A stretch of DNA of 64,000 nucleotides, taken from Piromyces finnis finn. Its lineage: Eukaryota; Fungi; Neocallimastigomycota. Position numbers and translations under genes: made by a program. Positions within the stretch are counted from its first letter, which is position 1, and each line of letters starts with the position of its first letter. Of this stretch, positions 1-64,000 are shown one piece after another. Location of the stretch: assembly GCA_002104945.1 (NCBI GenBank), contig MCFH01000029.1:372001-436000 (forward strand), written 5' to 3'. The notes under the pieces are model-generated. The model was not told where the DNA came from, did no database searches, and saw nothing but the letters and a program-made list of their open reading frames with translations.

Positions 1-243
1 ATTTTTTCCTTTTCGGTTAAATCTTTAAATAATAGACTTGCACTTAGTAAATTTAATTCCTTTAATTTCTCTTGGTTTTTTCTAATATTTTCCAGTCTCT
101 TTCTTTCATACTCATTAACATTTTCTTTATCTAATTAGTATAAAATTCATTGTTAATCGAATTATAAATTTTAAAATTATACTAGTAATTATTAAAATTA
201 TTGTTTTCTTTAAGAACAATATTATTATTTATATCCTACCCAT
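1..243 (-). CDS. 5' end of a gene running off the window; N-terminus MDKENVNEYERKRLENIRKNQEKLKELNL, resembling the CMR1/WDR76-type N-terminal motif
   Basis: ATG+G exon at 243-240, GTAGG donor at 239, AG acceptor, then an open exon 130-1. The EYERKRLENIRKNQ motif also occurs in other chromatin proteins, so it is not diagnostic. Confidence 0.55.
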
Positions 244-937
244 TTCTAAGAATTTATATAAACAAGATATATTTTTTATAATTATTTCGATTCAATAATT
301 GATATTTGATGTTATATTTTAAAAAAAATTAGTTTATAATTTGCTTAAATCTATATATAATAAGATTATCATATTTTTTTTATTCTTTTACATTACACAA
401 AAAATCAAAAAATTTTAAATTATATTAATCTTTTTTTAAAAAAAACTAATAAATAAAATTTAAGTTAATATAAAACCTTGAATTATTATTAGCTGAAAAA
501 AAAAGAATTGTATATGAGAAATGAATAAAATCAATTTTTTGTAAAATTAACATTGACAAAAAACTTTATAAAAATATATAAATTATAAAAAAAAAATAGA
601 TCTATACTAAAATATCATAAAAATATATAATATATGATTTTTTTAAAATAATTTAATTTTTTAAAATTAATTAAACTTTTAATAAAAATCATTAAAAAAT
701 ATATTAATTTTTATTAAATTCTTATTTCTTTTAGTATTATTAAATCTTTACATTTAAAAAATAATCTTTCTTTTTTTAAATAATTGAAATTAATTATTTT
801 AATTATATTGACTGTATTAATAATAGTTGCTTAAAGAAAAAATTAGTAACAAAATAATAATTAATTTAATTTAATTATTATAAAAATAAATAATTGTAAC
901 ATAAAAGTTTTCATGTAATTTAATCAATAAAGAGAAT

Positions 938-2949
938 ATGGCTGTTTATAATGATTTAATAATTGGCTTATATTTAGTTTTTGGAGGCTGTTGTTTTAAT
1001 GTTATTACATTAGAATCAATTTTAAAGTATTTATATTATATAATATATTCATTAAAGTAATAGAATTTAAAATTTAACAAAAAAATTATATATTTATTTT
1101 TTAATATTTCATTAAAATTTAAAATTTTAAAGGATTCAAAAAAGTTGTGGTAAGAATATTATGTTTTAGAAATATCATCATAATAATAAAAACGTAAAAT
1201 CATAATCGTATTTCAAAATTTTATTTAGATTAACATTAATAATATTTAATACTATTGATAAATTAATAAATATCACAGGACGATTAATTACTTTGATTCA
1301 ATTCATTTTTATTGCATGTGAAGGTCTTATTCATAATATTCGTTTTCATAATCCAATAAAAGAAAAAACTTTTCCAATATCTTTAAAACAAAGAAAAGCG
1401 CCTTTATATAAATGGTTTTTAATGGTTGCTCTTTTTTTCATTTCTTCAGTTCTCAATAATCTAGTTTTTGAATTTCATATTTCTATACCTATTCATATTA
1501 TGCAAGTAGAAATTATTGATACTATTTTACCCTTATAAAATATTATATTAATTATTATTATTTTTCAATTAAATAGTTTTCGCTCAAGCTCAATCATTAT
1601 GAATATGATAATGAGTTGGTTAATATTAAAAAAAAGGTATTTAATGTATAAAAAAAAAAAATTAAAACTATTATTTTTAAATAACTAAATAACTAACTAA
1701 ATAAACTATGAAAAAGGTATTCACTTCAACAAATATTGGCAATTTGTATAGTGACTGTTGGTTTAATTATAACAACATTAAGTTCTGCAAAAGATGTATG
1801 ATATTATACATATATATTTATAAATAAATAGCTAATATTCAATTTTTTTAATAAAATATTAAAATATTATTATATATATATATTGATAATATAATAGAAA
1901 GGAAAAGCTGAAACACAAGAAAAAGATTTTAAAAAATGGATAATGGTAATAACAAATAATAACAACAATACAATAACAATCAATAATTAATGATTTATAT
2001 TAATATAATTTGTAGGGTATTATTATTTTAGTTATATCATCATTTACAGGATCATTAATGGGCATTTATCAGGAATATATGTTTAAAAAGTACCCTGGTA
2101 CATGGAAAGAATGTAATTATATTATTTAATTTTATATTATATTTTTATAATACATTTATAAAGTAAGATGTAATATTAACTTATATTATTATTGTATTAA
2201 TTATATATACTTTCTGCGATAATAGGCCTATTTTATAATGTAAATAATAGATAATATAATATATATATAAAATATATTCTTTAAATACTTAATCTTAACT
2301 AATTAATATTTAATAACTATAATTTTTCTAATATTCAATCAAAAAGCATCTTTTATCAGTCCCAATTTTTATGCTTTTCTTACCACAACTAAAAGAACAA
2401 TGGTATTTATTCCAGACTAGTCCAAAGAATAGAATAGGATATTACCTTCCAATCCCATTATTACCTTCATATATTTCCAATATTAAAATACAAGGTGTTT
2501 GGTTATTAGTTATAGCAAATATTATTACACAGTAAGCTTTCTTTTTTCCATATTTAAAAATTATCAATATAATTTTATGTAATATATTATTTAAAAACAT
2601 GATTAATATAATATTTAGGTATATTTGTGTTTCAGGAGTTCAAAAATTATCATCAATTTGTTCTTCAGTTACATTAAATCTAATATTGAATGTAAGAAAA
2701 TTTATTAGTCTTTTAATATCAGTAATTTTCTTTAAAAATCCATTTTCAAAGATGTCTTGGTTTGGCTCTATGTATGATTTTTTTTTTGGAATTAAATATA
2801 AATAATATTTATAGTATAAATAAAAATTATTAACATAATGTTTTTATGAATATAGATTTGTTTTTGCTGGTGTTATATGGTATGTTAAAGCATCAGATAT
2901 GCTTAAGAAAAAAGAAAAAACCAAAGAAATCAAAAAGAAAAGAAATTAA
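938..2949 (+). CDS. YEA4: UDP-GlcNAc/UAA-family nucleotide-sugar transporter (SLC35B4/Yea4-like), multi-exon
   Basis: Spliced product MAVYNDLIIGLYLVFGGCCFNVITLE...GRLITLIQFIFIACEG...IPIHIIFRSSS...QYICVSGVQKL...VTLNLILNVRKFISLLIS...FVFAGVIWY, ending in a basic tail KKKRN*. Includes a 17-nt exon (1133-1149) and a GC-AG intron (1502-1576). Confidence 0.9.
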
Positions 2950-2992
2950 AAAATATTATATATGAAAAATTATAATCTATCGATATTATAAT

Positions 2993-3261
<269 letters not shown>

Positions 3262-3491
3262 TGAATGTGTGAATTTAAATAAAATGAAATTTAAAATTTT
3301 TTGTATATTTTGTATGGTAATTTTTGTATTACATTTAAAGATAAATATAAATTAAAATTTTGAATTTTAATTTAAAAAGTATAAATTAAATCTTTTATTA
3401 ATATTAAAAATGAAATAATATGTAATATATATAAATAAAAAGAAAAAAAAAAGTATATATATTTATAAAAATAAAAAAAAAAAAGAAAATA

Positions 3492-7120
<3,629 letters not shown>

Positions 7121-7274
7121 TATTATTTTCTATTTTAATAAAATAGTAATAAAAAAATAAATTTTTAATCATTAAGTAAACTAATATTTAAATAATCTTT
7201 TAATATCTTTTATGAAAATAAATGTTAAAATAAATTATAATTAAAGCTTTTATTTGCTCAATTAAACTAATATT

Positions 7275-7305
<31 letters not shown>

Positions 7306-7458
7306 ATTTTATATATTTATATTTATTTATTTATTTATACTTATAACTTATTGCAAAAATTAAATTATATATATATATATAAATAATTATTATAGTAATC
7401 ATTAAATAATATAAAAAAGTAAAAAATTAAAAAATACATAAATAATTATTAATAGTGT

Positions 7459-8250
7459 TTATTTTTTTCTTCTTGTTGTTGTTCTCTTTTTTGTTGTACT
7501 TGATGCTGAAGCTTTTCTGGTAGATGCTTTAGTTGATTTTGCTTTAGATTTTGTTTTATTTTTAACACCTGCTGCATTTAATATTTTATCATTTAATATA
7601 TCATCTTCATTTTCGTCTTCATTTTCGTCACCATTTTCTTCGTTATCAACAATTTCCTCTGCATCTGGAATTACTTTTTCTGTTTTAACATTTTTTTTAA
7701 CAGCTATTGGTGCTATAAACGATGTAGGATGATTTTCCTTATTATATCTATTTTTAAAAATATAGAAATATTTATTTAATATTACTTGAAGTTATTTTTC
7801 AAAATTAATTATCTGTACTTACAATCTTGTAAATGTTCGCTTAATATTAGTATCAACCTTCTTTAATAGTTTTTCTCCTGATTTATCACCAACACCTAAT
7901 TCCATAATCATGTCAAAATCTTCTTTTGATATATAATATGAATCCATTTCTTCTATAACATCTGATATACCATCCTATTATATATATATGTTATAATAAA
8001 TATTTAATTATTTTTATGATATATATTGGCATAATTAATAAGTATATATTACAGCTCCCTTTTCCAAAAGTGGTGTTAATAAAGAATTTGTCAAACTTGG
8101 AATATACTCTTGACGGAATTCACTTATATTTGATGATATTTTTTGACATGAATGGGAGTAAATTTCATGAAGACATCTCTTGTATTTTCCTGCCTTTGAA
8201 TTCTGACCTAACCATCTTTATGTATTTATATATAAATATATTTATTTACT

Positions 8251-8294
<44 letters not shown>

Positions 8295-10517
8295 GTATTG
8301 TCTTACCCTGGGAAATTATATTGACCATGTGCCATTCCATGAACAAAATATGATGGTCTTGCACAAGAAAATGACCCTTGAACAGATAATAATGACCAAT
8401 TATTTGTTCTTTATAAATTATGTTAATATATGCTGTCATATAATAAATATATTTACTATTTTACATTTAATTTTACCTTCTTAAAGTATTATTTATTATG
8501 TCACCATATGCTATTGAATCAGATGCTTCTGACATTAAATTTAATAGTTTTACTGAATCTGGTCTTCCTCTTTCATTTTTTGCTAATACTGGAGAAATTT
8601 GTAAATAGTTTTCCTAATAAATAGTAAATGAATATTATTAATAAATAATATCATTTAAAAATATTGTTATTATTATTAATTACCTGAATCATCAATGGCA
8701 TAAGTTCATAATCTTCAAAGAAGTAATCCATTCTATCAGCGAATGTTGAATTTCTATATTCTGATAAATTAAAGAATTTTTGTACTAAACTGAATGGGTT
8801 TTGTGAAAAATCTTTTTCTGATTTTTTTGCTCTAATAATAATAAAATAATAATAACAAATTATTAATTAATTAATATTAAATACTAAAATATTAAAATTT
8901 AATATTAGCTATTCATCATTATTATATTATAATTCCTACATACAATAATTTACTATCATCATAAGAAATACTTGTTGCATTTAATCTATATGTAGCTAAT
9001 GCATTTAATACTTGTCTTATATCTGATTGTGTACTTTGTATAATTTGTTCAATAGAATTTTGTTGGAAACGTAAACCTTCTTTTTGGCAAATTGGTCCAA
9101 TTCTTTTCATAATTGCTGAAGCATCTGGTCTTCTAAATCTTAGATCTAATGTATAGTTTGCTAAGGTTCTTATCTTAGGAGATTGTCTATCATTACAAAT
9201 ACATATTATAGGGGTCTAAAATATTTAAGTTTATATATATTTTATGTATTAATATTTTGAATATTATAATGATAAATTTATTTGTAAAATATGTATATAT
9301 ATATACTTTTGTTTTTTTGATCATTTGAATTAGTTCGGCATTACCCCCACGATCACCACTAGACATACCATCAACTTCATCCATAATAATTACATTTTTA
9401 ATGTCATTGTTAATTTGTTTTTTCTATTTATATATTTATTAGTAAGAAATCATTTTATATTTTATATATTATACTACTACATATATATATACTTTTAAAT
9501 TTTTATCAAGATATTCTGTCATTGTATGATTTCCTATTAAATCTGATAAAGTGTTCTATATAATAATAATAACAATAACAATTAGTAAATAATAATATAA
9601 ATTTCCATATTTATAGAATGAATATTTAATTACTAACTTTTAAAATATTTTTGCTTCTGGCATCACTTGCATTAAATTCTATTGGTTTAAATCCTTCAGC
9701 TTCTGAACATAATATTGCTGCAGTAGTTTTACCAATACCTGGAGGTCCAGAAAGTAGTAAAGCTTTAGGTGAATCTTTTTTAAAAATTGCGCCAGATTTC
9801 CTTTAAAGCCAATATATAATAATAATAATAATTAACATTTATAATTATTAGTATAACTTTAAATAAAATACATACCAATCTTTTAACCATGATCTAATTT
9901 TATCAATATTTGTTTTATGTCCAATAATTTCGCTCACATCTTTTGGTTTATATTTATCAACCCAAAGTAATGTATCATTGGATCTAAATAATAATAATAA
10001 TATTAATAAAAATAATATATAAATATATAAATATATAAATGAATAAATAAATTAAGTATATATATAAAGCAAAAAACAAACAAACAAAAAACAAAACAAA
10101 ACAAAACAAAAAAAAACAGACACATATCAACCCTTTAAATTACTTACTTATATTCTTTGTCATCAATATTCATTTTTTCAATTTTATTTGAATTCTCATT
10201 TATATGAATACTTGATTTATTATTGAATGATGGTCTTGATTTTTCTGAATTTTCTATGGGCTTTTTAACAGATTCTTTAATTAACATTAAATCACTATCA
10301 TTATTGTTACTTTTAATGTCATTACTTGACGTTATATCATTTTTATTTAATGATGAACCAATTAAATCCAATAATTCATCTTCATTAATTTGCTTAATTT
10401 TATGTTTTTTAGCTTTGGCTAGTTTTGATTCTCCAGGATCTTCACCTACAACCAAATATGTAGTCCTTGAACTTGGTGCGCCTGTAACACGACTATATAT
10501 TAAAATATAAATATTGA

Positions 10518-10595
<78 letters not shown>

Positions 10596-12293
10596 ACAAA
10601 TAAATAAATAAATAAATAAATAAATTAAAGTATAAGTAGATAATTAAGTAGATAAATAAATAAATAAAAATTAAATATTGTAATAAAAAATAATAAATAT
10701 ATATAACTTTTTTATATATTTTACCCTCCATATCTTTTAACTAAATCGGTAGCTTCATCCCTTGATATAGATGATAAATCACCAGTAAAAACAAATGTCA
10801 TTCCCTTTTATTTTTTTTAATTAAATTTATCTTTAAATTCTGTAATTAAATTATATTATATATATATTTATATAATGCATTTATTTAATATTTACTAGCA
10901 AACAATTTTCTTTTCCTTTTGGAATAATCTTTGATCCAGGAGCTTTTGGCCCTGCGCTTTTTTTTGCTAAATATGCTCTATAACTTAATTTGCAGAATAA
11001 TAATAAATAAGAGTAAATAAATAAATAAATAAATAAATAAACAAACAAACAAATAAATAACAATAATAATAATAGGATAATTAAAATAAATGACATATGG
11101 AAATTTATTAATTTATTAAAAATTGAGGATAATTACTTGAATTTTTTTTTTGGCTTTTCTTCTTCTATTAATTCATCCTAAAGAAAAAGAATTTTATAAC
11201 ATAAAAGAAATCTTAATTATTGCGTATATATATTAAGGAAGTATTTAATTTATTTAAGAACCTCTATTTTTTTTGATTGCAATTCCGATTTATGTTCCAA
11301 TTCTTCATTATCTTGCAATTCCGACTTGAAATTTAATTCAATATTAATATATAAATATATATTTTACAATTAATATACATACTAATATAATTATTAACTT
11401 GTAATTTAAATAGTAATTACTTTTGTTCTCTTTTTAATAGGTAAATCTAATTCTTTTTCTTCTTTTTTATTAATTTCCATTGATTTTACTTTTGATGATG
11501 ATATTTTTTTCTTTGTTCTATTATTATTTTCTGCAACAGCCATTTCATCGTCATTGCTATCTAGAATTTGTTTTCCTTTACTTTTTTTAATATTAATATT
11601 TTCAAATGATGTATTATCATCTGCTTCGTTTAAAATTTTCCTCTTTTGTTTTTCATTCTGATAATTTATATTTAAATTAATAATTGTAATAAAAAATTTT
11701 TTATAAAATTTTATTATATATTTTTCATTAATATTGAATATTATTTATTTATCTATATTTACTTCTGAATTGCTTTTTTTTGCAAAGTATGTAGAAGGAT
11801 CAATAACTTTCATTCTTTTATTTAAATTATCTCCACTTTAGTGAATTTGAAATAATGAAAATATAAACATTTAATATATTAAAATATTTTTTTTTAATAT
11901 ATTAATACTTTTATTATAGATTCAACAATTATACAAATATATATTACTCTTCTTTTTTAGTTTGTTCATTTTCTAATGTTTTTTTATTTTTTATTTATTT
12001 TTTTTATTTATTAAAATATAATATTAGAACTTTTTATTAATTTTTAAACAACTTTATAATTATTTATATGAATATATTTATAAATTCAAAATATTTACCT
12101 TTTTTTCTTTTTGCATTCTAAATTTTAATGTTTTCATTTTTTTTTTTTTAATTAAAATTCAATATTTTTATATAGTATTTATTGTTATTACTTTTTAATA
12201 TATTAAATAATATTAAATTAAATAAAAATAGTATAGTATTATAATTATTACCTTTCTATTTGCTAAAGGATTAAAATAATTTCTAATATCCAT
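7459..12293 (-). CDS. RFC1: Replication factor C large subunit, multi-exon
   Basis: Starts MDIRNYF; BRCT ([51 protein letters not shown]); Walker [13 protein letters not shown]; Walker [15 protein letters not shown]; C-terminal WSLLSVQG...NFPG region; basic tail ending RRKK*. Confidence 0.97.
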
Positions 12294-13950
12294 TTTATTA
12301 TTAACAACTATACATTCTTTAATTGAAGATATTATTAACAGAAGTATTTACAATTACACAATTTTTTTTTTTACTTAAACTGTGAAGAAATTTAAATTAA
12401 ATTTAATACAATGTTGATACATATTAATACATATTAAATGTATTATCATAAATAATTTTTGTATAAAAATTTTTCAAAATTAAATAATAGCATTGTATTG
12501 TTTTATTGTTAAATAATTATAGTTATACTTGAAATTTGATGGTGATGATATTAATAATAAAATTGTCTATAATTAAATAATAAACAAAATATATTAATAT
12601 GGAAAATACTATTAATAATTACTTTAAAATAAATTCAGTATTTAGTATAAGCATTTTGCATTTTTATTATTGTTTTATCCATTGTAAAAAAAAAAAAAAT
12701 TTTTGTAACACACTAAAAATATATCAAGTTTTTATATTTGAAGTAAAATAATTAATTTCTCAAATAATGAAATAATATAGAATAAAATTTTATGTATTAC
12801 AAGATTTTTTTTTAAAACTTTAAATGCTAATTGAAAGTTAAAAATATCGAAAGTGAAAAAAAAATAATAATAATAAAAAAAAAAGAGTAGTATTTTATAT
12901 ATTATTTATTTTCAGAGATAATGAAAATTGATATAATAAATCATAAAATAATATTATTAATATATATCAAATATTAATAATAATTTAAAATATAACTGTT
13001 CTTTTTTAAGAAAAAAAAAGAAAAAAAACTTTAAAAATCTATTGAAAAACGAATAAATATTAAATAGTATAATTGAAAACTATTTTTTTTGTTGAATGCA
13101 ATTTTTTGAGTATTTAAAATATTATTCTATCATTCTAAAAATATTTTAACTTTTATTTTTATATATAAAAATTATTTTAATCAATGAATTGTCTCCTTGA
13201 ATATATAAACCTTATTTTTAGCTTTTAAAAAATGAATAATTTTTTATATACAAAGATTTTATCATTTATTTTCCTAAACTCCTAAATATATAATAGTACT
13301 TTTTAAAGTTATAGATAGAAAAAAAGGTAATAATATAAATTAAATTAAAAGAGTGCTATTTATAGAATAATAATAGATTATTAAAATAAAATTTTCCACA
13401 TATATTTTATAAAAATAGAAAAATATAATAAAAAATTATAAAAATATACTAAATATGTTTGATTTTGTATTAATCAAAATGTTATAATAAAAAAAGAAAA
13501 AAAATTAGTCTATATTTTTTTATTTTTTATTTCTATATTTTTTTTTTATTTTTTTATTAATAATTCATTTTCATCCTCATTGTAATATAGTTGCAGTAAA
13601 AATTTCAAGCTATGTATTAACAATTACTTTTATAATTTACAATCAATAACAAATATAAAAAAAAAAAAAAAAAAAAATAACTCATGAAATGATTATTTAA
13701 TACTGAATAATTTAATTATATATAATAAATATATATATAAATATTAATTTTAAAATATTCATTTTCATTTTAATAATAATAGTAATAATAAGATAATAAT
13801 AAATATTGATACTTATATTTGTTAAAAATTTAATAAATATAATTAAAAATTATTAAATAAAAAAAAAAATCAATATCTATATACAATAATATTCTATTTA
13901 ATTATATATATATATAAATATACATAAACATAAACATTAATTAGAAACAG

Positions 13951-16900
13951 ATGAGTGAGGAGATTGATATCATTACAGAGAATGAAAATTCTCCAATAGT
14001 AGAAAAACATACAAAAGAAGAGAGAAATGATGAAATTAATGATATTGCAACAGAAAATATTAGTACTGAACCTAATCAATATATATCTCAATCAGATAAT
14101 AATCAAGAAATAGATTCAGAAAATATTCACGAAAATTTTTCAGAACCTACTACTGAACAAGAGAATTTAACAGAAAAAGTTAAAAGTATCGATATAAAGT
14201 CAGAAAATATAGAGTTAAATATTAATGAAAGTGAAAATTTAATACATGAGTTAAAAGCAGAAGCTAATAAAGCGAAAGAGGAGTTAAAAGAAGAAGTAAA
14301 TAAATTAAAAGAAGAATTAAAAGAAAACAATGAACAAGAAGTCAAATTGAAAGAGGAAGAAATAGATAATAAAATCAATGAAATAAAGAATGCAATTAAG
14401 GAAAAAAAAGAAGAAGTTAGAGAAGTCGTTGAAGATCTTAAATTAGAAGAAGATCGAATAGAAAATACGGATATTAGAGAAAATCAAAAAGAAGATATAA
14501 AAGGAAACCAAGATAAAATTGAAGAAGCAATTTCAAAAGAAATTCAAGAAATATCAGAAAGTATTGTTGAAGCCAAAAGTAAAGCTGAAGAAATTGTTGA
14601 TAAAGAAATCCAAGAAATAAATGATGAAATTAAAGACAAAGTAGAAATTATTTCAAAAGACATTAAAGAAATATCTGATGAAGTTGTTGAAGGTAAAGAT
14701 AAAGTTGAAGAAGTTATTTCTAAAGAAATTAAAGAAATAAACGATGAAGTTACTGAAGGTAAAGAAGTTAAAGATAAAGTTGAAGAAGTTATCTCTAAAG
14801 AAATTCAAGAAATAAATGATGAAGTTAAGGATAAAGTTGAAGAAGTTATTTCTAAAGAAATTAAAGAAATAAACGATGAAGTTACTGAAGGTAAAGAAGT
14901 TAAGGATAAAGTTGAAGAAATTGTTAGTAAAGAAATTCAAGAAATAAATGATGAAGTTAAAGATAAAGTTGAAGAAATTGTTAGTAAAGAAATTCAAGAA
15001 ATAAATGATGAAGTTAAGGATAAAGTTGAAGAAGTTATTTCTAGAGAAATTCAAGAAATAAATGATGAAGTTAAGGATAAAGTTGAAGAGGTTATTTCCA
15101 AAGAAATTCAAGAAATAAAGGATAAAATTACTGAAGATAAAGATGAAGTTGAAGAAGTTATCTCTAAAGAAATTCAAGAAATAAATGATGAAGTTAAGGA
15201 TAAAGTTGAAGAAATTGTTAGTAAAGAAATTCAAGAAATAAATGATGAAGTTAAGGATAAAGTTGAAGAAATTGTTAGTAAAGAAATTCAAGAAATAAAT
15301 GATGAAGTTAAAGATAAAGTTGAAGAAGTTATCTCTAAAGAAATTCAAGAAATAAATGATGAAGTTAAGGATAAAGTTGAAGAAGTTATCTCTAAAGAAA
15401 TTCAAGAAATAAATGATGAAGTTAAGGATAAAGTTGAAGAAGTTATCTCTAAAGAAATTCAAGAAATAAATGATGAAGTTAAAGATAAAGTTGAAGAAAT
15501 TGTTAATAAAGAAATTCAAGAAATAAATGATGAAGTTAAAGATAAAGTAGAAGAAGTTATTTCAAAAGAAATTAAAGATATATCTGATGAAGTTGCTGAA
15601 AACAAAGATAAAGTTGAAAAAGCTATTTCTAAAGAAATTCAAGAAATAAATGATGAAGTTACTGAAGTTAAGGGTAAAGTTGAAGAAATTGTTAGTAAAG
15701 AAATCCAAGAAATAAATGATGAAGTTAAGGATAAAGTTGAAGAAGTTATTTCTAGAGAAATCCAAGAAATAAATAATGAAGTTAAAGATAAAGTTGAAGA
15801 AGTTATTTCAAAAGAAATTAAAGCTATATCTGATGAAGTTGCTGAAAATAAAGATAAAATTGAAGAAGCTATTTCTAAAGAAATTCAAGAAATAAATGAT
15901 GAAGTTACTGAAGTTAAGGATAAAGTTGAAGAAGTTATTTCAAAAGAAATTCAAGAAATAAATGATGAAGTTACTGAAGTTAAGGATAAAGTTGAAGAAG
16001 TTATTTCAAAAGAAATTCAAGAAATAAATGATGAAGTTACTGAAGTTAAGGATAAAGTTGAAGAAGTTATCTCTAAAGAAATTCAAGAAATAAATGATGA
16101 AGTTAAAGATAAAGTTGAAGAAATTGTTAATAAAGAAATTCAAGAAATAAATGATGAAGTTAAAGATAAAGTAGAAGAAGTTATTTCAAAAGAAATTAAA
16201 GATATATTTGATGAAGTTACTGAAGGTAAAGAAGTTAAGAATAAAGTTGAAGAAGTTATTTCTAAAGAAGTTCAAGAAATAAATGATGAAGTTAAGAATA
16301 AAGTTGAAGAAGTTATTTCTAGAGAAATCCAAGAAATAAATGATGAAGTTACTGAAGTTAAAGATAAAGTTGAAGAAGTCATTTCAAAAGAAATTAAAGC
16401 TATATCTGATGAAGTTGCTGAAAACAAAGATAAAGTTGAAGAAGCTATTTCTAAAGAAATTAAAGAAATAAACGATGAAGTTACTGAAAGTAAAGAAGTT
16501 AAGGATAAAGTTGAAGAAATTATTTCTAAAGAAGTTCAAGAAATAAATGAAGAAGTTAAAGATAAAGTTGAAGAAATTGTTAATAAAGAAATTCAAGAAA
16601 TAAATGATGAAGTTACTGAAGTTAAAGATAAAGTTGAAGAAGTCATTTCAAAAGAAATTAAAGATATATCTGATGAAGTTGCTGAAAACAAAGATAAAGT
16701 TGAAGAAGTTATTTCTAGAGAAATCCAAGAAATAAATAATGAAGTTAAAGATAAAGTTGAAGAAGTTATTTCCAAAGAAATTCAAGAAATAAATGATGAA
16801 GTTACTGAAGTTAAAGATAAAGTTGAAGAAATTATTTCAAAAGAAATTCAAGAAATAAAGGATAAAGTTACTGAAGATAAAGATAAAGTTGAAGAAGTTA

Positions 16901-19900
16901 TTTCTAAAGAAGTTCAAGAAATAAATGAAGAAGTTAAAGATAAAGTCGAAGAAATTGTTAGTAAAGAAATTCAAGAAATAAATGATGAAGTTACTGAAGT
17001 TAAAGATAAAGTTGAAGAAGTTATTTCTAAAGAAATTCAAGAAATAAATGATGAAGTTACTGAGGTTAAAGATAAAGTTGAAGAAGTTATTTCTAAAGAA
17101 ATCCAAGAAATAAATGATAAAGTTAAAGATAAAGTTGAAGAAGAAATACATGAAGCAATTGATAGATTAGAAGAAGAAAAAGATGAAATAGATAGATTAC
17201 AAGAAATAAAGAATGAAATAAATAAAGCAAAAGAAAATATTAAAGAAGAAGCTGAAAAACTTAAAGAAGAATTAAAAGAAAAAGAAAATTTAGCTTTAGA
17301 AAAAGTTGAAACAACTGAAAATATAATAAAAGAAGAAAAAGAGGAATTAATTAAAGAAATAAATAATTTACAAGACCTAAAAGATCAATTTAATGAGGTA
17401 AAAGAAAAATTAGAAGAAAAAGAGAAGCCTCAAGATCAGCTTGGTATAGATGATATTACTGAAGCAAAAATTGCTAATATGATTAATAAATGTGAAGTTT
17501 TAAATGAAAATAAAGATAATAAAGAATTTAATGAAATTACTACTGATGAAATAAGTAATAAAGAAATAAATGATACAGATTTGATTGTTAAAAAGGAAAA
17601 TTTAAATGAAAATTTAAAAAATATATTGGATAGTAAACAAAATGAGCTCCAGAATGAAATTAATAAAATATCAGATTTAAAAAATGAAATTGGTAAAGCT
17701 AAAGATGAACTTCAGAATGAGGTTAATAAATTGGAAGATGAACTTAAATTGCAAGAAGAACGTGAAGTTCAAGAACAAATAATAAAGGATAAAATTAATG
17801 GTATTGAAAAAGAAAAGCAAGAAATTATTGAAACTCAAGAAGCTCTTAAAGAAGAGATTGAAAAAATTAATGAATTAAAAGATAAAGTTATATTAATAAA
17901 AGAAAATATAATTAATGAAGGAGAAATGAATAATAATGTTGATAATAGGGAAAAAACCCAACAATATAACGATATAGAGCAACAATATGATGAAACTTTT
18001 GAAGTATTTAACGAAGAAATAGAAAATGTTAAAGATTGCAATATTGAAAATGATAATGAAAATCATGAAGATAATAAAGAAGAACAAAATGAGAATTTAG
18101 AAACACTAGATATAGGTGAAATTGAAAATCGTGAAGATAATAAAGAAGAACAAATTGAGAAATTAGAAACTCTAGATATAGGTGAAAATGAAATAGAGAC
18201 TGTCAATTTAGAAATATTAGATAGAGGCAAAGAAGTCAAAGATAAAAGTTCAGAAGAACGAGAAAATGAAGTAATGCATGAAAATATAGAAACCATAGAT
18301 TTAGAAGAAAAGAAAGCAGATCTTGAAGTTTTGGAAAATAATGATAAAGATAAACCTATAATAGAAAATATTTATAATAATGACATTCAAAGAGAATTAA
18401 GTGAAAAAATTGAAAAATTACAAGACATAAAGAATCATGTTATTAAGTCTAAAGAAGAATTATTTAATTATATGGATGAAGAAGATTCAAATAAAATAAA
18501 AAAAGATATTATAGAAAAGCAGGAGCAATTAATGAAAGAAATTGATAAAATTTATGAACTAAAAGATACAATTATTAATATGAAAGAAAAATTAAATGAT
18601 GATAATATTAAAGGAAAAATAGATAATTACAAAAAAAAAGAAATGGATAATGGTTTTAATTATATTTCATATACATTTAACCCAGATGACATTGATAATT
18701 CTAAAGGAATGAATGAACCAAACGATGAAGAAGAACATGATTATGAACAAAGTTATGAAGAACAAAGTTATGAAGAACACAGTTACGACAATGATGGTGG
18801 AAATCCAGAAAACAATGATAATAATGATAATTATGAAAATAGTTATAATAGTAATTATAATGATAATAATAATGGTAATAATAATAATGATAATAATAAT
18901 AATAATGATAACAATAATAATAATAATGATGATGATGATAGTAAAAAAGAAAACAATAATAAAGCAAGTAAAACAAAAACAAAAAGTAAGAGCACTAAAA
19001 AAAATAAAAAAAAGAATGTCGAGTATTATGAGGATGACATTGATGATAACGATTCGATAGATACTACTGAAAGTGATAAAAAAATTTTACTGAAAAATAA
19101 AGAGATCAAAGAAGAACGCAAGAAATTAAATAAACTTAAAAAGTAATTTAAATTAAAAATTATTTTTATTTAACAAAAAATCATTATTAATAAATTTTTT
19201 TTAAATATTACTTATATTTTAATTAGAGAAATGAGAAAAGAAAAGCGAATAAGAGTTAAAGAACAAGCGTATAATGTAAACAATAGTATAAATGAAAAGC
19301 ACCCATATGAACCATTTTATGATAAAAATTTATTGGATTACTTCTGTTCAAAAAACATTAGAAACCATTTAGTTAAACAAGGATTGGTAAAAATATATCG
19401 CAAGAATAAAGATAATTGTAGTAATAAGATATCAAAAATATTAAAATTAAATAAATCTATTTAATTTTAATTATAGGTTGACAATGAGGGTCGTATTGTT
19501 GATCCAATAAAGTTCAAATTTGATCAAATGGCAAAGGATAGAGAAGAAAGTGAAAGAGAAAAGGAAAGACAAAATAGATTTAGAAAATGGGACAGAGAAG
19601 TCGAGGTATATATGATATTAACCATTTACTATGAGCTTAAACCTATATAATATATGGTAATTAATATGTGGTAATTAATACTAATAAAAATAAATTTTTA
19701 GGTTAAGATAAGAAATCAAAAAGTTGATTTAAGTAAATTCCGTTTACCAACTGATAATGTAAATAATTATAATAATAAATTATAATAATAAACTTTAATA
19801 ATAATAAAATATATAGTAAAAAAAAATACTAATAATCCTTTACCAATATAACAATATAATAAAAATAGTTAACAAGTGGCATTAGCTTTACATATTCACC

Positions 19901-22900
19901 ATACCTTTCAAATAATAAAAAGGTTACACAACCAACATATAGATGTCCAAAGATTTATAATAATGTAAAATCTTCGTATAGCTATAATAATGAAAATAAA
20001 AAATCGGAATTACCGAAAGTTAAAAGTCGTGAAAAAGAAAAACTTGACAAATTATTAGATAGCGCTCTTCATGATAAAGGTGTTAATAAAGGAAAAAAGG
20101 CATTTAATCCATTTGAATTATTTTGTGCAGAAACTCTTATTAATATGGGTGGTGACCCAAATGATGTAATTTAAAATTAATTATAGAAGCTACAAATTCC
20201 ATATATAATAATATTTAATAAATATGAAATTAATATATATAATTTTTTTTAATTAATAGATTGCTGATCAATATAAAAAGCTAGGAAAAACTATCCCTAA
20301 GGTAAAGAAAACTAAAGTTAAAAAAACTACTAATCTTCCAAAAATTCAAAATGATGCTAGAAGTGTTAGTTCAGGTTCATGTAGTTGTAGTCATCCATCA
20401 GAAATTTGTTTATGTGGTCATATTGACGACTATGAAGCAATTCTTAAAGAAGCCAAAAATAAAGATGATATAAAAACTAAAAAAGTTACAAAAAAGAAGA
20501 TAACATCTATTACAACAATTAATAAGAGCAATTCAAAAATCTCAGAAACACCATTACCACCATTAGAAAAGCCAAAAAAGAAAAATGTCAGAAGATTCCC
20601 AGCAATTGTTAAAGCAAATGCTTCAGAAACAATGCCAAAGGTTGATACTAAGAAAAAATCAACCAGTGAAGAAAAATTGTACAAAAAGAGAAGTAATAAG
20701 AAAAGTTCTAAGATAAATTCAATAATTGATAATAATATAGTCAGTAAAAATACAATTAAAAATGATTTAGATAATAAAAATAGAAGTCATTCGAGTATAT
20801 CACTTGAAAGAAATTTTCCAGAAGCAAAAAAAAAAGAAGAAACAGAGATAAAAGAAAGTATAGAAGATCAGGCTCCTGGGTCTCAAAATGAAATAAATGG
20901 TAAAAATGTAAATGAAGAGAAAGATGATAAAATAATTGAAACAAATGAAAAAGAGAAAAATGAGACAAAAGGAATTAATGACGAAGAACAAAAATATGAA
21001 CAAGATTATGAACAAGATTATGAACAATATAATGATGAAGATATTAAAGAACAAGATGTGAAAAACCAAAATATTGAAGAATTACAATACGAAGAAAATG
21101 AAAATCAAAATGAAGGACTAATTGCTACAAAAGAACAACCAACCATTGAAGATGAAAAACCAGCAGATGAACAAGTTACAGAAGAACAACCAACCATTGA
21201 AGATGAAAAATCAGCAGATGAACAAGTTACAGAAGAACAACCAACCATTGAAGATGAAAAACCAGCAGATGAACAAGTTACAGAAGAACAACCAACCATT
21301 GAAGATGAAAAACCAGCAGATGAACAAGTTACAGAAGAACAACCAACCATTGAAGATGAAAAACCAGCAGATGAACAAGTTACAGAAGAACAACCAACCA
21401 TTGAAGATGAAAAACCAGCAGATGAACAAGTTACAGAAGAACAACCAACCATTGAAGATGAAAAACCAGCAGATGAACAAGTTACAGAAGAACAACCAAC
21501 CATTGAAGATGAAAAACCAGCAGATGAACAAGCTATAAAAGAACAATCAAATGAACATGAACAAGATTATGAACAAGATTATGAACAATATTATGAACAA
21601 GATTATGAACAATATAATGGCGATGAAACCATTGAAGAACAGAAGGCTATCGAAGAAGATAAGCCAACTGAAGAAAAAGAAAAATCAACTGAAGAACAAC
21701 CAAATGAAGAACAACCAGTTGTTGAAGAAGATAAACCAACTGAAGAACAACCAAATGAACGACCAGTTGAAGAACAACCAGTTGTTGAAGAAGATAAACC
21801 AACTGAAGAACAACCAAATAAAGAACAACCAGTTGTTGAAGAAGATAAACCAACTGAAGAACAACCAAATGAACGACCAGTTGAAGAACAACCAGTTATT
21901 GAAGAAGATAAACCAACTGAAGAACAACCAAATGAAGAACAACCAGTTGTTGAAGAAGATAAACCAACTGAAGAACAACCAAATGAACGACCAGTTGAAG
22001 AACAACCAGTTATTGAAGAAGATAAACCAACTGAAGAACAACCAAATGAACAACCAGTTGTTGAAGAAGATAAACCAACTGAAGAACAACCAAATGAAGA
22101 ACAACCAGTTATTGAAGAAGATAAACCAACTGAAGAACAACCAAATGAACAACCAGTTGTTGAAGAAGATAAACCAACTGAAGAACAACCAACTGAAGAA
22201 CAACCAAATGAAGAACAACCAGTTATTGAAGAAGATAAACCAACTGAAGAACAACCAAATGAACAACCAGTTGTTGAAGAAGATAAACCAACTGAAGAAC
22301 AACCAACTGAAGAACAACCAAATGAACAACCAGTTGTTGAAGAAGATAAACCAACTGAAGAACAATCAAATGAACAACCAAATGAACAATCAGTTGAAGA
22401 ACAACCAGTTGCTGAAGAAGTAAAACCAAATGAAGAACAACCAAATGAACAACCAGTTGTTGAAGAAGATAAACAAACTGAAGAACAACCAAATGAACAA
22501 CCAAATGAACAATCAGTTGAAGAACAACCAGTTATTGAAGAAGATAAACCAACTGAAGAACAACCAAATGAACAACTAGTTGAAGAACATGAAGAACAAC
22601 CAGTTGTTGAAGAAGATAAAGCAACTAAAGAACAACAACCAATTGAAGAACAACCAAATGAACAACTAGTTGGAGAACAATCAACTGTTGAAGAAGAAAA
22701 ATCAACTGAAGAACAACCAACTGAAGAACAATCAAATGAACAACCAATTGCTGAAGAAGTAAAACCAACTGAAGAACAATCAAATGAACAACCAATTGCT
22801 GAAGAAGTAAAACCAACTGAAGAACAACCAAATGAACAACAACCAGTTGAAGAACAACCAGTTGCTGAAGAAGTAAAACCAACTGAAGAACAACCAGTTG

Positions 22901-23013
22901 AAGAACAACAACCAGTTGCTGAAGAAGTAAAACCAACTGAAGAACAACCAAATGAACAACCAGTTGAAGAACAACAACCAGTTGCTGAAGAAGTAAAACC
23001 AACTGAAGAATAA
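13951..23013 (+). CDS. Giant (~2,850 aa) glutamate-rich repeat protein with a central ERICH3/FSIP2-like motif; 6 exons
   Basis: Exon 13951-19142 (AA|GTAATT) splices in frame to 19227 and on through 19477, ~19702, ~19869 and ~20260-23013. The small central exons encode PYEPFYDKNLLDYFCSKNIRNHLVKQGLVDNEGRIVDP. Confidence 0.8.
14560..17130 (+). repeat. Coding tandem array, roughly 40 units of 57/66/75 bp (EINDEVKDKVEEVISKEIQ, optionally plus TEV or TEGKEV)
   Basis: Visible in DNA and translation; the copy number is an estimate. Confidence 0.95.
21133..21540 (+). repeat. Coding tandem repeat, 8 x 51 bp (EQPTIEDEKPADEQVTE), nearly perfect
   Basis: Eight copies counted; one cca>tca change in copy 2 and a divergent end on the last copy. 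Confidence 0.97.
21640..23010 (+). repeat. Coding mosaic tandem array of EEQPVVEEDKPT/EEQPN/EEQPVAEEVKPT modules
   Basis: Visible in the translation of ORF 20632-23013 up to the stop codon. Confidence 0.95.
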
Positions 23014-23585
23014 CCAAATGATCAATCAATTATTAATTATTGAATAAAAAAAATGTGTTAATTTTCAAAATATTACAGAATAATTTAGCATTGCATCTTA
23101 ATTAACAAAGTTTTGTATAATAATAACCAAAACAAAATATTTATATTTCAATTAAAAAATCAGTTATTTTAAATTATTATGTTATTATAATAATTATAAT
23201 AACAATTATAATATTTTTTTTTAAAAACAAATATTTTAATAATAATATGGCTTCATTCTTATTTTATCATTAATTATTTAATATATCTATCATTTTTTTT
23301 CAATATGTATTTTAATTCATTTTATAATTGCAATATTTTATTTTTTGCTTTATAGATTTATAGACTCTTTTTTTTGAATATCCATAATTTTGAATATTGT
23401 ATAATACCATATTTTTTTTTTTTTTAAAAAAAAGGAAAAGAAATATAAAAGTTAAAATAAAATAATACTATTAATTTAAAAGTATTATATTATTATTATT
23501 CCTTTAATTTTAATTAATAATGTTTTTTTTCTTTTAAAGATAAAAATCTTTACTATTATTATTATATCATATTTCATAAATATTA

Positions 23586-23628
<43 letters not shown>

Positions 23629-23656
23629 AAGAAAAAAAAAAAAGCAATTATAAAAA

Positions 23657-26600
23657 ATGAAAGAAAAAAAAATAAAAACCATAATAATAAGTATTTTTCT
23701 TTTTATTATTAGCTATAATATAAGAATATATGCTATAGGTCGTTCCAAAGTAGTAGTGTAAATAATCACATTCTATTAAAATTTATTTAATGAAAGATAC
23801 TATTAAAAAAGTTTTAACAAATAAAATTTAATAATAAAATTAAAAAAAAAAATAAGATGGGATGAATCACATTTTGCATTAGACACTTCAGAATATGTTG
23901 GAAAGAGATTCTTTTTTGATTTACATCCTCCATTAGGAAAACAAATACTAGCTTTTGTAGGTTATTTTCTAAAGTTTGATGTTACATTATATACAAATTT
24001 TTTCCCTTTTCCTGGAGGTGCGCCATATGTTGAAGGTTTAAAATATGTAGCATTGAGAAAAGTTTGCGCATTTTTTGGTTCTTTGGTAAATATATATTAA
24101 AATTATTAATTTTATAATTTTTTACTTTAAAATTTTAATATTTATTAGTTGTTATTAATTTATCTTTAAAATTTTAAAATTTAAATGATAGATTGTACCA
24201 CTATCATATTTATCTGCAATTGAATTAAAAATATCTCAAAAAGTAGCGATTTTATTAGGAATACTTGTAGCAATTGGTATCCAACATCATTAATGTTATA
24301 AATAGGAATATTAAATAAAACATTTTGAAAAGAAATGTTTATTTAATTTAAAAAATTCAGAATTTATGTTAATAACATATATTTTTTTATATATTTCTTT
24401 TAAAAGAGAATTCTTTAATTGTTATATCAAAATTTATATTATTGGATGCTTTTCTTTTATTTTTTAATTCATTAACATGCTTTTGTTTTTTAAAGTTTAA
24501 TAATACAAAAAAGAGGTATTAGTATATAAGTGCGGATATAATCTAATGATAAAAGTAATATTAAAAGAATTATTAAATTATATTTATTAATAGGGAATTT
24601 TCGGTTTCATGGTGGAAGTGGCAGCTTTTACTAGGTATATCAATGGGTGGTTTAATTAGCATTAAATGGACAGGATTTCAAACTTATGCATTAATTGGTT
24701 TAGTAAGATTTATTTAATATATTTTATATTATTTATGTATTTGGTCTAAAAAACATATTATTATTTATTATTATATAGTTTACATTATATGACCTTTTCA
24801 TATATTATATTAAAAATTTCAAAAGCATGGTATATTCGAATCAATTATTATATATAATTCTACATCTAATGAATATAGTTTTATAATTAATTTCAAAAAA
24901 AAAAAAATTCATAAATAAACAGAGAACATATATTAAGCATTGGATATCAAGAATAATATGTTTGATAATTATTCCATTCTTCATTTACATATTATTATTT
25001 TATATTCATTTCCAATGGTTTACAAATAGCGGTGAGGGAGACCCGAAAATGAGTACAGCTTTTAAATCTAAGCTTAAAGGAAATACACTTTATGGACCTT
25101 TAGGTATTAATCTAAATATTAGAAATGTTATACTACTACTACTACTACTACTACTACTAATAATAATAATAATATGAATCAATAACAATAGATATTACCA
25201 ATAGTTCCATTGTTCATTTAAAAAATTCAAGAATTGGAGGAGGTAATCTTTTTTCAACGGCTAATAGTAAATATTCAAATAATTGGGTTTCAACTTATTT
25301 ACTGGATGATCCTGGGTTAGACTGGATTATAAAAAAAAAACAAAATGAAAACATAAAAAATGATGTTTATTTCCGAGATGGAGATATAGTACAATTTGGT
25401 ATTTATAATAAATTATATATTATACTATTTATATATATATATATAAGTTTATAATACATTGCTATTAACAAATTAATTATTTTTATTTAAATTTTTTTAG
25501 TTCATAAAGAATCAAATACTTATTTAACTACTACCACATATGATTATTGTCCATTTACAAAATCTATGAAACGTGTAATTAGTAAAGATGAATTAACTGA
25601 TAGTTCATTTTGGAAGATTGAATTTGTTGAAAATCCTAGTATCAAAAACTTTATTCAATTAAAACAAGGTAATTTTAAGGAGATCCCTGAAGTTTTGCAT
25701 CCAGTTGGGACTGTATTCCGTTTAAGGAATGTTAAATTTAATTGCTTATTACGTTCGCATAATGTTGTTTTACCGATGTCATTGGGATGGAAGAGACTTG
25801 AAACAGGATGTGATTTTGATAATGAGGATAATTCAGAGACATTATGGCATATTGAAGATAATATTTCTTTTTATTGTAAATATATTAATATAACATAATG
25901 AGTTTTTGCAAAGGAATTTAATAATTTAAAAATTCAGATATTCAATGATATTAATACTAATATTAATGTTATCACAATAATAATTATTACTACTATTTTT
26001 AATAAAATTAAAAACAGATAAAAGCCTTCCTTATTTATATAAATGGGATATCAAACAGTCATTCTGGAGAGATTTCTTAGATTATCATTCAGCAATGATA
26101 AATGTTAATAAAATGATGGAACCATTCCCTAGAGCAACAATGAGATTAGATTCGCATCCAAAAACATGGCCATTTTTGAATGGTGGTATAAGAATGCTAA
26201 ACTGGGATGACAATACTGTTAAATTTTATTTATTAGGAAACCCTTTTATATGGTGGTTAGGAACTTTATCAATCATATTTGTTTTTGGTGCATCGTTATT
26301 TAAAATAAAGGCCATAGCTAAAAGTATTAATAATAAATAAATTTAAAAAAAAAAAATAAGATAATTTTAATTAATTATTTAATATAATAAAACCCTCCAT
26401 ATAGATGAAAATTCAATTTTTTCTGAATTGTTCGTTCTTTGTGGATGGATAATAAATTATTTACCATTTTATATTGTAGGTAGAATGACATAGTAAGTAT
26501 TATATTTTTAGTTTATTAATAAAATATATTAATAATAAATATATAAATATTTAACCATTTAACAACATTTTTTTTTCTTCTTTTTTTAAATAATATTTCA

Positions 26601-26850
26601 AAAACGAAAAAAAAGTTTACATCACTATTTAGTGTCATTATATTTCTCAATTCTATGCTTAGTAATATTTATCGATTTTTATATTTTACCATTAATAAGA
26701 ATACCAATTTTAAAAAGATTGTTTTTAATTGTAGTTTTAATAACAGCAATATCTATAAGTATATTTTTTTCACCATTTGTATATGGATTTACAGGTCCAG
26801 CAATTAATATGAAAAATAGAAGATGGTTAAAAACATGGAATATTTACTAA
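23657..26850 (+). CDS. PMT2: Dolichyl-phosphate-mannose:protein O-mannosyltransferase (PMT2-family-like, divergent), multi-exon
   Basis: VVWDESHF, FFFDLHPPLGK, ENSLIVISKFILLD, SIKWTG, QWFTNSGEGD..MS..F, MIR-like segments, LLGNPFIWW, GRMTYLHHY, WLKTWNIY*. Confidence 0.88.
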
Positions 26851-27345
26851 TTATTATTCCACATAAGAATATAAGAATAATAAAATGAATAAATATTTCT
26901 TGAATAGATTTTAAAAAATAAAAAAGGATAATTATTTAATGATTAGAAAATATAATATATAGACCAAATAATATAATAAAATATAACAACAACAACAATA
27001 TATCAAATAAATTGAAAAATATAATTTGAAATTTTAATATGTAAAATATTATATTTTAATAAAATGAAAATATAATAATTTAAATATTATTTATTATTTA
27101 TTATTTATTTTTATTTAAATTTTTTATATATAATAGTTAATTCTTTATACTACTCTTTCTCTATTTTTTTTTATTATATTATTCTTCCCCCTTTTTATTC
27201 TAATCTTTTTGTTTTATTTTACATGTACTATTTTATTTTTACTTAAATACCATTTTTTGTATATTTGAATATTTTAGAAATTATTTTATTTAATTTTTTA
27301 AAAACTAATACTATAGAGCGGAAATTTCAACTTCTATATATTTAT

Positions 27346-27963
27346 TTAATCTTCATATAAATTCTTGTTCTTTAAGAAAACCTTAGCACCTTCTACAATA
27401 ATTTCATGTTCAACGCTATGAATTCTTTCTTCGAGAGTATCTTCGGTATCTTCTTTGTAAATTGGAACAACTCTAGTTAAAATAGTTTCTCCACGATCAA
27501 CTTGTGGAATTACCTTATGTACCATAACACCAGTATGTGGAATCTTTCCTTCCATAAAAGCTTTGTATGCACGTTGAATGGCATGTGTACCATCAAATTG
27601 ACCTGGTAAAGCTGGATGTAAATTAATAATTTTACCTGGAAGAATGTCAATGAATTCAGCACTTAAAATGTGCATCCAACCGGCTAAAACAATAAGGTCT
27701 GGGTTGTATTTTTCCTTAATAATGTTAGCTAAATCAACATCATATTCAACACGAGTTTTTCCAGCATCCTTGTATGGCTTAAGTGGGAAAACAAAAGTTG
27801 GAATGTTGGCCTTAGCAGCTCTTTCTAAACCGTATGCAGACTTCTTATTTGAAATGACTACTTGAATTTCAGCCTTTAAATCACCCTTTTCAATAGCATC
27901 AATGAAAGCTTGAAGATTTGAACCATTTCCGGAGATTAAAATAACAAGTTTTGGAAGTGCCAT
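27346..27963 (-). CDS. ADE8: Phosphoribosylglycinamide formyltransferase (GAR transformylase), intronless
   Basis: VILISGNGSNLQA, PDLIVLAGWMHIL, INLHPALPGQFDG, GVMVHKV...VDRG; the HPALPG.FDG.HAI segment matches fungal Ade8. Confidence 0.96.
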   Translation of the reverse strand: MALPKLVILISGNGSNLQAFIDAIEKGDLKAEIQVVISNKKSAYGLERAAKANIPTFVFPLKPYKDAGKTRVEYDVDLANIIKEKYNPDLIVLAGWMHILSAEFIDILPGKIINLHPALPGQFDGTHAIQRAYKAFMEGKIPHTGVMVHKVIPQVDRGETILTRVVPIYKEDTEDTLEERIHSVEHEIIVEGAKVFLKNKNLYED

Positions 27964-28935
27964 TTTTTTTATTTAATTTAAAAATAATATTTTACAATAA
28001 AGAGAAAAAAAATATATAATCATGAAAAAACGTTAAGAAATTATTTTTTAATATGAAAATAATATATTAAATAATATACTAATAATATATATGATATATT
28101 TAAAATAATTGAATATTTAATTTATATTTTTAAAATTATTTATTATCAGTACAACGCAGCATCTACAAAAAAACGTTTAAACCAATCATATTTATATATT
28201 TTAATGGTGATTTTATATAAAATGTATGTTAAATACGTATGAAAAGATATGAAAAAAATAATATTGTTATATCATCAAAGTATTAATATAATAAATATAA
28301 ATCCAAAAATATTTAATATATTATTTATATATACACTTGAAGAAATAATATTTTTTTTTTTTTTTTTATTTTTAAATCTTTATATTAATATTAAAGTTTT
28401 GATTTTTAAAAAATGTGTAACATAAAATATTTGTTAACAAATACTATCCACAATTACATACATAAATTTATTCATTATATACATTTATTTTTACTAATAA
28501 TTTCATTCCTATTATATATAAAAAATATAAAAATAATGATAATAATAGAATTTCAAGAATTATAAAAAGAAACATTTTAAAATTTAAAAAAACGAAAAAG
28601 CTCATTTTTTAGATGATATAAAACATATGTTTTATGATGAAATAATCAATTTTATTTTTTAGTGATAAAAAATTATAATAATATTGATAATTTAATATTT
28701 TATTTTTAAAAAAGAAATTAATGAACATAAAAATTATAATATCCAATAACCTTTCGAATTTAATTAATTCAACTATAATTAGATTTTTATTTACACTAAA
28801 AAATATTAAAACCATAATAAAGTTGAATATTTTTTATAATTTGGTGATGCTAATATAAATTTTATATAAATTATATTAATTTTGATATTAATAAAATTTA
28901 TTGATTTTATAAACTTATTAAAAGATATTTCATCT

Positions 28936-28981
28936 TTTATTTCATTTAACTGAAAGATAGCTTTCAGTTAAATGAAATAAA
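28936..28981. other. Perfect 21-bp inverted repeat with a 4-nt loop (hairpin/cruciform)
   Basis: TTTATTTCATTTAACTGAAAG-ATAG-CTTTCAGTTAAATGAAATAAA; pairing checked base by base. Confidence 0.95.
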
Positions 28982-29389
28982 TTAATGAAATATTAATTAA
29001 ATTTATTCTATATATATCTTTCAAACAGTCATTTATTTTTTAGACATGAATATATATACTTTTGTTTTTATTCCTTTTTTTATACTTTTTTTTAAAAAAA
29101 AATTTCAAATTAGTTTTTATTTTTTTTCTTTATCCCTTTTTTTTATACCTTTTTTTTTTAAAAAAAAATTCAAATTATATAATTATATTTAATTCAATAT
29201 ACCAATCTATTAATAAAAATATTTAAAATCAATTATTATATATAAGCATTTTTTGAAAGTATAAAATATTTAAATAATATTAAATAAATAAAACAACTAT
29301 AGATATAATAAAATTTATTAATTTTTATGTTTTCCTTTCTTTCTCGAAATACAAATTACTAGCTTTTATAAATATACATTTAAATTAAA

Positions 29390-31024
29390 ATGGGCAGAAA
29401 AGGAAGTATGAATTTACAAGTTATAACTGATAGCTTTGTAAAAGATCAAAGTCGAAGAAGAAATTGTCAGATATTGAGTGCCAGAGTTCCAACAACACCT
29501 ATTAAATCTCAACAAAGAAAATTATCATCACCAGAAATTGAATTAACTTCATCACCAAATAAAAAACCAGAAGTTAAAGCTTTATCTATTCAGACTGCAC
29601 CAAAATCTGCTATCCCAAAAGGCTCTGTTCCAAGATCAGGTTTTCCAATGTCTGCTGTTCCAAAATCTGCATTCCCAAGTTTAAGAATATCAACTTTAGC
29701 AACTTCAAGTAATAAAACTTCAGGACCAAAAACACCAGTAAGTGCATCAGGTAAAAAAAGTCAAGGATTAACTTTAAAAACACCAACTTCAACCATTCCA
29801 GAAATCGATGCACCAGATACCCCTGTTAATATAATTTATGCAAATGCTTTCTTTGATAATAAAACTCGTGAAGATGAAGAAACAGAAGCTATAAGCAAGA
29901 AAGTATTAAAACAACAAAGAAAAGAAAACATTCGTAATATGCGTCGTGAACGCATGAAACAACCAAAAGATATTAGAGTTGCATTAATTCTTGGTCGTTT
30001 ATATGATGCTTCAAATTATGAACTAGGACCTTTATCTTACTGGTCTGATCCAGAGATTGAAAATATTGAAGAACTAAAGTCTAAGGAAATTAAACAAACT
30101 GAAGAAACAGAAAATAAACCGAAGAAGATGATTCAATTGAATCCAGATGGAGATATAGAAATTGAAGATGAAAAGGAAAAGGACCAGTCAAATAAAATTA
30201 ATCATGATAAAACTAATAATGTAAATGCTCACCCAGCTTGGGTGCCAGAAGATGCTGGTTGTAGTAATGTTGCATGTCAAAAAACAGCTACTAGAATTAA
30301 TGGTAAACTAGTTAAAAAAAATAGAAAACCATATGTAGCTATTGCTTCTTTCTATGCTAAATTATATGATCCAATTATGATGAAGAAAAGAGAAGAAGAA
30401 GAAGAACTACAATTAATTGAAAAACAAAGACAGAATTCAATTATTACTGAATTAAAACCAATGGGAAAAAGTTTTAATTCAAGAAATCAAAATGGTAATA
30501 ATTCTAAATATAATAATAATAGTTTTTATAACAACTATAATTATAGAAACCAAGGAGATCAAAACAATTATCAAAGCAGACAAAACTTTAACAACCAAAC
30601 TTTTAGTAATAATACCTTTAGAAGTAAAAAATACGAAAATAACGATGAATCCAATAAAATAAACTTTAAAGATAATAGAAATCAACAACAACCAAATACT
30701 AGAAGTTTCAACAGTACCAAAAAAGGTTCAATGCAAACTAATAACTATATGAATAATAATTATAATCCAACATATAGTTATGGTTATGTATATCAATACC
30801 CAGTATATCAATACTACGATCCAAATTTAGTACCAAATTATGAATATACCAACTATGGAACAGACTATAATCAAAATTATAGTAACAATTATTATAATAA
30901 ATCTTATAAATATAAACCTAGAATGAATTATAATAATAATACCAATCAATATACATTTAATAATAAAAATAATGATGCTAATTCTTTTAAAAAATATGAA
31001 AAAAAAGTTAATATTAAATCTTAA
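29390..31024 (+). CDS. Intronless 544-aa orphan with an S/P/T/K-rich N-terminus and an N/Y/Q-rich prion-like C-terminus
   Basis: Long open ORF with elevated GC and coding-like codon usage; no family recognised. Confidence 0.8.
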   Translation: MGRKGSMNLQVITDSFVKDQSRRRNCQILSARVPTTPIKSQQRKLSSPEIELTSSPNKKPEVKALSIQTAPKSAIPKGSVPRSGFPMSAVPKSAFPSLRISTLATSSNKTSGPKTPVSASGKKSQGLTLKTPTSTIPEIDAPDTPVNIIYANAFFDNKTREDEETEAISKKVLKQQRKENIRNMRRERMKQPKDIRVALILGRLYDASNYELGPLSYWSDPEIENIEELKSKEIKQTEETENKPKKMIQLNPDGDIEIEDEKEKDQSNKINHDKTNNVNAHPAWVPEDAGCSNVACQKTATRINGKLVKKNRKPYVAIASFYAKLYDPIMMKKREEEEELQLIEKQRQNSIITELKPMGKSFNSRNQNGNNSKYNNNSFYNNYNYRNQGDQNNYQSRQNFNNQTFSNNTFRSKKYENNDESNKINFKDNRNQQQPNTRSFNSTKKGSMQTNNYMNNNYNPTYSYGYVYQYPVYQYYDPNLVPNYEYTNYGTDYNQNYSNNYYNKSYKYKPRMNYNNNTNQYTFNNKNNDANSFKKYEKKVNIKS

Positions 31025-31476
31025 TAATGAAAAATATTAAATTAGCTATAATACATATATGGAATATTAAATTGCTATTAAATATATACTATAAAAAATA
31101 TATTTATATAATATAAATATAATATTGTAATATTATAAAAATTATACCAAATTAAACAATACATATATAATAAATATATGAAATTATTATGTATATTGTT
31201 ATTTTTTTAATATTTTTAATAAAAAGTATTTAAAAATCCAATTGATATTTATTTTTAATATATATAAATTTATAATTATGTAATTGTTGTTGAATATTAA
31301 ATTTTTGTAAAAAAATTTATAATTTTATAATTGTTGAAGATTAAATTTTGTAAAAAAATTTTAAGTGTAATTCATATATGTTATATATCATGATTATAAA
31401 AAGAATAATTAAAAATATTAATAAATAAATATATTTATTTTCAAAATTATAGTATCTATTACTATTTTTATACAGT

Positions 31477-33416
31477 ATGGGTTATTCTACCAGGTATAAA
31501 TACGACATTATATAAATATACAAATACTTTTAATTTTTAAAAATATATTTACTATATTTCATTTTTCATCCATTATTCTATTCATGTATATATTTATAAA
31601 ATAATGGTATAAATTCAAAAAAAAAAAAAAAAGAGAGAAAAAACCAGTTTCATATACTTACGAATATAATGTTAGCGATGATGATGATGTATATGAATAT
31701 AAAGTAAACCCAAGTAAAGAAAAAAAAAAAAAAAAAAAGGACTATACAATAAATGAAAGTAATGACTCCGATTTCAATTCTAGTAATTCTGATTCACAGT
31801 ATTGGAAAAAATCAAAAAAGTAATTTCAAATTAAATTTGAATATAAATAATAACAATAACAATTGATTATACTATATTTATTTTGATAAGAAATAAAATA
31901 TCTTTCAGTAACAATAAAAATTATATTCTCAATTAATTTAGTGTCTAATGATATATGTAATTTTGAATTATTTTAAATATATGTCAAAGTAGTCCTTTAA
32001 AAAGAAAAAGTTTACAGGAAAAAAAGGAAGATGCTCAATTAAGACAGGTATTAAAATTATCAATGCTTGAGCATGAGAATTATCAAAATGACAATGTTGA
32101 AATTATAGTAAATGAAAAATCATATGAATTTGATACAAATAATAGCAAAAACGAAGAAGAAAATGTATTAACAGATGAACTTGTTAATGATGGTTAGAAA
32201 TATAATAGTATTTAACTTATAATTCTTTTTAAGTTAAAAAAATAATTTTTTTTCCTTTTTAATTTATAGATTTAGTAAATGAATTAAGTAAGACAGATGT
32301 ATCTGACATTTCATCATTAACTTTAGAAAGTGATATATCTTCTCATTCAAACAAAGAAAAAGAAATATATCAATTAGATGATAATAGTTCTGATTTTGGT
32401 AAGGAAATAATAGTTTTATTTTAATTGAACTTATTAAGTTTTTTTTCATGGAAGGTAATATACATTTTTAATATTTATATCATTTATTTTTTTTTTTATC
32501 TCTTTTCATTAGATGATTTTAAACCTTCTAAGAAGTCAAAAAATAAGAGAGAAGAAAATGTTACAAATGAATCAAAATCAATAAAAAGAAAAAGAAAAGA
32601 TATTGAAGAAGAAGAAAATATAATTATTTCAGAAGATGAAAATAATTATGATAATGAAACCGAAACGAGAGTAAGAGAACATACCCCAGTATTATCAAAG
32701 AGCTCAGATAATGATAATTATGATGGTGATGATGATAATGATGATGATGATGTATATAAGGAGGAGGATGAAAATTATATCAGTGATAGAAATGATGATA
32801 CAGAAGATGAATATGATGACTATAGCGATTCGCGGAAAAAAAAGTCAAAAAAGAAAAAAACTACAACTAAAATAATCCCAAAGTCTTCTTCAAAATCAAA
32901 TTCAAAGATAAAATCATCAACGAAGAAAGATTCAAAATCAAAAACATCAAAAATAGAAACGCTCAAAACAAAAGAAATTGTTTCAAAAAAAGCTGTAACA
33001 AAAAAATCAATAAATTCACCCATTATAATAAAATCACCAAAACAAAAGATAGGAATTTCTCGATCATCTATAAAATTACCGAATAGTTCAACATCAAAAG
33101 TAAGTGATATTAAATATTATATAAAATTATTGATATTATATATTAATTGTTTAATTATTTATTTACTCATAAAATAATAAATATTTAAATATATTATAAT
33201 ATATTATAGTTAAAAAGTATCAATACACCAATAAGTATGTATTTTATTGATATACTAAAATATTTGAACGATTACTAACTATACTATTATTATAAATAAT
33301 AAAATTATATATTATAATTGAAAGATTCATCAAATATGAGCAGACCACCAAGGATTGGTCTTTCAAGAAAGGTTCATATTAAGCCGCTTCATTCATATCT
33401 TCATCATCCAAAATAA
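31477..33416 (+). CDS. RAD51AP1-like protein, multi-exon
   Basis: Spliced product: MGYSTR|EKKPVSYTYEYNVSDDDD ... EDAQLRQVLKLSMLE (UIM-like) ... acidic then Lys/Ser-rich region ... RPPRIGLSRKVHIKPLHSYLHHPK*. All introns are canonical and in frame. Confidence 0.7.
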
Positions 33417-33506
33417 ATCATACATATATATATATTTTTTAATCATCTTAAAAAACTAAAAAATATTAGAATTAATTAGATATTTCATTAATATATTTAG
33501 AATCAT

Positions 33507-33519
33507 TAATAATAATAAC

Positions 33520-33557
<38 letters not shown>

Positions 33558-33573
33558 TAACAATAACAATAAC

Positions 33574-33623
<50 letters not shown>

Positions 33624-33633
33624 TAACAATAAC

Positions 33634-33669
<36 letters not shown>
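33507..33669 (+). repeat. (AAT)n/(AAC AAT)n compound microsatellite
   Basis: Directly visible; two similar halves. Confidence 0.95.
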
Positions 33670-33670
<1 letters not shown>

Positions 33671-34444
33671 TCATAAATATATAAAATAATACCCATATAA
33701 AATTATTAATGATGTTACACTAAAATACTATTTATTTATTTATTTATTTGTATTTAAAATGAAGTAAAATAAAATAAAATAAAAATAAAAAATTATATTA
33801 TTATCACTAAAAACTATATATTGAATAATATTTATGCATTTTTATATATATTTATTATTATAAGTAATATATAAATATATATTTCTATTTTCTAAGTTAT
33901 ATTATTTAATATTATAAAATTATTGTAATCATTATACTTTGTTTTATATTTTATTAAAATAACGAAACAATTTATCATTATACTATTCATAGATGAATTT
34001 CCATATAAAAAATCAATGCTACATTGTATATATTTAAATTATATTATTAAATATATAGTTTTATGATTTTTTGTTTAAAAATAATATAAAACATTTTTAT
34101 TATCTATAATAATCTATAGGCAAAGATCATGTTATCTTTTCAACATCTAAACTATTTTATATGTAATTTTTAATATTCATGACTTTGTAACATTTCAATA
34201 ATTAAATTATTTACTAAACTTAATTAATTTTAATAAAAAAATCAAAATCAAAATATATAGAAAAATAAAATGATTGTTTTTTGTTCCTTAATAATGGAGG
34301 AAAAGTTTATTTATTAATAATTATTTTTTATAATAAATTTATAAGGCTATTTCTTTTGATTCCTTTTAACTTTTTTTTAGTCTATTATTAAAATTTTTAC
34401 AATAAAATATTATTTTTTAATATATATATAAATATTGATAAAAA

Positions 34445-37400
34445 ATGGAGAATCCTGATTTTAATGAAATTTCTTTATTAAGTTGGGGTAGTGGTCAGAC
34501 AAAAGATGATATTTCTCATAATCATATTGCTGATACCAATCTGAATTTTGATGATGGAAATTTATTATCGGAAACAATACAGGAGTTTGATGAAGCTATG
34601 GGAAATACAAAAACAGAAAGTTTAATTGAAGATGAGTTTGATGGAGATATGAAAGAAATAATAAATGTAGATAATGAAATTAATTATAATATTGAAATAA
34701 TTGATATTAATAATAATAAAAAAGGTAATACAAATCATTATATTGCTTTTGAAAAAGTTAATTTATTAACTAATGATGCTATATCAAAACTTATATTTAA
34801 TTAGTAAATGAATCTAATATAAAAATAAAACGTTAGTTTTCATTAAAATATAAATATATAAATATAAATATTAATATGATATATTTAATTTGTAAAAATT
34901 ATATATATTAATATTTTATTTTTTCATATTTAAAATGAATAAACTTATTGAAAATAATTGCATTATTTTTTAATATTAATAAAATAGAATCATATTCAAA
35001 TGATATTATTATTAAGGATATCGAAAATCATGAATTATACCCTTCTCAGGTAATACCTGAAAAAGACATCAGAACGATTAATGTATCTCTTAATAATAAA
35101 GCAACTTCTGATTCTTCTGATTCTTTAGAGAAAAACGGTTATATTTTAAAATCCGAAAAAGATTCAAGAATAAATAATTTAAATATTGATAATGTTACTA
35201 TTTCTACTATAAATAATAGTAGTAACAAAAATATAAATATAAACATAGATAATAATAATATAGAAAACAAAAGTAGCAGTAATAGTAATAGTGATAATGA
35301 TAACGAAATCGAAGAAAAAAATAATATTAATAATTACAAAGATAATGATGTTAATGATGAAAGTAAAATAAAGTATCTCTATGATAATAACAATAATAAA
35401 AACTTAATTTATAATGATGAAAGTGAAAATAATGTTTTACTCAATTCAGATGCAAATGATAATAGTGAGTATATTGATGAATTGGAATTAAAAAATATGG
35501 ATATTATCAACGAAAATAAAACAACATTCAAAGATAATCTTAATTCAAATAACAAAGAAGAAAATATCAATAGTTTTATATTTCATAAAAAAGATGATGA
35601 GTTTGAAAGTTCCGTCTATAAAAAAGATAATAATGATGTTACAGAAGTCAGTGAGAAAAATATAGAAAATAACGAAAAAATTAATAGTTTTGAAGATAAT
35701 ATTTTTAAGTCAAATAAATCTGAAATTAATTATGATAAGAGTAGCATCAGCTTAAGCGATGAGGACATTATAGATGATATGAAAAAGTATGATATTATTA
35801 AAAACCACAATTTTAAGGATACCAAAATAAATAGTATTGATAATATAGAAAAAAAAGACCAAGTATATTCTTGTTGTATCCTAAGAAAAATTGATCCCAA
35901 AACAGATGATTTTAAAAATGATTTTGAAATATTTTTAAAAAAAATAGAAAGGAATATTAAAGCAGGTGAGGCAATTATAGATGATAATAATGAATTTATT
36001 GAAGAAAATATAGAAATAAGTACTATAAATGATGAATTAAAAATAAACATGGAATATGAAAACAATAGAAAATATATATTACATTCAACAATGGATAATG
36101 ATTATGATTTCAATTATGAATATAAAAGTATAACATTACGAAATAATGAAAATGATCAACAAATAGAAAGTAATTTTGATAATAAGGATAACATATTACA
36201 TAAAAATTTATCTCTTGAAGAATATACTAGTATATTTAAAGACTTTGAAAGAAATATGGAAATATTTAGTAAAATGTTTAATCAAGAAAAATTAGAAAAA
36301 ATATCTGATATTATTAATTCAGGAATTAAATTAATTAACACTATGTGTAAAACATCAAAATGTAAAAATAAAAATAAAAGCATAGCAAAAAATAAAAAGA
36401 ACAGAATAATTTTAAATAATATTATTAATATAATCAATTCATTAATATCAAATGAAAAAAATAAATCAAGAAACGAACCTTCAAAAGCTAAACATATTAA
36501 AGAACAAAAAATGAATGAGAAACAATTTGTAAATATTTATATTTTTATTAATTATTATTTATAATATTAATATATTATAATTATATTATTAAACAACTAT
36601 TTTTTTTTTACTATTCAAATAATAATATGTATGATAGAAAATTTGTAATTCTAATAAATTGATAGAATCAAAAATAATATGTCGAAAAGATTATATACAT
36701 ACATTTGATGATCAAGAAATATTTAATGATTTGAGACCACCCCATTATAATGATACAGAAGATGAAATATTTTTTGTTCCGTCTAAGACTTTATTAATCG
36801 AATGGAATGATTATGTAAATCAACTTAGAATTCTTTCCAAAACAATAGCCAAAAAAAAGTATATTTCATTAATTATGGAAATATGCTATGCACAATACAA
36901 CTGTTGTATATTGGCAAAAATAATATATAATTATATGTCATTTCCATCAGCCTATCATTTATCTTTATTATCAATGGATTACATGAAGGCTGGATTACAT
37001 GAACAGTCATATGAATATATATTAAAAGCCGAAAAATTAATGAAATATCTTAACACAAAAAGAAAACTTTACAGTAAAATTTATTATAATAAAGAAGAGA
37101 CTGATGAAGAATATAAATTAAGAGTAAAAGAAACAGAATGGATTATATATAACGTGCTTGCATTTTTTGATATAAATAATAATGAGTTATTATCGATATT
37201 TTAATTAAAAATAAATATATTATATTTATGATAATATTATATTAATATTCTTTTTTTGTATTTATTATATATATATAAAGTTATGAACATGCAAATTGTC
37301 TTTTAAAAAAATCATTTTTAAGAAGTAAAGTATTTAAAAATAAAGATAGTAAATATATTTCATTAATCAGTGAAACATACAAAATAGCTATAATACTATC

Positions 37401-38515
37401 TGCTAAAAATAAAAATTATGACCAAAGTACAAAATATATATATGAATGGTTATATTTAATAAATAATGAAATGGATAAAGCGAATATTTCATTTGAATAT
37501 ACGAAGGTATTTCTATATATTAAACATTTAATAAGATATTGATAAAATAATATTATATTATTTTTTAATTAAACTTTTTATTGTATTATTATTTTGTTAA
37601 TGTCAATATATGTATATGTGTATATATATAGTTATTATTAAAACATAAACAATTATCAGAAGAAACATTAAATTTTGCAATAAATTCATATAATATATAT
37701 AGTAAAGAAAATATGGATTTCCAAAAAGGATTATCTGCTGGGTTAATTGGTAAAATATATTATAAAATGAACAATTTTTATAATACTCAAGACTATATGA
37801 TGACTGCAGTTTCCGTTATGACATCAACCTTATTAGAAGATCCTATATTTTATAAGGAGTATTTCCCAATATTATATGAATATGAAGTAAATTTATTAAA
37901 TATTTTATTTTTTATATTTTTAATACTAACTTTTTTTTTTTTATTTTCATTTTTTTAAGTATATTTTAATGAATTCATATTTTGAAGTTAGAAATTATAA
38001 AGAGGCTCAAGAATGCTTAGATAAAATAATTTCAAATTATGATTTTAATTCATCACATATATATGATCTTGAAATATATCAAGCTATTATATATGCAAAT
38101 TCAGGTTATATTGTAAAAGTTTTTAAGACTTTAAATATGGTATGGAAATATAATTATTTAATAAATACAAAAATATTTAAACTTGATAAAACTTTTTTTT
38201 TTTTTCTTTTTATATTTAATAAAATTAATAGTTTAAAAATATTAATTAATAATATATTAAATAATAAATAGATCCTTGATAATGTTAAACCAAATTCTGA
38301 ACAAATAGCGAAATGTACAAAATGCTTTGATTTACTTTTTGATCATCATAGAAATCAAATCATCAACTATTTACAATCACCATCACGAACAATCAAAAAT
38401 ATTATATTTAAAATTACTAAAACCAATAATATTATGAATTGGATAAATTCTCAAGTATTGTCTTCTGATAATCGAAAATTCAAATCAAAAAAAGAAAAAC
38501 ACAACAATAAAATAT

Positions 38516-38517
<2 letters not shown>
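34445..38517 (+). CDS. Multi-exon protein with an Asn/Asp-rich low-complexity N-terminal half and a helical, TPR-like C-terminal half
   Basis: In-frame GT-AG joins (G|AA TCA at the first junction; NNND|YEHANCLL; YEYE|YILMNSYFEVRNYKEAQECLDK); last exon ends KHNNKI* at 38517. TPR call is from helix patterning only. Confidence 0.7.
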
Positions 38518-38519
<2 letters not shown>

Positions 38520-38557
<38 letters not shown>

Positions 38558-40492
38558 GGCATCAAATATTTTAAACTTTATTATTAATTTAATTAAAATT
38601 ATAATACATGTAATATAAAAATTAAAATAAAATAAAAATAAAAAAAAAAAAATATGTTTAAATAAACACAAATGAATAAAAATTGGGTATAATGTATTCT
38701 AGTAATTTTAATTAAAGTAAGAAAGCCACTATCATACTAAAGTATAATAATTGTATTTGACTTCCAATGGGACACCGAGCCAAAGATCAAAATTTTGTCA
38801 TGGAACAAAATTATGATCTCCATTGGTTGCGCTGGCCCTCCTGGCCTGTCTTACTGTTTCTTCAGCATTGACGCTCTTGGATGTTGCTTCAAACCTTTTG
38901 AACATTGACCATTGCTGGCCAATAGCAAAAGGCATGATTTTGGTTAGAAGTTCCGCGGTTACCGTCAAGAATGGTGTTCCTTCATTAGTACCAGATTGAA
39001 TCTGACGCTTACAAAGTTCTTTCCATTCCCTTGAATTGTAATTAATATTGTTAAAACTTCTTCCCCCAAGAAGGAATTTAAATATTTTACTGCACACACT
39101 AGAATAATCATACACATTAATATTCACCGGATTATTAGAACTATTACTATCATTAACTAAATTACTATCTAAATTAGAATTATTATCTTCACTATTGCTA
39201 TCATTACTAATATTATTATTTCTATTATTGTTATTATTACTATTGTTACTATTACTATTAATGTTATTACTATCTCTACTGATATTAACATTTTCATTAT
39301 TATTGATAGGACTATTGGAATTACGTTGACTGAAAAAATTTAATAGCTGGACTATGGAATCATAATGTTTAATACGGATATCTCTAAATGTTGGACAATC
39401 TAATAACCAATGTTTAATACTTTGATCTCCACACTTGCAACATGGACAGTAGTTAGGACAAACTGGATCAACAAATTTGGCAGCTTTGGCAACTCTAGCA
39501 TCCAACTTATATCCGCTTCTTGCTTTCAATAGCCAGTAGAAGCCATAGGCAAACTCTGGGTATTCATAACATAATTTAATAAAATCTTTAGTTTCACTAA
39601 ATTTATTATCGTCATAATATTGCGCTTTGATTGAATTTCCTTTGAGATCTTTCCAATAAAAGTTTTTAACTGCTTTAACATCTCCATGTTTCTTTAGTTT
39701 TTTATCAAGTGTCCTACTTGATTTGCACCACGTGTATTTTCTAAATTTAGGAATGTAATTGACAAGGTGTGAGATAATACAATTTGAGTTTTTCCATTTG
39801 TTAAAACATCTAACCTGAGCTAACGCACATTTGGCTGACAATGGAGGAATATTCAAATCTTTTGAAATAGAGTATAAAGATATAAACGATACAGCTTTAT
39901 GAACTCCGGCAACCCATCGTATTCCTTTGTTAACATGCTTCTGAGCAATCCTAGACCTAGCTTTGTTGGATCCAAGTAATGGTGCAAAGTATGAAATTCT
40001 GCTAATCACTTGTGAGTTAAGTACTAGTTTTTTGAAAGGAATAGGAATATTAGGATTTCTTAAGAATTTACTGACTGAGAAAAGCCCTTTCAAAACCTTG
40101 TTATTAAGAGCTTTAATTACTGGTTTAAGGGACAGATTCTTATCAAATGGAACACCAAGATAAGTATAGCAATCAGTAGTTGGAATGGGTTGTCCTGCTA
40201 AGTAAAATGTTGGATCTCTCTTGTTCTGATTTTCTATTGATTCAGGACGAATCACCATCGTTGAACATTTCTGGATACCAAATTCCATTTCATTATACAA
40301 TGCCCATTCATTAACTCTTCTAAGCATCTTTTTTAAGCATCCTCTTGTTGGAGCACAAATAACTATATCATCTGCAAAAAGTCCACCACAGCATCGAGTG
40401 TCACCTAAACTGACTCCTAGATCTTCGCACTCTTTAAATATATCATTAATAAAGAGATTAAAGAGAATAGGAGAAAGAGGGCATCCTTGACG
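38520..40492 (-). mobile_element. 5'-truncated non-LTR retrotransposon (LINE): partial RT, C-terminal CCHC knuckle, 3' UTR, poly(A) tail
   Basis: RQGCPLSPILFNLFINDI, GGLFADDIV, YTYLGVPF, CPCCKCGDQSIKHWLLDC; stop at 38798; poly(A) seen as the T-run 38520-38554; TSD AATAAAATATAAAT at 38506-38519 and 40493-40506. Confidence 0.95.
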
Positions 40493-40786
40493 AATAAAAT
40501 ATAAATATAATATTAATATTATATATTTTCTTTCATAATTTTTTATTTTTTTTTTTTTTTTTTTACTATAATAATTCAAATCCAAACTTAATATAGCATT
40601 AAAATCAAACTTTTAATGATTTTCTGATTAAAACAATATTTTTATTTTTAGTTTTATGATGATAAAAGTTTATTTAATCTTTAATTTTTATCTTTTTTTA
40701 ATATAAAGTTTTATTTATTTATAATTAGTGATTAAATATTAAAATATATTATATGCATTTAAATAAAATACATGAAAGATATATTC

Positions 40787-40821
<35 letters not shown>

Positions 40822-41036
40822 AAAATAAAAGAATATATATGAAATCTATTAATTAAATAAATGAATTAGAAATAAATTAAATAAATTAAAAAACTAAATT
40901 AAAGTGCTATTTTTACTTTTTTTTTTTTTTCTTTTTTTTAAATAAATATTATGTAAATATATATAAAAATATATATAAACAAGAAGTTAAATAAAATATA
41001 TGCAAAAATTCATTTTATAATTCTTACTAAGTAATA

Positions 41037-44000
41037 TTAGAATACAAAATTTTCATCGACTTCAACAGCCCATTTAAATTTATTTCTTAAACTCTTATTG
41101 AAAATTTTTTCAATTGGTACATCATATTTGTAACACCAAGCTGCTGAAATTCTTGGATCAATATAATTAATTTTTGAGGTACCTAAAGCAGTGGCTTTAT
41201 TTTCATCCTATTAAATATTAATGAACACAGAATTAAAATATTAATAATAATTATCTTCATAATATATAATGTAATCTTTGCTTTTTTTTTTTTTATTTTA
41301 TATTATATGCTATTGAATGTAAAAGTATAAAATAATTAAAACATTTAATATTTACTTTATCAATTAATAATACTTGTTGAGCTTTTATTCTTTTGGAAAG
41401 TGTATCATATTGTTTTTGTAATCTTTCCATTGATGGTTGGCGCTTCGCTTTTTCCATATCTTCTAAGGTTAATAATTCCTTTCCATCAATTTTTCTTTTT
41501 TCATTATCTCTTTCTAATTTTGCTTTCTTTTTTTCTAACTCTTTTTCCTCGTAACTTTTTATGAATTCTTTTGTAATTCCTCTACTAAGTCTACCTAGTT
41601 CAGGCTTTTTCTTCTTTAATGTAGGATCAAGTTCAAGCATTTCCTTTGAAACTAAATATCTTTGATATTTACTTGTCAATATTTTATCTTGAATTCTTTT
41701 TAATTGATCAGAGTGATTTTTCGATACAGCACGTTGGTGATTACATAAAATAGCAACTTGACGATTTGCGCGATTATAAGCTAATAATTTTTCATTCATG
41801 GTACTATTTTTTACTGTTTTTTTTAATTCTTCTTGGAAAGTATATGAAGCATTATAAGTACGGAATACCTTAGCGGTAAGACCTTTCATCGACTTTTGTA
41901 AATATTTATTTAATATTGTTGTATTTAAACGATCAAAAAGCATATCTCCTTCTTTCTTTGGTGCTCTCTTAAATATTTCAATATTTTTGTATACTTGTTT
42001 TGATACTTCAACTTCATTATAATATCTTATAGAATCCTTACCAAGGAAATCAAAAATAACTCTATTTGGTGGCTCTAATGTTACATGTTCATAACGTAAA
42101 GAACAACAACCTACAGTATCAGCAACATCGTCTCCTTTTTCATTACCAGCACGAAGCGCTAATTTATCAATAAAGTAAAGAGCTGTGGCTCTTTGTCTTG
42201 TTGCCATTAATTTATCTTTTAATTCTAAAGTATATTCTTCTCTAATTTTTCCTATATGTTTCTATTATCATAGAAAAAAAAAAAAAAACATATTAATATT
42301 TAATATTTGCTCTGTAACAAAAAAAAAAAAATTCTGAATTATAATTTAGTTATCATTGCTATTTATCATTTTTTAGTTATTTATTTATTTATCTACTTTT
42401 TCAATTTTTTTAATTTATAATTTATTATTTATCATTTTTCATTTTACCTTTAATTCCCTGGCTTTTTCAAACTTTTTAAAATCACTTTGACCTTTTAATG
42501 ACGATCCTGCAGCCAACCAAACATATTTAAAACTATCGTTAACATTTTCTTTCCACATTGCTAACCATGTTACGGTATTATCATGAATAATTTTTCCCCA
42601 TTTATGGCCTTCAGGTGGTTCAGGTATCTTAGCATTTTTACCAATATTAATGGTAACACTTTCAGGGTATACACGATACTTAAATAAAATATCATTAAAT
42701 ACGATGTTTATTATTTTGTTATTTGATGTATTTAAATATAAACAAAATGTTATAAAATTAATATTAAAAACTAAATAATAAAAATATTTATTATATTTAT
42801 ATTAGATTTTTAAGATAAAATACTTTTAATGTTCCAGTTTTTGGATGTTCACCACGACCACGGAATAAACCTGGAGGTTCAATTCTGAAATTACCAACCT
42901 TTTCTTTTCTTTCATCTAATAACGCCCATCCATATTTATCTTCAATTTCTTGTTTTTCTTTTTTAATAACCTATTTTAATATTATATTATTAATAAATAT
43001 GTTTTATTTATTTTTTATTTTTTTTTTATCAATAAATAAATTATTTACCTCCTTTTCTTCTTTTGTCATTGCTTTCCTTTTTTCCTTTTGTTCAGTAAAA
43101 TATTCTGTTAAAGGTGTAAAATCGCAATCCTCAAATTTCTTTATTGGACAATTCTTTATTTAACATTAATTGGTTAGAATTATATTATAACTAATAAATA
43201 CTTTATATTTTAAATGAGAGTTTACTTACTGGTTGCTTTTTCTTAATAACTTTTAAAAAATCTTTAAAGAAATTTTTTCTAAATGTTGGATTCTCACCCC
43301 AGTCTGTACCAATAACTTGAGCGTAGAAGTTTGCTACTTCTTCACATTCAGGTACCAAATCAATAGGTTCACCTAAAAGTTATATATTTATAAAAATTTT
43401 ATTTATATTGTTGAGTATTATAAAACAAAAAAAAAAAATTTTTATGAATATTTATATTTTTTTTAAATATATAAATTTTACGATATCATTATTTTGATTT
43501 TGTAAAAATCTATACCTTTATATTTCATTTTTATTCCATGACTAACATATTCAGGTGGAAAGTAAGGCCCTTGATGTTCCAATGTAGTCCATTTAATACT
43601 ATCATCTTCTTTTTCATTATCCCACCAACGAAAAACTTCATCTTCTTCTTCTTCCTTCTTCTTTTTTTTTGAAACCTTTTCTTCTTTAACCTTAGCAGTA
43701 GTCTTTTTCTTTTTCGATGGTTTCTCATCATCTTCTTCCTTTTTAACTCTTGTTCTTTTTGTTGCTTTTTTTGGTTCCTCAGTCTATTATTATATTTATT
43801 TTTTTATTATCTCTTTTAGAATTTCTTATATTGATTACTAAAAAATTATAAGCTCAATTTAACAATTACCTTAATTTCTCTTTTGATTTCTCTTTTGATT
43901 TCAGTTTCAATTTCCTTCTTGATTTCAGTTTTAATTTCTTTTTTTACTTTCTATTTTATTATTTTATTGTGGAATTATTAATAAATAATTTAGTCTCACT

Positions 44001-44604
44001 AATAATATTTTTTAAAAAAATTATTTATATATAATTAATATAAATGTGAAATAATGTAATAACCTTTAATGGTGTTGTTTTTCTCCTTTTTGATAATGCA
44101 ATATCATCTTCTGAATCGCTACTTTCATTAGTAGCTGTAGTTTTTGATTCTTTTTTTATCTTTCTTTTTTTTGGATCTAATATTTTCTGAGATGAATTAT
44201 TATTTGGCATTCTTTTTGATAAAGGTTGGTCACTATCAGAATCACTGCTACTACTAGAATGTGAGTTTATTTTATCATTAATTAAAGTGGCATCTGATAT
44301 TGAAGATGTTGTTGAATTTAATTTTGTTCTTCTCTGAGATATTGGAACATCATCTTCTGAATCCGAATCCGAATCTGAATCTTCAACAATTTCATTTGTT
44401 TTAATTACTTTTATTAGATAAAATTTAATATATTGTATATCATAATATTTTAAAGATATATATATAAAATTAGTATAAAATATCTATACACCAATAATTT
44501 AATTATGTAAATTAAATTTTTATAATAAATTTACATTCTGGATTATTTTCTTGTTCTTGAATTTCTTCTTCTGAATCAAAATAACTCTGATCTGAATTTG
44601 ACAT
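41037..44604 (-). CDS. TOP1: DNA topoisomerase I (type IB), multi-exon
   Basis: [73 protein letters not shown], and the catalytic [14 protein letters not shown]. Confidence 0.98.
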
Positions 44605-45263
44605 TTTAAATTTATTGTATTTAAAAAAAAATCCGTTCAATTATTTCCAAGTATGAATTAATTTCTTATTTCAGATTTTAACATAAAATTAAAATTTTGA
44701 AATTTATTACATAAAATAATAAGATTTTTTATTAGTTTTTTTTATATATTAAAGAGTATAGTATATATATATAAAATTATTGTTTGATTTTTATTTATAA
44801 AATAATAAATTTATTTTATACTTTTTGTTATTATAAAATATAATATATGAGTTTATATACTTTTATATTAATTTAGTATTTATACCATAAAATTTAGTTT
44901 CAAATCTTTAATAATTAAAATATATATAAAAGGTTTATGATTTTAAGCTTACTCTTTTAACTCTTAATAACTGATTCAAATTTAAATTTATTGAATTTTT
45001 TTTTATTTTCAATTTTAATTTTTATTTACTTATTAATTATATTAATATATATCAGAGTATAAAACAATAAATAATAATATTAAGAAGTAATTAATTTTTT
45101 TAAATTAATCTTTACACTACTTTGTATAGAATAAAAAAAAATTTAGAAAAAATAAAAATAAAAATAAAAATATAAAAATAAAACAAATCAAAACAAAAAT
45201 TTTTTTTACTTTTTTACATATATAGAAAATAATGTAATTTTAATATATGTTGTGTAAGATACA

Positions 45264-45480
<217 letters not shown>

Positions 45481-46852
45481 GAAAGGATGAATAAAGAAAG
45501 TTTTCATTAATAAAAATTAATTCCAAATATAAAAGTTCATTTTAAGTGGTATTAAAGTTATTAAATCTATATAAAAGTTAGAATGGTATAATTCTTTATT
45601 TATTTAAAAAAGTATTTTTTTCTAATAGTAATTTAATAATTTATATAATTACAATTAAAGTATTTGATATCAAGCTGCTAAGATATTTCTTTAGTACTTT
45701 TTTTATTATTATTATAATTTGCAAATTCAATAGTAGATTTTTTCCTTTATTATATTATAAAATAAAATTTAATATATTAAAAAAGTTAACATTATTATTT
45801 AAAGTTTTTATATTTAAAGTTTCACAAACCTATTCATTAGCTTAAAATATTTTCCAAAGATCAATACAATCATATAAAAAATATAAAAACCAACAGTTGT
45901 CTTTATTGGGCTCTTTATGAATTTTAATATCATACAATATATAAATGTGCATTTGTTAAATCAATATTATTAATAAGAGCATTTCAAAAAAAAAAAAAGT
46001 CAATATATCAAAGCTAATTTTTTTAACAAAAATAAATAATTTTTTTTAAATATTTAAAATTCATCATGAAAAAACTTTATAGATACCAAAATAAATGAAA
46101 TATTTTTGTAAAAAAAATATATATAAATATGAATTGAATTTATTCATAGTATCTAAATATCATTATATAAACTAAATCTATAACTAAAAATAAGAACTGT
46201 ATTAGAAAGTAAAGGAAAACTTATCTGAATCCATTTGAATAACAAAAGATAAATTAAAAGTTTAAAAATTTACAAACCAATTCGCAAGAATTATAACTTG
46301 AGGATTTATTATAATTAGATAATATAAAACAAAATAAAAAAATATTGGTTTATTAATTTTACTTTTTTCGAAAGAGTAAAAACCAACAAGATATAGCATG
46401 TGATAACATCACTTGAAGTACAGAAAATAATCAAGTGATGATTTTATAATCAACATCTATAATATATTCTGTGGCTTATTAATTTATATATTTCATTTAT
46501 ACTATATTAATACTATATTGGTCTTTTAAATTAAACTTTTAAATTAATTTTTTTTAATGTGTAACGAAAAAAATTTTTTTTTTTTCAATATTAGAATTCA
46601 AAGATTTTTCGAATTTATTATCCGTAAATAACTTTGAATTGCTTTTTTTTTTTTTTTTTAAAAAAAAATAAAAAATTAAAAAAAACAATAGAAAATAAAA
46701 TAAAAATAAAAATAATAAATAGTAAATAAATAAAAAAAAAAAAAAATAAGTAATAAATAGTTACTATTATTATTATTATAATAATAATAAAACAGAATAA
46801 AATTAAATTAAATAAATCAGTAAAAATAAATTCAAAATCTAAATTAATAATC

Positions 46853-47482
46853 ATGTTAAATAAAACAATATTATTTTCATTATGCTTTATAATATGCATA
46901 AAACTTATTTGTGCTATCCCATATGAGAGAAGAGATTTTTATGCTTCATTATGTAATACCGATGCAGATTGCTATTTTAGTATATGCCATAATGGTTATT
47001 GTGTAAGTGATAAACCAGAAGGATCTGAATGTAAAAAGTCCAAAGATTGTAGTAATGGGCAATTTTGTAATGATGGCAAATGTAAAAATCAATTGACACC
47101 TGGTTCGCCATGCAAAAAAGATGAACAATGTATGGGAACTTCTGAAATATTCACTGGATATTGTGATGCAAATGACAGATGTTTAATGGAAAAAGATTAC
47201 AGTAGAGACATTTCATTTAAAAAGAGCCCAATAATGATAATTCTTAAAACTATCTTTATTATTATTCCGTTTTGCTCTTTAGGTTTTTGTTTATATTTAA
47301 TTTATTGTTACGTATATCAAGAATGTTTCAATAAATTTGATGATTCTGGATATACACCTGTAAAGGAAACTGAACCTTTACCACATCCATATAATAACTT
47401 TAATAACGATAACATGTCTAATGATAAAGAAGATATGATTCTTCAAATGCTAAAATTATTTAATGGATTAAAAAATCATTAA
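46853..47482 (+). CDS. Single-pass membrane protein with signal peptide and a 12-Cys ectodomain (three Dickkopf/EB-like 4-Cys modules), intronless
   Basis: Hydrophobic N-terminus, RR dibasic site, C..DC..C..G.C modules, TM IMIILKTIFIIIPFCSLGFCLYLIYCYV. Confidence 0.85.
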   Translation: MLNKTILFSLCFIICIKLICAIPYERRDFYASLCNTDADCYFSICHNGYCVSDKPEGSECKKSKDCSNGQFCNDGKCKNQLTPGSPCKKDEQCMGTSEIFTGYCDANDRCLMEKDYSRDISFKKSPIMIILKTIFIIIPFCSLGFCLYLIYCYVYQECFNKFDDSGYTPVKETEPLPHPYNNFNNDNMSNDKEDMILQMLKLFNGLKNH

Positions 47483-48114
47483 AACAAATAATATATAAAA
47501 AAATATATCTTCATAATTACAATTAATATTAAAAAATTATTTAATATACAAAAAAATGATAAAAATAATAGAAAAATAATGTTTAAAAATAAGAAAGAAT
47601 TACATATATTTATTAATAAAAAATTATATATAATATATAAATGATTATAAAAAGAAAAAATATTTATTTTTTGTTTTTTGTTAAAAATAAAAAGTTATTT
47701 CTTTTTATATATATATATATATAAGGCATAAGGGATTTAAAACTTTTTGATAAAATTTATATTGAATTGGAAATGAATAATACAATGGAAATGAATAATA
47801 TACCTTTTTTTTTTTTTTTTTTATAGAAAAAATGAAATTATAAATTTATATAGTAGTAACGAAAATTGTTATTGATCATTAAAATATTTCCTTACAATTA
47901 ATTTAAAAGAAATAAAAATTGAAAAAATATATTTTTTTATTTAGATAGGATAAAACAACAACAACAATTTTATTTTAATAAAATGGTAAATTAATAAATG
48001 TTATTTGTATAATTAAATAACTATTTATTTATTTTATATTTTATTTTATTTAATTTTTATTTATCAATTATCTAATATTATGTAAAAAAAAAAAAAAATG
48101 GTTTATAACATTTT

Positions 48115-48969
48115 TTAAATATCGATTTTTCTGTATTGGTATTGATTATCTGAGGATTTCATTGGTTTTAAAAATTCTTTACGGTAATCTGGTAATATTA
48201 TACAAAATAATATACGAAATATTAAAGTTATAATTAAGGTAGCAATAACGGATGCAAAAATACCAGCTATTAAGAAGAAAAGGTATTTCGCAAAATTATG
48301 TCTATATATCTTATACATTATACTATCTTGATTAACTTGACTTTCATATGGCTTGTTTATTGATCCGTTGTTTGTATCTTTTTCGGTATTTTCAGTTTTA
48401 TCATTTGAAGAATTATTACTTTCAATATTTTCTATTTTATTATTTGAAGAATTATTATTTTCAGTATGTTCTATTTTATTATTTGAAGAATTATTATTTT
48501 CAGTATGTTCTATTTTATTATTTGAAGAATCACTTTCGATACTTTTTTTTTTATCATCTGAAGAATTTTTATCTTCATTGTTACTATTATTACTTGGATG
48601 TGGATCTTTAGTGAAAGAACATTTTGATGATACACAATATCCTGAATTAAATGCACTTTTACTCATACATTGATTATCGCTTGTACAAGATCTATTTGGG
48701 GCAAGACGTACTTCACATTTACCATTACTACTACAATATTCTAAAGGTGGACAGTCTCTTTCAGAAGAACATGAAAATTCAGCTGACCAACTTGTATTAC
48801 AATATCCATCTATACATTGATAAGCAGAGCAATCATTATTTGATTTACATTCAGAAGCATATTTATCACGTTTAAAAATATTTGAATTATTTATTGATTT
48901 GCCATTAGAGAAAATAATATATACAATTAAAATTACTAATAATTTTATATTTCTTTTATTATATATCAT
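48115..48969 (-). CDS. Paralogous single-pass 12-Cys membrane protein with an N/S/E/K-rich stalk (39-bp NNNSSNNKIEHTE repeats), intronless
   Basis: Signal peptide, KR site, same cysteine spacing as 46853-47482, TM YLFFLIAGIFASVIATLIITLIF. Confidence 0.85.
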   Translation of the reverse strand: MIYNKRNIKLLVILIVYIIFSNGKSINNSNIFKRDKYASECKSNNDCSAYQCIDGYCNTSWSAEFSCSSERDCPPLEYCSSNGKCEVRLAPNRSCTSDNQCMSKSAFNSGYCVSSKCSFTKDPHPSNNSNNEDKNSSDDKKKSIESDSSNNKIEHTENNNSSNNKIEHTENNNSSNNKIENIESNNSSNDKTENTEKDTNNGSINKPYESQVNQDSIMYKIYRHNFAKYLFFLIAGIFASVIATLIITLIFRILFCIILPDYRKEFLKPMKSSDNQYQYRKIDI

Positions 48970-49836
48970 TCTAAAATAATTTTTTATTTTATCTTTTTTA
49001 ATATAATTATTTTTTTTTTATTTTCTTATTATTTTTATTTTGTAATTTTATTTTAAAATTTTATTTTATTTTCTATTATTTTTTTTATTTTATTTTTGCA
49101 TTTATTTTAAAAAACTTTTTTAAATATTCAAAATATATTACAATATTATTTTTTAAGAAATGTAATTTTTATTATTGATTGGATTAAGTTTTATGCTTTT
49201 TTCCTGTTTTAATTTATGGTAACAAAAAAAAAAGTTTAATCCTTAATTTTTTTTTTTTTTTTATTTTGCTCCTAGATTAAACGTAAAACAGAGTATCATT
49301 TTAATTTAAAAATTAATAAATGAATAAAGTCTATTTAATAATGGAGAAATTAGAGTTAATTAAAAATGGTACACTGATTTTTAATTTTGTGTAAAATTTT
49401 TTTAATATATCATTTTTTTGCTTTACCATCAATTTAAAATTTTTTGTAAAAACTCTTATTTTTAATATATGAAAAAACCATCCATAATTTATTTTACTAT
49501 ATAATACATTATATTATTAATATATTTGTATATTTAATCCTTTATTTTTTATTATTAGTAAAAACTTTTTTTTTATTATTTAGTTTAGTTTCTATTTATT
49601 TATTTATTTTATTTATTTATTTTTTATATTATTATTTAATTTTAATATTACTCTTATTTATTTATCTATTTTATTTATTTATTTACTATTTGCTATTAAT
49701 AGTATATTATTATAATTATCTTAATTATTATTAATAATTTTGAAATCGTTAAAGAATATTATTAGTATTTTTTAAATATAAGTAATAAATTTATAAAGTA
49801 TTTTAATATTATATATATGGTTTTCGTTTATGAATA

Positions 49837-50588
49837 CTAATCAAATGTTGGATCATATTGAATAGTTTTTAAATGTGTAGTTCTATATATAGTATTTCCA
49901 TATCTTCTTTCTGTTACAGTTGGCTTTAATATTTTTGCATAAATCTTAAATGCTTTAAATATACATACCATTAATGATATATCTACATATTGGGAAGCAT
50001 ATATACTTAGAGAATCACCCCTCTTTAATGAACTACTCCTATATATTTCAGCAATTAAAATTTTATTAACTGGTCTACCTTGATAAACTTCGATATAATT
50101 ACTATTAATAGAAGAAGCTTGAAAATATATGTGCTCTTGCTCATTTGTAAGTTTGTTTAAATAAACAGCTTTAAGATGAACTGAACCTCGACTAGTAAGA
50201 GTTTGGGTATGGGGAATAAAACTAATTGTTTGGCTGTTTCCATCACCAGATTTAACACTTTTATATATTAAATATTATATATAGTATAAAATTATTTTTA
50301 ATTTCTTTTTATATAGGAAAGTTGATAAAACTTTATATGCATTACTTACAAAACTGGAATATCTGAACCAGTAATATTTGCAACTGGTTTACCATTAGTG
50401 TCGTAAATAATTTCTTTACTTCCTTTCGAAATCATTTTAAAAAGTATTTCTTTAGTACGAGGGTTATAAACTGTTTTATACTCGATGCCATTTCTTTCAT
50501 GAATATGCACTTGTATATTTTCTTTCTCTCTAGTTACAAATTTACTTTCTGTAAATTGCATTGGTTCATTACCATCTTCGATTACCAT
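49837..50588 (-). CDS. Two-exon protein, probably LURP-one/Tubby-C (scramblase-like) fold
   Basis: Exon 1 ends DIPV-TT|GTAAGT and exon 2 (from about 50256) continues FVKSGDG in frame; alternating beta-strand patterns (EIIYDTNGKPVANI, ILIAEIYR) and a terminal YVDISLMVCIF helix. Confidence 0.6.
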
Positions 50589-51755
50589 TTTGCTATTTAA
50601 TTATTTATTTTATGATATTAATTTTAATTAATTTCTAAAAATATTTTTTTTTATTTTATTTTTAAGTTTTTATTATTTATTTAGTTAGTTAATTTTATTT
50701 TATTTTATTTTATTTTATTATTTTTTATTTTATTTTTTTCTATAATTTAATAAAATTAAAATTTCTTTTTTTTTTTTACAAAAAAAATATATTTTTTTTT
50801 TAATAGAGGATTTATTTGATGATAAAAGATAAAAGTTTGAGTAAATTTCTTAAAATTTTAATATATTAAATTAATAAAAATTGATCTGATAAAAAAAAAA
50901 GGGAAGTTTAAAAAAACTTTAGTTAATATAAATTTTATGATAATATTCAATTTTGTGGCTTGATAATATAATATTTCTATACATTTATATTTCATAAAAG
51001 AAAAAATAAAAACATAAAACTATGGTAAAAAGTCATTGAATTTTTTAATTTTTTAAAAGTTTTTTTTTCCATTTAACAAATTATCTATATTTACTTTATT
51101 TCTAATAATATATAATTACTAGGTATTATTATTAAATAATACTTTTATTAATAAATTATATATATACAATAAAGATTTTTTTTTTTTTTATTTAAAGAAA
51201 GAGAATATAGTAAAAATATTTTTATATAAAATTAAATTTTTTTTATAAATTTTTATTTAATAAATTGATATTGATTAATAATGGAATATATAAAAGCTTA
51301 AAAGTAAGTTTAATAATAAAAGCTTTTTTTTTTTTTTTTTTTTTTCAAATTTTCTTCTCAAATTTTATATAATATAAATTTTATTATTATTTTTATTTAT
51401 CTCCAAAAGATATGACAAAAAAGTTTAAATCCATATGAATATTTTTATTATTAAAATTATTATATTAGTTAATTCAACACAAGTTACTTTTTAAATTGTA
51501 TTTTATTAAGAATACAAAATAATTGAAATAAAGTTTTTTGATGATTTCTTTTAAATGTTTTATAAATATATATCTATTTATATAATGTGTAGCGAGATAA
51601 TATAATTATATAATATTTAAAATACATATTTCGTAATTTTTTGTTTTTATTTTATTTTTTTTTTTTGAACCAAAACTGATTAATATTTTTTATTTTCAAT
51701 TTATTTAATAATATATAAAATTTTTAATTATATTACTAGTTGATATATAATAATA

Positions 51756-54700
51756 ATGGAGAATGTTTTTCATACGTATTTATATATTATCATTTATTTA
51801 TTGTTCTCATCATATTTTATCAAAATAGTATTATCGTATGATATAATAATGAAAAATGATTTTGAAAGTATGAAAAATATAATAGAGACAATAAATAGTA
51901 AGTTATTAACAAGTGATGTAAATGTTATTGTTAATGATGGAACCTATAAAATTCCAACTGAAGGAAAAAATCATATTCAGGTTTATAATACATTAGTTTT
52001 TAATGGAAAAAAGAATTCAATTTTTGATTTTCAATATTCTATGAAAAGTCAATTTTATGTACACTTCAGCGCTGGAGGTGGAAATACTGAAAAAAAATTA
52101 ATATTCAATAATATTACCTTTTATAATTTTAACAACTTTGGCAACGATAATTCAAATATTATGTCATTTGAAACAGAAAATACAAGTGATCGATACACTG
52201 CAGAATTTAATAATTGCACATTTTTAAATAATAAAGGTATTAATGCTAATGTTAAAGTATCATGTGTAAAAGCAACTCAAAAAACACCCCAATTCAAATT
52301 TAATAAATGTAAATTTATGTAAGTTTATTTTTTTTTTTTTTTATAAAAAAAATGAATAAAATATAGATCATATATATCATAAAATACATCTAATATTAAA
52401 TTTATATTAAAAATTTTTTTTGGAATATAATAATGTAAATAGAAATACAGATGAGATATTTCAAATATATCATTATAATTCATATTATAATCTTGTTAAT
52501 GTCCCTGATTGTTTTAATATACAATTTAAGGATTGCCATTTTGAAAGTAACAGAATGATCGGTGAACTTTATAATGGAAGAGTCACATTTGATAATTGTA
52601 AATTTATACAAATATATATTAATAAAAAAATAATAATAAAAATACACTTATCCATATACATTTATAAATTAAAAATATATTTATAGGTTATTTTACAAAT
52701 ATATATGGTGATAAAATATATCCAAATTCTTTTATATATTCTTCAGCGTTAAATAATTCCATAGATTTTATAAATTCAAAATTAATCGATAATATTGTTC
52801 AATTAAATAAGCCTTTTTTTTCAGTATTTAGAACCTCATTAAGGTAATTATTTTAATTTTATATTTTTTTTTTTTTTTTTAGTTTAAAATGTAATGTCCT
52901 AATTTTTAATGTGCAATATTTTTTGGTTAGAATTGAAAATACTATTTTTAAGAATTGTCATTCATATGGAAGTTATTTATTTGAAATAAGATCAAACGCT
53001 TTAAATATAGAAGATGCGCCATCTTTAATAATCAATAATTCAACATTTAATGGTAAAACTATATAACAAGTTAAAAAAAAATAATAATTATAATTAGTAC
53101 TATTGTTATATAATTTATATATTTATTATAAGAAAACTTTATTTCTAACTAATTCATAATAAGATATTAGTACTTTAGTTGAAGGGGATAGAAATGTATT
53201 ATACATAAAAAATTCAAGATTTCATAATATTACTTCATTAGCATCAATGCCAATAATACTAAATTCATATATTTCAGAAATATTTATAGAAAACACAGAA
53301 TTTAAAGATATAACGTAATAATAAATTATAGGTGGATATTTTAATAATCTATCAATTATTACTAATATGAATTTTTATTGTCAAAATATTTTTTAAAGTT
53401 CATATAGAAGTGCATTATTTAATGATGAATCAAATTATATATTTTCAAATTCTACATTTAAAGATATTAATATTAATTCAAGATCATTGATAACTGTTAT
53501 GTACAACTCATTAACATTTAATAATTGTAACTTTAGGAATATAATATGTTACGGATCTGGTGATGCAACTTCTTTAATTGAATTTATTTCAAAAAAAGAT
53601 GGAAATTCTATAAGTCTTATTAATACAATTATTGAGAATTCTAAATCAAATGGTGATTTAATAAAAATTAGTGGAGATAATACAATTATGAACTTATCAA
53701 ATATAATATTTAACAATATTATATCATATGGCTCCTTATTAAATGATGTATCATTAAATGTAATGATTAATTAATTAAAAATTATTTATTATTATAATTG
53801 TTACTTTTGTTTTATAGAATATTTTTTAATTTATTAAATAAAGTCTACCATAAATATTTCTGACAGTGAAATAATTAATAATCAAAATATTAATAAATTC
53901 AAATGTGGATTAATAGTTAATAGTCTTAGTACAGAACTTAATATAAGTACTTCATCGTTTAGTAATAATAAGTCTAAAAGTAATGGTGGTATGTTGTAAG
54001 TATTAAAATTAAAAATATTTATACATTACATAAAAATAATTAATAATATGTATTATATATATGTTATAAAAAGCTGTTTCACAGACGTAAATACTTTAAA
54101 TATAAATATAAATTCAAGTAAATTTGAGTATAATCATGCTAGTAATGGTGGTGTTATGTATTTTAGTAAATCCGAAAATCATTTCAATAATAATTCCATA
54201 AAATTCTATAATTCAACATTTTCAAATAATGGTGCAGATTATTTTGGTGGTGTGATTTATTCAAGTTTTGAAGAATTAAATATAACAAATTTAGAAAATA
54301 CATTCTTCAAGGAAAACAACGCATATTCCGGTGGTGTATTCTATATTGATAATGATAAAAATTTAGATAAAATATTATTTAATGCAAATAGTAAAGATAT
54401 AAAATATTTAAACAATACAGCAGAATCTTATGGAAATAATTATGCTTCAGATCCATATAAAATAATATTGTTAAATGAAAACATCAAGGATATTAATATT
54501 AAGAGTGGTGAATTACTATCGTTAAAATTTAGAGTTATAGATGAATACAATCAAATAGTTAAAGATATATCAAAATTTTTTTCAGATATAATTTTAAAAA
54601 TTGATGGAAATATAAAGGATAAAAAGTTAATTGGAAATATTTGTTATTTTTCAAATGGTATTTTTTTTTTTTTTTAATATTACATTATCCTATAAATATC

Positions 54701-56222
54701 TTTAATGTATATAATTTAATTTCAATATGATTGTGCTAAATTTTACAAATTATAATTTTAGGTGAATGTGAATTAAAAGAGTTTAAAATATATACGTCAA
54801 AACCTTCTTCATTTAAATTGATGTTTTCTGTTATTAACAATGATAATAATAATATTGCTTTAGATACTACTTATATAGATACATATATTCATGATTGCAA
54901 TAATGAACAAATTAAAATGTACACTAAAGACGGATTTTATTATTGCGAAAATCCTGTATGTAATTATGATTGTCCAGTTTCAAATGGAACTGCTATATGC
55001 ATAAAAGGAGAAAATAACGTAAATAATAAAGAATTTCTAAATAAATGTCAATGTGTTCCCGGATGGACTGGTGATAAATGTGAAATAAAAAAATTTACAG
55101 AATTTAATTCAATGTAAATATTTTACCTTTTTTTTAAAAAAAAAGTCTTTATCTATTTTTATTCATTATATATTAATTTATATTTATTTACTAATATATC
55201 CTTATTTTTTTTTTATTATTTTTAGTAATTATATTCGTATAATATCTTTATTAATAATTATATTAATTAGTATGGTCATGATATATTTTGCATTTAATAA
55301 AAGCATGGGAATTATAAAAGATCCGGGTTTCTTAAAATGTGAATTGGCATTACTAGGATTATTACTATATTTTGTTAGTAATCATTTTAATATTTTTTCA
55401 AATTACAGTGATTGTTCACTTTATATTTTTTTCAAGCATTCTGGAATATTGTTATTATATTCTATTTTTTTACTTTTTATTGAAATTGGATGTGAACTAG
55501 GTATAAATATGAATGAATTGTATTTAATAAATATATTGCCAATAAATAATAATGATACTATAGGGGATAGTTGTACTAATATATCAAAAAGCAATTTTAA
55601 AGAGCAAAAGTCTCGAGCAGCTAGTTTAAATGAAATTGGTTTCGTTGAAAATGCACTAAGTGAGCAAAAGCTAAAAAAATCGTCTCTGTCTGGTTCACTT
55701 AATTCAAAATTTTGCCTATCTAAAGCTTCATTATTTAATAAAAATGATAATATAGATAATCTCAAAAAATTAGATAGAAGTATTAGTTATGTTCATTCAT
55801 TAGTTACAGAAGTTGCAACAACATACATTGTAACATTAATATTAATTTTATTAGTAATAATATTTTATAGTACAAAGAATAATAGTAAAAGTAGTATTAA
55901 TTTAAATGAAGAGTTAGTTGATAGAAATTATGAACAAGAGCATAATGGAAGTTGGAGATACAAATGTGATTTAAATAAAATGGAATTAATATTGAACCTA
56001 ACAGAATTTTTATTATTATTCTTTTTAATAACAAAAATTAAAAAGATTTGGAATTCTACTTATGTCTTTAAATGTACAAAGTATATATCATATTGTATAT
56101 TAATATGGATTATGTTAGGTCCTTTGTTTAATGTAAGGATTAAAACATTATATAGATATATTTAAATTAAATTTTATATTAATATTATTCTATTATTTAA
56201 TTTTCTATTATTTATTTATTTA

Positions 56223-56254
<32 letters not shown>

Positions 56255-56615
56255 GCTTGTTAGTTATATAGCATTATTTGATCAAAGTATTCCATATACT
56301 TTTTTCAATTATGTATTTAATTCGATTTGCTATGTTTTTATATTTATAATGCTTTCCTGGGATAAATTATATTATATTATAAAATCTGATGGAAACAATG
56401 TATATAATTACTTTAATTCAACTCAGTATGAACAATGCTTTGTACATAAATCATTCACTTGTAATTGTAAGAAAAAAACTATTGATGGAGAAATTGAAAC
56501 TATGAAAAATTACATCGAATTTTATAATTATTGTTCTAATATTATTGTTATTTCTGATGGTCATATTCATTATATTAATAAGAAAAGAAAGAGTACTATG
56601 AAGTTTATTGCATAA
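51756..56615 (+). CDS. Gut-fungal class C-like GPCR: signal peptide, pectin-lyase-like/Pmp beta-helix ectodomain, EGF-like domain, 7TM; multi-exon
   Basis: All junctions join in frame. Repeated F.NC.F.N and NHASNGGVMY/NGADYFGGVIY/NNAYSGGVFY motifs; CQCVPGWTGDKC; seven hydrophobic segments from YIRIISLLII to FFNYVFNSICYVFIFIMLSW. Confidence 0.85.
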
Positions 56616-56864
56616 AAAATTTCATTTAATGATTAAATATATAAACACTTTTTGTTTATTTAAAATAACTTATTTTTTAGTATTCTTTTAGTTTTTATTT
56701 ATTTATTTTATTTTTTGTTTTAATTTTATTATTCTTTTTTTTTTTTTTTTTTTTTTATTTTATTTTATTTTATATATTTTATATTCATTTTTAATATTTT
56801 TTGAACTTTAGAAATATATATATATATTTTCAATTAAACTTAATTTTAAAATCAAAATATATTC

Positions 56865-56895
<31 letters not shown>

Positions 56896-57088
56896 TAAAT
56901 AAAACAGTTTTTAATCTATTTTATTCGTAAAAAAAAAAAAAAAAAAAAATAAAATAAACTATTTTAGTAATTCATAATAATTAACAAATATTATTCTATT
57001 ATTTATCAAAATATTAAAATTTAAATAATTTTTGTATTCTTTTTGAATTTTAAAACTTTTTTTTTTTTAATAAATGTATTTACTCAAT

Positions 57089-62645
<5,557 letters not shown>

Positions 62646-63356
62646 TTTTAAATTATTATTTTGTTTTTGTTAAAATAATAAATAAAAATTCTCTAAAGAT
62701 AATATGACTTTAAAGTTAGTTTTAAATTTATATTTCTTTAATTAAAATAAAAAAAGGTTTTAATATATTAATATAAAATTATAAATTTATATTTAATATT
62801 ATTGCCTTTTTTTCCTTTAATTTCAATTTTTGAATTAATAGAAAAGTGATATTTAATAATTCATCAATTAATCTCTATATATTATATTAATTATGTACTT
62901 TTTAAATAGTTTTATTATATCATGTGATTCTTATATCATTAAATTATATATTAAAATATTTTTTTTCAATTAAATCAATTAAAATTGATCAATAAAAAAA
63001 AGAATAAATATGTATCATTTTAAAAAAAATCAAGCCACACATAATGTAATTGAAGTGTAAATAATTTAAATATATATATCAATAATATTACTAATATTTA
63101 CTTTTATCATTTGTTGGTATATTTTTTATTAATGTTCTTTTATATATATATATTTTTCTAATGTATTTTGGTTTTATATATATATGTTTTTATTTTTAAT
63201 TTTTACTTATTAAAATTATAATTAAATATTTCTTATAGAGTTATAATATATTTTATTCAGAGGTTTTGACATTCATTTAAATTCTAGAAAATTATATTTT
63301 TATAATATATCCTTTTTTTTTTTTTGTATTAATTCCGTATAATATTCTTTTGTATT

Positions 63357-63363
63357 TGACTCA
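63357..63363. promoter_or_regulatory. Candidate Gcn4/CpcA (AP-1) site TGACTCA about 710 bp upstream of ARO1
   Basis: Exact TTGACTCAA in very AT-rich DNA; ARO1 is under general amino-acid control in ascomycetes. Confidence 0.3.
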
Positions 63364-63429
63364 ATAATTTATTTAAAATTTAACAATGAGTTTATTTTAT
63401 AATAAATCAAATTATAATTTAAATTAATA

Positions 63430-63630
63430 AATAAAAGAATATTGTCCAATTCTGTAAGCTTTCTGATCTTCGAATAAAGTAACTTTGTTTTCTCTTTGAC
63501 TGAACATGGTAGTCCTTCTATAAAAAAGTAAATTTTAGCTTCATCATTGAATGAGGAGTCCTTGGCCATCTTCTCAATAGCTTCGCAATAGTCTATAACG
63601 TTCCAATTAATTAAAAGATTTTGGTTTTAG
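63430..63630 (-). pseudogene. Degenerate retrotransposon gag-like fragment
   Basis: NWNVIDYCEAIEKMAKDSSFNDEAKIYFFIEGLPCSVKEK fits the Ty3/gypsy V..Y...F..LA....ND.A....F..GL pattern; GC-richer island; stop/frameshift just upstream. Confidence 0.5.
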
Positions 63631-64000
63631 AGAAGAGAAAAAATTATTAGAAAGGATTAATATTATAGAGATAACGATAATATAAAAGCAAACTATTCAG
63701 TTTATATGAAATATATAAAACATATAATATTAATAATTTATAATATTTACTTTATTAATATAATAAAGAAATAAATATATAAATAGAAATTAATGGATCA
63801 TCCATATATTTATATTTTTTAAAGAAAAAAAAGTAACTTAATAATTTGCATTCATATTTCTAATATAGAAAAATATCAAAAGCATTTATCAAATATGTAG
63901 TAAAAATAGATGAATTTATTTTACTGAAAAAATTAATAACAAATTAATATTATAATTTATCATAAGGAATTTAGTCTTGTTTTATAAAAAACTTTTTTAT

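Follow-up and report, generated by a model that had tools for sequence, protein, structure and literature searches.

A conserved gene with seven exons in an anaerobic gut fungus probably encodes a divergent RAD51AP1-family protein

The window, i.e., the whole stretch of 64,000 nucleotides of Piromyces finnis finn that was analysed, is extremely AT-rich (12-32% GC in 2-kb steps). On its forward strand, positions 31477-33416 hold a gene of seven exons with 411 codons plus the stop. It begins with an ATG at 31477 and ends with a TAA at 33414-33416, and all of its introns are of the GT-AG type. The exons and the features they carry are as follows (positions are those of the window).

31477-31493, + strand: exon 1, with the start codon and MGYST; it ends in phase 2 (AG of a split codon)
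31634-31819, + strand: exon 2, with the N-terminal motif (R)EKKPVSYTYEYNVSDDDD, a run of lysines from an A-run in the DNA, and SDSQYWKKSK
31993-32192, + strand: exon 3, with the UIM-like helix (core at 32027-32071)
32270-32398, + strand: exon 4, Ser/Asp-rich, with the conserved block LSKTDVSD.SS
32513-33099, + strand: exon 5, with a KRKRK patch, the REHTPVL block, and an acidic block followed by a Lys/Ser-rich basic block
33210-33234, + strand: exon 6, a micro-exon of 25 nt encoding LKSINTPI
33325-33416, + strand: exon 7, which ends the gene and carries the RAD51_interact motif (matched by Pfam at 33339-33401) and the stop codon

The summed exon length is 1236 nt, which is divisible by three and corresponds to 412 codons including the stop. 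The six introns are 77-173 nt long, each of them bounded by GT and AG, and their GC content is 0.07-0.16 as compared with 0.20-0.41 in the exons. Codons split by introns yield R, N, D, D, and N across the junctions. The R and both N are the same residues in the two gut-fungal relatives described below, and the local alignments are compatible with the two D codons. At the acceptor of exon 3 (AAGTAG, 31988-31992), two AGs stand in tandem 3 nt apart, and either of them keeps the frame. The KSKNPLK junction of the relatives favours the downstream AG, which lets exon 3 start at 31993 without an extra Ser. A direct splice from exon 5 to exon 7 through an alternative donor at 33104 was rejected, as the micro-exon peptide is present in both relatives. 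On the minus strand at the locus, no ORF of more than 67 aa competes with the gene.

Some features of the surrounding sequence can be added. The micro-exon at 33210-33234 sits between two AT-rich introns. In exon 2, a run of about 20 A (31719-31740) lies within the coding sequence, where it encodes the lysine stretch and is likely a slippage-prone homopolymer. About 100 nt past the stop codon, a long AAT/AAC microsatellite (33505-33670) gives rise to minus-strand ORFs of poly-Leu and poly-Ile, which are spurious. Upstream, at 29390-31024 of the plus strand, there is a single-exon ORF of 544 aa with a C-terminal half rich in Asn, Gln, and Tyr.

The splice model is backed by relatives from other gut fungi. 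A search with the exon-5 ORF led to P0001, a gene model of 390 aa from the anaerobic gut fungus Pecoramyces ruminantium, which is the closest protein. A metagenome scan gave L006 (contig Ga0307464_105547, 1704 nt), which holds an uninterrupted ORF of 431 codons from the ATG at 76 to the stop at 1369. Both sequences are colinear with the window exons and contain the peptides of the micro-exon and of the terminal exon. All junctions of the model fall within continuous coding sequence of P0001 and L006. The residues at the junctions are identical in the relatives at TR-V/E, KSKN-PLK, and LKSINTPI-N-SS (hyphens mark the junctions), and the same holds for MGYSTR, encoded by exon 1 and the split codon after it. 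In addition, an 81-aa fragment from gut-fungal/rumen-type metagenome contigs (P0002) matches exon 4.

L006 is intron-free at all six positions and is therefore an assembled transcript or else a copy in the genome without introns, possibly a retroposed one. An A-run stands about 55 nt past its stop codon, but the contig then continues with more AT-rich sequence. The 3' flank of L006 also carries an ATA/AAAT repeat. Whichever of the two L006 is, the lineage encodes a message with this exon order, micro-exon and terminal exon included. The sequence-only reading had assigned the terminal exon to this gene, and the assignment holds, as the exon is carried both by the L006 ORF and by the Pecoramyces gene model.

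Identity to P0001 and L006 is about 71% in exon 2, about 65% in exon 3, 48-61% in exon 4, 55-58% in exon 5, 100% in exon 6 (8/8 residues), and 86-93% in exon 7. Apart from the eight-residue micro-exon, the terminal exon is the most constrained part of the protein (exons 2-5: 48-71%). The locus is a genuine and conserved gene of seven exons, which belongs to an anaerobic gut fungus (Neocallimastigomycota).

From the letters of the DNA, three motifs reminiscent of human RAD51AP1 had been proposed for this gene, and a three-frame translation of 31200-33700 confirmed their order and coordinates. They are REKKPVSY..SDDDD at 31632-31691 in exon 2, the UIM-like core EDAQLRQVLKLSMLE at 32027-32071 in exon 3, and the C-terminal motif RIGLSRKVHIKPLH at 33351-33392 in exon 7. 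The last of these had been likened to the RAD51-binding motif, with the Pfam model RAD51_interact (PF15696) named as the check. Against this profile, the 29-aa terminal exon scores 31.1 bits (31.3 in a second scan) with an E value of 2.6e-7, which is above the curated gathering cut-off of 25 bits. The alignment covers only model positions 19-39 of 39, and the critical residues are kept. The piece of L006 equivalent to exon 7 reaches 31.0 bits. A six-frame scan of the fungus's own genome (56,455,805 bases in 232 contigs; 56.5 Mb) with PF15696 returned a single match, which is exon 7 (29.7 bits, E 5.7e-5).

For these profile scans, the window exons were used singly, and full-length comparisons were made via P0001 and the L006 ORF. 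At full length, both relatives remain under the PF15696 cut-off (P0001 19.5 bits, L006 22.6 bits). P0001 has no precomputed Pfam domain because the score falls in the full-length, compositionally biased context. The terminal motif exon itself is not of low complexity. Judging from the E values of the exon and of the genome scan, the C-terminal match exceeds what chance would give.

The residues that matter for RAD51 binding are known from the human protein. The substitutions R316A, L319Q, L328A, and H329A weaken the interaction of human RAD51AP1 with RAD51 in the two-hybrid system (Kovalenko et al.; PMC1636435). In the long isoform, these residues are numbered R333, L336, L345, and H346. All four are kept in the fungal motif with a spacing identical to that of the human protein. 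In the fungal sequence R-I-G-L-S-R-K-V-H-I-K-P-L-H, the residues R, G, L, S, and R are retained, and L-H follows six residues on. A preprint of 2025 describes cryoEM of RAD51 filaments together with the last 29 residues of RAD51AP1 (10.1101/2025.05.24.655746). There, Site-M (332-LRLGLSR-338) lies in a RAD51 pocket formed by F92, R95, I100, and T119, with R333 pairing with D50, and L345 and H346 of Site-C lie in a RAD51 groove at Q145 and D184 (10.1101/2025.05.24.655746). The contact residues R333, L336, L345, and H346 are kept in the fungus, and L334 is replaced by Ile. In human RAD51AP1 as well as in RAD51AP2, the last exon is short and holds the RAD51 site (PMC1636435).

The two upstream motifs are less distinct. 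The N-terminal motif, basic and then acidic, is conserved in three gut-fungal taxa, and exon 2 matched no Pfam family. We take the pattern KKPV.Y...SDDDD to resemble a feature common to RAD51AP1 and NUCKS1, which is not known from RAD51AP2. Likewise, the N-terminal and UIM-like strings of human RAD51AP1 presumably resemble the fungal motifs and follow each other in the same N-to-C order.

For the exon-3 segment, which had been described as UIM-like, the position and the predicted helix agree with this description, but the Pfam score does not reach that of a UIM. With the Pfam UIM model (PF02809), exon 3 scores 14.6 bits (E 0.03) and L006 11.7 bits, both under the cut-off of 21 bits, and the fungal match carries a Val at a position that is normally Ala in UIMs. 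In the AlphaFold2 model of P0001, the only confident helix comprises residues 69-99 (pLDDT 74-88) and spans this segment. Hence, the segment is UIM-like only.

An acidic-then-basic middle had likewise been noted and is present in exon 5. The acidic block at about 32635-32814 has a net charge of -21 over 60 residues, and the Lys/Ser-rich basic block directly after it (32815-33099) has a net charge of +24 over 95 residues. AlphaFold2, run on P0001 with a two-sequence alignment, gave a mean pLDDT of 47.8, with values below 50 in 273 of the 390 residues. RAD51AP1 is also reported to be largely disordered (10.1101/2025.05.24.655746).

At the end of exon 5, all three gut fungi have a conserved block of the pattern K[IV]GIS[KR]SS.KLP (KIGISRSSIKLP at 33046-33081). 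From its residues, it looks like a degenerate second copy of Site-M, for which any function would be speculative. The idea that the block is a second copy, or the first half, of the Pfam motif was rejected, since it gave no match at E values up to 10. WVPP, which is Site-N of human RAD51AP1 and also binds DMC1 (10.1101/2025.05.24.655746), is absent, and no W/F-x-P-P occurs in the window exons or in either relative. The sole Trp in the window exons, in P0001, and in L006 is the one within SQYWKKSK. The absence of WVPP weakens strict orthology, not membership in the motif family, because WVPP is a feature of the vertebrate protein and not of the Pfam family.

Relatives beyond the gut fungi were sought by several routes. 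With full-length P0001, a feature search of the ESM Atlas placed chordate RAD51AP1 clusters as the top three named matches with a score of 0.88; as this score is below 0.9 and only five of the ten best named matches agree, the result is a lead only by the calibration of the tool. The proteins of these clusters are 297-347 aa long, have 178-186 of 256 features in common with P0001, and carry PF15696 in 83-91% of cases. When only the last 71 residues were compared with the ESM Atlas, no usable match came up. With phmmer, P0001 found only itself and the 81-aa gut-fungus fragment among 1.84 billion representatives. Word-indexed protein searches returned only the Pecoramyces protein and no animal or other fungal sequences. 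PDB sequence searches with the terminal exon, P0001, and a two-sequence profile gave nothing similar. As phmmer finds only gut-fungal relatives, the link to the animal proteins is made by one significant short motif together with the architecture.

The genome also encodes the recombinases with which such a protein could act. Its own RAD51 gene is located at G000:C156:1476943-1478327 and a DMC1-like gene at G000:C158:227144-228139; both consist of many small exons. When the fungal RAD51 was aligned to the human protein, F92, R95, I100, T119, and Q145 (five of the seven named contacts were compared) were found unchanged, which is consistent with docking but no proof of it, as such residues are widely conserved and discriminate little.

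Taken together, the protein is probably a divergent fungal member of the RAD51AP1 family, with a length of about 411 aa, a largely disordered chain, and a nuclear location. This reading is supported by the order in which the motifs occur, by a middle part that turns from acidic to basic, by the disorder, and by the RAD51 site on a short last exon. The main rival is that the motif alone is shared, as it is in RAD51AP2, which has just the C-terminal motif in common with RAD51AP1. An unrelated disordered fungal protein would then have gained RAD51_interact by convergence or exon shuffling, and it might bind RAD51 without being an ortholog of RAD51AP1. Such an origin would agree with the match to PF15696 over its C-terminal half alone and with the lack of any detected full-length similarity to a non-fungal protein. 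However, the size of about 400 aa, the order of the motifs, the acidic-then-basic middle, and the disorder fit RAD51AP1 and not the 1159-aa RAD51AP2, and RAD51AP1 clusters rank first in the full-length feature search. Moreover, the N-terminal KKPV.Y...SDDDD presumably resembles a feature of RAD51AP1 and NUCKS1 that is not known from RAD51AP2. We consider a shared motif without common descent of the proteins unlikely.

The resemblance might also be fortuitous, the gene encoding a nuclear protein of low complexity that is specific to the gut-fungal lineage and has no link to RAD51. A protein rich in Lys, Asp, Ser, and Asn in a genome of about 20% GC, with short motifs and full-length Pfam scores below the cut-off, would leave room for this. 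We nevertheless regard it as very improbable, as the sole match in the genome-wide six-frame scan (E 5.7e-5) falls exactly at the C-terminus of the gene, the four residues defined by mutation are all in place at the correct distances, and the motif exon is not of low complexity and exceeds all exons but the micro-exon in identity (86-93%). Equally hard to credit is a chromatin protein of the NUCKS1 type, which would share an ancestor with NUCKS1 and RAD51AP1 and act mainly on chromatin or RAD54, not directly on RAD51. NUCKS1 and RAD51AP1 are indeed paralogs (28% identity), and the fungal protein has acidic and basic blocks, as both of them typically do; but no NUCKS1 homolog has a RAD51-interacting C-terminus, which the fungal protein has in strongly conserved form.

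On the preferred reading as a RAD51AP1-family member, we infer that the protein binds RAD51 and DNA and acts in recombination. The extreme C-terminus would dock on RAD51 in the nucleoprotein filament, where the fungal L-H (Site-C in the human protein) would be placed in the shallow RAD51 groove near D184 and Q145. Through its Lys/Ser-rich basic block, the protein would bind to duplex DNA and thereby aid the formation of the synaptic complex and of the D-loop. The single UIM-like helix may bind ubiquitin or another partner.

A wider evolutionary scenario is conceivable, although we would rather bet against it in its full form. In this scenario, RAD51AP1 would be an ancient RAD51 cofactor of opisthokonts that was lost in the Dikarya, including the model yeasts, and gut fungi would have kept the animal-type set of RAD51, DMC1, and RAD51AP1. 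The second Site-M-like element K[IV]GIS[KR]SS.KLP would replace the WVPP of Site-N and would bridge two RAD51 protomers in a different manner.

The sequence-only reading had noted that RAD51AP1 is usually described as an animal, mainly vertebrate, factor. This is an accurate account of the literature, as papers up to 2025 still call it vertebrate-specific (PMC12535699). One genome paper mentions RAD51AP1 in an echinoderm. Our literature search found no report of a fungal or plant RAD51AP1 homolog, nor any mention of the Pfam or InterPro accession of the motif. Domain databases may already list PF15696 proteins from non-vertebrates and even from some non-animals. If the fungal protein is a true member of the family, the origin of this RAD51 cofactor would move back to at least the common ancestor of animals and fungi, and a loss would be implied in the yeasts on which the textbook picture of recombination was built. 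Proteins of this kind escape automated annotation, as their full-length scores fall below the cut-off and the Pecoramyces protein is without a precomputed domain. Because WVPP is lacking, the fungal protein also offers a minimal natural comparison for Site-M and Site-C.

Among known systems, the yeast Rad51 factors Swi5-Sfr1 and the N-terminus of Rad54 use disordered segments which bind Rad51 and stabilize its filaments (10.1101/2025.05.24.655746), and residues 96-111 of human RAD54 show a weak likeness to the RAD51AP1 motif (PMC1636435). Swi5-Sfr1 and Rad54 differ from the fungal protein in having no RAD51_interact match and another architecture, and the fungal gene is without helicase or Swi5-binding parts. 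NUCKS1, a paralog of RAD51AP1, is a disordered nuclear protein with acidic and basic regions like the fungal protein, but it is without the RAD51-interacting C-terminus which the latter has. RAD51AP2 carries its C-terminal RAD51-binding motif on a short terminal exon, as does the fungal gene. However, RAD51AP2 is a meiosis-specific protein of 1159 aa which is unrelated to RAD51AP1 outside the motif, whereas the fungal protein has about 411 aa and a RAD51AP1-like organization. Vertebrate RAD51AP1 (PIR51), the accessory factor of RAD51 and DMC1, differs from the fungal protein in its WVPP Site-N, which the fungus lacks; only half of the Pfam model matches, phmmer detects no similarity, and the fungal protein has an upstream degenerate K-I-G-I-S-R copy. 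In size and disorder, the two proteins are alike. Both have an acidic block followed by a Lys-rich block, and at the C-terminus they have in common the residues R, L, L, and H, their spacing, and the short last exon.
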